64,000 bases of DNA from Asterias rubens (lineage: Eukaryota), in assembly GCF_902459465.1 (NCBI RefSeq), contig NC_047071.1:2976001-3040000 (forward strand). Reading direction: 5' to 3'. The notes beneath the pieces were generated by a model. The model ran no database searches. It was not told the DNA's origin and saw nothing but the letters and a program-made list of their open reading frames with translations. The position numbers and the translations under genes are program-made. This document shows positions 1-64,000 of this stretch, one piece after another (within the stretch, counting starts at the first letter, position 1; every line of letters starts with the position of its first letter).

Positions 1-73
1 GCCTTGCTTGGGGCAAACTTGCAAAAAAACAGAAATGATAAACAAATAATGAATTCAATTTTTGAGAACTTAC

Positions 74-3000
74 TCTTGCTTTGCAGCTACTGAGAGTAGA
101 TTGCAGTGTTTGAGCAGACAGGCTAAGAGACATCGTGACGCACGGTCCAACAATTCCTCTTGTACTTCCTCGCTAGTATCCCAATCTGTGGGTACAATAA
201 TCATATTAATAATACTTGGTTTTGATACATGTATAGCACAAATATTCTTGTAGCTAGATTAAGGCCCTTTACAGCATTATTATCCCCAATTCACTCACCA
301 TATTTTAGACCATTTTTCAAAACTTTCTCAACTCCCTGTGGAGCATACAACCCCAAGCTGCTTATCTTAGCGCTAAGCGAGAAACTCTCTCAGGCTTCTC
401 AGGTGCCCATTTATCAATCACCCAGATTAAGAGAGACCGCTAATGATCAACTTCAGTTTCCAGTCAACTTTTGAAGACTGGTTTTCTGCGGGTCTAGTCA
501 TGCAGGTAACTTCGCCTACGTGCAATGGGCACAAATCTGTTTGGGAAAACTGCATATGATAGTCCAATTGGAAAATGTTTGTTGTAAAACTGAAGAGTGA
601 CCAATGAAATTAGGCTTGTCGGGCCTTTTACGCTCTTTAGTTCTATACATAACTCTATAACCTACCCTTATTGCGTGCGTAGTCCTGCATGGTGTTCCAT
701 ATAGACAGCGCTGGCTCCCGCCCCTTGGCTGTAGCAAGGTCAAGTAAGATGGCCAGGTCGGGGGTCAAGTTGAACTCAGAGAGGTCGTAGTCATCATCGC
801 CAGAGATTGCCGCCTCGGACACTTTGCTGACTAGTTTCACTGATTGGGGGAGAGAGATAAAAATGTCAAAATACTACAAAAATGCCAGTCCACCAACAGA
901 CTTTCAATAGAGAAACCAAACACTGTAGCATTTGTGTGTGACATGCATCCATAGAAATCTAAGAGTTAAAATGTTCATGTTATAGAAACGTTTGCGGTAA
1001 CACCATGTAATGACTATCTCTAATGAGTTGGGGTGGTTCTGAAAAGAACCGTTGGTTTCAACTCGACGTTTCGATCAGTATGCTCTGATCATCTTCTGGA
1101 GAAAGCAGCATTACATGGTGTTACCGCAAACCATTCCGTATGCAAAGTTTCAAATCCTACTTAAGATGTACATGATTAACGCATAAAACTTGTCTTTGTA
1201 GATAAAGGAGCAAGGTAGTATATCTCTGCTGTTCGCAGCACGAGGTTGTACTCTATGGAGTTATAGATTCAAATGAGCTTTTTGGAACAGTATCCTCAAA
1301 ACAGAAGTAGACAAAAGAGCACAATGGATTTATGTATTGAGAAGAAAACAGGTGTTTTTGTTCACCAGGCAGACATAAAAAAGTCTGAATACAGATAAAA
1401 GTCTCAAAAATCCCATCCATGGTTAATTGCCTTTGACCATATATGGAATAAAGGGGATGGTGAGAAACAACAAACTTAACACTGCAGAGCACACTTTGCA
1501 TTTTAATATTGAGAATTTTTTTAATTTTAAATTAACAACAGTTAAAGTATACCTAGGTGACTTGTCTCCTTGATCTCCAAACCATTGCTGAGTAGCCTGG
1601 ACACCATCCAGCCACTGGTTTCCTTCTCCTCTTTGGACATCGGTATCCAGGCTAGCATGCCCGCCAGACAGCGTCCAATCACTAACGAGCAGCATCTCTC
1701 CAGGTCTACGAGCCACACCCATCCTTTGGCTGGCTGTGGGAGGGGCAGGGCACTCGGCTCGACGTTACTAGGGGCTCCTGATTGAGGATAGGGAGAAAGG
1801 AATAGAATAACCATAGTAAAGGGGTTGGAGTGCAAGACTTGCAATTACAAGAATGTGGGTTCAAATCTACCACTCTTTGTAAGGGCACAAAAAGAAAACA
1901 TTGGTTGAGTATGGAAATATTTTTGATAATAATAAAATAAACAATCATATCGACTCTTATCAAGCACAATTCCAGAGAATTATCATTGCGGTTTGAACAA
2001 TAATAACCCTTATCAAGCATAATTCAAAGAATTGTCATTGCGGTTTGAACAATAATAACCCTGGACACCAGGCCATTTATTTAATTCCTTACACCATCTC
2101 AGCTCCCAGGGAGTATTAAGCCTGTGCTGCCAAGAATGTAGTGCACCAAGCTAAATCAATCACAAGGACCATCTCTGCCCTCACAGGTACTTATTATGGG
2201 GATGAGATAGTTGAGTGTCTTGCTTAAAGCCATTGGACCCTTTCGGTAAACAGTATTGTCCAAGGCCCACACTTCGTGTATCACAACTTCTATATCAAAT
2301 AACAAACCTGTAAAAATTTGGGCTTAATCGGTCATCGGAGTCGGGAGAAAATAACGGGAAAACCCACCCTTGTATCCGCGCGTTTCGCCGTGTCATGACA
2401 TGTGTTTAAAATAAATCCGTAAATCTCGTTAACGAGAATTGATATTGTTTTACTGTTTTCTCAAAAAGTAAAGCATTTCATGGAATAATATTTCAAGAGA
2501 AGTATTTCACCACTACCTTCTGTAAACCCTGTAAGTTATTTGTAAATCTGTGAACTTTTTTTTTTGTTCTGTACCGAAAGGGTCCAATGGCTTTAAGGAC
2601 ACAAGTGTCATGACCAGAATTCAAACCAATACCCTGATGACTCAGCCATCAGAACTTCACCGCTTGTCCACGACACACCATGATAAGTAGTATAGTAGAT
2701 GACATCAGGGCCCAATTTCATAAAGTTGCTTAAGCAGAAATACTGCTTAAACAATTTCTGCTTAGAAAAAAATAATCAGGATACCAGCCACAGATAGTAG
2801 GCTTGCAACCTTGTTCAGGTAAATGATAATGTTGTTGTGCTTAGCTACTTTTGTGCTTGAGCAGCTCTATGAAATTGGGCCCTGGATTTTATTTGGATCT
2901 CTTACCTTGCAGTGGCCATTCCAGTTCATGTTCATCCAGGAGAGCAGCGGCGGGTAGAAGCCTGTTCAGCTGATCCAGCTCAGGAAGTAGAGCTAGGAGG

Positions 3001-3182
3001 CATAGCATGAGGGGACGAGACACGCTGACAGGTAGCATTAAGAGCGAGTGTAGTAGCTGGGATAGCATGGCACCTGCCGCTGATGTGAATAAGACGTCTG
3101 GTGGGGAGGGAAAACGACAAAAAGTCTCAAGGTTTGTTCATGTTCACAGTATCAACGTCAACCAAAGACAAAAGCAGTTACC

Positions 3183-3214
<32 letters not shown>

Positions 3215-6200
3215 AGTCGATTTTTTCTACCTCCTCCCAGGCAGGACAGTTCTTTTCAGAACTGAGAAGTCTCCCGAAAATCCAAAATAGACTCCACAGT
3301 AGTAGAATATAAAGCAACAGATTTCTCAAAAATTTTGCATTGAAACTTCTCTAGCTACTGTAAACAAAAATTGGTCTTGACCGGCAGATTGTCTCACCTC
3401 TAAGTTTATTGCGTACAGCCTGAGTAGCCAGACCCCCACTCTGTTGTAGCAGCTTGATGGACCTCTGTAGAACCTCCACAGCGTGGGGAAGAAGAAGGTT
3501 CAGATGCTTGTGTAGAAGTCCCACACTAACTGAAATCTGTCATAAATTGCACAAATATTAATCATCCAACACACATATTATAAGTTATCACACAAGCGCG
3601 AGTGGAATACGGAAAAATATAGCGCTTCTGATCCCATATCCAATCTTCAAGCAAAAGTGGCTTGTGTACTGTTAACTCAATCTTCACAGTCTCCTGTGTT
3701 ATTTTTCTTATGTACCACAGACTGCCACAAATTACCATACCTTTTAGGCTAACATTGGGTGCATGGATTTTTCTGGCATTGGATGCTAGTTTATACTAAC
3801 CTCATCTTCAGCGTTGACATAACAATAAGAAACAAGGTGCTTCTGAAGAGATGAGAGTAGCTCTCGTAGATGCGCCGGGGGAGCCCCGTCATCGCAGGCC
3901 ATGGACGTCTGGGTCTTATCGCTATTCTTCTCTAGCTCTCCAAAAGCTTGTTCCTGTAACAAAAAAATAACAAGTAGCAAACAAAGATCTTAAGATACTG
4001 TGGGTTTAGATACAGCCATTAACGAAAGCCAGGCCTTGAATGTTGAATAACCCTCCTGGACTCCTCCTCAGTCGAAAAACAGGCAGTTTGCATAAATCGC
4101 GTTATCACAGGAATTAAAGAGCTGCCAATCAGGGTAATTTTGTACAACAATCAGGGAGATATTTAAATTACATTCAAGTTATGAGGAACAAGTTTCCATA
4201 ATCAGGAATAACTTCAAGTTTGTTCATCAGAATATGGAAAGATTGGTTTATTTTCAGGGAACTTTCTGCAGAATCAGGGAGATTTGGCAGCTCTGAAGTT
4301 TGCCGAAGTATGCGAATGTAGAGAGAAATTACCTGTAAATTACCTTGTGTGGCTTTGCCTATAGAGTGTAAAATATCAGAAACGACTTCTACACAGAAAA
4401 AGATAGATAAATATGTAAGATGAACATTAAGACTAAAATTGAAAACATGTATAAAGACTTACAGTATGGTAGCCAAGGTTTCGCAACAGTGTCTTCATCA
4501 ACACTTCGGCAAGATGCATGTCCTGACTGGGTGCTAGGGTCAAGGTTGAAGGGTCAGAGGTCTCGGGTTCTGGTTCCCAGTCCAAGGGGGATGTGAACCC
4601 TAGAAGGGAGGCAACGTGGAGGTTCTCCTGGAGGCTAGTCAGGATGATGCCAAGCTGCATCCTCTGTAACGGGGGAAGGAGAGAGAGGTGCAGAATGACG
4701 TCAATTGGACTCTTTTTTTGAGTGCTCTGTTTGGTTTAGGTGTATACTGTAGGCATGATATTTGGTCCTTGAAAAAAGTAGGAACATTTTATTAAGTACA
4801 AAAGGGCTGACCTATATGTTCACATGGTGTAAGCTTGAATAGACATTTCAGGCTATTTAATGACAATTTTTTAAAGATTTTTTCCAAGAGCAGAACAATT
4901 GGAAATCAGACTAGAAAATCATGCCTGATATTTAGAATTACATTCAACAAAACAGGGAAAAAGTTTCCATATTCAGGGAGATTTCCAAATTTCTTCACCA
5001 GAACATGGAAAGATTTATTTATTTTCAGGGGAACTTTCTGCAGAGTCAAGGATAGCTACCAGATTTGCCTAGAGGCTGAAAGAGATTAAGATTTGTTTCT
5101 ACCTGTCCCTTTGACAGACTGTCCCAGCGATCTGGCCCCTGAGGTAGTAGAGATTGTAGTAGCTCCATGCGTTCCCTCAACGGTGGAAGCAACAGCGGGG
5201 CACCAATGGAAAGTGTTTCACTCACAGCCTATAGTTAGAATACAATGGTATAGGTTACCGTCTAACAACAATCTCTCTGAACATTCAGGGCTCCAATTTG
5301 GGGGAAATGCCATAAGATGCTTGTGGGTAAATAAATTTAATGGATCAGAAAATCTTTTACAAGACCAAAATTAAAACGAGAAAAACTATCTACACAGTTT
5401 ACCATATAATGGGCAATAAGGGAGGCTTTATCTCATTCGTCTTTCGTATTTAATATCTTTCGATATTCAACAGAATCGTAAGATATTTATCTGATTCATT
5501 GTCCTGGCACGAGTTTGCTGACCTGAAAAAAATTCACTGGCCTCGGGCCTGCAGTCCAGTGTAAACTTTCAGCCCCGCCAAGAGTGCATTTCTTGGTAAA
5601 ACCATTTTTTGAATCGGACAAGTTTATAAAAATGCCCTTCTTGCTTGATTCAATTCAACCCAAAACACTACAAGTGAAAAAAAAAGTCCAGTAATAGAAC
5701 ATTTTGTATAGGTCTTACCTTCTGGACGGAACTGGGGGTCTTTGAGTCCATGAGACGAAACAATAAGTGCCTAAGGGGCCTTGCTTGACTGCCCAGGATG
5801 CTACTGGCTAGTCCCCCTGCCAGAGCCAACTGTAGATGTGTACAGAGCAGCTTCAGGCACAGTAACACAAAATGCTGGTGCTCCCTAGAATAGTAAGAAT
5901 TCGAATGTTTAAAAAAGAGTTTTCGGTAGAAGAAAAAAAAAATTGACTTAGTGGGGATTTGAAACTGCGACTTCCAGATTAACGTGCCAGCGCTCTACCA
6001 ACTGAGCCATCTAGCCCTAATGTTGGTGGACTGCCTATTATGTCAATACCTCAGATCCGGGGTATAACTAAGAAGCCACACAACCTGTACTTGCCGTATG
6101 GCCAGTGATCACACTCAAGTTTACGATACCATGTATGCACTTGTATACCATCAAAAGAACTTCAAAATAAATATGCTACTGGATGGGTTAACAAGGGAAG

Positions 6201-9200
6201 ATTTGTGATGAGAGCAGTGGCACAGTCAGTATAGTTAACTTCAAAAATGAGAAAAATTGAGGACAAAGATGAGAAATTGACGGACATACCTTGATGTTGG
6301 GAAAGGCAGAGGTGGACTTGGATGATCAAACCTGTCACAGTAATGCTCCAAGAAGGACCTGAGATAAGAAAACGTTCCCTCTTGAAGATCTACGCAGAAT
6401 GGACGATGCCATGCAACCACTTGCCTGCAAGAGAAAGATTTAGTACTGTAAATGTCTGTGGTTCGTCAAGCTGTTCACAACTTTGCATAGACCACCTTAC
6501 TCGGGTCGGATTATAACCTACAACCTTCGCCATTCTAGAGCAGATGTCTTACCACTAGACTACTGGAGGATTTGGACAGCAGTGCCATTATTTAGAAAGA
6601 CACCGTATGGTTCCTTTTGTTGGATATCGGGGGACCAGGATTAGGCAAGCAGTTGAAGTTTCCTCACGCTGGACTGTCTCCCCAGTTTGCAGCTTGTATT
6701 CCTATGTCTTAATATAGGGCAAGGACAAATGGTAGATAAGGGTAAGGGGATTGAAGCAGTGCCTGACATTTTAGATTGGCACGGCTCTCAACGTATTTTC
6801 GTTTGCTTAGGAATGGGATGAAGCCCCAGTTTGCGGTTAGCTTCCCTCTGTCTTAACCTACCTGTCGGTTGGCAATGCAGTCCAAGCGATACTGTGTGAC
6901 GTTCCAGCTGATATTTGGTGCAAGGTGATACCTTCAAGACCGAGTACTTTCTTGGGTCTTAGCACTGGGCTTGTGGTATGGCCCTGCCCGCACTGCCCCA
7001 TGGCATTGTTGCCCCAAGCGTACACCTCGTTGTCTATTGGAAGAAAATATCAATACATGTCAAACAGAGGAGCACAGCTGGAGTGGCAATTACGCGCTTG
7101 CTGTGCAATCAGAGAATATTGATCGTAAGCGCAGAATTTGGCAATAACAGAACAATGAAACTTGGCCCTGGTGGTGTTTTACATCTCTATGTTTGTGACT
7201 CATTATCTGTTGGCCTCACCGTGACTGAGTGCAATGCAGTGACTGTCACCACATGCAATGTCCACCACTCGAGTATTCTGAAGATCTTCAACAAGTTTTG
7301 GTCGGACAGCAGTGGTCTCTGCCGACCCACACCCAAGGCAAGCACCATGACCCCAGGCAAACACCTGCAGAGATTTATAGAGAAAAACACCTAAATATTA
7401 GTATATTATTTGGTTTTACCCTTATGCAAATGTGTGTAAGCACTGTATACTCAATATACCTGACAATGAGCAGAGATGTGATAGGCCAGAAATTACTGGG
7501 GTGGGATTCGAACTTAAGAACTTTGCAATTCTTGAGCTAATGTCTTACCAACTAGAACACCAAAATTGCCAAAGAGCTTGATGTTCATTAGATGTTAAAT
7601 CTGCATCCGGAATAGAGAATATTTTTTTGTTTTAACCTTACACCAATGTGTGTATTAAACACTGTAGACTTTCCCCGAGTTTTGTGAAAATTTAACAACA
7701 TAACCCAAAGCAGTCAATATTATAATTTTCTAGTCCATAGTTACCAGTTATAAAATGCCATTTTTATAAAGTTCTGAATAGGTTTTTAGAGAAAGGAAAA
7801 ATGACCTACCTGCCCTGTTGATGTGAGAGCCAATGATGATTGGCTGCCACATGCTATTTTGCGTATGACTAGACCAATCAGAGCTTCAATAATCTTTGAT
7901 TTATACACCCGGTTTGTGTCACCATGCCCCAGTTTACCTGCCAAAAAAATCAGAAAAATAACAACGGGTTTTAATTTGTTCCGTTTTGATAACCCAGAGC
8001 GTTATAAATGAGCTTTGGGGAACAGAAGTAGATCACAAAGAACAACTAATTTAAGACGGAGAAAAACACAGCATTCTTTATTCACCAGGAAGACTTTCTC
8101 AAATTGTTCATCGCTTACCGTTATCACCACCTCCAAATGACCACACCGTCCTTCCGTCTTGAGAGATGGCTATAGTGTGTGAGCTGCCACAGACCACTTG
8201 CCCAACGCTACTGATGTCTTTGACTAGAGTGGGCACGTTGCGACTGTTACTGTCTCCATGACCTGCGACAGAAAAAAATAATATGCCAGGTGAAAACAGT
8301 TGACTTGGTATTTTGAAAAGAGTATTTTCACTTGGCATTGGTACCTAAGTGTCTAGGCACGATATATGTATGTGTTTCAACTTCTGACCGGACTGACCAT
8401 GTGATTTTCAGGATAAGCAAAGAACAGCTAAATACTAGTAACAAGCAAAATGCAACAAATGGAAATTTGGTTGGTAATCCTGTTTTTATCAAGGAAGAAA
8501 TTTCATGCTAAGCAATTTTTGTGCTAAGCAGCTCTATGAAATTGGGCCCTGGTGTTTCCGATCAGCAGAGTGTGGGTTGCTTTGTCCTTCTGATTGGACA
8601 TTAAACTTTAGGTCCCCTGTACGGATTGGTAGTGCATGTTAAAAAAACCTTATCATGGAAGAGTAGGGGTTTACCCCTGTGTTTCTGGTTCACATAGCAA
8701 GCACCTATATTTACAGGTTTCTTCAGGCTTGCGAGCTACAGTGATTAAGTTCACTTCTGAGGAACCCTTGGATTCATTACCAGAAATATATAATAACAGT
8801 AACAATTAAAAGCTTACCCAATCTCCCATAATCCCCTTCTCCCCACGTAAACAGCTGCCCGTCCTCCGTGACGCAGGCGCTGTGCCGGTACCCCGCCGAC
8901 ACGCACACTACAACCTTGCTGGTGAGGATGCCTGGAATCACCTTGGGGTACTTCTGCGTTGACGTGTTGCCGTGGCCGAGCTTTCCGTAGTCTCCGTCAC
9001 CCCAGCTGAAGATCTGACCCTCAGAGGTCAAGGCAAGAGTGTGTCCGTCTGAACCCTGGGCATAAAAACAAAATTATAGAGATGAAAACGTTTATCGTTC
9101 ACACATAAATATTGTTCAGTTATTGTAAAAAATAAGAAGGAAGCCTTAAAATTTTTATCCAGAGGCATATCTTAACAATTTGGGGTGGGGTTGCCGTCAG

Positions 9201-12200
9201 GGAATAGGAAAATAATTTATGCAGGCTTTAAAATACAAAGCAAAACCATTTGCAAAATAGCAAGTTAATGTACTGGAACATACATTTTATGCAATTGTAC
9301 AAGAAGTTTAAAGTTGAACACAAATATCTTTAGTTGTGACAACCAATCATACAGGATTTTTTTCTTTAATATAATCATGACTATTATTATTATTATTATT
9401 ATTTGTTTTCCTTGTTTTATTTCTTTATTTGTAAATTTTTAGAGGAGGCAGGGGATGTGTGTGCCCAACAATCTGGTCTTCCCATTTTTGCCAACATAGG
9501 CAACAAATCAGGGAGATTTTGTACAACAATCAACGTAAGTAGGGAACAAGTTTCAATAATCGGATAGATGGTCTAATTTGTTCATCAGACCATGAACAAA
9601 TTGGTCTATTTTCTGGAAACTTTCTGCAGAATCAGGGAGAATTTTTTTACCTTTGATGATGAAATCCTTGAGATGACGTGACTGTCAAAGTTGAGTTTCT
9701 TGAGCTGCGTCTGGTTGTTGGAATCGCCGAGGCCCAGCCTGCCATAACTCCCCTTCCCACAGGCTCTAACGGTACCATCCGCTGATATGACAAAGGTGCA
9801 GTATTGGCCGGCCTCAACCTGGAGAGTAGCAAGACGAATTGGGAATACTAATAATAATCAGCGTTTCAAATGTTTTCGAAATTGTGCATCACAGTATCCC
9901 ATTCATAAGTGGAGGCAATTAAATTGTAAGCCACGCCCAATTCACATAGATGCCTCCACTGATATTTGCTATTTTTTTTCTGATAAATGCAAAAAAGATG
10001 AACACAGTCGGCTCTTGATATAAAGAGCACTGTTAAGAAGAGGTTCTGCTTTAATATGAAGAGAACATTCTAAAGTCCCAAATCTCATTTCTACTTTGTG
10101 TTTCTTTGTTTTGCTGTCCTCTTATAACTCCTGTTACAAAGAGATAATTTGGCCAGTCCCAGCGACCTTGTTTTAACATTAGTCGACTGTAATTGGACTT
10201 TGCAAAACTTTCTGCTTAAAGCCATAGGACACTTTCTGAACAAAACAAAAATTAAAAGTTCACAGAATTACAAAAAACTTACAGGGTTTACAGAAGGTAA
10301 CGGTGAGAGACTTCCCTTGAAATATTATTCCATGGAATGCTTTACTTTTTGAGACAACATTAAAACAAGTATCAATTCTCGATATCGAGAATAACAGATT
10401 TATTTTAAACACATGTCGTGACACGGCGAAACGTGCGAAACAAGGATGGGTTTTACCGTTACTTTCTCCCAACTCCAATGACCGATTGAGCCTTAATTTT
10501 CACAGGTTTGTTATTTTATATATAAGTTGTGATACAAGAAGTGTGGGCCTTTGGACAATACTGTTTACCGATGTTGTGCGATTGCTCTAAGTAGCTCTTT
10601 GACATTGTGCCCTACACACCTGTTGACTTTGAGCAAACAATCCGGTCAACTTGGGCTGGATGATCTTCTCCTGGCTCCCCTCTGCTAGCTGGTGGCTGCT
10701 GTTACTTCCCCACACGTACACCTCGCTGTTTTCAGAGACGCTGATATTGTTGAGTCGCCTCTCGCTGGGGCAGACGCAGGTGCGGGCGTACTCCATGGCA
10801 AGGCGAGATACCTAAAAGGTTCATCAAAGAGGAAATAAATAACTTAGAATTGGAAATACATGTCCTGTATGCTTCGTTTTTGAAAGGGCAAGGGCACCAA
10901 GGCATTTTCTCCTTGGTAAAAGGCACCCTATGAGGAAATTGTAAGTTTCTACTGGAGCATTTCAAGGGCACCAAGGCAATGATGACCAAGGGCCATGGAG
11001 GCAATTGCCTTTGCTGCCTCTGTGAAGTATCAGGCCTGGAAATATCATTGTGAGGTCTGTTTGTAGGATATTTTTGTGTGTATTATCAACACATTTAGGT
11101 TTTTAATGCAAGAGTTGATTAGTTCAAGACATAACAGGCCTAAATAGTACAATATAAAGTCTTACTTCCTCAATAAGACACAGCGCAGCTTGGTACAAGG
11201 GGCAATGGCCATCGTGTTGTTTCAGCTCAGATAGCACTGTCCCTCTGTCAGATGATGAACCCTGTGAGTAAAATATCAAGATATGATCAGTTACTGTTAA
11301 TTGTCATGAGGACAGTAATAACCTTCTCGTGAAAATATTTGTAAATTTACAGTTTTAATTAAGTAAGAGAGGTTTTGCAAGTCTATGAATACATGTGTGT
11401 TCACAAGACACATAATTGCAGTGTCTGATTGGTCAGGTCAGCTAAGTCGGTCAGGTCACCCAGGTTGGTCAGTTTGTTCAGGTCGGCTATGTCGGTCAGG
11501 TCAGCTTGATCAGGTCATTCATTCAGGTCAGTCAGGTCGATCAGGTCAGTTAGATTTGTCAGGTCAGTGAGGTTAGGTTGATAACGGTCAGGACGGTCAG
11601 GTCAGTCAAGTGAAGTTGGTCAGATCGATCAGGTTGGTCATATATAGAAAAGTTTGCGGTAACACCATGTAATAACAATCTCTCAATGAGTTGGGGTGGT
11701 TCTGAAAAGAACCATTGGATTAACTCGACGTTTCGATCAGTATGCTCTGATCGTCTTCTGGAGAATGCTGGACTCTGATGCTGCATGCTGCTTAAGTACT
11801 GGGCGGTGGATCAGCGGTGATGCATGAAGGCGGGAAATAGAGGCGGGAAGTGAACTCGATGATGCGTGGTGAAACCTGTTGTGGAGCCTAGGGTGGTGTG
11901 TGGGGGGTGTGTGCTCACTGAACCGTGTCAGTAGGAACAAGCACAGGGGATAGTGAGGGTGTGGGGCCTAGGTGACTGAGGGTATAGATGACCCAAAGCA
12001 GTCTAATGGTTGGGGCCTAGGGGGTGACCGTGGATATAGAAGATCCATTGGTCGGGAGAAGGGGGAGCCAGATGTCGCTGATGTGGAAGCCGATGTCCTG
12101 GGGTACGGTGTCATGCTTGTGGATCTCTATGGCCTCTCTGATGCGTCTAGGGTGCCACGCCTGGATTGGAGCGATGATTTCTGCTGCTTCCCAGTTCACT

Positions 12201-13994
12201 CGGTGGTCAGTGATGTGGGAATGCTTGACGATGGCGGATTTATCGAAGTCCCCCCTCCTTCCGTGTGCTCGGTGTTCCTTAAGTCTAGTGGGAAGGTTAC
12301 GCCCGGTTTCCCCGACATAAACCTTACCACATTCGCATGGAATGCGATAGACTCCGGCACGGGTGGAGGGGTCCTTCTTGTCCTTGGCGGATTTATCGAA
12401 GTCCCCCCTCCCCCTCCTTTAGACTGCTTTGGGTCATCTATACCCTCAGTCACCTAGGCCCCACACCCTCACTATCCCCTGTGCTTGTTCCTACTGACAC
12501 GGTTCAGTGAGCACACACCCCCCACACACCACCCTAGGCTCCACAACAGGTTTCACCACGCATCATCGAGTTCACTTCCCGCCTCTATTTCCCGCCATCA
12601 TGCATCACCGCTGATCCACCGCCCAGTACTTAAGCAGCATGCAGCATCAGAGTCCAGCATTCTCCAGAAGACGATCAGAGCATACTGATCGAAACGTCGA
12701 GTTAATCCAACGGTTCTTTTCAGAACCACCCCAACTCATTGAGAGATTGTTATTACATGGTGTTACCGCAAACTTTTCTATATCTTACTTCCACCATGCA
12801 AAGTTTCAAATCCTACAGGTTGGTCATGTTGATGTCGGTCAGGTTGGTTTTGTCTGTCAGGTCTCTCAGGTCGCTAATGACCTGACTGGTCATAACGACC
12901 TGACAGGTTGGTTGGTAACCACTGACTGGTCGGTCAAGTCATTCAGGTTGGTCAGTCAGTAGGTCAGTCTTTAAGCCTTCCAAGGAGAAGCTTTGAACCT
13001 TGGATCTAGAACGGCAGCTCAGAATTTTCAATAAAATCAGAGATTTACTTACAGTGGCTCTACGCATCTGACCCAAAACATTGGAGAAAAAATCAAAAGA
13101 GATGACACTGTAGTTTCGCATCTCATCTCCTTCGACTGTACCCACTCGGGAGATGCTACTGCTGGCAGCTGCCGAGGAGCCGAGAGCCATTTCTACCCAG
13201 TCAAGAAGATGTTGAAGAGACCCTCTTTGGGCAGCTAGACCCAAGACAAGCTGACATGCAAGCTGCTTGCCGTTTTGGTCAGCACCGGAGTTGGGCATCG
13301 TTGCCGATTTCAGAAACATTGTCACCTGTTTCAAGCATTCAGTACCAAGACATGGTATCTTACTCTCATTAGCGAGCGACAACGGCGGTAGAGAATCCAA
13401 GACGCTCATCGCTGTCTGAAGAACATCGTTACAGATGCTAGGGTTCCCTGCGGGAACGGTTTGCATCCAGTTCTGCCTTAGGAGGGCGAAGAGAAGACTA
13501 AGTCCAGTGCGGACACCCATCTCAACCAAGGCGTCTGTGCCGAAGGTAACCTGCTTCATGGTGGTTTTCTCATCGACTGTCCCGGCATGGGCCTGCTGAA
13601 GCCGCAGCTGCTGCTTGACCTTCTCCTTGTCGTGGAACTTGCTGGAGATGGCGTGGAAGATGCGGCGCAGGACAGCCAGCCGTTTCTGAAGGGCGGAGGC
13701 GAATGGGGACTCTGAGCATACTGTGCGGGCGAGGTTGAGCTGATTGGAAAGGAGGGCTTCCAAGAAGTGCTCCTGCTCCTCAGGCGAGGGTGGCTCCCTT
13801 TCATAGTCGGGCAACTGGGGTCCTTGGAGGTGCAGACTGGGGCGTGGCGCACTGATAACCTCCTTGTTTGTGACAAGGCGGTCATAAAGCTCAAGGGTAC
13901 CCTCTCTACTAGCTACTAGACCCCAATCCTCTGTCACCCACGATGCATTTAGATGTTCCATCCATTTCAACTTCATAGACATGTTCGAGGACAT
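74..13994 (-). CDS. HERC1: HERC1 E3 ubiquitin ligase, 5' portion (N-terminus, first RCC1-like domain and following region); continues beyond left edge of window
   Basis: N-terminus MSSNMSMKLKWMEHLNASWVTED...GVRTGLSLLFALLRQ and RCC1 repeats (EVYVWGSNSSHQL, FSWGDGDYGKLGHG, WSFGGGDNGKLGHGD, VYAWGNNAMGQCGQG) match HERC1 as I recall it. GT-AG exons traced: 14014-13053 (ATG 13994), 11261-11166, 10811-10620, 9818-9651, 9055-8818, 8262-8119, 7937-7810, 7364-7220, 7033-6862, 6424-6290, 5884-5719, 5228-5103, 4663-4463, 3953-3801, 3537-3398, 3097-2906, 1777-1553, 839-666, 185-74. Confidence 0.97.
981..1160. mobile_element. Miniature PLE-derived insertion with hammerhead motif (1062-1101, minus) and 23-bp inverted repeat
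   Basis: 990-1012 and 1109-1131 are perfect inverted repeats. The insertion ends in the same ATGCAAAGTTTCAAATCCTAC tail as the 11.6-12.8 kb element. The flanks 966-980 and 1161-1175 match at 12 of 15 positions, consistent with a degraded TSD. Confidence 0.75.
1955..2061 (+). repeat. Two-copy ~52-bp tandem duplication
   Basis: CTTATCAAGCA.AATTC..AGAATT.TCATTGCGGTTTGAACAATAATAACC occurs twice. Confidence 0.85.
2228..2592. mobile_element. TTAA-TSD MITE, Kolobok-like (family A)
   Basis: TIR AGCCATTGGACCCTTTCGGTA at both ends, flanked by TTAA (2224-2227, 2593-2596). The purine start fits Kolobok better than piggyBac. Confidence 0.85.
2709..2881. mobile_element. GGCCCAATTTCAT-TIR MITE (Harbinger-like superfamily; at least 10 related copies in window)
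   Basis: TIR GGCCCAATTTCATA(A/G)AG at both ends. Related full or partial copies are near 8430-8550, 15427-15615, 16968-17200, 25323-25600, 27422-27701, 28240-28422, 35526-35764, 39988, 50657-50856, 54047-54209, 61587 and 63938. The superfamily assignment is inferred. Confidence 0.75.
4118..4295. mobile_element. hAT-like MITE (AGAGCTGCCAA TIR); relatives at about 4880-5075, 9490-9645, 59270-59412
   Basis: AGAGCTGCCAA...TTGGCAGCTCT termini and a shared ACTTTCTGCAGAATCAGGGAG internal motif. Confidence 0.65.
5950..6020 (-). repeat. tRNA-derived SINE head (family also at 36612-36675 and 43278-43340, plus)
   Basis: GGGCT...AGCTCAGTTGGTAGAGC A box with ACGTTAATC and a degenerate B box. There is no intact cloverleaf. 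Confidence 0.65.
10220..10586. mobile_element. TTAA-TSD MITE, family A, inverted older copy
   Basis: Reverse-complement similarity to 2228-2592 along its length. The right end is degenerate. Confidence 0.75.
10865..11040. repeat. Interspersed repeat family (GGGCACC...CCTATGAGGAAATTGTAA); relatives at about 30565-30745, 54665-54815, 58335-58490
   Basis: Recurrent shared internal sequence ending in CAGGCCTG. The class is uncertain. Confidence 0.6.
11427..11641 (+). repeat. Degenerate (GGTCA)n low-complexity tract, continuing at 12816-12968 beyond the PLE insertion
   Basis: Dense repeats of GGTCA/AGGTCAG on both sides of the PLE. Confidence 0.85.
11724..11763 (-). ncRNA. Minimal hammerhead ribozyme motif, mirror copy (sense to HERC1 pre-mRNA)
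   Basis: Exact reverse complement of the 12662-12701 motif. Confidence 0.7.
12017..12382 (-). pseudogene. PLE GIY-YIG endonuclease C-terminal fragment
   Basis: Open frame GVYRIPCECGKVYVGETGRNLPTRLKEHRAHGRRGDFDKSAIVKHSHITDHRVNWEAAEIIAPIQAWHPRRIREAIEIHKH...ISDIWLPLL, ending at the stop at 12017. Confidence 0.9.
12662..12701 (+). ncRNA. Minimal type I hammerhead ribozyme motif (variant core) in PLE arm
   Basis: CTC-CAGAAGA-C-GATCAG-AGCATA-CTGATC-GAAAC-GTC-GAG: stem I, core, stem II hairpin and the palindromic ACGT substitute for stem III. Activity is untested. Confidence 0.7.
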
Positions 13995-16900
13995 GTTGGT
14001 GAAGTGTCACAGGGCTGTGGTGCAAGGATAAAATGAAGGGGGAAAGAAATGTCCAATAACAACGCATTACTCAACCACAAGCGAAATTAATTATTGGGCT
14101 TCGGGATGAGGGCTCATTAAAAGTTTGAGGACATCTGTGTTAATGTAAAAATTGAAACACTCGACTCAGATCTGCTCGTCTGGCTCCAGTCCTAGTCATG
14201 CATTGCTTGTCATTGAATGACATTGTCATTGAATGACATTATTAGGCTCCAGACTGTGTTTGAATCCTTCCAGGTTCAAACACTGCTTATTACACACTTA
14301 ACAGATACATGACCGCAGATGTCAACATTTAATTTTAAATATTTTAAACAGGGTACCGTGCTCCAACTGGGTCTAGTTCAATACAACTGGGTCGAGTAAA
14401 ACCATCAACAGACATTTAATCATGGTTGCAAATTCATGAAATAAAAGTATAAACAAAACAAAAATATGAATAACAATACCCAACAGTCAGACAGTTAAGT
14501 TCAGGAACGTTAAAACATAGTCTTGACACTTGCGGCCTTAAATAAACAAGACACATAAAATAAACCATTCTTGCTTCGTCCTTCAGCATGTTTTCGTCAG
14601 ACGGGAAGTATAAAAAGCCGGCTGGTGTCCTGTTGTACTAATGAACTACACTCAGCCAAATGCAAAGACCTGGTAAACTTATCCCCTTTGTTTATAACAA
14701 TCAAACAAACAAATACAAAGACCCCGTAAACAAAACCATGAAAACTTATCCCTGGTATCCCCTTTGTTTAGTTACATTTACAATACATGGAGGAGGGACA
14801 AATATGGTTAATAGTAGTAACACTCCTGGAGTGTCTGACAGTGCAACTTATCCTCACCTACAATGAGTGAGTCTGTACTCAACATGTTCAAATAAATTTA
14901 AAAAAGGGAAAAGATAAGATGAGGAGAACTTCTGGAGTTAAAGTTTTGAAGGTCGTTTGACCTTTTTAAACATCAAAATTTTCATCACAAAAACTCACCA
15001 AATAAATTGCCAGGTATGCTCATTACTTAGAGTGAGATTCGGACGTTTGATCGATGAGAACCAAAGACTCATGAGTATGCATTATGGAAACTCCCACTGT
15101 TTTTGTCGGCTTGTTCATTAACGTCTGCAGGATTTTTCTTCAATGCCCATTTCCAATTCTTTTAGACACAAGTAAAAATACAAACGACTTTTCAACAGCG
15201 TTCAAAACACCAATATTCGTGCTAGAGTCAATCAAAGTTTTGGTCAAATACCGCAAACGACCGTCAAAGCCGGTTTGTTGTGGGGCGGGGAGGGGGGTGG
15301 GGGGTTCTGCTATTATGTTCTTTTTATTATTCCGCTTTCTAGTAGAGAATTCCCTTATGGTGTCAAGGTTGAACAAAGAATTATCTTGTGGGGTCCATTG
15401 TTCCATTGTGTAAAAGACCCAACAAGGGCCCAATTTCATGTACAGCACAAAAACTTTCCAAGCAAAGAAAAGTATTGCTTAACAGAAACAGGTTACCAGC
15501 CAGCCAAAATAACAGTAAGTTAACACATTGTTCTGACTGGTTCCCCACTCAATTTTGCTTAGCAAAGAATTGGTCAAGAATTGGTTTCTGCTAAACAGGT
15601 TTGTGAAATTGGGCCAAGGGCCAAAATGAGCTCTACCTTGCTTGATCCCCTGAAAACCTTTCTGTGGCAGAGTTGAGATGACTTCACTGCATGAGGGACA
15701 TTTTTCACATAATTGCGTCATAATTTCTACATTAATTGAAAAGTTAATACAATTAACAACTAAATGAGTTTTGAGATGTAGGCCTAACCACTTTCTTCTA
15801 AACAATCAATTTGATGAAAATCAATTTCTATAAAATGACAGGTTTTATTTCTTGCAATGAATTGAATTGACTCTTTGGAAAGCTATTTTGAACAGAGTCA
15901 GGGATCTTGGATGGCGCTTCTTAAAAGACCTAAAAGTGACCTTGCTAGGGCTTTTCTGGCAGGTAAAATACAACACAGGTCATTGAACATCTTACATTTA
16001 CAAATGAAGAAAGGGGTTCATCTCAAAAGTTGTTCAGCTGGTTTTTTTCATGAACTTCTGAAAATAAATTTGATTCAATTTTTTGTTTTAATAAAACGCT
16101 AGGAAAGTTTTATTTATTTCTCATCAAACATTACACTTTAAACAGAAATATTTCGAGGGATGTTATCTACTATCATCATCCTAAGAATGTGTAAGTATTA
16201 TGTAAATCTGTGATCTTAGACAAGTTTTATTTTACCAATTCTGTAGTTGCCTTTATTAATGTACTTGTTATGAGCCTCTCTGGTGATAATTTTGTATTAT
16301 TTACATAAATTTAAAGGGCTGCTGCAGTGAATTAAAAAAAACAGTTAATTTTGCTGTCATTTATTTCTGATATATGTATTGAACATGTGTTTTGTTTTTT
16401 CCCCCGACATATCTCACTTGCGTAATTAGCAAATAAGTCATGCCCCCTCTTTTGTGGAATGTTACCGCCCCCCTACCATCGACGTCACGTCGGGAATTCA
16501 AACATATCGTCGGCAAAAAAGAGTCTGGTCCCTAACTACATGCGCCTAGGTACCAGGCCACACAGTGCACACGTCTCTATATGCACACAGCCAGGGGGCC
16601 CGACAGCTCGGGTTACCGACATGACGTCACGTTTATGCAAATGAAGGCTCCCTTTAAGGGGCGGGGTGGGTTCCCCTATCTCTTGAAAACCATTTTTTAA
16701 AATACTTGCGCATTTAATAAAAAATAATAAAAAATATTCCAGGTTTAAAAAGTCATGTTTAATCGTTTAAATTATTTAAAAAAACACTGCAGCCACCCTT
16801 TACACTTATTTGGAGTGGGGGGTTTCTTGCAACACACAGTAACTTTTTAATTCAACAATGTGCACTGTGCAAGGCAAAGAAGTAAATGTCATGTAGTTAT

Positions 16901-17465
16901 GCAGGTTGCATCTTGGTTTTCTGTTCTGATGGCTTGTCCCAGAAGTACTTTGTTTTTGTGAACACCGCGGCCCAACTTCATGGCTCTGCATGCTTACCGA
17001 AAGCGAAGAATCAGCGCTTAAGGAAGCAGGGAAGGGTTAAGCTAGGAATTTAAGCTTGTGCGACTGCGTACTCCTTGTTACTTAGACATTCTATGCTTAC
17101 AGTTACACAGCTAGCACAGAAATGCGGCGCTTGCACATTAAGCGGAGAATGGTGATCGCAAGTGCAGAATTTGGTGGTAATAACCATAAAAATGGACCCT
17201 GGTGACTGATCATCTTGGTTTCTTTCTCCAGATTTTCCTAATATTGTCTAAAACTACCTGTGTCTTACTCTTTATTAAATGAAAAAATGTAGTCTTGGTG
17301 CAAAATGATCGTTATGTGCGCAGCGAGGAGAGTGCGAGCAGGGGATCGCGATAGTTGAGTGATAATGTGAATACATGTAGCAACGTCTTGCACCAAGACT
17401 ACCAGAATGTTGTGAGAACGAGTTCAGTGTTCTTTGTCTGTTTAGGGTTCTCTGTCAGCAACGCT

Positions 17466-18752
17466 TCAGCCTTCTTGAAAAAGTTGGTGCATGTCAGCGG
17501 CATCTTCAGCTGTCACAGCTGTCGGTTCTGGCATGACCGACGTGGAAGAAGTACCTTTGGTTGGAGTGCGGAAGCTGGATTGTTCCACAGAACATCGGTC
17601 AACTGGGTAGATGCCACTCCGTCTGAAGGATTCGTGCAAGTTACTTGGCGTGAATGCAGATGTATATGCCTTGCAAGCTAACGCACACAACGGGGAGTGT
17701 TTGGCAACACCAGGTGGTGCTTTTTTCCGCAAATCATTAAGGATGTTTTCAAACGGTCCAAAACATCCAACGTCCATGGGCTGAAGAATATGCGAAGTGT
17801 ATGCCGGAAGTACAAAAAGGATGATGTTTCTCTCCTCCCGTGCCCATTGAATTAGCGATAGCGAAACATTACACTTATGTTCGTCATACAATACCAAGAT
17901 AGGGTTTTCTGGTGTTGCAGGAACGCGGTATTTGCTGAAGTGGTCAAGGTATCTCTTAAAAGTGTCTGAGCTAGACTTGCCGGAGTCGCTGGCCGCCCCT
18001 GCAGTACCGGTAGTACAACCTTTCAAGAATTCCTTTCGCATACGGGGTCCCTTGAATATGAAAAATGGGGGTACGGCCATGCCAACAGCATTCCCACATC
18101 CAATTACTGTTGTAGTGGTTGATTCATCCATGGTATCTTCTGGAGGCGTTGCTTGATGTGAGGGTAGTACAATACATGATGGAGGTTTATGGTACTCAGT
18201 GATGCTCTTCTCATCAACAATGTAGATGGCCTGTGGTCGATCTACTAGGTTATGTTTCTCTAGAATATGCTCCAGTTCGTCAAAGTATTTATTGACCGTC
18301 TCAAGAGAGGTGGCTTTAGTTCGCATTATCTCGAGAGATTTAGGTTTCTTTACCTTGAGCTCTGGCCAGCGTTTCATGAAGCTATAAAACCACTGCAGTG
18401 AGAGGGGCTTATCGGACTTCTTTTTCAGTCCATGGCGGACAGCCAAGTCAGTAGCAAGTGATGTTACTTCAGTACGGCTGTACTCATAGCCAAAGGAAGC
18501 CATTAACTCAATGTATGTTACTAGTGTCTGTTCCTCTTCCACGCTCAACAGGGGATCGGGTCCCGACTTAGTGCATTGCAACTTTTTTATTCTTCCATTG
18601 GCTCTATCATACAGAGTAGAATATGGAACAGCATAAATTCTTGAAGCTTTTTTGATAGAGAAACCCTCACCAGTTACAGCCGCTAACGCTTTGTCCAAAT
18701 TATCTGGTGAATACTTTCGGTAAGTTTCCTTCCCTTTACTGGCCACCGCCAT
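17466..18752 (-). CDS. pogo/Fot1-like (Tc5/CENP-B HTH + DDE_1) transposase-derived protein, 428 aa, inside HERC1 intron 1
   Basis: Uninterrupted ORF. It has an N-terminal psq-type HTH (SIKKASRIYAVPYSTLYDR), a CENP-B-type HTH (LSVEEEQTLV...QWFYSFMKRWPEL) and DDD-type motifs IYIVDEK / VLYDEHK / LQPMDVGCFGP. The acceptor TTTTCTTTTTCTTTTACAG lies directly before the ATG, and a minus-strand AATAAA is at 17271-17276. Confidence 0.9.
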   Translation of the reverse strand: MAVASKGKETYRKYSPDNLDKALAAVTGEGFSIKKASRIYAVPYSTLYDRANGRIKKLQCTKSGPDPLLSVEEEQTLVTYIELMASFGYEYSRTEVTSLATDLAVRHGLKKKSDKPLSLQWFYSFMKRWPELKVKKPKSLEIMRTKATSLETVNKYFDELEHILEKHNLVDRPQAIYIVDEKSITEYHKPPSCIVLPSHQATPPEDTMDESTTTTVIGCGNAVGMAVPPFFIFKGPRMRKEFLKGCTTGTAGAASDSGKSSSDTFKRYLDHFSKYRVPATPENPILVLYDEHKCNVSLSLIQWAREERNIILFVLPAYTSHILQPMDVGCFGPFENILNDLRKKAPPGVAKHSPLCALACKAYTSAFTPSNLHESFRRSGIYPVDRCSVEQSSFRTPTKGTSSTSVMPEPTAVTAEDAADMHQLFQEG

Positions 18753-19458
18753 CTGTAAAAGAAAAAGAAAATAGTTGCCATTAAAAACAAATCAAATGTG
18801 GAATAAAAAGCTCATTTAATTGATGTTATATGGCTATTTGATTAGAATCCTAAGATTATCACAGGGCATCAGTACTTTCAGGTTCGTTCTGCTATCGCCT
18901 CCACAACCGTGGATTCAATAGCGGAAACGAACCTCATTCATAGTCTGTAGGAGTAAACATCCCCCCTCCCCCTGTACTACTAGTAGTAGTTGCGATACTG
19001 TTACCTCCTCCCGACGGCAAAGGAGGGTTATGTTATCGCACCTATCTCCCGCCCCCGCCCAGCACAAGAACATTTTCATAACATTCTGTTTGTTACAGTG
19101 TTAGACATATTTCACATTTGGTTTCAGGAGAAAAAAAACATCTCACTGTTTACACGTTTATAATATTAGAACTAATTACATCAGTTTGCAGTTAATCAAA
19201 GAAAAGAGAAAAACAATGTTTATTTTCACTTATATTTTAAATATTTTATACGCCTTGGAATCCCAAATAGAAACCACATCACGTGATCTATCTGGTGACT
19301 GAAAGAGAATGCTGGCACGCATGACTGACTTTCGAGGTTGGCTGTTTCTTTGACTCATTTGAATCAAATTTTAATCGTTTATGTAATCATGCAGCTAATG
19401 CACAAGTAATCTATGAACAATAAGTTTATCATTTTATAAACAATTGAGCGTCACTTAC

Positions 19459-19560
19459 GCCAGGAAACTTTACTTTCAGCATGATGAACTTGGGGGTCGA
19501 AAATATATGACGGTACTGGCTGGCACACCAACGTGTTTGAAAACACTCATGACGCGGTGA
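19459..19560 (-). other. Putative first (5' leader) exon shared by HERC1 and the intronic transposase
   Basis: Strong minus-strand donor GC|GTAAGTGA at 19459/19458, next to the divergent promoter region. The upstream boundary (TSS) is approximate. Confidence 0.6.
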
Positions 19561-19866
19561 CGCTCGTTGACGTACGAATAATAAGTTTGGCACTCACATT
19601 CAGTAGATCGGTCTCTAGTGGGCAAATGAGGGCGCTACTTGTATTTATTTATTTGTTTAACCTCGACCACTCGTTTCACACTGACGTGCATGTTTGCTCG
19701 TTCCCCCGTTATCGGCTGATGGAGGTTACGTCTGCGAAGGATTAAGTGTATGTGTTTGTTTACCTTTCAGTTTCCGGCTATCGTCTGCTAAGTCAAGGAG
19801 GAAGGGTGATCAAGCAAAAATTGCGTTTTTACTTTGCCAGCCAGGTAGCTGACCATAAAATCAGAA
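19560..19866. promoter_or_regulatory. Putative bidirectional promoter HERC1/transposase (minus) - G6P epimerase (plus)
   Basis: Head-to-head arrangement with about 300 bp between the putative first exons. The region is CpG-richer than its flanks. Exact TSSs are not determinable. Confidence 0.6.
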
Positions 19867-22800
19867 TGTCGGCTGACCGTGTGGTACTAGAGAGGAGCAC
19901 AGATACAAGCTTGACAGTTCATTTGTTTGGTAAGCTGATAATTTTACAGCGTTCCGGATCCATACAGTCCAGCAGAGCATGGAGCAATAAGGTTGACCTG
20001 AAAAAAAGTTGCCGATTGGTCCCAACTCAACCGTACACTGGCACGCCCACCCACAGTCCACACACCAACACAGAATGCTAAAAGTTGACAATCAATTTGA
20101 AGCTAAATACTTATTTCATTGTGTTGTCTGTTTTGTTACAGGTGCGACTGTGGTTTCATGGAAATGTAACGGATCTGAAATTTTATTTGTTAGGTAATTA
20201 TTTTATTTTGTTGCTATAAAAAGAAAGAACAAGACGCAGACAGAGTATTATATTATTAAATGAAATGCCACTTTCCCTTATTGACATTATTTCTGTTTTT
20301 CTTGGAAACGTTATTTATTATTGTGTTTTTTTGCAGCAAGAACTCTTTATTCAACAACAAGAAAGCCATCCGAGGAGGCATACCTGTGTGTTTCCGTAAG
20401 TTTCTTTAAGCACCCGTCAACAAGTTGATACATAAATGCTCTTGGGGGGTGGGGGGAGTGGGTAGACTAGAGACCCAGCCAAGGGCTTGCTCCCCCAAAT
20501 GGGAAGGGAAACTTGTTACCAAAAGGAGTGTTTGAACATTAGGCCATTAAAAGGAGAGGGGGTGGGGTTTTTTAGTTCACACCACCAAAACCAGAGACCA
20601 ATTATTTTGCTTATGCAAAAAAGTAGCTAAGCATATTGAGTACAATTTGTTACTGGCATCCTGCTAATCTCTGCTTTGCAGGAAAAAATGCTCAGCAATA
20701 TTCTCTGCAGTAAAAAATACGGTCTTAAAGGAATGTTCACAAAGTTCCCTTACAAGTTTATGAACAATTTGTCACCATGTTTACAGAAGTTATTTTAACT
20801 GTTTTTGTAAAAATCACAATTTCAGCTCAATTTGGACCATGGGACCTTGGACCTCAACACGGCTTTGCAAGAATTACAACATGGACCATGGAACAAGAAC
20901 CAAAAGTAAGAGACAACTTCTTGGAATCATTCAAACATTTTTAATGCTTATACCCATCATTGGTTTTCTTAGTAACAGCTGGAAGTAGCCCCGTAAATAG
21001 TGCTCAATAGGCTGGACAAAAGAAGCGGAGGAAGTCCAGCGTATTGGGCACTATTTGTGGAGCTAGGCAGGAAGGTGCTGGGGTTGTGCCTTTGGTGATA
21101 CAAGCACAGAATTTTGTACACAGGTCAGAGTATATATACTCTCTGACCTGTGTACAAAATTCTGTCATAAGTAGGCATGATATTTGTCCTACTTTAGTCT
21201 GATTAACAACTTATGCCTTTGGACAAATCAGAGAAATTGTAATTAGCCTGAAAAGTCTTTTAGAGCCTTGACCATGTGTGCACGTGGGTCAGTCCTTGTA
21301 CACAATGAAATGCTCCTCCTTTTTTCCCAAGGACCAAATATCACTCCTGCTAAAGATCTTTGGCTCAAGGGCCATAGCTTTTTTAAAGTCTGGTACTTAA
21401 TTTAACAGTGCAAGGCTACAAAAAAAGCATTTCCTGTGACAATACTGTTTTAGTTCTCATACTAATGCTTAAAAAATTTCTGCTGCAGACATTGAGTGGT
21501 GGTGATGTGTGTGCTGTGTTTACACTCAATGACAATGAGGAAACAAGAAAGATGTGGAACCATGGGTGAGTTATGTATGGACTCAACTTCACTGAGTTGT
21601 GTATTGTGGCCACTTTTAAAGACACTGGACACTATTGGTAATTGCCAAAGACTAGTCTTCACAGTTGGTGTATTTCAACATGCATAAAATAACAAACCTG
21701 TGAAAATTTGAGCTCAATCGGTCATCGAAGTTGCGAGATACAAATGAAAGAAAAAACACCCTTGTCACACGAAGTTGTGTGCTTTCAGATGCTTGATTTC
21801 GAGACCTCAAATTCTAAATCTAAAGTCTCGAAATCAAATTCGTGGAGAATTACTTCTTCCTTGAAAACTACATTACTTCAGAGGGAGCCATTTCTTACAT
21901 TTTTTTTTCTACTATCAACCTCTCCCCATTACTCATTTATACCAAGAAAGGTTTTATGCTAATAACTATTTTGAGTAATTACAAAATAGTGCCCACTGCC
22001 TTTAAAGTAGGTGTTCCATAAAAATATGAACTTCAGTCATTATAGCTCTTCTTTCTTTTGAATTCAGGTTCAAGGTGACTTACACCCTAACACTGAAGGA
22101 AACAGAGTTTGTCAGTGATTTTGTTGTGAACAACACAGGTAACTATATCACACATTCTATTTTGTGCATCACTGTGGAGACATTTTGTTTTGTCCTTTGT
22201 CTCTGTATTAACAACCTCTCGTAGACCCAATTCCTTGTGGAGCGCCCAAGTCTTTAGAATTCCCTTATGGAGGCCTTTTGGGTTTCCCTTTTCTTTTTTG
22301 TTCTCGGTCTTCATAGTACACTTTTTTATTTAAATTTATCTTTTTTTTCATAAACAATCTTTATTCTATATTCGAGTAAAAGTTTGTCTAGATTCTTTTT
22401 TTAAGTATGTCAAAAACAAGATTTCTTTCAACTACTTTCATTTGAATTTGACTGAGTTAAAGCCCGGTTCATACTTCCTGCGAATGCGAATGCGATACGA
22501 ATGTAGACGTCACAAATTCGCAACGAAAAATTCGCAGCAGTTCAACTCTGCTCAACTCACTTGCGAATATCGCTGTGAAAGGAGGGTTGTGTTGTCAAAT
22601 TCCGTCAAATTCGCTTTGCATTCGCATTCGCAGGAAGTATGAACCGGGCTTTATGATTTTTGTTTTATCATTTTGATCCCATTAGGTGAAGACCCATTTA
22701 GTTTCACAGCCTTGTTACATACCTATCTCAGTGTTAGTGATGTCACAAAGACAACTGTCAGTGGTCTGAAGGGACTCAAGTATGTTGATAAGGTAAGGAA

Positions 22801-24618
22801 ACAAAAACACTTTGGTTTCTACAGCTTTTGTTTCCTTTCGCACAATGTTTATTGTTGCAGTTTTTAAGCAGAATTTGAAACTTTGCATGGTGGAAGTAAA
22901 TCTCTTTTGAGTAGTGATGATCGGTATGCTCTGATGGTCTTCAGGAGAAAGAAAATCAGAGAATACTAAATAATATCGAAGTCTTATATAGCGCACGTAT
23001 CTACCAAACAAAGTACTCAAGGCGCTGAGTATATACAAACTTTCAGAAAGATAGGTTATTACAGTGATGAATTCTGAGACCCAATTTTTTAGCATTTTAT
23101 AAGGGTTTACAAGGTGCTATGGCACATACAGCAGCCACAGCCAGGAACACCGGGGCGAACCCTTCTCTTTTCGATTCTTTTACATGAGTTATACAACACA
23201 TGGGACCAACGGCTTCACGTCCCATCCGAAGGACGAAGCAATTGATAAGTGTCTTGCTTAAGAACACAAGTGTCATGACTGGGGGATTCGAACCCACAAT
23301 CTGCTGATCAGAAATACCAGAGTTTGAATTTGGTGCTCATAACCGACACGACACTTCTACTAGAGAAAAACAATCAGTTGTCAACCACTGGTTCTTTTCA
23401 GAACCAACACTACTCAACAGAGATTTACAGATGGTGCTACCCCAAATCCTAACCAGATTGTTGCAGTTTTGTTAATTTTATTTGTTTTCTCATCTGTGAA
23501 GGTGAGGGATGGACAGACTTTCACTGAAGATAGAGAGTTGGTCAGCTTGTCAGAGAATTACGATAGGTGAGTTATGCAGAACCATAGGGGTTTGGGAGGG
23601 ATGAATGCCTGCCTAGAAAATTTACCAAAATTCCACATTCGATTTTGCACTGGATCTGTGGCAACCCAGCCCACAGTATAATTTTGTGTCCCCAAAATCA
23701 CCCAAGTGCGTAAACACCTGCAACACCCTTGCATGTCACGCTCAAAAAGCACCCACACTGGGGTCAAAAGACCCACACTGGGGTAAAAGAAGGCAAATGA
23801 TTGGACAATAGCTGTTCTTTGTGTTAGAAATCTTGCGCTTCAGTGTAGCGTTTCACATTATGCAAGGGGTCTATTGGTGACCTCCTACTGTTTCTCTTTT
23901 GTTTGTACTCTTGACTTTTTGGCAATAGCTCCCATTGGTTTTGTACACACTTTCAAACTGGGGACCTTCACAAAACCAGGGACCCTAAGAGAGTTGAGAT
24001 GATTTAAGGAATGAAATTTAAGAAGGCCCTGTGACCGGAGTAATTTTGTGTCATGAGTGTTGAAAATGGCAGACACCTTCAGTATAAGTGTCCATTGTTA
24101 TTTAAAAACTCTGTTTTAATTTTGTATATTTTTTCAGGGTGTACATGGACACTCCATCAGGTCACATTGTCCACAATGTCACTACGGGTAAAACTGTCAT
24201 CATAAAGAAAACCAATTTGCCAGACACTGGTAAGCAATTTCTACCCATTCAGTTCAGTTCAGTTCAGTGTAATGTCTAACAAAACTAAAGCTAAAATGGT
24301 TGGACAGAGATACCCGCTCGTTTCCGAAGAGGGCAATAGCAGTTTGCATCTCGAGGAGTAGTATTTTGGTTCTCCATAAACTGACGTGTGATATACTCGA
24401 GTCAACAAAACTGACCATGTTCACAACTTCTGATTGCTTTGCTTGATTTGTTTCTAGTTGTTTGGAACCCATGGGAGGAGAAAGCCAAGGCAATGGGGGA
24501 CTTTGGGGACGATGAATACCCCAAGATGCTGTGTGTTGAAGCCGGTCATGTGTCATCCCCTGTGACCCTTGACCCCGGAGCATCATTCATCGCGGGTCAA
24601 GTCATCGTTGCAAAATGA
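19866..24618 (+). CDS. Glucose-6-phosphate 1-epimerase (D-hexose-6-phosphate mutarotase, aldose 1-epimerase family), 275 aa
   Basis: Ten GT-AG exons with consistent phases (19866-19929, 20142-20193, 20337-20395, 20826-20905, 21489-21565, 22068-22138, 22686-22792, 23502-23566, 24138-24229, 24458-24618; 828 nt in total). They give the motifs FGATVVSWK, KAIRGGIPVCFPQFG, QHGFAR, FTALLHTY, VVWNPW and MLCVE. Confidence 0.93.
21620..22001. mobile_element. TTAA-TSD MITE, Kolobok-like (family B)
   Basis: TIR AG(A/G)CA(C/G)TGGACACTATTGGTAATT with TTAA flanks. It shares internal sequence with 26555-26911 and 48453-48815. Confidence 0.85.
22463..22651. mobile_element. MITE with long TIR AAGCCCGGTTCATACTTCCTGCGAATGCG
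   Basis: Perfect terminal inverted repeats flanked by TA on both sides. Boundaries are accurate to within a few bp. Confidence 0.8.
22975..23350 (-). mobile_element. tRNA-derived SINE with Deu-like central domain and LINE-like tail
   Basis: Minus strand reads tRNA head (GGTTCGAATCCC B box), GACACTTGTGTTCTTAAGCAAGACAC, GGATGGGACGTGAAGCCGTTGGTCCC...AAGAGAAGGGTT..CCCCGGTGTTCCTGG, then a CAGCGCCTTGAGTAC...GCGCTATATAAG tail. Further pieces lie at about 8551-8700 (plus) and 49545-49725. The Deu assignment is from memory of the consensus. Confidence 0.7.
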
Positions 24619-25120
24619 CTACGCCTACCAGCGAACAAAATCATGCACCGTCTATGAAATTGTTTAAGTGTATCATGTACACTTCCTGAATCTTATTATG
24701 GGTACAATATTAGTAAAAAAGATTTTCTATTTTTCTATTTAAGAAAATGTTTCAGATTATTAAGAGAATATTTACAATCTTATTTGAGTTGGGTTTATAA
24801 TGAAATGTTAAACATTTCATGAGATGTTTAGAGTACCTTCCATATAACTTTCCTGTCACAATGCTTTACGGGTAACCAAGGGTTAACCTTTACTTTTCCA
24901 CGATAAGTTTTCTGGGTTCTTTTACTTGCACTAGCAATCCTAGTTTATAGGACCTAGGCTTCATCCCCATCTGCAGGGCAAAGCAATAATGGTAAAGTAT
25001 CTTGCTCAAGGACACAAGTGCAACAACTGGCTCTTGAACCCATACTCAGATGATGATCGGAAACACCGGAGCTTTTTACTCTGAAATATTTAGTGCAGAA
25101 AATCAATTCTGCAGGAATTC

Positions 25121-25288
25121 AATAGACCGATCCAGTAGGCTCCGCCCACGTCGCACGTGTGAGCAAGAACACGTGGGGCTCTCCAATGCCAAGATACGCG
25201 CACACATGTCGGACCTTATTTGTCGGACCTTCGTTGCGTTGTGATTGGTCAATACGCAATGGGGCGGAGCTTAGTGGATCGGTCAATT
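25121..25288. mobile_element. MITE with TIR AATAGACCGATCCA..AGGCTCCGCCC
   Basis: Imperfect inverted termini of about 27 bp. Confidence 0.65.
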
Positions 25289-26199
25289 ATATCAAGCTGC
25301 TTTGAGGAGGAATAACCACAGGGCCCAATTTCATAACTCTGCTTAGCGGCCGTTTTTATGCTTACTGTGCGATTTCAATTTCATAGCGCGGCAAACCATA
25401 AGCACAAGAAAGGCATACTAACCTTCCGGTGCTTACCGCACAAAAAAATACGACGTCACAATGCAAATCCATGGTAAACGCGCAATATGGCCGCCCAGTT
25501 CTTCTGCTAACCTGTGAAATACGCTTGCACCTTAGCAATTTTTTCTGCTACAGTAAGCATGAAAATTTTCTTAAGGTTAAGCAGGGCTATGAAATTGGCC
25601 TTTGGTCTGTAACAGGCACATCTGTGGTACACAAAGCTTAAGTTTCTCAGTTGTTTAAACTTCTTGTCACTTCATATTGACTTAAATTGTGTAATTTTCT
25701 TGAATAATTGGGAGACATAATTATTACATGCACTCCACATGGATCTGGTCAACAAAGCCTCAAGGGGCTAACAATTGGTCTGTGTGAAAATCATAGAGTA
25801 TCAAATTGAAATGTAAATGTCCTTATTTTTTAGTTTGGCACAGTATAAATTGTTGTTAAAATAATGTTGCAATCTTCAAGTATTTGAAATGTCAAATTGA
25901 AAAGTACTTAATGTCCTTATTTTCTACCCTAGCCAAGTTGTATACATTTATATTGAAGTTGTGGTCACAAAAGAGAATTTCAAATAAATCTTCTATGGAT
26001 ACATTGCAATATAAATATCTTTGACACTGACTTTTCTTGGAGGTTCGAGTTGGATAATCCGTCTCCGCTCCACTACCTTTTTTTTCAAAGCACAGATGGT
26101 TGGATTATGCATAAGGGTTATTACTAACATAACAAAATATAACAATTACAATTGTCGAGTCACTTTTCCAACAAGATCATAGCCCTAAAAAGTAATTAA

Positions 26200-26440
26200 C
26201 ATGGGAAAAGGTGAATCTTTAGAGCTTTACGGAATATAGATGAAGTAACAGATTCCCTAATGAAAGTTGGAAGATTGTTCCAAATCATTGGCCCAGCTTC
26301 ACTGAAAGCTTGTTGACCTAGAACTTTGTTTGCTCGGGGAACATTCAAGCGAGTGATGTCAAGTGTGGACTGAAGAAATCGTGGAGGAGTGTAATGTTAC
26401 AGTCAAGTAGAAATATAGCGAGGAGTAGTTTTGTTCAAGC
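26200..26440 (-). mobile_element. L2/CR1 LINE ORF2 3' fragment (another at about 31700-31870)
   Basis: Translation with stops: TPRYIST*L*HYTPPRFLQST...VPR...GQQAFSEAGPMIWNNLPTFIRES...FRKALKIHLF, typical of the L2-clade C-terminus. Confidence 0.75.
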
Positions 26441-26554
26441 TCTTTTAAAAAGAGCAAGAGCAATCTTATCATTTACAGCAACAAGTACATCGCAAGTACC
26501 CATTCACTCAATCCTGGGTGATGAGAAGCAAGTGTAGTTCCAAGTGTCTTTTAA

Positions 26555-26911
26555 AGATACTGGACACTTTTGGTAAATGTCAAAGACTAGCCTTCACACT
26601 TGGTGTATCTCAACATATAACAGACCTGTGAAAATTTAAGCTCAAACGGTCGTCGAAGTTGCGAGATAATAATGAAAGAAAAAAACACCCTTGCACACGC
26701 AGTTGAGCGCTTTCAGATGTTGATTTCGAGACATCCAATTTTAAATCTGAGGTCGCGAAATCAAATTTGTGGAAAATAACTTCTTTTATCAAATACTACA
26801 TTACTTCAGAGGGAGCCGTTTCTCACAATGTTTTATACTATCAACCTCGTTACCAAGAAAGGTTTTATGCTAATAATTATTTTGAGTAATTACCAATAGT
26901 GTCCACTGATT
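26555..26911. mobile_element. TTAA-TSD MITE family B nested in a SINE
   Basis: TTAA at 26551-26554 and 26912-26915. It interrupts the AAGTGTCTT...GGACACAAGTG SINE motif. Confidence 0.8.
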
Positions 26912-29458
26912 TTAACAAGGGACACAAGTGTTTCGACAGGGATTCAAACCCATTTTCTAATAAGTCGGCCATCAGAGCTCGAGTCTGCTGCGCTAGAACT
27001 CTTGGCCATGACATGCAACTTTAAACTGAAGTCCTTACACCTAAAAGGATGTTAGCTTATTCCTGTAAAAATCACATGTTAACTTTGCATCTTTAATCTA
27101 CCACTAAATACAACAAGAAAGAAATAAACCAATCACTCGATGATTCTTCACTAAATTGCCATAACTTTTGACTTTTATAACAGGACATTAGTAACAATTT
27201 AGCTTTATCTTTAGTTTATAAACTTTCTTTTTTACGACTATCGTCATTATTTCTTTTAGTTTGTCTTTTTCTCTTTCCATATACAGGTATTAATTAAATA
27301 CAATAGCGCAATTTATATAAAGCAAAGAAAATGCAAATACACTTGCTACAAAGGTAAACCACTGATAAATGAGTTGAAAATTTCTACCAAAGAAAACAGT
27401 TTCAGAGTCCTGTAAGATCACGGCCCCAATTTCAAGGCTCTGCTTACCGTAAGCAAATAATCATCGCTTAAAAAAGCAGAGAATTCCCTGCTTACATCAA
27501 ACATATTTCACGGGTTAGAAGGGAATTTTTGCTTGTGCACATGTGTACTAGGCGTTCTTCGCATGTTTCTTTATTTTAATTTTTTTAAGTAAAAGTTCAG
27601 CTTACACAACTGGCGCAGAAATTCGGCGCTTGCACAGTAAGCAGAGAATGGTGATCATAAGAGCAGACTTCGGTGGTAAGCAGAACCTTGAAATTGGGCC
27701 CAGTAGTCAGCATTTTAAGTTGATTCCTTTGTAGCAGAAATAACACATGCATGACATAAGTTGTCGTAACTCTTAAGTGAATGTAAGTGAGCTTGTACCG
27801 TATACCTTGACATTACCTAAACTGCACTACAATGGCACAGGGTTCAACAAGAATGTTCTCACTTGTAAAAAAGATACACCGTGTGCAAATGATAAGTAGG
27901 CCAAAAAGACAACGACCTTTGATACTTTCTTTGAAAAGCTGATCTTTGGTTTTTAACTTTTGTGTTGGGTTACATTTTGTTCCGAGTTTTAATTCTAGTC
28001 TTTACACTGGAGAGAAAAATAATAATACAAAAACTAAGCAAGTCCAGGTGCAAAAAGGTGTAGATATATGGACAAGTTTGGTCTCTAAGAAACCTCTTTT
28101 AGAGGAAGTTTTCTAATTCTGAGTATCAATGTTTTTAAACAGAAGTATCAACAGCAAGCAATTTATCACACATAAAAAATAACTATTTAACTGTCAATCT
28201 CACAAGAAAGAGAGTCCTTTACAACTTGACACCAGGACTTAGTTTCATAAAGCTGCCAGAACACAAAAGGTAGAACAGCAACAAAATGATGCTTATCGGT
28301 AAAGGTTACCAGCCAATTTCTCATCCCATGTGTACAATTTGTGATTGGTACCCTGCTGATTTCTGCTAAGCAGACAATTGCTAAGCAACTTTTCTGCTTC
28401 AGCAGCTCTATGATATTGTGCCCTGATCATGTCTTACTTACGCATGATTTTTCTCAAACTGAATTACGGTGGAAATTTATATACGTTTCGGAACAGTTTC
28501 TGAATGTCCTCTTTTTGGGGGGTTGGACAACTTGGTCGAAGAATGTTAACATCAAAGCACATGTCCTTCCAAATATTGTTTGAAGCTTTGCATGGTGTGG
28601 AGAAATAAGAAGAAACTATAAATTAATAGTAACCTTGCGGGTACAACTATGTGTAAGTCTCTTTTGAGTGAGTGTTGGCTCTGAAAAGAGCCGGTTTGGT
28701 CTCGATATTTTTTAACAGTATACTCTGCTCGTCTTCTACATGTCCTTCTATTGTGTTGTAGCACTAAGAGGGTTCATCATTGTATACCACATACGGGAGG
28801 CACGTCAGAGACTCCTGCATGCCATGGCTAAATATTGGCTGTAAATATGTGTCTTACTGCTCCGGTTTGGCCGATGTACGGTGAACACATTCCATATTTT
28901 TCTCAAAAGAGAACAACAAAATCTGTATACATCTTATGAGAACGTTTATTGTCTTTACTTTGTTTAAATGACGGTCTCCTTGTGACAACAATTTTCTCAT
29001 AAAGAATTCTGAAAAAATAAAACTACAGACAGGCATGGCATTTTCCTTTATACTGTCGTGAAGTGGTTAAATCTATTTTAAATGACCAAATGAGACAATT
29101 TTGCAAACAACTTGTAATATCTCTAAAAACAAGTCAAAGATACTAACATAAAGCCCTCATTTGTGTGATCGAACTACAATTAATACCTAATCTCTGTGAA
29201 AATAATGACTTGTTGTTACAACTCATGGAACTCACTGACAAACACGCAAACATGTACCAAGTGCAAGGAACACTAGTTTTAAATCTATCTTTTACAAAGC
29301 AGATATTTTTTTGTCTCTCTTTTAAAATGTACATAATGTGCTGTGTACATTAGTGCTTGCTATATCATACATATATGTAATACTCAGACCAAACTTTTCA
29401 TATGTCATTAGTTTTTGTCTTTTGTTTACAACCGACCATTAAATTGTGGTATTTTATG

Positions 29459-32400
29459 TCATGTGTAGAAAATGACCTCCGGTATTTGTCCGTCCTCCAC
29501 AGACGTACCGTTGTTGTTGCCAGATGCATATGTGAATTGAAACACTACTTTACCATTGGATACAGACTCGTGTACCACCTTCCTCATGCCCTTAGTGCCA
29601 TAGTGGGAGTCTGGCCCCTGTGAAGGTAGAAAAACAAAACGAAGACAAAATTACCGAACGAACTTCATAGACTCGTAAAGTCTGCTTGCCTTAGAATAAT
29701 ACCTAATTCTCGTACAGCGCATTTCACAATAACGTCTCAATGCGTTTTACATTGGTGCCCTGGTCATTGGGCCAATCTTTTTCAGCTCCCTGGGGATTAC
29801 ACAACCCTGAGCTGCTGTGGCGCTCCAGTGCCTTTTCCATACTCAATATCAACCTCTATCTTCGCAGGTACCCATTTTTACCCCTAGGTGAAGAGGAGCA
29901 GTGGTAGTAAAGCATCTTGCTCAAGAACAAAAGTGTCATGACTTTCGAAGCAACAACTACTCTCTGATCCAAGTACAGTAGTTGTGCATTTTTTATGTAA
30001 TTAGTTATTCTTTTACTTAAGGTGCTTCTACAACCCCTGTTTATACTTCAGAAAAATGACAAAACTCCTGCTAGACTTACCTTCAAGGTTGCACTAGCAA
30101 TGTAACTGATCGAAGGCTGTACTTCGATCGGCTCTTTGAACATAACCCTGAAGGTAGACTCTGAACCATCACAGCTGAATCCGGTATCGTTCTGCCCGAG
30201 AATGACGTCAGTATCGCCATGAATTATCTGTGAGGTGAAATAGTGGATGGTCAATTACTCAACTTAAAAATTCAATTCAATATTTATTGTCAATAAAATG
30301 GAAATTTTCTTGTCAAACATGATCATAACAGTACAAATTGGTTTTTCTTTAATTACAGAACAACAAATTATACTGAGGTAAAACAATATTTACACTATGA
30401 CACTTAAAACTGTACATGCATTTACATAAGCGTATATAAAAGAAATTACTTCATCAAAGACAACAAGAAAGAACAAGAGAAAAAGTTACCGGCTGTCATT
30501 TAAAATACGAATACAATGTGGTAGAAAATAGTTGAAATATCTATTGGTTCTGCACATCAGACTTCCAGGCACAGCAGGCATGGAAATTAATCTTTGGGAG
30601 GGCAAGGAGATTTTCATTGAGCAAAGGGCTCATCCATTGGAAATTCTTTAAGTCTGTGAGAAACTTTTAAAGGGGGGCATCAAGGCCAGGACTACGGGGC
30701 AACAGAAGCAATGGCATCTGTGGCCTCTCTGAAATTCCAGGCCTGCACACAATGGCTGCAAATTCTGACCTACTTCCAACTCGACCAAAAAGGTCAAAGT
30801 AAAAATCATGACCTGAAATGACTTTTTCCAATGTTCCCTTGTTTTAAAATAGTATCTCAAAACAAAACCAAATTTTAGTTTCATTATTTATTCATATATT
30901 ATATATAAAATTTGTTTTCATAAAAAAATCAACACCATGTTTGGTATATGGTGATGTTTATACAGAACCCAATGGCCTCGAAAGGGTTTATCTTCTCTAT
31001 TTAATCTTTGAGTTTTAAAGTAAAGAACACACTTTACATGTGTTTATCTGACATGACATTTGTCATTGTCACTACAGCTGATAATTCTGTACATGTCTAG
31101 GTGAATATGGGGCCTGTGATATTTATGTATCCAAAAGGGATTTATTTATTTAGGAATAATATGAAGTAAGGACTTTAGATAAATACATAGACAGGCTTGA
31201 CTTGAACTTTGCCCATCAAAATAATCAGGGTGCGCTCACTGACTTTGTTCAGACTGTGGGAGTGTGCACGTATTGCATCATGTGTATTCAACAACATTTA
31301 TTTCCATTTCACAAAAATTATTACAAAGTAAAGATTGGGACCCAACAAAATGCCCCAGTTTGTTTCCTTCATGTGTTAAAGCAATGTATGTGGGAGCAAA
31401 GTGGTCGCAAAACAAATGTTCAAATGCGTACGAGACAAAATAAATCACAAGTAAAATCCGAGTGTATTCAGATTGATCAAGTTTTGTTTAAAGCACTCTC
31501 ATTCTCTGAAGTTATAAAATAAAAAGTTATTGTTTATCAAAGTCTCTCTCTGAACTGATCAGAAGATAGCAAAAATAAAAATAAACAATTAGTAAAAAGA
31601 ATTTTTTAAATATTATAATAATTAATAAACGGCATTTATATTGTGCTCTACAAAGAACACAGCGCCTCACAAAGAACAACAGAATTAAATCCAAAGAAAT
31701 TAAGAAAAATTTTAAGCTGGGAAAGGGGCGAAATTTGAGTTAGCACTGGAATGTCGCAGTAGATGCCCCTTCCCTGATAGCACTCGGCAGCTTGTTCCAT
31801 AATTTAGGGGCAACACAAAATAATGGACAGTCACAAGCCTTCCTTTTGGAGCTCAGTGACATCAGAAGAGAGTGACATCATAAACAGATCAACACTGGAA
31901 CAATAACATTCCAGATTATAACAGCATCGTTGGAATGCAAAGAGAATTTGTAAAGGACTTTACCTGAATATTGACTGCATAATCTGCTGGGCCGTGAATG
32001 GAGCCGTACAAACCAAACCCAACCACAAAAATACGTCTGTTTACCTGAAATCTAAATGATGGATTTAAGGAAACGAGATAGTATCCATTAATACATGTAC
32101 TCAAAACAAAACACACTTATTCTTGCTTGCTTTCCAACATCTTGACAAAACTTGACCGGCGCCTTTGAATGTTTCTCCTTTTCAGTAAAGTGCGCCTTAT
32201 AAATGCTGTAGTTTATTATTATTATTATTATTACTCTTTTATTCCCTTTAAACACAAACACATTATGTATACACTTGGTTTAAATAGCATTCTCGTTGAA
32301 AGTGCTTTCGCTCAAGTAGCTGTATAAAATAAGACGTTTCTTACCTAATCCTGTCGCTAGTGCCACTATACCCCCATCTACTCTCAGCCTGTGCGAATCG

Positions 32401-33534
32401 ATTCACAGTCTGCTCCTTCCCTGTCAAACAGCATCTTGGGTTGGAAGGAAACTCGGTGGAGGGTTTAGGGTTGACGGTAAAATGAAGGAACAAGCTGACG
32501 ACTTCTCTATCTGTAAGAATTCCTGACTGGGCAGGACCGCTCGCAAACTCCTCCACAGTCATCAAGGGAAACCGAATCAACTTCAGTGCGTTCCCGAGTA
32601 CTTTGCGTTTGTTCTCAGAGGTGGCGGGGTACTGCTGTCTGATGGCTTCGTGCTCAGCCCACCGCGAGATTGCGCTGAACAATTTGCTCTCGCGTATACC
32701 GAGGGTGTCGCGCTCAAGGACAACGGTCAGTGTATCAAGGTCTATGTCAGTGAAGCCTTCGGCTGTGAGGCCCTCTGTGGTGTTCTTGTCGATGGTCTCC
32801 AGACAGAGGTTTGCAAGCTGTGGTTCGTCAAAGAGTCGCGCCTGTGTCAGGAGCATGAAGGCATTGTCCGCGCTCAGATTCTTCTTTAAGAATTCAACAC
32901 AGGCCGATTCGAGCGCTGGAACGGCGTATTTCTTGGCGGTGTACAGCGTGGTCATCACGCTCTCCGGGCCTATTTGTACCTCATCCGAGTACAAGAATCG
33001 CAGCAATGCGAGAAAAGCCGCCGGTTCAACGTCGGGGAGCTCTACCTCGTTTGATGTGGTTGCCATCCCTCCATTGAACATGGCATCGAAGACAGCACTC
33101 CCAACGGACAAAACAAACTTGTGGGCCGGGATCCGCTGAGTATTCATCCCTTTACCAACAAGGAAATGAACATCGCTGAGTATCTCATTGTTGAACATGA
33201 ATGCAAAGCGTTCTTTCACAGACGTCTTGCTTGACTGCCAGTTGTACTGGATGGCCTCTGCTCGTGGCCTGACTGTAGGTAGAGGAGCGACTGGAGGTTG
33301 AGAGGGGACAACTGCAGCGGATGCCCACTGCTGTAGGGGCTGCTGAGGCAGTTGCGGCAGCTGCTGTTGTTGGGGTTGCTGCTGCTGCGGTTGTTGTGGT
33401 TGCTGCTGCTGCTGCAGTTGTTGCTGCTGTTGTTGCTGTCGCTGTTGCAAGGGATGGTTACTTCCGTTTAATTGACCATTCACCTGACCATTAAACTGCC
33501 CGCTAAGATTCCGATGTGCACCAGCACCAGCCAT
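29459..33534 (-). CDS. BTBD2: BTB/POZ-BACK-PHR protein, BTBD1/BTBD2 orthologue, with N-terminal polyQ
   Basis: [28 protein letters not shown]...[19 protein letters not shown], a BACK domain and a PHR C-terminus ([19 protein letters not shown]). Exons: 33534-32345, 32051-31964, 30227-30081, 29617-29459. It is probably co-orthologous to BTBD1 and BTBD2, so the symbol choice is arbitrary. Confidence 0.93.
29700..29945 (-). mobile_element. tRNA-derived SINE with Meta-like core; relatives at about 2060-2680 (interrupted), 24870-25085, 26460-27015 (interrupted)
   Basis: Shared CAGCTCCCTGGGG...AGGTACCCATTT..ACCCC..GGTG.AGAG...TCTTGCTCAAG.ACA.AAGTG motifs. The domain name is tentative. Confidence 0.55.
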
Positions 33535-34091
33535 TCTAGCCTCAGATAAACATTAGCAGACAAACTTCTTCTGAAAGTAAAACACAGGAATATTAAAACT
33601 TATTGAAAGCAAACTTACAAAAAGTATTTTGTCTTATTTACTCAACAAGTAAAATGAAAATCGAACCATCCTATATTATTATGATGGAAAAAACTGTCCT
33701 CTACTGATGATCATATTGAACAAAAATACAAATAATGTATTGGGAAGAATTGGACTCCCATTCCAGTCCATGTCAAAGTTATTATTCTGCACACATGAAA
33801 AGCATAATGTGAGGTCTTTATTTAATTTAGCATCACTTCAATCAAAGGAATTCTTACTACGATTTGTTTTTTAACACTCGCTCACAATTCACTGACGACA
33901 GCCTTTGAAAGTGAAGTTAGTCAAGTCAGTGAGCTGGTGAGTGGCAGTTTACTGAGTGTTACTATTATTAATTATTTTGTATTTGAGTTTTGACTATTGC
34001 TGCTTGCCGAGTCACCGAGCGCGAGGCAAGTGCTTGTTTACAATTTTATTTCGTTTAATTATAATAATTGGATGTAGATTTAAATATAAAT

Positions 34092-34227
34092 TTGGAAAAG
34101 TTTCCGTATGGCGCCACCACTTTTTCATTCGATATGAAATAATATAGTATCTAATTTACCTCAATGAGATATCCCTTTCTGTAAAAAATGAGTGAAAAAG
34201 TGGTGGCGCCATACGGGAAGTTATCCA
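34092..34227. mobile_element. MITE with TIR TTTCCGTATGGCGCCACCACTTTTTCA (second copy inverted at about 52245-52419)
   Basis: Near-perfect inverted termini in both copies with homologous interiors. Confidence 0.75.
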
Positions 34228-34568
34228 TAAATTTAAGTGACTACTGCGGTTACTCAAATCTTACATGTTTCTGTTGTCGGTAAGCTGTAATTAGTAGACT
34301 GGTGAGAGTGGCTTCAGTACAACTATTGAATCCCGACACCGAGAAAATGATTGCCTTAAAATTTATCACGGAATGAATGCAGCACAAAATACCCTTCTCT
34401 ATTGGAAAGACAAGATAATCAAAAATAAATGTCCCATAAAACCGAGCATTCCTTTGCCTTTTCTAGCCCTTTTGTTATCAATATGCAAGTAAAAACTCCT
34501 GTGAACTCTATAACATAATTAGGAATGATCCAACATTTGTAAGTAAGAGGATAAAACAAATTACATAC

Positions 34569-34651
34569 TTGTTATTCAGGAAAATACCCGACTTTATCTC
34601 TGCACTCGGTCCGGATATGTTGAGACGGTGTCTACGAAATACGCATGCGCA
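34569..34651 (-). promoter_or_regulatory. Putative BTBD1/2 5' UTR exon and NRF1-like motif
   Basis: Minus-strand donor AA|GTATGT at 34569/34568 and an acceptor upstream of the ATG at about 33570. ACGCATGCGCA at 34641-34651 resembles the NRF1 site. Confidence 0.5.
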
Positions 34652-36106
34652 AATTCATTAACCTCATTCTCACCAGGTCGATTAAAATCCTAGGCTGTAG
34701 ATCGTATACAGTAAAATAACCCGACTGGTGAAAAACCGTAGGGCATTGTGTAGCAGATCCGTTCTAATTCTACGATAGCAAGAATGCATTTCGGACCCCG
34801 CGAAGTGTTCACAATATTATGAAAGTATAATCTATGCAAAATCGTTGTCATTATACAAATATTATGACAAGCTATATATTATTAATATTATACGAATTTG
34901 GCTTCATTACTGTATCATCCAACAAACAAATGATATGGAGAGAAAAGTTTTTATTGAGAACACAGATTGTGGGTGATATTTCTAGGATTGTTTAATGATC
35001 AATCTCTTTCTTTAAGTAAACATTTTTAGGATTGTGGTGTAATCAACGATCTTAAAGTATTTCCCCAGAATATTGAATGTTCACTTTTTACATCAATATT
35101 GTGGATTATTTAAAACCAATAAAACTGCTGTCCTTTAAAAAAATACCCTTTTTATTAGAACTTTTAGTAGTAATTACCTTAACTGCTTTATGAGTAGGCC
35201 CTATCCCTTTATTTATTTTATTTATTTTTTACAAATATACAAGTTATCCTTCTTCAGATCTAAGTTTGAAAACTCATCTAATCCAGGAGATATAAACAAG
35301 GTTAAACTATTCCCAGTTATAAAGTTGTATACACTTTAAAAGTTGTCATTTCGTTTGTTTTATTTATATTATTTTTATTTATTATTTATATTATGATTAT
35401 ATAATTACATTGATGTTCCTATTTATTTAATTTTTAATTTTTGGGCGTGTCGGAAGCCATAGAACCTTAGGATTGCACCCAAGTTATACATTCAAAATGA
35501 TCTCTGGGCTGCCGCTTCCCATCATGGCCCAATTTCATAGAGCTGCTAAGCAACAAAATTTGCTTAGCATGACATTTCTTCCTTGATAAAAACAGGATTA
35601 CAACCAAATTTCCGTTTGTTGCATATTGCTTTTTATTGGTATTCAGCTGTTGTTTGCTTACTCTGGAAATCATGTGGAAATTTGGTTGGTAATCTTGTTT
35701 TTATCAAGGAAGAAATTTCATGCTAAGCAAATTGTTGTGCTTAGCAGCTCTATGAAATTGGGACGAGGTTGTTTCGAAAACTTGGTGCGATCCTTGGCTA
35801 CACGGCAGCTAATGCTTGAATGGTTTCTGCGGATTGGCACCAAAACAATGATATTATTAAAACAATTACCCCCCCCCCCATCCTGTCCTATATGCATATT
35901 ATTATTATTATTTTCATACTTCTGGTGTATTGACTTTACCTTGTGCAGTGATCAGGAATACAACAATGCTGATTTAAAATATTTAAACAAAATGAATACA
36001 CATTAGTTGGTATGTTAAAAAAACAATTTATATAGTCTTTTACAGTATTAATTTTCAAATTTTCAATAAGCCACCAACTAGCAGTATCTTAAAACTTCCC
36101 CTGTTT

Positions 36107-39100
36107 CTACAGCCTTGCCTGGCCAACTACAATCTTAAGCACAGCGTCCTGATCCAGCGGCACGTACGTATTGGTCTCAATATTCATGAAGTAAAGTGGG
36201 TCAGAAATGACATTGAGGTCAAACCCCTGTTTGGCCAGGTCAGTCTTCTTGTGTTTGTACGTCCCTGTGATGTCCATCTCTTTCAGGATGCGTAGAAACT
36301 TTGGACACGCGTAGAGCGGCAGTGACTTGGTCACGTGGTCGTATAAGCTCTTCAGGTCCAGTTGTTGGTCTTTCCTGAGTACCATAGAGGCCATGCCTGC
36401 TCGGCCATCATGACCTTTCACAAAGTAAAAAAAATAGAAAACAGACAAATTGACTAGAACATTATATTTTGAACTGGAGTCGCATCCCCTTCTAAGTGAT
36501 TCCAGCACACCATAAAGAACCTCAAACTTCTAAGTTGTAAACTTGGGTTAGAAACCTGTTTTTTATGACAGGCATTCTGACTAGACCCCCAATAGGGAGA
36601 TTGCCACTATTAGGGCTATATATAGCTCAGTTGGTAGAGCACCCGGACATTAATCCGGAGGTCACTGGTTATTCCACTTTCTAAGTAATTTTTGTTGTCA
36701 CCAAAACATTAATTTTTTATGATTTTAAGAATGGAACATTTTACCTAAACGTCAAACTCATAATGTGAACTATTGATAATTAAATCGCCTTCGTGAAACT
36801 TGTTAGTGAAGATAAAATTAATTGTCAAACAATACTCAACATTCTGCGATTGGTGTATTTTTCTACTTAGACTTACCTGGGACCTGCACACCATAAACAT
36901 TTGATTCTTGAACACTTGGGTGTAGATTCAGCACATGCGCCACCTCCGTCGTTGCAATGTTCTCACCTTTCCACCTATAGAACGTACCAGGGTAATAAGA
37001 ATACTAATCATAATAAAGAACATTTTATAAAGCGCCTTATATGCAACGCCTCAAAGCGCTGTACACAAATAAAACACTCATAAAAACTTACAAGTTTTAT
37101 TAAGTGTTTGGGTAATTTTTGTATGACAACAAACACAACATTCACAGATTTACATTAAACTTCCACAGTTTGAATATAATGATGATAGAAAGCTTCCTTT
37201 AAAATATAACTTGTTGATGAGGTGCTGTAATTTTTTTTTTTTAGAACAGTGCACGAAAATAAATAATGTTATCCTCTCAGGAGACGAACATTATCTTAGC
37301 ATTGACACGAGCGTAAAAATACCAGTAGGCCTACTGTTATATACGCGACTCTCCTGAAAACATCGCTCTGACATGTGATTTTCACTTTACCTGAATGTAT
37401 CTCCAAGTCTGTCTTTAAAATATACGTATCCATCTTGGTCGATCATCATCAGATCTCCCGTGTTGAAAAAAACATCTCCATTTTTCTTCACATTCCTCAC
37501 AAGTTTCTTCTCATTTGTCTCTTTATTCCCCAAGTATCCTTCAAATGGCAAAGTTTGAGTGATTCGCAGCAACATTAATCCTGGTTCACCTATAGGAAAT
37601 GAGAGATTTCTAATGAAAACGTAATCATCGTTTTGAGTCAAAGACAATATCCCTTTAGTCGCCATCTTAGGTAAACCAATGGAAATGTGCATGCTGGACG
37701 GGCTACATACAACTTTCAGCCAATAGTTCTTCATTGACCCCAGTGAGGGCATTATTAGAGCTTTTGAATGGCTTAAAACTGTTTAAGTAGTGCTGTGAAG
37801 CAGTTGTGAGCAACTCATCCTGAAAGGGACTCTTTAAAGGGTTACATAACGTTAAGTCGAATTGTACCTGATGGGGAGATGAGGCAGTGACCGTCTGTGC
37901 CCCGAAGTGGTTGAGACGTTTGCAAATCGCACTGCACTATTACAATAATGTCCGTTAATGCCTGTAAAAAGATTTGACAGAGACATTTAAGTTATAAGAC
38001 TAAGTTGATAAATCAATGTAAATAATATAGAGACCATAGATTAACTGACTATTATAGTAATAAGCTTTCCATTTTGTTACCAATACTTACACACTTCCGG
38101 ATATATTCACTCATTTCATTCATCCATTCATTTCATGTCCACATCAATGCAAACAATAAGAAGTAATGGTACATTCTTTATTCTTAAACAATTAGTATAA
38201 GACTCAACAAAGATAAAAGTAAACTTGTTTGAATTACCTTTAAAATACCATGATATCTCCCTACAGTCCCTTCTTTGCCGTCCCTATTTATTGTTATGTA
38301 CGTTCCTTCAGTCGCAGAATAGAACTCATTGATGTGAGGGAGGTTGAAACGTCGTTTGAATTCTCCCCATATGTCAGGACCGAGACCATTGCCCATTAAA
38401 TAGCGGATCGTGTGACTGTACTTCCCATCATCCTCACGCTGTAAAACAAAAATTCTCCTTCAATATTGTTTTCGTTTTAAAAACCATGAAAAATGTGGAT
38501 ATCTAATAAGCCTATTCGGAGTTCCAACAAATTGCGTTGTCAGCAGTAACAAACATGTGCAGCTGGAAACTCCGAATAGACTTTTTCAGCACTGTATGTG
38601 CGTATGGACAAACTTCACAAATTTTTTAATTTTGATACAACAGCCCCCCCCCCCCTAAGTAAAGTATATCTTTATTCTCGCTTGACAGTTGCCACTCCCA
38701 AATGAACATGTTAATGGTTTGCCACTGTTACTGCTGTTTAATTTACTATGTGTACATGTTTATGGATGAGTAATGATATTTGACTTTATTGCCGATTATT
38801 TGTCAGACCACGATTGTGTCAATCAATGTATACAGTGAAGAGATGTTAGATTTGCATCGGGGATAAAGAATATTATTTGCTTTTAATCTAGTTCAGTTAC
38901 AGTATAGATCGTTTTTGCCACTTGGCTCTTTTTGTTGAGTTTGTCTCTTTAATTCTTACCCTTGGTTGTGCCAGGAGGTAGCGGCATATTTCTCCGATGT
39001 ATAGAATCACTGTGACTCGATATCTTCTGACGTCATCCCAGAACCGACGGGCCGAGAAGTTGCTTAGGACGATTGTACCACCTGATTAGGAAAGGGAAAG

Positions 39101-41696
39101 GCTTTTCATAACTAATTAAGCTAACAATTAAAGTTATTTAGATGTGATATAGCTTTGAGGCTTTCCGCAATTGAACAGGCCGGTATTCTACATAATGACA
39201 TTTTGGTTAAACGATAGAATGTCGGTTTGTCAGGAGACTTTTTTTTAGCCAAATGAGACTCTCACCAGCAGCGAATACAACATCAAGTTAATCTCATATA
39301 AATGTAAATACTGGCTTCAAATAAAAAAAAGTGGTAGCTTAGATGTTGCTGACAATCTGGAGCGGTTTTTTTCCTTCTTTTCTTACTAAGTAAGTTTTTA
39401 TCATAATATTTTATAAGAGTAAATACCCCCATTTAAGGTTTAGTTAAAAATGTGTTGCTGGCAACTTTATGTTAGGGCCTAGCCTACCAGCAGCTGATTT
39501 CACAAAACGCTATAGGCTTAATCCTATCTCGAGTTACTAGGATGGGGTCAATGCGTCCTCACTTATATGGATACGGAACTTAACTCGTCCCAAGTCCTAA
39601 GATTAGTCCTGAGTTAGGAAGAGTTTGATGAAATTGACGGGTGACAACATCTTCAATCAACCTTAATTATGTGTGTTTAACTACTTTCTTACCAACTCGC
39701 ACAACATTACAGAAGCCAAGGATACAAGCCGAGCTATGGTACAGAGGCAACGGCGCATAAATGACGTCATCTCCACGCAGTTCCAGAGGTGCTTGTATAT
39801 GAGATCCTCTTAGCTGACGATAGTATGGTATCCTGGCTGCCTTTGGAAGACCTGTAAAAGGATTGAAAAGATAAGCCAATTAAAACAATAAGCATTATAG
39901 AAACATTGAATGATTATGAGTTTCGTCTGTCACCCCAAAAAAGCTTGCAAAGCAATGTCTGGAAAATTGCAAAAACCTTTTACCGCAGGGCCCAACTTCA
40001 TAGAGCTTATAAGCACAAAAAGTAGCTCATAAGTTTATACCAGAACAGGGTTACCAGCCAAAATGCCACGTCACTTGTACAAGCTTTGATTGTGCTTCCT
40101 GCCTAATTACCTGCACTTGAATTTGGTTTGTACTTTTGTAGGGGGAATTTTGAATGCCAAACTTAATTTTGATCGTTCATTGGTTTTTGTTCATTTCAAA
40201 GTTGTAACAACATTCAGAGTACCTTCACAAAATCCTTTTGCATTTTATATGCAATCACATAAATTGTTATTGTCTTGTCTGTTGCATTTACCGTTTAAAA
40301 ATGTGCACGTTTTCTCGTCAATCAATGCAAACTTGCTTTTGGCAATAAACCATAATAATAATCATCGTAATAATAATATTATGGTAAATTAATGTGATGG
40401 GTACCGGCGCATTATGAATATTCATATTATTTAAAAGCCTACCTGTTGTCCCTGAGGTAAAAAGGTACAGTGCATCAGTATCATTTGGGACCTCATCGCG
40501 TAGACTTCTCGGTATAGGGTCGCTACATTCATTCAAAGTGTCGACATAAACCATTCCAGAAGGAAGCTCCACACTCAAGGTTTTGCCAATAATCCAAACC
40601 TGTACCCCGAGTGCATCTAGTTCAGGCAGGATGGCTAGTAAAGCTTCAATTAAGCGGGAATCTGATAATTTAAACAAAACAATGATTAATTTATGTATTT
40701 TTATGAATATATTGAAATGTTAACACAACTTTTTTTTGAATAACTTATAACTTAACTTAGAAACCATCGATGTCATTTATTGAGAAAACGTTTGTCATAA
40801 TGCATTATATAATCATGCAAAGCTCAAAGCGCCTAACAATAGTTTAAGAACAATTTCCCCTTTGATTAAAAGTAACTTTTAGTAAAACTACTCCACAATT
40901 AAGTTAAAATTACCACAATCGCTTACTTGGTTGAGAGCTGGATCACTGAGGAGCTGTTAATAATGATTCTAAAATATTGTTCAAAAAAAGTAATGTACCT
41001 TTTAGAGGTAACTTTTCACCAACAAATTTGAACAGATAAAGATTTCAGCTTTTCTCAGTTATCTGAAAACACACACAATCTATGCATCAATAATGTTAAT
41101 CCTGCCCTATAGTCTCATCTTCGTAATACAGAAACGCCTCTGAGTGGCAGATCGGCCTTTGGTAAAGTTTACTCCCTCTTACCTGTCCCGCAAGCAACCG
41201 CCTTCACATTGCACGTTTTGATGCAATGTAGCAGAACATCCCCTCTGAGATTGTAGTTCAAGAGTGCAGTCGTCAGCCCGAGTTTGTTGAAGGCCAGCCA
41301 TGACACAACAAAGTTTGGCTCGTTGAACATGAAGATTGCTACCGTGGGCTTGCCGTCTATCGCCCCGCTCCTCAGGGCGAAATTGGCGAACTTGTTGGAT
41401 TCATCGTCAATTCCTCCGTACGTGTGGACTTCATCTTTATACAACACAAAAACCTTCTCGGGGATTTCCCTCGCATGGGATTCAAAGAAGTCGATCAGCT
41501 TGACGTTTTTCCTTCTCATTTCAGTTAAAGTTTTGCTTAATGCTATTTGCCTCCGTATGGCTTTCAGATCATCGAAGACCGTGGGACCGTACTTCATGCG
41601 TAGGGCAGCAGCGGTCGCGATGGGCACACATGCCAAAGTTGCAGCGGCTGCACCGACAATTTGAAGCCCTGACGGGTTCCCAAATGACCCGGGCAT
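36107..41696 (-). CDS. Very-long-chain acyl-CoA synthetase / fatty acid transport protein (SLC27A family, SLC27A2/6-like)
   Basis: AMP-binding motif [46 protein letters not shown]...[22 protein letters not shown] and [11 protein letters not shown]. Exons: 41696-41183, 40661-40443, 39851-39693, 39081-38960, 38438-38238, 37961-37868, 37589-37391, 36974-36877, 36414-36107. The start may instead be the upstream codon at 41720. Confidence 0.95.
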
Positions 41697-43399
41697 GTTG
41701 CTGGACTCAAATAAAAACAAAATACCCGGCGATTTACGTTGCTAGCCTCAGTACCGTTGTTTTCACCGAGTCGAACGAGTTGGCCTATACTTTGATTACA
41801 ACAGTGGAATAAACTGACCGTGCTGTATACCGAAATGTAGGCCTATGCTAATCTCACAATGGTTTAGAGCAAGGTCACCAGTAAACCTGATGTTTACCAG
41901 ATAATAAAACGAGTGTTGGGTTGTAAATAGAGGCAATAGGTCGTATTAAATATGACCACTGCGTATAGGCATACGATCGATGTACCACGGACATGGACCT
42001 AGAGTTGTGACCTTGATTCCAAGGGTTGTCGCAGGCTACCCTTTGCCCAAGTCAACCCCCACATTCACTGAATCACCAAGTAAGGATTATTGTTAAGCGC
42101 ACAATGATTATGGTAATTTCGGAAGGCCTGTGTTTTGTATTAACGCAATAGTTGCTTATGTCGAAATGACTGGCAACCTGCTAAATAAATTAATGTGCAA
42201 TTTCTAAGAGATTCGTGCACTGCAAACTCTGAATTAAATTACCTGCAAAACTGCACAATTTCTTACCTGCTCTGGAAGTGCAAATTTCTTATACGGTGAC
42301 CAGAAGGAGCCAATTACAGATTGCTACCAACGAACTGTCCAGCTATAGTATATTAGACAAAAGTTTCGGCCATGCTCTAAACTTAAATTTTAGTTTGCAA
42401 TAAAAGTTGAAATTTTATCGGAACATCTATCTGTTTTGTTAACATTCGGCCGTCCATGCCACAATCACCACAACAATGTACATGTAAAAGGTTTAGCATG
42501 TTGGAACGTGAAATGGGCATGGGCGCGCATTTTCAAGTTCCACGAGGCCGTTCGACTGATTTCGGAGAGCCACAATTTTTAAACGGCCGTACGTACGCAA
42601 TAAGGCATGATAATAATGCGTTGGAATGGTTAATTACAATTTTAGAAGCATCCCTATTCTCCTGAAATAAAATTGTATGATCTTGTTATTTCTATCTTTT
42701 TACGCCATTCATGGACAAGTGGTTTATCCTCATTTTCATTAAATCGATTTTTTTTTTGAGATTGTATTATTCCACGTTTATATATACGTCCATAAAGTGG
42801 GTCGAGAAGGGGGGGGGGGCGTCGAACATACGTAACAGTTCACGATTCAAAGTCGCAAAAAGGGACTCTTCTTTTCCATTCGGTCTACAAAACCAATCGT
42901 ACTTATCTTACTTTATTCCTTTTCTAAAAGTTCAGTACAAATCGAACAGCAGATAATTGCTTTCTCCAATTCCAAAGAATCAACATTTTCACACATTTTG
43001 TGGAGTTAACAATATTACTGTGTATTAATGTTAAAATATGTGAAGTTAACAATATTACTGCACCATATTAAGTTGAACTTCGAACACATCACTGCTTTAG
43101 TCTGTGCCAATACAAATATTCATATTTTTTCTAAATTGGTCCATTTTCTTTTCAGTACTTTAATTGGACCTTGAAACATAACAAAAACTCATAACACAAT
43201 CTGATATTCCCCACAAAAAACACAATTTTTAAAACCCCTGACCAAAGATATTGACCACTAGGGTGACAGCCAAAGTAGGGCTGAGATAGCCCAGATGTTA
43301 GAGCACCTGCACGTTAATCCAGGGTCGTTGGTTCTAATCAGACTATTTTTCTTTGTTCAACACAAAATAAAAGTGCATCTCTCCAGCCGTACATAAGCT

Positions 43400-43545
43400 C
43401 CACCACCACCAGTAGTCCAGCATTCTCCTGAAGACGATACTGTTCGAAACGTCGAGACCAAACCGGCTCTTTTCAGAGCCACCACTCCTTCAAAAGAGAT
43501 TTTACTCATGGTTGTACCCGCAAGTTTACAATTCATATTTATATT
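43400..43545 (+). mobile_element. PLE pseudo-LTR fragment with hammerhead motif (43424-43457)
   Basis: TCTC-CTGAAGA-C-GA-TACTGT-TC-GAAAC-GTC-GAGA followed by a GGCTCTTTTCAGAGCC hairpin. A related degenerate copy lies on the minus strand at about 28580-28740. Confidence 0.7.
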
Positions 43546-44593
43546 TATAGTCACTCTTACAAAATAATTTGTTGAACTTGCCAACTTAATGCTTCTTTAC
43601 AATGTTCTTCACAAGATACAAACATTCATCAATTGATATGTCAAGCTGGCTCAACACTCTAGTAGAAATATAAAATGGGCTTTAAGAACATATATTGTTT
43701 TAATTGGTCCCATCTTTTGTACACAACTGTACATAAGGCACAGTTGTAGCATTTTCAGCAGCAAATGAGAAGGTGCCCTCTCACTGTGGTCCAATGGTTA
43801 GACTACAGGACTTGCAATCACAAGGTTGTGGGTTCGAATCCTACCAAGCTAAACACTGATTTCACAATGACTAGAATAAGTATTGTCATCCAGTTACTTA
43901 ATCACAATTTCTTGATTTTTGCAATTCATAATCAGATCATAAACCAATGTTTGAAGAGGGATGGCTGTTGCCAGCTTGGTGTTTATGTCCCCTTATGGGA
44001 GTTTGCCGAAAATCCATCTAAATTAACAAATAAACAAACATACAAACTGTGCTGAATCTGTAACTTATCTAAGATCAAAATACCACCATCAATGACTTTA
44101 GTCAATACACCCTAGAAAAAATGACTTGCAAAAAAAAGGTACAATTCTGCAAGAAAACAATGTGTTTTACATTTGTTGTACTTAAATTTGATCTAAAAAG
44201 TATTTTGTTTAAAGGGACACAAAAGTGGGGGCTAGCATTTACATGCTCAACATTATTTTGCAAGTGCAATTTGACTCCCAAAATGGCAAGGGTAGTAGAC
44301 AGTAGCCACGTGTGACAATGATGCAACGTGTCAGTCAAGTTGATGGAGTAAATTTTATCCTGATAAATATTTCAGCATTCGTTTTGTTTCATCCCCTTTC
44401 TAAGAATGAGGCAAGGTTTTGCTGAATTAAAATTATTTGTGCATTATCTAAAACATATATGTTCACAGGTGAATAAGTTTAAAGAATAAAAACAAATTTG
44501 AATAAATCTTAACATCTTTAAAGATTAATGTTGCACTTTGCCGACTTCCGAGTACAAATCACGTCCTTTGAATGAGTTCACTCTTTGTCACGG

Positions 44594-47500
44594 TCACCAG
44601 GTTAGTAGCTCAAAACTTTTGGTGGAAATTGCAGCTGCGATGGCGATAATTACAACAACGATGCTCAAAGTAACCACTAACCACATACTCTGTAGAATAA
44701 AACAAGAGACACTAAAAGGGCTAGAGGAAGAAGTAACTGCTTCTGCACATACTGTTTTATAGCAAATAATAATATTATCTAATAGATGTTAAATTTGCAT
44801 CGGGGATAAAGAATATTAATTTTGGTTTTTACCCATACACCGATGTGTGTTAGCACTGTATACTCAGTACTTTCCCGAGTCCTGTGAAAAAATATCACAG
44901 GCATGTTACTCGGGTGGGATTCGAACCCACGACCCTTGCAATTCTAGAGCAGTGTCTTACCAACTAGACTACCGAGGTTGCCCGGCAGCTAGAGGCAGTT
45001 CGAATCCTATGTTTTGGCAGCGGGTACCGCAACGATATAATAGATGTTAAATTTGCATCGGGGATAAAGAATATTAATTTTGGTTTTTACCCATACACCG
45101 ATGTGTGTTAGCACTGTATACTCAGTACTTTCCCCGAGTCCTGTGAAAAAATATCACATGTACAAGCATGGTGGAAAATACTAAGTAAGTAAGGTTTGCG
45201 GTGACACCATGTAAGCAATTAACAAATAAATTGCATACACTGAGCACCAATAAATAGAACCATTATATCGGACAGACGTTATTCTAAAAGAAAGGACATA
45301 AAACTTACGATGGATTTTTTGGAGTTGACCTGTGTGACACTGGCCATGTCTCCCACCATACGCTGATAGAGTTGTCTCTCAGACTGCCGCTGTTTGGACT
45401 CTGAGCTTGTGAGGCGGGATAACTCTTGATGAATGACCTACAAGAATAGCAATGTCAGACATCTCCAGAATTTAGAAAATCTACCCTGCGGTAGTTCCGA
45501 AAATCTACTCTGCGGTGGTAGAATAATGTAGCAAGACAATTTCTCAAAAGAACATAAGCTACCTAGTAAGTATGATAATAAAAAGCCATTTTACTGGTAA
45601 GTTCATGGATAAACTAGATGTACACTGCTAATAAAATCTTAACACAAAATGGGGACACATAAATTTGCAATGAGCTTACAAGTTGTGGCCACTAACGAGT
45701 CATCGCTAGACCATCATCGCTAATAACTTGTTTCTGACGAGTAAATTCACCGCGAAGATTTGGTAAAACCATTACAGGTATCTAAAATCTTTCTTTAAGT
45801 TGAGATGGATTTTGGATTCAGCGATCGGTTTCGGCATTTCAGATGATCAAAAAAGCTTTAGTGAAATCTGCCCAAGCCTGGTCTCGTATATCCGAGGAGC
45901 TTACCTTATTTGAAGGTTCCTTTGCTAATGCTTCTTTCATCGTCTTCACAGCATCTTCATATTCACCAAGACAAGCCAGCACCTGTGCAAACACAGAGAT
46001 GTTAACATAGCAACAGATAGAGTACAAATCTTTACGCTTTGAGTCACAACTAATCTCCCACAAAGTTTACCTCAGGGAAAAAAAATGCTCCCAGATCACC
46101 AGAGGAGATGAGGAAGTGAACAAAATTTAGGCTTGTGGATTTACCGAGTATATTTGTTTTATTTTTAGGGCTGGCAGGCATCGCACTTTTGCCATGTCCA
46201 ACTCAAATGATTTTCGTACGTCATTTTTGAAATTTTGTTGCCAGAGGAGATACCCAAGTTTATTTGAGTTTGACAAGGTAAAAGTTTGTAGTTTAGGCCT
46301 AAGATGTTGTATTGGTTGGGTTCCATACTCAATTGACAAAGACCTTACCTTTCCTTTTCTGAAGAGTGCTTTGACATTTTCAGAGTCCAGGTCCAAGACG
46401 CTGGTGCAAGACTTCAGGGCTGGGTCGTAAGCATCGATCTAAACAATCAAACAACAAAACAACTTCTGAATATGTCACCACTTAAGTAAAGTTTTTTTCA
46501 GTCAATTAAAACAAAACAAAAAAACAGTCATTAAATTTGAAGGCAGAGCATACTTTTGGTAATTGTCAAAGACCAGGGGGTCGATTTAAAACAGAGCTAA
46601 GATTGATCTTAAGTACGAATCAATCTTTTTTGCTAGGCAAAGTTTGATGTCACAATACAAATCACTATGGTGATCCCGACAACTCATCCTAAGATCCGTG
46701 AGGCAATCTTACCTTGAGTTGGGCAGCTGCTAAGTTATTGAAACATTTAATCTTCAGTTCCGATACGGCTTTCCTTGAAGCTTCCTCCTCAGAAGCCTGT
46801 CAAGAAATATCTCAGATGTCATTCAATCAATCATTTATAAAAAAACAACTGGCACCACAAAGCTAAATTATGTGGCGTAACAATATAGAAAAAAAATAGT
46901 TAAAATTGCAGATTAAAGATATGAAAATAGCAATACCGTAATACAAGGATACAGATTCGGCCTAGTACAGATATTAAGTTACAACCTCAAATCTGGCAAA
47001 ATGGCACTAACAAGATTAATGTAGAAACCTTTCAATACTAAACATTAATTTTTTTCGTTTAAAACAATACAAAACTATAGCACACTTACAAAGTGAATAC
47101 TGGCAATATTGATAAGGATAAGAAGAATACATTACATATTCATATATTCATATCAACCAATTAAACAGTTAGTCTATTAGTTACAAAGCTTAGAATTCTA
47201 TCAATATCTCTAAAACGATACAAAACACTCGCAACAAGTTACACCAAACACACACTTCTACAGCAAAACACAAAGAAGTCATTAGAAAGTTGACTTAAAA
47301 ATTAAGTACATTGTTATATGCAACAACAGGAAATGTTCTTGATTTCAAATGGCTGACATTGCTCGTCACACAAGAAAAAATGAAATGAAAATGATGGTCT
47401 GCTGAGCTTTGTATTCAAGTTAGACAATGACCAAATTGGCAGCTACGTCTATGGGTGGATCCCCGCATCATCATGCGTTGAAGTATAGGGGCATCCTTAG

Positions 47501-50500
47501 CAACACCCTTAGCCACAGCCGTAACCGTAGCCCACAATTTGGATACGACTACACTCTTTGATTATCCCCGAGTGCATCATGAGATTATGGAGGATGCAGG
47601 AATATGAAGTAGTTTTCAAAACTAATGTTATTATCCCTTTCAAAATGTTTAATCACTCAAGTCACTTCACGCTGTTATGACAACGTTTTGCAAACAATAT
47701 TTATTTCAACCTTTGAACTTGTTGAAAACAAACTCTCTGAAATCTTACCATAGCACCCTCCAGAAGCTTCAGTGCCCTATGATGAGACAACAAAAAAGAA
47801 TACAGGATGGTTAAAAAGAGGTTTAAAAAAAAATCAGAATGTAATAGTACTAAAGCACAGTATACATGAGCACTAGAACAACAGCTATGTTACAATGGGA
47901 CATGTGATTAGCATAAATTTGAATGTGTTTTGGTACCTGCCAAAAAACGGGGGAAAAAAAACATGTATAACGAACATGAGTTTATATTAGATGTCAATGG
48001 CTCTTTTCGAAACCCTCGCTTTTTTTCTCTTTTTTTTATAGCTGTGTGACGCGAGCGTTGGGCACTGACAAGTCTCACGCCAGGAGTTAGTCAACTGTGT
48101 ATTCAATCACCCCCTGGGGACGAGGTTGAGCAATGATACTTACATTGTGTATGAGTTGATGGCACCAGAGTAATCTTTCCTGGAGTACAGTTCATTCCCT
48201 CGCTCCCTCTTCTTGTCTCTTCAAGTAAACATTGAACAATAATGGTTTTTAAAACTTCACTGGCAGACATGGGGATGGTTAGGGTTAATATTTTGAGAAG
48301 TTATCCTTTGGTATAGATTTGTAGTAAAGCAATCATGAGAAAAAGAGGCTGAAAATAGGACATGTTATATTCACATCCGTACATAGTATGCCTTTGAGAC
48401 TTTGAAATGGGAAAAGCTGAGCTCCCTCAACTTACCAAGAAATTATGTTTAAAGGCAGTGGACACTATTGGTAATTACTCAAAATAATTATTAGCGTAAA
48501 ACCTTACTTGGTAACGAGTAATGGGGAGAGGTTGATGGTATAAATCATTGTGAGAAACGGCTCCCTCTGAAGTGATGTAGTTTTCAAGAAAGAAGTAATT
48601 GTCGAGACCTCAAGTTTAGAATTTGAGGTCTCAAAATCAAGCATCTGAAAGCACACAACTTCGTGTGACAAGGGTGTTTTTTCTTTCATTATTATCTCGC
48701 AACTTCGACGACCGATTGAGCTCAAATTTTCACAGGTTGGTTATTTTATGCATATGTTGAGATACACCAAGTGAGAAGACTGGTCTTTGACAATTACCAA
48801 TAGTGTCCACTGTCTTTAATAGAAACCAAAGTTTCGCCAAAATGTCATGCTGATTACTATACTGAGAATAAAACGAAGCTTTTCTTACGCCACTGAGCAC
48901 AGATCAACTCCACTCATCTCCTCTAGATCTGGAGCTTCTTCAACTTTCAACAACTCCAGCTCATAAGTAATATCTGCATTGGGCGGAATGTCTGGTGTCC
49001 TGAAACAAGATTCAATTCAATCATTTAATCTCTGCACTCACAATAAGAATAGTCAGAATGTCTTTGTTTTAATTAACTATTTATTTGTTTATTTATTTAT
49101 TTGCTATTTGCTTGTCTAACCTCTGGTTTTGGTTTTGTAAATTGTGCTTTGTGTATACAGATTATTTATATTGATATTTATTTCAAATTATTATTATTTT
49201 CCAAAGAGAGTATTTTATATAGTGTGCTTGCTCCCTATGTGACTGGATTAACAGGCTTTCGAGCTACAGTGTTTAACTATAAATACTTTTGTTGATCCTG
49301 GCCATCACATTAGGGTTGTTTTATAATTTCCTGTGCCCTTACCGTTTTTCTTGCTTTGTATCTACTTTTGTACATGTACTTATATTATCTATTTGACATA
49401 CTGTCTGCCTGTATTTTTAATTGTTTAATGGCCAAATAAAGAATAACAATAAGAATAAGAATCATATCTATGGACAAAAATATATTTAAGTACAATGCAA
49501 GCAAAGAGTAAACATGGCAATGATAATGATCCTTGAAAATAACAATAATATTGACTTCTTATATAGCGCACGTACCAAACAAGGTACTCAAGGCGCTGAG
49601 TATAATATACAAACTTCCAGAAAGATAGGATATTGCAGTGATTAATTCTGACACCCTATTATGTAGCACCTTATAAGGGTTTACAAGGTGCCACGGCCCA
49701 TACAGCAGCCACAGCCAGGAATAGAATAATGTAAGATGGGAGTATTGAAGCTGTTTTAATAAGCTGAGGCTTGTGGATGACAAAAAAGTCCAAATAATTA
49801 CATGAATCGTTTTTGTCAGATTTTTGAGGGGTGGTGTCTGTTTACAAATGCTGCGGCCAGAGATACAGTTGGTACCTGCTGTCACCTCGCTAAACGTGAA
49901 TGGATTCATAGATCTTATAAAAATACTGTTAACAGATTTTTGCCGTTTTCTCAGCAAGCAAACAACTTCCACAAGTGACCCTCATTGTATCTTTCTTGAT
50001 AATTTTGCCAGTATATCTTGGTTATATGTTGACCAAACCAATCTTTGATCCTACATAATTAAATGCATTTTAGAATGTGTCAGGAAGCTTTTTCTCAAGT
50101 TGTCTCTTGTATAAAAATTTTGCTTCCAGTAAACAATTTGATCTACAACTACACGCCCTGCATTCTTGTAGATCTCTCCCCCCCCCCAAAAAAAAAAACA
50201 CCCCAAAACAAATACAGGGAGCACACTTTGCCTCTAACTAAGGCCGTGTCCGAAACGACGACTTCGGCTACAGCTACGTCTAGATCAGCGCGTCTACCAG
50301 TGTTGAAGAATAGGCAGACGCGCGCGATCTAGCCGTAGCTGTAGCCGAAGTCGCCGTTTTGGACTTGGCCTAAAGAACACAGAATCAGTTTAGTTTGAAA
50401 TCCTCCAAACGGCACTTTGAAAAAGCCAACAAAAGGGAAACGTCTCTACCTTCCATTTTCACCGTAAGCAAAGCGTGGAGTTGTCTTGAGGACAGCAACT

Positions 50501-51785
50501 TCACCAAGTTCCATCAGAGAAAGACACAACTCCCATGCTGAAAAGTCAACCAAATAAAAAAAAAAAAAACATTTACTAAAGCAGCAGAAAACTTTCTGGC
50601 TGGTCAGGGATGAGCTGTCAAGTACACTGGACTCAAGCTCTAGTGTTTATGATCTGGGCCCAATTTCATGGCTCTGCTTCCGCCGAATTCTGCGCTTACG
50701 ATCACGATCAACCGCTTACGTGCAAGCGCCGAATTTCTGCGCTAGCCTTGTAAGCCTAGAATGCCTAGTAACGGGGAGTACGCCGCTAACCCGTGAACTA
50801 CGCTTGCGTAAGCGCCGATTCTGTGCTACGGTAAGCAGAGCCATGAAATTGGGCCCAGCAGAGTGTGGGCTCGAGTCCTGGGCTTTACTCAATAAAACAC
50901 TAAGACTCACATTAAAATGAGTTGTCTGTATCACTGTAGTGATTTGAATTGTGACTTGACATTTTGCTTAGCTATTAAGATTGATACACAGGTAAGATCA
51001 ATCTTAACTCTTGGTGAAATCGGCCCCTGGTCTTGAAACTTGTAATCCTAACCATGTCTTCATTGTGTGTTTGAAAACACAGGAATTCGATGGAGGATTA
51101 TAAGGGGAGGGGGGTACTTCTTTACCAGAGGAAAATAGTGTGTTAAAATATCGGACATGGGGGGGGACACGGGATGATACATGTACCATCTGTTCGATAT
51201 CGGGATCAAAAACATTTAAGACTCAGATCCTGACTCAATGGACTTTAACACAAAACACTTCAAGTCTGGGCAGAATGATTTCTACCTACCACTCACTACG
51301 TCTCCTTCTCCGAGAACAAAGGTGATGCTCTCATGACAATCGACCTCTGACCCATCGTCCAATGCCCCTTTACTTCTCAAGGTCACTAGTTCACCCCTCT
51401 GAGGTCGAGTGGCTGCCCCCTGGCCCGCCTTCAACAGTTTCTTCTTCAGCGCTCCGTTACCAAGCACATCCATCCATTCAGGATCCTCCTGCTTTGTAGT
51501 CGCTGAGTCACTGTCATTTACTGGAGATGTTTTCTTATTTGCGTCTTCCGTTCTTCCGATTTCTTCAATGTTTGTCGCTGATTTTGGTTTTGAGTCTATC
51601 AGCTCAGGCATGTCGCTATCATCGTCATCATCATCATCATCTGGGTTTTCATGATCGTCACTGTGACCATTTGGGGTATCTTGTTTATTTTCATCACCAT
51701 GATGATGATCTTCTGTCTTAGAGATGCTCATTGGGTCGTCTGCATCACTACCTCCGAGCTGTGAGTCTACTTTCTCTTCCTCCAT
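44594..51785 (-). CDS. FKBP8: FKBP8/FKBP38 peptidyl-prolyl isomerase (acidic N-terminus, FKBP domain, TPRs, C-terminal membrane anchor)
   Basis: EWMDVLGNGALKKK...LGEGDV, DIPPNADITYELELL, KKRERGNELY, KCFNNLAAAQLK, NVKALFRKGK and a hydrophobic tail WLVVTLSIVVVIIAIAAAI. Exons: 51785-51290, 50537-50450, 48999-48889, 48218-48144, 47776-47749, 46796-46713, 46438-46349, 45982-45905, 45437-45309, 44689-44594. Confidence 0.93.
44780..45158 (-). mobile_element. Small element of two ~120-bp direct repeats flanking a tRNA-like Pol III cassette
   Basis: 44780-44899 is nearly identical to 45038-45158. The middle section has A/B boxes and a partial cloverleaf. Degenerate relatives lie at about 7397-7690, 6505-6580 and 38845-38880. 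Confidence 0.75.
48453..48815. mobile_element. TTAA-TSD MITE family B (FKBP8 intron)
   Basis: TIRs AGGCAGTGGACACTATTGGTAATT / AATTACCAATAGTGTCCACTGTCT with TTAA flanks. Confidence 0.85.
50241..50370. mobile_element. MITE with TAA TSD (Harbinger-like)
   Basis: TAA|GGCCGTGTCC...GGACTTGGCC|TAA with long internal inverted repeats. Confidence 0.75.
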
Positions 51786-53630
51786 CTTTGTGACAGGTTT
51801 TACCTAAATATAAAATTAAAAAAAAAAATCAGTTTTTAGTCAGTGAACGGTTGTCAACTACACTCTATCGGAATGCTCAAATGCTATCAATTTGGAGAGT
51901 GTGTAAAGGTAGGGTCATTCTTTGGTAAAGACCCCTACTCAAAAAAGTGTGCAGTTTTTTTCTTCAAAAGCCTACGTACTTATTTACTCTTCTCATTAAC
52001 GGCCTTAAGGTTATCATTAGGTTGTGGTTTAAATAAAAGTACTTTCGGGTTGAACGAAGCAAATTTTACAAAAGCAGCATTTGACTTGGGTCCAGATTAC
52101 TCCTCCTCTAGGTAGAACTATGAAGTTCGGAAGTTTGTTCCGCTATCGTCTTCGTGGAGACCTATAATAATGACTGTGTGATATGTTGCATTCGGTCCCA
52201 CTACACTATTCCTTTCTCCAAAGTCCAAGTACAATCTATCTATCGGATAACTTTCCGTATGGCGCCACCACTTTTTCACTCATTTTTACAAAAAGGGATA
52301 TATCAATCAGGTAAATTAGATACTATATTATTTTATTTCGAATGAAAAAGTGGTGGCGCCATACGGAAACTTTTCCATTTACCAAATCATACTCACGCCA
52401 ACATGCAGCATGTGCAGTCAGGACTCGACGAATGTTTTTCCCTTAGCTAAAATCTATTTCCTTTTTACAGGTACTACACGGGTACGAGCTCTGCAAAATA
52501 AACAAAGGTCCACAAAAGGTCAAAAGTGTCGGGACGGTAGTCTAGCGCCCTCACGTGGATTATATTTTAAATACAGGTATGGCACAATATATTATATATT
52601 TTTCTTTCTGTAACTTAATTCTTAAATAACTATGCTTTGTCCACAATATCAACGAGTATTTATTAAAACTTAATTATTGTGTAGTTTCTTTGGAATTAAT
52701 TATTTTATTCGGAGCAATGTCTATTTATTAAAGTTGCGGGGGGGGGGGGAGGAGGTGGCAGTGTGTTCAGGAGGGCGACACAGATGATGGATGAGTCAGT
52801 TCATGAAATGTTGTCTTCTTCTTTTTCAGGATACGGTTACGTGGTTCGCTAGTCGTGTCATTTGCTTTAATTGACAACAAGTAAGTATCTCTCAAGTTCT
52901 TTAACGTTCAACTTCAAATTGTAAGTGTATCCCTTATGTAGTAATAGTAAGCCACAATATATTATTATAAATAGTACATTTCAGTTTAATCAAAGTTGTA
53001 TTGTAATAATTACTAAATTAATTTAATTAATTGGTGTTTGTAGCACTCATCAGACTCGGCCTCGATAGCAGAGTCAGTCAGTCGGGTCAGTCAATCATCA
53101 TGTCAGTTTTGGTTTGCGGGCACTTTAAAGTTTAAAGCCCACATTTATCATGGATGTTGTTGGGCTGTCTTTAGTCGTACTCTTTTGGCTCTCTTTCATT
53201 CATATATAATATTATTATTATTAATAACACTAACACTAACAGCTAAATACTAAATAGCAAAAAAGACTGGTGGGCTAGCCAACTCTAACTAACTCAATGA
53301 CTCCTAAAGTAAAAGAAAACATAAAAAAAATAAAAATAAAACTTATTTAAAATACTACTAGACCATTTGGCATTAATTAAATTTCGGACTTACATGTATA
53401 TGCTTACAAAAATCCTGGTGAGCCTCAAATCAGGAAAATGTACGAGGGTCGTAGTTAACTTGTTTATACTATCCCCTATATAGCGTGAAGTAAAACTGTA
53501 AAATGTTTTTAAAATAGAAAGCATTTGAATGTTGACATACTAAAACTTGACTCACCCACTTAAAATGTTAAATAATTTCTCTTGCAGGAAGTCACGATCT
53601 ACATTTGTAGGCCTACGGCCGGGTTACAAA

Positions 53631-55931
53631 ATGGATGAACTTATGGAGCCATTCTACCTCCAACACAGCAGTTGGATGAAACGACCACACCTACAAACAG
53701 TACCTTTGCTTGTTACATTTCTGCTGTGTATCGTCACAACAACTTGGGGGCAAGTATAAGAAATGTTTTAATTGATGGAACAGGCTTTGCTACTAGACCC
53801 ATTAACTGGGGCACTACAGACTTTTTTTGCGATATGACAGATGCTTTACACAGGGCTAAAATTATACACTGGACTGCATGCCTGATGAGGCCAGTGATTT
53901 TAACGCTGTGTTTTTAAGACGTACATGTACTTCTAACTAGCTCTCACAATTTTCACAAGCCTGCATAATTCTGGTCCAGTCACACTTTGAGCCCTGATTT
54001 ACATGGCATAATTTTGTGGTAAATATCACACTCAAACCGGCCTCAGGGCCCAATTTCATAAAGCCTGTACGAACAGAAACTTGTTTTAAAGCACGAGGGG
54101 AAAACAAAGTTACCATTCAGAATTTCATAGAGTTTACAATAACTCGAGCTTTGCTAAGCAAATTTCGCAGTGTTTCCTGATTAACATGAACAGCTTTATG
54201 AAATTGGCCCTGAACACTTGGGACTATTTTCCTTTCGATTAAGCAACATTTTTCTTCTTAATCAGCTGTTTAAAATTTGATTTTTAACGAACACTCTTAC
54301 CTTTCATTGCAGAGATGATTTGAACAATGTCGGCGGTGATATAGCGGAAAAAGTATTGAATGAAGTTTTGGGTGACAATGATGTGAAGTTATTGGATACT
54401 GACAACAAGTCGTATGGAGACGGTGTTCCGTGCTGGAAGACAGAAACCTTTACCACACAAGGCCCTTGCCTGGCCTGTGACAAAATAGCTATGGTATGTA
54501 CAGCATGCAGTGTTGAAGTTTGTAAAGTTTGTTTTTTTTGTTTTTTTCTAGAACGTTGTATATTATTCAAAGCTCTAGAAAATAAAAACACAAACTCTGC
54601 AAACTTCAAGTATTTATATTAAAGATTTGGTTTCCTAAAGTCGTTAGGTCTTTGCAAGACTTGCACCAGGCCTCCGATAACCCACAACACCCACAGCAGT
54701 TGCCCTGTGCTTTTGCTATGGTGCCCTATGCAAGGGGCCTGTAAGAATTTTCCTTATAGAAGTGCCCCTTACCAGTAGAGGAAAGTTGCTGTGCCCCAAG
54801 CTTCAAGAGCGAAGTTCAAGTATGTTGCACAGTCTGTAAACTTCTGTTATCGTTTGATGGATTTGATATTCTTCACTACGATTGTTTTACAATCCTGCTA
54901 CCAATGTTAATCATTTCTTATTCAATTCAATTCAAATTTCTAGTCCGCATTTATTTCATACTAGTACTTTTTTCAAGGTATACATGTATACAAAATATTA
55001 CACAGACAAGCAAAATATTAAGCACAGAGATGAATGGAAAGAGACTATCTATGTATACCAAAAGAAAGAGAGCATGCGGCTGTCAAATTAAGCCAAGGCT
55101 TGTAGAAGACAACCTAGACAGAAAAACAATGAGACAAAACAAACAGGTCACAAGAAAGCATTAAAAAAACCTGGCTTGCAATGAAAAATGTCACATTTTA
55201 ATTTACCATTATTTACAAAATGTGTGTACTTTTGAAAGTTCTAATTTCATAAGATTGGATTTATGTTTTTGTTTTGTCCCCTAGCAATATGCGAGTTACT
55301 GCTGTGGTGAAACGGGATTCCGTCAACTTGTTCAATGTCAAGCATCTAATTTTAGAATTTATAAAAGGTATGGTTTTTTTTATTGAATAAGTTTTTAAAA
55401 TTATTTTGGGGGTGTTAGACTTCATGATAAATATCACAGCTACCAACCACTTTTGATAAATATTGTTAGCGATGCAGGTACATCAGTAGTGTACCTGACA
55501 TTGACTTTGAACATAAAATTTGATTGTACGTGTACTTGCAATTTGATATAAAACGTTCACTGTTACCCTCCTACTGTTTGACCCTTTAATATCATCCACA
55601 TGGTTTGATTGATAGCTTTCCTATTCTAGCCTGCAATATGATACCACTTTTTGTGTGCATCTAATTTGTACATTTTGTACTTTCCATTCACTCAAATAAC
55701 CCATCACATGGTTCATCCATCTTTTCTCTTTTATCCATTCATTTGTTTCTCGCGTTTATCTCTTGCAGTTGTCCCAAGACCAAGTGGGCCTTGGAGAAGA
55801 GTTTCTGGACATTTGAGGGAATTATTCTAGCGATATGGATCGTGTCTTTCCTCGTTGTTTCCCTTCGGAGGCGGTTCTTGGATTGGGAGGCTCTTCAAAG
55901 AGTAAGAAAACAAATCGCAAACTCTGTCTGA
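53631..55931 (+). CDS. JTB: Jumping translocation breakpoint protein (JTB) orthologue
   Basis: Signal-peptide-like MKRPHLQTVPLLVTFLLCIVTTTWG, Cys-rich PCWKTETF...CLAC...CGETGFRQLVQC...SC, FWTFEG plus a TM segment, and C-terminal RRFLDWEALQRVRKQI. Exons: 53631 (or 53643/53676)-53749, 54313-54493, 55285-55367, 55769-55931. The first coding intron is GC-AG. Confidence 0.9.
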
Positions 55932-56132
55932 TAGATCGATCAGACCAAGAGACTAAGAAATACTATAATTTGAACTAACTACAAGTAGCCGACTCAAATT
56001 GAAGGGATTTCTTCAAAGAGTTAGGAAACAAATAGCAAACTCTGTCTGATAGACAACAAATAAAGGAGAGCGTTAGTGGACTAAGACAACCTACTTTATG
56101 AACTACAAGTAGCTGATTCGAATTGAAGGGAT
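55892..56132 (+). repeat. Tandem duplication of JTB terminal codons plus proximal 3' UTR
   Basis: 55892-56008 is repeated at 56010-56132, including LQRVRKQIANSV* and the AACTACAAGTAGC..ATTGAAGGGAT UTR block. Confidence 0.9.
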
Positions 56133-58122
56133 GGATCGAGCCTGAACATCTGAAGTCACACTTTGAGGCTCGTGAGTAGCGCCAGATACCACCAGCCTTG
56201 AGCATCTGGCGGGATCCTGCCAGATTAACCTTTGACCTTGCATCCCCACACGTTACAAACATTGTACACACGCAGCAGATAATGCATGCATGCATTTCAA
56301 ATATTTAGATTTTGGAAAATTTGTGAAATATAAATTAAACATATTTTGTTTCATGACAAGTTCTAAAATGGATTATTTTCTCAGGGTGAATCCGAATTTC
56401 AATAACTAAAACACACGTATGCAAGTCTGGAATTTCATCTACAGGCGGCCAAGGCCAAAATAGGAAAAATTCCCATAGGAAAATCTCAACTTCTGTGGGA
56501 GGCTTTGGCCTCAGTACAGAAACAAGTTAGTGGGGGCTCACTTAAATACCCAGCCGTCGATTTCACAAAACTCTTCCCAACTTAAGACTAATCTTAGGAC
56601 TTAGGACGAGTCCCAACCCTGCACTGTAAACATGTGGTTGCAGAAAAATACTGCTTAACAAATTTCTTTGCTAAGTAAATACTTAGTGGGGCATCAGTCA
56701 CAACAATGTAAACTTAATGTAATTTATTTTTGGCTGGTAACCTGTTTCTGTTAGCTTTTCCGTGCTAAGCAAGTTTTATGTCACCCCCAAGAAGATGGTT
56801 GGACATAGGACATGCTTCTCAAATTTGCAGGAAGCTGCCAGTATTTTAATTGGAAAGTTTCCAAAACCCAAGAGATATGGTGGGCACAAGAGGGCACTAT
56901 TATGTATTCGGTTTGGGTAGTAAATCTGCTTGTATACCATGTGCATGTAAACACCCAAATCGAACAGTCAAAAAGGCTTATGGAGAAGTGTTTTTATGTA
57001 ATTTATTAAGTCTGTATTTGGGAAATATATATATTTGTGATAAATTAATATAAAGAGATCTTTGGATGTAAATATTACATTGTATGTTATTGTATATTGG
57101 ACCCTGAAATGGGATTTTAATAAACTGATATCTTGACTTTCATGGGAACAATTTTCTATGACAAACCAAAATGTTTTGACTTTGAATTGTGATGAATGCC
57201 ATCAAGTGCACCACCAGAGAGTCTGAGACGTTAAAAATAATTACAGTGTATCACAAGTAATTGAGGCTCCAAACCATTACACAACAGTGCAGGCATGATA
57301 TTCTCCTACTTAATTTAGTACGATTTCCAATTTGTTTGCCTACCCAAAAAATATTAAATAGCCTGAAAGCTTATACATGCACCATGTCCCCAAAATTGTT
57401 TATGAGGAAAATAAACAAATTTTGAGAGGAAATATTTCATAAAAATGAGACTTTACAACACTAGAATGAGCTGAACAAGGTTAAGAGAAGATCTACTCAT
57501 TCTTAATGTGCAATAAGTGTACTTCGATACTTGACAGAACTGAAGGATAACTATCACATTCATATTATCACATTCAGTATTTTTCACAAAGATACATTAC
57601 ACAGTAACGTGTTTTCTTCAATTGCAAAACACAAGACCACCAAGCTTATCCTGTCATGAGGTAAATGGCCCGACGCTAAAATCTCTGGAAACTACACTAG
57701 TTGCAGCACCCTCTATGTTTTACTCATCACAAACGAGTACACTAGCAGTTTACATAGAGATCTAAACATTTGTTGTGCGTACGCACAAAAACATGGTCTT
57801 GAAACTTGGAACCACGACTAGGGGCAAGGTTGCCTCCACTCAGTACCGGGCCCCTAATACTCAAGGGCAATATCAAATACAAGCAGAACAACACTACACA
57901 CAAGAATAACCACAAAAACAACTCTGATCTTAGTTGATATTCTGTTTTTATTGATCAACCATTACCTGCGCAAGATTTTGATATATGAGAATGTACTGAA
58001 AGTTTTCAATCATAATTCACCCCTTCCCAATTTGACTGGAACTTGTTTACCCCCGATGAAGCATCCCTCGTCCATTTGATGATGATGTGATACTCAGTTG
58101 AGTACAGCTGATGCAAGATGAC

Positions 58123-61210
<3,088 letters not shown>

Positions 61211-61227
61211 CTTGATTCGTCAGCCAT

Positions 61228-61236
61228 GAAAGAGGC
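61228..61236 (-). promoter_or_regulatory. TCT initiator / 5' TOP motif of RPS17
   Basis: Minus-strand GCCTCTTTC about 24 nt upstream of the ATG, matching the ribosomal-protein TCT/TOP start. Confidence 0.75.
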
Positions 61237-64000
61237 AGAACAATTTGTGCATGGTAACTAGACGACGAACTCAGTTATCGCGAAGCAGCATTGCATGTCC
61301 GGAGGGGATCTGACTATCTAAAATAGACCGAAGTTTGCAAGTTGAGGGCGCTATTTTAAATTGAAATTATTGGAAATATGTTGGGTTTTATTTTAGTTTC
61401 GGTCTTCCATAAACCACAAGGCAATTTCATTCACAACTATTATTTTTAACATTTCTTTCCTCTATAATTAACCCCCAAAATGACGATAAATGTATGTTCT
61501 GTGAGTTACTAGTTTTAACAAAGGGTGTAAATGCCATAAGTTAAACCTTAGTTTCAAAACATTGATGACATTTACCACCACCTTTTGGCCCAATTTCATG
61601 GAGCTAATGCTTACACAGAAAGTATTGCTAAACAATTGTCTATTGAGCTGAAATGAGGACACCAATCACAAATTGTAGATGCTACTTGTTGTGCTTGGCT
61701 ACTTTCCATAAAATTTGGCCAAGGATTTAATAGAATTTGAGGAGCCCTTTTCAGGTCTGAATTTTTTTTACCATTTACTAGTTTCACTATAATCTATGGA
61801 CATAAAAAGTCAGATCTCTGACAACATTCTGAAATTTCTCATCACCATTTGTTCAAGTGTACATCTTTGCACGTCTGTCTATTGCCTATTAAATTGGTAA
61901 AATCTGGACTTTTAAAAGTGAAAAATAACAAATCAAGCTATAAATGTAATTTCAATGTTTTAGAAAGTTTTGTGTCCATTTACACCAGAGCTTAATAAAA
62001 CTCTATGATTTACATGCAGAAAATGCATGTTTTTACCGTTGTCATCTTATCTTTTAGTAAATGGCACAAAAAGGAGTGGTAAAAATCATGGGCTTGAGAA
62101 ATGCAAACAGAAACTAGAATTTTAACTGCCCAGAAGTGTCCCCTACCGACCGCGGTGGGGGCCCGGCACGGGGCCCCGACTCGGTGGAAAGACGGTGTTC
62201 TGGGTGCACGGCAAAGTGCAAAGTCGGGTGCACTCGTAGGAGAGGTGGCTCGTGGCTAGAAGAAATGGAGCACCCCTTGAACCCATAAAATGTACTGTAC
62301 ACAATTATGTAAAATTATTTTTTACAATAAAACAAAATTACAAACAATATTTATTTCTTTAAAAATGTTTATTGATCAGACACTGAAACACCAAAATACA
62401 AACTCTAATACAAACTCTAATACAAACTTGTGTGGAAGACAAAATACAATATAGGCCTAATTTGTGCATACATGTAAAATGTTTAAATCTAATAAAAGAA
62501 AAATTCTCTTTAAAAGTTAACAAGGATATATTCCAGTCATTTACTGAGAGTAGAAAAATATTGTTCAAATCGACTAATATTGTTAAGACTAGTTCTGAAT
62601 AAAGAAATGATCATGGAAAGCACATAATAATAGTGAACGTAAAAAAAGGAGTTATTTTCAGATTGATACAAACAGAGTTGTGTCATACCATAAATAATTT
62701 CTCACAAGAAATGAAACTGTTACACAAGGTTCAGAGACCATAGAAATTAAAATGAACCTCCACCCAAAACAACTGGTGACCGTTTTTACTTTCACTAGAA
62801 AGAATGTAACAGCATAACAGTGGGAATGTGTTTCAATGATTGCTCAAAAAGGTAGGCTCTATACTTGATACGAAATTCTTAATTTTGATAAAAGACTGTT
62901 TGAAATGAACATTCAGAAAAGGTATACATCAAGTTTTAAAGTTTCAGGTTTAACAAAATCACAACAAATTCAAAAACTTTTTTTCAAACTTTGATTCTTC
63001 TTTAAGAAATTATCCAGTTGGTTCTACCATTCTGAAGTCAATTTTATTTATCAATGATTTACTTTAAATGTTACAAGAATACACACATCAGAAAGACCGT
63101 AACTTTTTCAGTTCTTAAAAAAAAAATAACATGGCTCGAGTATATACAACTTTTAAATCATTCTTACAAAATATAGAGTTTGTATGTAAAAAAAAGCTGC
63201 AGTATTGTTTAGTGCCAGTACAAAACATACTTGATTAAAAATAGTGTCAGTACAAATACTTGAGTTTGGTAGAGTTTTATTTGTTACAAAAACGCACCAG
63301 GAATACAAAACTCAGGTTCGCACACAATATGGACTATTTTTTCCTCTCTTTTTGGCGACTGCTTTACTTCTTTCACAAAAATCTGAAGGCTCAATGAGGT
63401 TTTGAATGACCCTGAAACCAGGAAAAATCCAGATACATCACATGCCTGAAACTGATCAATGAAACTGAATCGAGCCAGCCTCGTATGACAGAGCAATTTA
63501 AAAGAAACCTTCTGAACGATGCCAGTAACTCTCCAATACTTTTAGGACTTTCTATTGTCACTTAAGTGAAATTATATATAGTTCAAAATCAGGAAGAGAT
63601 TTGGACATGCACAACCTTAAAAAACTCTTTTCACTTCATTCATAAAAAAATTGCTTTTACACTTAAAGTTCTAAAGATAGTGAAAAAATACTCCAATTAA
63701 TAAATTTACTATTGATAATATACTTGGTCATAATACAAAAAAAAAATCATACCCCAAAAACAAACAATGAAAGATAAATACAAATATACACACTTATGAT
63801 ATATAGCTGATCGTTAAATTCAAAGCTCAAGGCACTAGTGTTATTATAACCATAGAGTCAATCACCATCATTATTTAAATTTTTATATCAAACAAGAAAA
63901 AAGTACTGGGAGAAACAAAATGTTGATAGAAACGAGGGGCCAATTTCATAAAGCAAGCAAAAAATGGTGCTGAGCAAAATTCCCGCTAATTAGGGAACCA

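What the first reader, a model, noticed from the sequence alone, without database searches (positions are those of the whole stretch)
17271..19482. Candidate domesticated pogo transposase expressed from the HERC1 promoter as an alternative terminal exon of intron 1
Seen in sequence: an intact 428-codon pogo/Fot1-like ORF, co-oriented with HERC1, lies between the putative leader exon (donor at 19459) and the HERC1 ATG exon (acceptor at 14014). A strong polypyrimidine/AG acceptor sits directly against its ATG, an AATAAA lies about 190 nt after the stop, and I found no flanking TIR pair. Established: transposases captured as alternative 3' exons of host genes are known (PGBD3 in ERCC6/CSB), and pogo-derived genes are repeatedly domesticated (CENP-B, TIGD, JRK). 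Inference: one promoter may yield either HERC1 or a DNA-binding transposase-derived protein through a splice/polyadenylation choice. I do not know of this being described for HERC1.
Basis: partly seen in the sequence, partly recalled or inferred. Interest (0 to 1): 0.78.

Follow-up and report, generated by a model that had tools for sequence, protein, structure and literature searches.

The report
Stand-alone domesticated pogo transposase gene
A former jumping-gene enzyme in the common starfish has become a fixed, expressed, selected single-copy gene lying just upstream of HERC1, but it has its own first exon and is not an alternative product of the HERC1 gene.

Summary
The 428-codon pogo-type ORF (17466-18752, minus strand) is real. 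The window is Asterias rubens. The ORF is exon 2 of the RefSeq gene LOC117295274 (436 aa, "uncharacterized protein"); the first 8 codons lie in an exon at 19482-19459.

- The gene is single-copy in a DNA run and has lost its 3' inverted repeat and the family's C-terminal Cys/His module.
- It sits at the same GALM-HERC1 position in A. amurensis.
- Its divergence there is 2.1% with no indels, against 5.6% and 11 indel events per kb in flanking non-coding DNA.
- Changes favour third codon positions.
- It is spliced and expressed in RNA runs of both species.

The HERC1 part is not supported.
- The HERC1 ATG exon (acceptor 14014) is joined to a leader exon at 14999-~15107 in three RNA data sets. 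That exon lies downstream of the ORF, so the ORF is outside HERC1 intron 1.
- The "leader exon" at 19459 is the transposon's own first exon. Intact elements in Patiria and Haliotis have the same 8-codon exon and intron.
- The gene lies head-to-head with GALM.

It is a new, lineage-restricted member of a well-known kind.

The parts
19459..19544 (-). Exon 1 of the pogo-derived gene (LOC117295274): 5' UTR plus ATG at 19482 and 8 codons (MLKVKFPG), donor GT at 19458. The 5' limit is a minimum.
   Evidence: RefSeq proteins of A. rubens (436 aa) and A. amurensis (424 aa) start with these 8 residues. The first 86 letters of an X2 contig lie beyond 18752, and X2 depth in bin 19461-19660 equals that contig covering 84 nt (inference). 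The 24 coding bases are identical in A. amurensis.
19487..19566 (-). Degenerate remnant of the transposon's 5' terminal inverted repeat and subterminal repeat
   Evidence: It aligns with the 5' ends of the Patiria, Haliotis and Gigantopelta elements: a GCGTCACCG...GTTTTC block and an ATTTTCGA.CCCCAA block. About 100 nt of 5' UTR are missing relative to them.
18753..19458 (-). Intron of transposon origin (706 nt). It carries the family-conserved E-box TCACGTGAT at 19286-19278.
   Evidence: RNA depth is near zero at 18861-19260. It is homologous to the Patiria intron. The E-box lies 158-174 nt from the donor in Asterias, Patiria and Haliotis.
17466..18752 (-). Coding part of exon 2: 428 codons with HTH_psq, HTH_Tnp_Tc5 and a DDE_1 catalytic core. 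D180, D290 and D327 (ORF numbering) are retained.
   Evidence: RNA contigs start exactly at 18752.
16798..17465 (-). 3' UTR, minimum extent. It contains AATAAA (17276-17271), a 114-nt hairpin repeat (17289-17402) and a high-copy repeat (about 16970-17200).
   Evidence: The X2 contig covers 16798-18752 and the X10 contig covers 16773-18010. Repeats.
17432..17491 (-). Out-of-frame remnant of the ancestral C-terminal region (FFKKAEALLTENPKQTK). It shows that the ORF was truncated by a frameshift.
   Evidence: tblastn with Patiria P0002 residues 441-460, in a different frame from the ORF.
16902..16961 (-). Possible further remnant of the transposase C-terminal coding region (weak)
   Evidence: blastn E = 2.8e-4 and tblastn E = 0.056 against Patiria.
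14999..15107 (-). HERC1 exon 1 (non-coding leader), donor after 14999. The 5' limit is a minimum.
   Evidence: A joint 14014/14999 (CT..AC on the plus strand, GT..AG on the minus strand) appears in X2, X10 and X27. The X10 contig reaches 15107 and X27 reads reach at least 15119. This stretch is 97.5% identical to A. amurensis.
14015..14998 (-). HERC1 intron 1 (984 nt)
   Evidence: joints table.
12939..14014 (-). HERC1 exon 2, with ATG at 13994
   Evidence: The HERC1 coding sequence starts at this point in both Asterias annotations.
19866..20081 (+). Start of the divergently transcribed aldose-1-epimerase (GALM-like) gene. Its ATG at 19866 is 384 nt from the pogo gene's ATG.
   Evidence: Gene calls with the Aldose_epim family, coordinate mapping, and X27 molecules beginning at 19783.

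Best explanation
This is a stand-alone host gene of Asterias rubens, LOC117295274, derived from a pogo-superfamily DNA transposon. The transposon inserted between GALM and HERC1 before A. rubens and A. amurensis split.

The copy is immobilised. Only a degenerate 5' terminal repeat survives. The 3' terminal repeat is gone, and so are the last ~180 residues of the ancestral transposase (a KKR/VGGKAITE motif and a Cys/His-rich module). These were lost through a frameshift, deletion and repeat insertions.

The gene keeps the transposon's own two-exon layout: an 8-codon first exon, an intron of about 700 nt with a conserved E-box, then the main exon. Transcription starts at or just upstream of the transposon's 5' end, within about 240 nt of the GALM start and diverging from it. 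The product is 436 aa.

Inferred: the protein acts through its two N-terminal helix-turn-helix domains as a sequence-specific DNA-binding factor. Its RNase-H-like core is folded but altered, and probably no longer supports transposition.

HERC1 is a separate transcription unit. Its own leader exon at 14999-~15107 is spliced to the ATG exon at 14014.
For: Identity:
- The window is 100% identical to A. rubens LR699101.1.
- The ORF equals residues 9-436 of XP_033633721.1.

Transposon origin:
- Pfam finds HTH_psq, HTH_Tnp_Tc5 and DDE_1.
- The predicted structure has a Mos1/SETMAR-like catalytic fold, mean pLDDT 78.
- Patiria miniata has two copies 97.5% identical over 3.4 kb in unrelated places.
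- The Patiria, Haliotis and Gigantopelta elements have terminal inverted repeats.
- The Patiria and Haliotis elements have the same 8-codon exon and intron.

Stationary and single-copy:
- DNA-run depth is 177 over the ORF, against 137-224 in unique flanks.
- No 3' terminal repeat was found.
- The locus is syntenic in A. amurensis.

Selection:
- The ORF core has 26 substitutions in 1224 nt and no indels. Non-coding flanks have 223 in 4014 and 46 indel events (p = 1e-7 and 8e-7).
- The rate at non-synonymous sites is 0.3 of the non-coding rate (p = 4e-8).
- 21 of 32 changes fall at third codon positions (p = 2e-4).
- Listed within-species variants are 5 synonymous to 1 non-synonymous.

Expression and splicing:
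- RNA contigs start exactly at 18752 and carry upstream letters; the intron is empty. Depth is comparable to or above HERC1 in X2, X10 and X27.

Separate from HERC1:
- The 14014/14999 joint appears in three RNA data sets.
- A. rubens RNA depth is about zero at 15661-16060.
Against: - Selection was measured on one pair of close species only. Classical dN/dS is 0.47 and is not significantly below 1 on its own (p = 0.06-0.09).
- The 19459/18752 joint was not among the 15 joints listed by read laying. It rests on contig ends, depth arithmetic and the two RefSeq models.
- The transcription start and the polyadenylation site are not mapped.
- The DDD triad is intact, so residual nuclease activity cannot be excluded.
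- Contigs drop rare isoforms, so a minor chimeric transcript with HERC1 is not excluded.
- The polymorphism list shown by the tool was truncated to the best-supported sites.
Confidence: 0.75

Rival explanations
1. One promoter and leader exon (donor 19459) serves both genes. It splices either to the pogo exon (acceptor 18752, then polyadenylation) or to the HERC1 ATG exon (acceptor 14014), as in PGBD3-CSB.
For: The two genes are co-oriented and adjacent. All the splice sites named are real. Only 15 of 39 joints were displayed, and contigs miss rare isoforms. X27 shows a few reads in the unique intergenic stretch 15661-16060.
Against: - Acceptor 14014 is joined to 14999 in X2, X10 and X27, and no joint to 19459 is listed.
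- HERC1 contigs end at 15071 and 15107, at different points, as expected near a transcription start.
- The 19459 exon is the transposon's own first exon.
- A. rubens RNA depth is about zero between the genes.
- RefSeq has separate gene models.
Confidence: 0.04
2. A non-functional relic: an immobilised transposon copy that is transcribed only because it landed beside the GALM promoter. Its open frame survives by chance or through a locally low mutation rate.
For: - The C-terminus is truncated and differs between the two species through a 4-nt indel.
- 13 of 84 family-conserved positions are changed, against a median of 4 in relatives.
- dN/dS of 0.47 is not significant alone.
- Synonymous divergence (3.6%) is somewhat below the intron level.
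Against: - There are no indels in 1224 nt against 14 expected (p = 8e-7).
- Substitutions at non-synonymous sites are 3.4-fold fewer than in the flanks.
- Third-position excess holds in both divergence and polymorphism.
- Non-coding DNA immediately next to the ORF (intron 6.2%, 3' UTR 6.0%) evolves at the normal rate, so a local mutation cold spot is unlikely.
Confidence: 0.1
3. A still-active transposase source. The fixed copy supplies enzyme in trans to non-autonomous relatives, and the signal of constraint reflects recent activity rather than a host function.
For: - The DDD triad is retained.
- A short block inside the element's intron (about 19300-19400) is multi-copy in the DNA run, with depth 1049-2643 against about 180, and is expressed from paralogous copies.
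- The family is recently active in Patiria.
Against: - A stationary copy cannot be kept intact across a speciation by selection at the transposon level.
- Residues invariant in 82 relatives beside the catalytic aspartates are replaced (N178I, G291E, H295N, H318Y; also W259K, which is 91% conserved).
- The C-terminal module is lost.
- The family's subterminal repeat motif has no match in the 64-kb window, against 1.3 expected by chance.
Confidence: 0.08

Closest known systems
Vertebrate pogo-derived host genes (CENP-B, TIGD1-7, JRK/JRKL, POGK, POGZ), as reviewed in PMC7386202 and PMC7325037
   Same: A stationary single-copy gene derived from a pogo-superfamily transposase. The N-terminal helix-turn-helix DNA-binding domains and the DDE_1 core are retained, the terminal repeats are lost, and the coding sequence is under purifying selection.
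   Different: - It is independent and much younger. It is shown only in the genus Asterias, whereas the closest relatives in Patiria are still mobile elements.
- It derives from an HTH_psq + HTH_Tnp_Tc5, DD35D-type lineage (DD36D here) with a C-terminal Cys/His module that this gene has lost.
- It keeps the transposon's own mini-exon and intron.
- The selection evidence covers only about 5% neutral divergence.
PGBD3-CSB (ERCC6) fusion: a transposase captured as an alternative 3' terminal exon of a host gene
   Same: A transposase ORF preceded directly by a strong acceptor site, co-oriented with a large host gene.
   Different: No exon, promoter or coding sequence is shared with HERC1. The ORF lies upstream of HERC1 exon 1, not inside an intron. 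Its upstream exon is of transposon origin and supplies its own ATG.
Intact pogo-type elements of Patiria miniata (XP_038072690.1, XP_038076927.1) and of molluscs such as Haliotis and Gigantopelta
   Same: 45-65% protein identity, the same 8-codon first exon and intron position, the same intronic E-box, and homologous 5' terminal sequence.
   Different: - Those elements are about 3.4 kb with both terminal repeats.
- They encode about 606 aa including the C-terminal Cys/His module.
- They occur in two or more copies in unrelated genomic contexts.
- The Asterias gene is single-copy, truncated to 436 aa, lacks a 3' repeat and deviates at 13 of 84 conserved positions.
SETMAR (Metnase) and the Mos1 transposase catalytic domain
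   Same: The predicted catalytic core has the same RNase-H-like fold (Foldseek probability 1.0, TM by target 0.5-0.64). SETMAR is also a domesticated Tc1/mariner-group transposase.
   Different: Sequence identity is only 12-15%. The superfamily differs (mariner, not pogo). There is no fusion to a host domain here.

Membership tests
pogo superfamily transposase (IS630-Tc1-mariner group) | N-terminal helix-turn-helix DNA-binding domains (psq / CENP-B / Tc5 type) | tested here: met
   HTH_psq E = 8e-11. HTH_Tnp_Tc5 E = 6e-4, just under the Pfam cut-off. Helical bundles are modelled at pLDDT 80-90.
pogo superfamily transposase (IS630-Tc1-mariner group) | DDE_1 RNase-H-like catalytic domain with a DDD triad, about 35 residues between the last two aspartates | tested here: met
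   DDE_1 E = 1e-12. D180, D290 and D327 align with the family's conserved aspartates. Spacing is 36 here and 35 in relatives. The fold matches Mos1, SETMAR and Sleeping Beauty cores.
pogo superfamily transposase (IS630-Tc1-mariner group) | Terminal inverted repeats with target-site duplication flanking the gene (a mobile element) | tested here: not met
   There is no inverted-repeat pair around the gene. Only a degenerate 5' remnant survives. No 3' repeat scores above shuffled controls. Relatives do have the repeats.
Domesticated (host-co-opted) transposase gene | Single, stationary copy at an orthologous position in different species | tested here: met
   DNA-run depth over the ORF equals that of unique flanks. 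The order GALM / gene / HERC1 and alignable flanks are shared with A. amurensis. Only two congeneric species could be compared.
Domesticated (host-co-opted) transposase gene | Purifying selection on the coding sequence at the host locus | tested here: met
   - Divergence is 2.1% against 5.6%.
- There are no indels against 14 expected.
- The non-synonymous-site rate is 0.3 of the non-coding rate.
- Third-position excess has p = 2e-4.
- Polymorphisms are 5 synonymous to 1 non-synonymous.
- Pairwise dN/dS of 0.47 is not significant alone.
Domesticated (host-co-opted) transposase gene | Expressed as a processed mRNA | tested here: met
   Spliced RNA contigs appear in X2 and X10, and raw RNA-seq reads of the sister species in X27. 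The intron is empty.
Domesticated (host-co-opted) transposase gene | A demonstrated host function | not testable with these tools
   This needs protein detection, DNA-binding assays and loss-of-function experiments.
Host gene / transposase alternative terminal exon (PGBD3-CSB type) | The transposase exon lies inside an intron of the host gene | tested here: not met
   HERC1 exon 1 is at 14999-~15107 and intron 1 is 14015-14998. The ORF at 17466-18752 lies upstream of both.
Host gene / transposase alternative terminal exon (PGBD3-CSB type) | The upstream exon and promoter are shared with the host gene's main transcript | tested here: not met
   Acceptor 14014 joins 14999, not 19459, in three RNA data sets. 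The 19459 exon is homologous to exon 1 of the mobile elements. Rare isoforms are not excluded.

The most novel reading that the evidence does not exclude
The 436-aa protein is a genus- or family-specific DNA-binding regulator, or a repressor of its own transposon family. It would still recognise the family's subterminal TTTTCGATC-type repeats. Relic pieces of the element are scattered through the Asterias genome: the block at about 19300-19400 is 6-15 times single-copy depth and is expressed from paralogues. These would form its binding network. The gene would keep the transposon's own exon 1, intron and E-box as its regulatory architecture while drawing on the GALM bidirectional promoter.
Probability: 0.15. 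Interest if true: 0.5.

Novelty: new member of a known kind. Interest (0 to 1): 0.3.

Why it matters
The result removes an attractive but wrong idea, that a HERC1/transposase splice choice exists as in PGBD3-CSB.

What remains is a clean young example of transposase domestication in an echinoderm. The mobile ancestor family is still identifiable in another starfish, including its terminal repeats, its mini-exon, its intron and an intronic E-box.

Young cases with a living mobile relative help show which steps come first:
- loss of one terminal repeat;
- loss of a C-terminal Cys/His module;
- changes beside, but not in, the catalytic aspartates;
- landing next to a host bidirectional promoter.

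The result also fixes the 5' structure of A. rubens HERC1: leader exon at 14999-~15107 and a 984-nt intron 1.

Tried and rejected
- Inverted-repeat search around the ORF found no credible terminal-repeat pair.
- Local alignment of the 3' ends of the Patiria, Haliotis and Gigantopelta elements against 14900-17470 scored no better than shuffled controls.
- tblastn with the C-terminal 190 residues of six relatives found only two short remnants and no trace of the Cys/His module.
- Rfam on 14000-20200 gave no match. The multi-copy, expressed block in the intron is therefore not a known RNA family.
- Pfam on the relatives' C-terminal 177 residues gave no family.
- The family's subterminal repeat motif has no match in the window, against 1.3 expected by chance.
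- The PDB sequence search matched only the LCoR psq-type HTH.
- Paper searches for a description of this gene, or of echinoderm pogo domestication, found only general pogo reviews.
- Orthologues in other Asteriidae could not be searched. The protein collection holds only the two Asterias RefSeq proteins in this cluster. No hit lies between 65% and 96% identity, but the collection's coverage of starfish is partial, so this blank is not evidence of absence.
- The look-up of sequencing runs was busy three times before it answered.
Full report
**1. What is in the sequence**

An ATG-to-stop ORF of 428 codons lies at 17466-18752 on the minus strand. Pfam finds HTH_psq (E = 8e-11), a weak HTH_Tnp_Tc5 match (E = 6e-4) and DDE_1 (E = 1e-12). 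That is the domain set of pogo-superfamily transposases.

- A polypyrimidine tract and AG abut the ATG.
- AATAAA lies at 17276-17271.
- ATG-CTG-AAA-GTA-AAG-TTT-CCT-GGC followed by GTAAGT lies at 19482-19459.
- The ORF at 12939-13994 is the N-terminal coding exon of HERC1.

**2. Where the window comes from, and existing annotation**

The best protein hit is a 424-aa "uncharacterized protein" of Asterias amurensis, at 96% identity. Its 90% cluster also holds XP_033633721.1, "uncharacterized protein LOC117295274 [Asterias rubens]", 436 aa.

- Residues 9-436 of that protein are identical to the window ORF.
- Its locus is 100% identical to the window over 10 kb.
- The window is therefore A. rubens LR699101.1.
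- RefSeq already models a two-exon coding sequence (19482-19459 joined to 18752-17466) as a gene separate from HERC1. It lies between an aldose-1-epimerase (GALM-like) gene on the other strand and HERC1.

**3. The "leader exon" belongs to the transposon**

Full-length relatives of about 606 aa begin with ML(R/K)(V/I)K(F/L)P, the same peptide as the 8 codons at 19482-19459. These relatives are from Patiria miniata, Haliotis and other molluscs.

- In Patiria and Haliotis the peptide is encoded by the same 8-codon mini-exon, followed by GTAAGT and an intron of 516 or 316 nt.
- The Asterias and Patiria copies are alignable at DNA level across exon 1, the first ~210 nt of the intron, and the last 75 nt of the intron plus the ORF.
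- All three introns carry TCACGTGAT 158-174 nt from the donor.

The family is a true transposon.

- Patiria has two copies that are 97.5% identical over 3.36-3.38 kb in unrelated contexts.
- The Patiria, Haliotis and Gigantopelta elements carry terminal inverted repeats built on a GTTTTCGATCG-type motif.

In the window a degenerate 5' terminal remnant survives at about 19563-19487. About 100 nt of 5' UTR are deleted relative to the intact elements. No 3' repeat can be found.

**4. Transcripts**

I laid two A. rubens RNA-like contig sets (X2, X10), raw RNA-seq of the sister species (X27) and a DNA contig set (X3) on 13861-19860.

(a) HERC1 has its own leader exon.
- The HERC1 acceptor at 14014 is joined to a donor at 14999, skipping 984 nt (GT..AG on the minus strand). 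This appears in X2, X10 and X27.
- The contigs continue to about 15071 (X2) and 15107 (X10). X27 reads reach at least 15119.
- The leader exon therefore lies downstream of the pogo ORF, and HERC1 intron 1 is 14015-14998.

(b) The pogo gene is spliced as the annotation says.
- Pogo-gene contigs fit 18752-16798 (X2, 2049 nt) and 18752-18049 plus 18010-16773 (X10).
- Both stop matching exactly at 18752 and carry 86 (X2) or 8 (X10) further letters.
- X2 depth of 9.42 in bin 19461-19660 equals that contig (depth 22.4) covering 84 nt. I infer that the 86 letters are 19544-19459.
- RNA depth over 18861-19260 is near zero.
- The joint itself was not among the 15 of 39 rows displayed. This step rests on contig ends, depth and the two RefSeq models.

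(c) The contigs run through the AATAAA at 17271 and end where high-copy repeats begin. The 3' end is not mapped.

(d) Unique sequence between the genes (15661-16060) has depth 0-0.9 in the A. rubens RNA runs.

(e) GALM's ATG is at 19866, and X27 molecules begin at 19783. The two genes therefore diverge from a region of at most about 240 nt.

(f) In the DNA run the ORF contig has depth 177, against 137, 215 and 224 for unique flanks. The ORF is single-copy.

**5. Selection**

The locus is syntenic and alignable with A. amurensis.

| Region | Substitutions | Divergence | Indel events |
|---|---|---|---|
| ORF codons 1-408 | 26 of 1224 nt | 2.1% | 0 |
| Intron, 3' UTR and downstream spacer | 223 of 4014 nt | 5.6% | 46 |
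| HERC1 exon 2 | 18 of 1064 nt | 1.7% | 2 |

- Fisher's test on substitutions, ORF against non-coding: p = 1.3e-7.
- Indels: P(0 | 14 expected) = 8e-7.
- Non-synonymous sites against non-coding: odds ratio 0.29, p = 4e-8.
- Synonymous sites do not differ from non-coding (p = 0.17).
- Substitutions by codon position are 6, 5 and 15 (p = 0.03).
- Six listed differences between the A. rubens runs and the window all fall at third positions: five synonymous and one non-synonymous.
- Pooled, 21 of 32 changes are at third positions (p = 2e-4).
- Pairwise Nei-Gojobori dN/dS is 0.47 and is not significant alone.

Non-coding DNA touching the ORF diverges at the normal rate, which argues against a mutation cold spot. 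A fixed locus cannot be preserved by transposon-level selection. The constraint is therefore at host level and on the protein.

**6. What has changed in the protein**

- The aspartates D180, D290 and D327 are kept.
- 13 of 84 positions conserved in at least 85% of 82 full-length relatives are replaced, identically in both Asterias species. The median for relatives is 4, and the Patiria element has 2.
- The replaced positions include N178I, W259K, N261S, G291E, S294C, H295N and H318Y, which lie beside the catalytic residues.
- The last ~180 residues of the family are missing. These hold a KKR...VGGKAITE motif and a Cys/His-rich module that has no Pfam match.
- An out-of-frame remnant lies at 17491-17432, and perhaps another at 16961-16902.
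- A 4-nt indel at 17527 gives the two species different short tails.
- The AlphaFold model (mean pLDDT 78) shows two helical DNA-binding bundles and a Mos1/SETMAR-like core. Residues 1-18 and 406-436 are disordered.

**7. Interpretation**

Shown: a single-copy, immobilised, spliced, expressed and selectively constrained pogo-derived gene, transcribed divergently from GALM and separately from HERC1.

Inferred: it functions through DNA binding, and its catalytic activity is impaired. The altered catalytic neighbourhood and the lost C-terminal module fit this.

Rivals are given in the Rival explanations section with their probabilities.

**8. Comparison with known cases and novelty**

Domesticated pogo transposases are well known: CENP-B, TIGD1-7, JRK, POGK and POGZ (PMC7386202, PMC7325037). 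This is an independent, young, echinoderm-specific case. I found no paper on it. It fails every tested defining feature of the PGBD3-CSB type of capture.

I did not test that note. No such paralogue appeared among the 120 best protein hits, so any relationship is distant.

Verdict: a new member of a known kind. Interest is modest.

Noticed in passing
window 19286-19278; L002 about 10196-10204; L003 about 5183-5215: A palindromic E-box, TCACGTGAT, sits 158-174 nt into the transposon's intron in the Asterias, Patiria and Haliotis elements (three tandem copies in Haliotis). The surrounding intron is otherwise poorly conserved. It may be an element-borne intronic enhancer or promoter element.
   Followed up: partly
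window about 19300-19400: This block inside the pogo gene's intron is multi-copy in the DNA run (depth 1049-2643 against about 180). RNA contigs and reads covering it carry a TGA insertion at 19342, so they come from paralogous copies elsewhere. There is no Rfam match. Its nature is unresolved: dispersed relics of the element, or an unknown small RNA.
   Followed up: partly
window 17289-17402: A 114-nt hairpin repeat with perfect 15-nt inverted ends (GTAGTCTTGGTGCAA / TTGCACCAAGACTAC) lies in the 3' UTR. It is multi-copy in DNA. A 74-nt internal deletion joint (17308/17383) is present in both RNA and DNA runs, so it is probably a MITE with an indel polymorphism.
   Followed up: no
window 15261-17260: The spacer between the pogo gene and HERC1 exon 1 is packed with very high-copy repeats, with DNA word depth up to about 2e5. 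It includes a MITE-like unit with 25-nt inverted ends at 16305-16329 and 16785-16809.
   Followed up: no
L002 9866-13241 and L006 9866-13221 (Patiria miniata): Two copies of a ~3.4-kb pogo-type element are 97.5% identical. Both have intact 606-aa two-exon transposase genes, in unrelated genomic contexts (one inside an intron of a CS/TPR gene). The family looks recently active in Patiria.
   Followed up: partly
Proteins P0002, P0003, P0004, P0006, P0014, P0020, last ~60 residues: The mobile relatives end in a conserved Cys/His-rich module (CCxC...WAQC...C.HW.HL.FC...F.CPCH) with no Pfam match. It may be a PHD-like or other zinc-binding chromatin or DNA-targeting domain of this transposon lineage.
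   Followed up: partly
window 14999-15107 and 14015-14998: A. rubens HERC1 has a short non-coding first exon and a 984-nt first intron. The pogo gene was more deeply covered than the HERC1 5' end in two of the three RNA data sets (X10, X27).
   Followed up: yes
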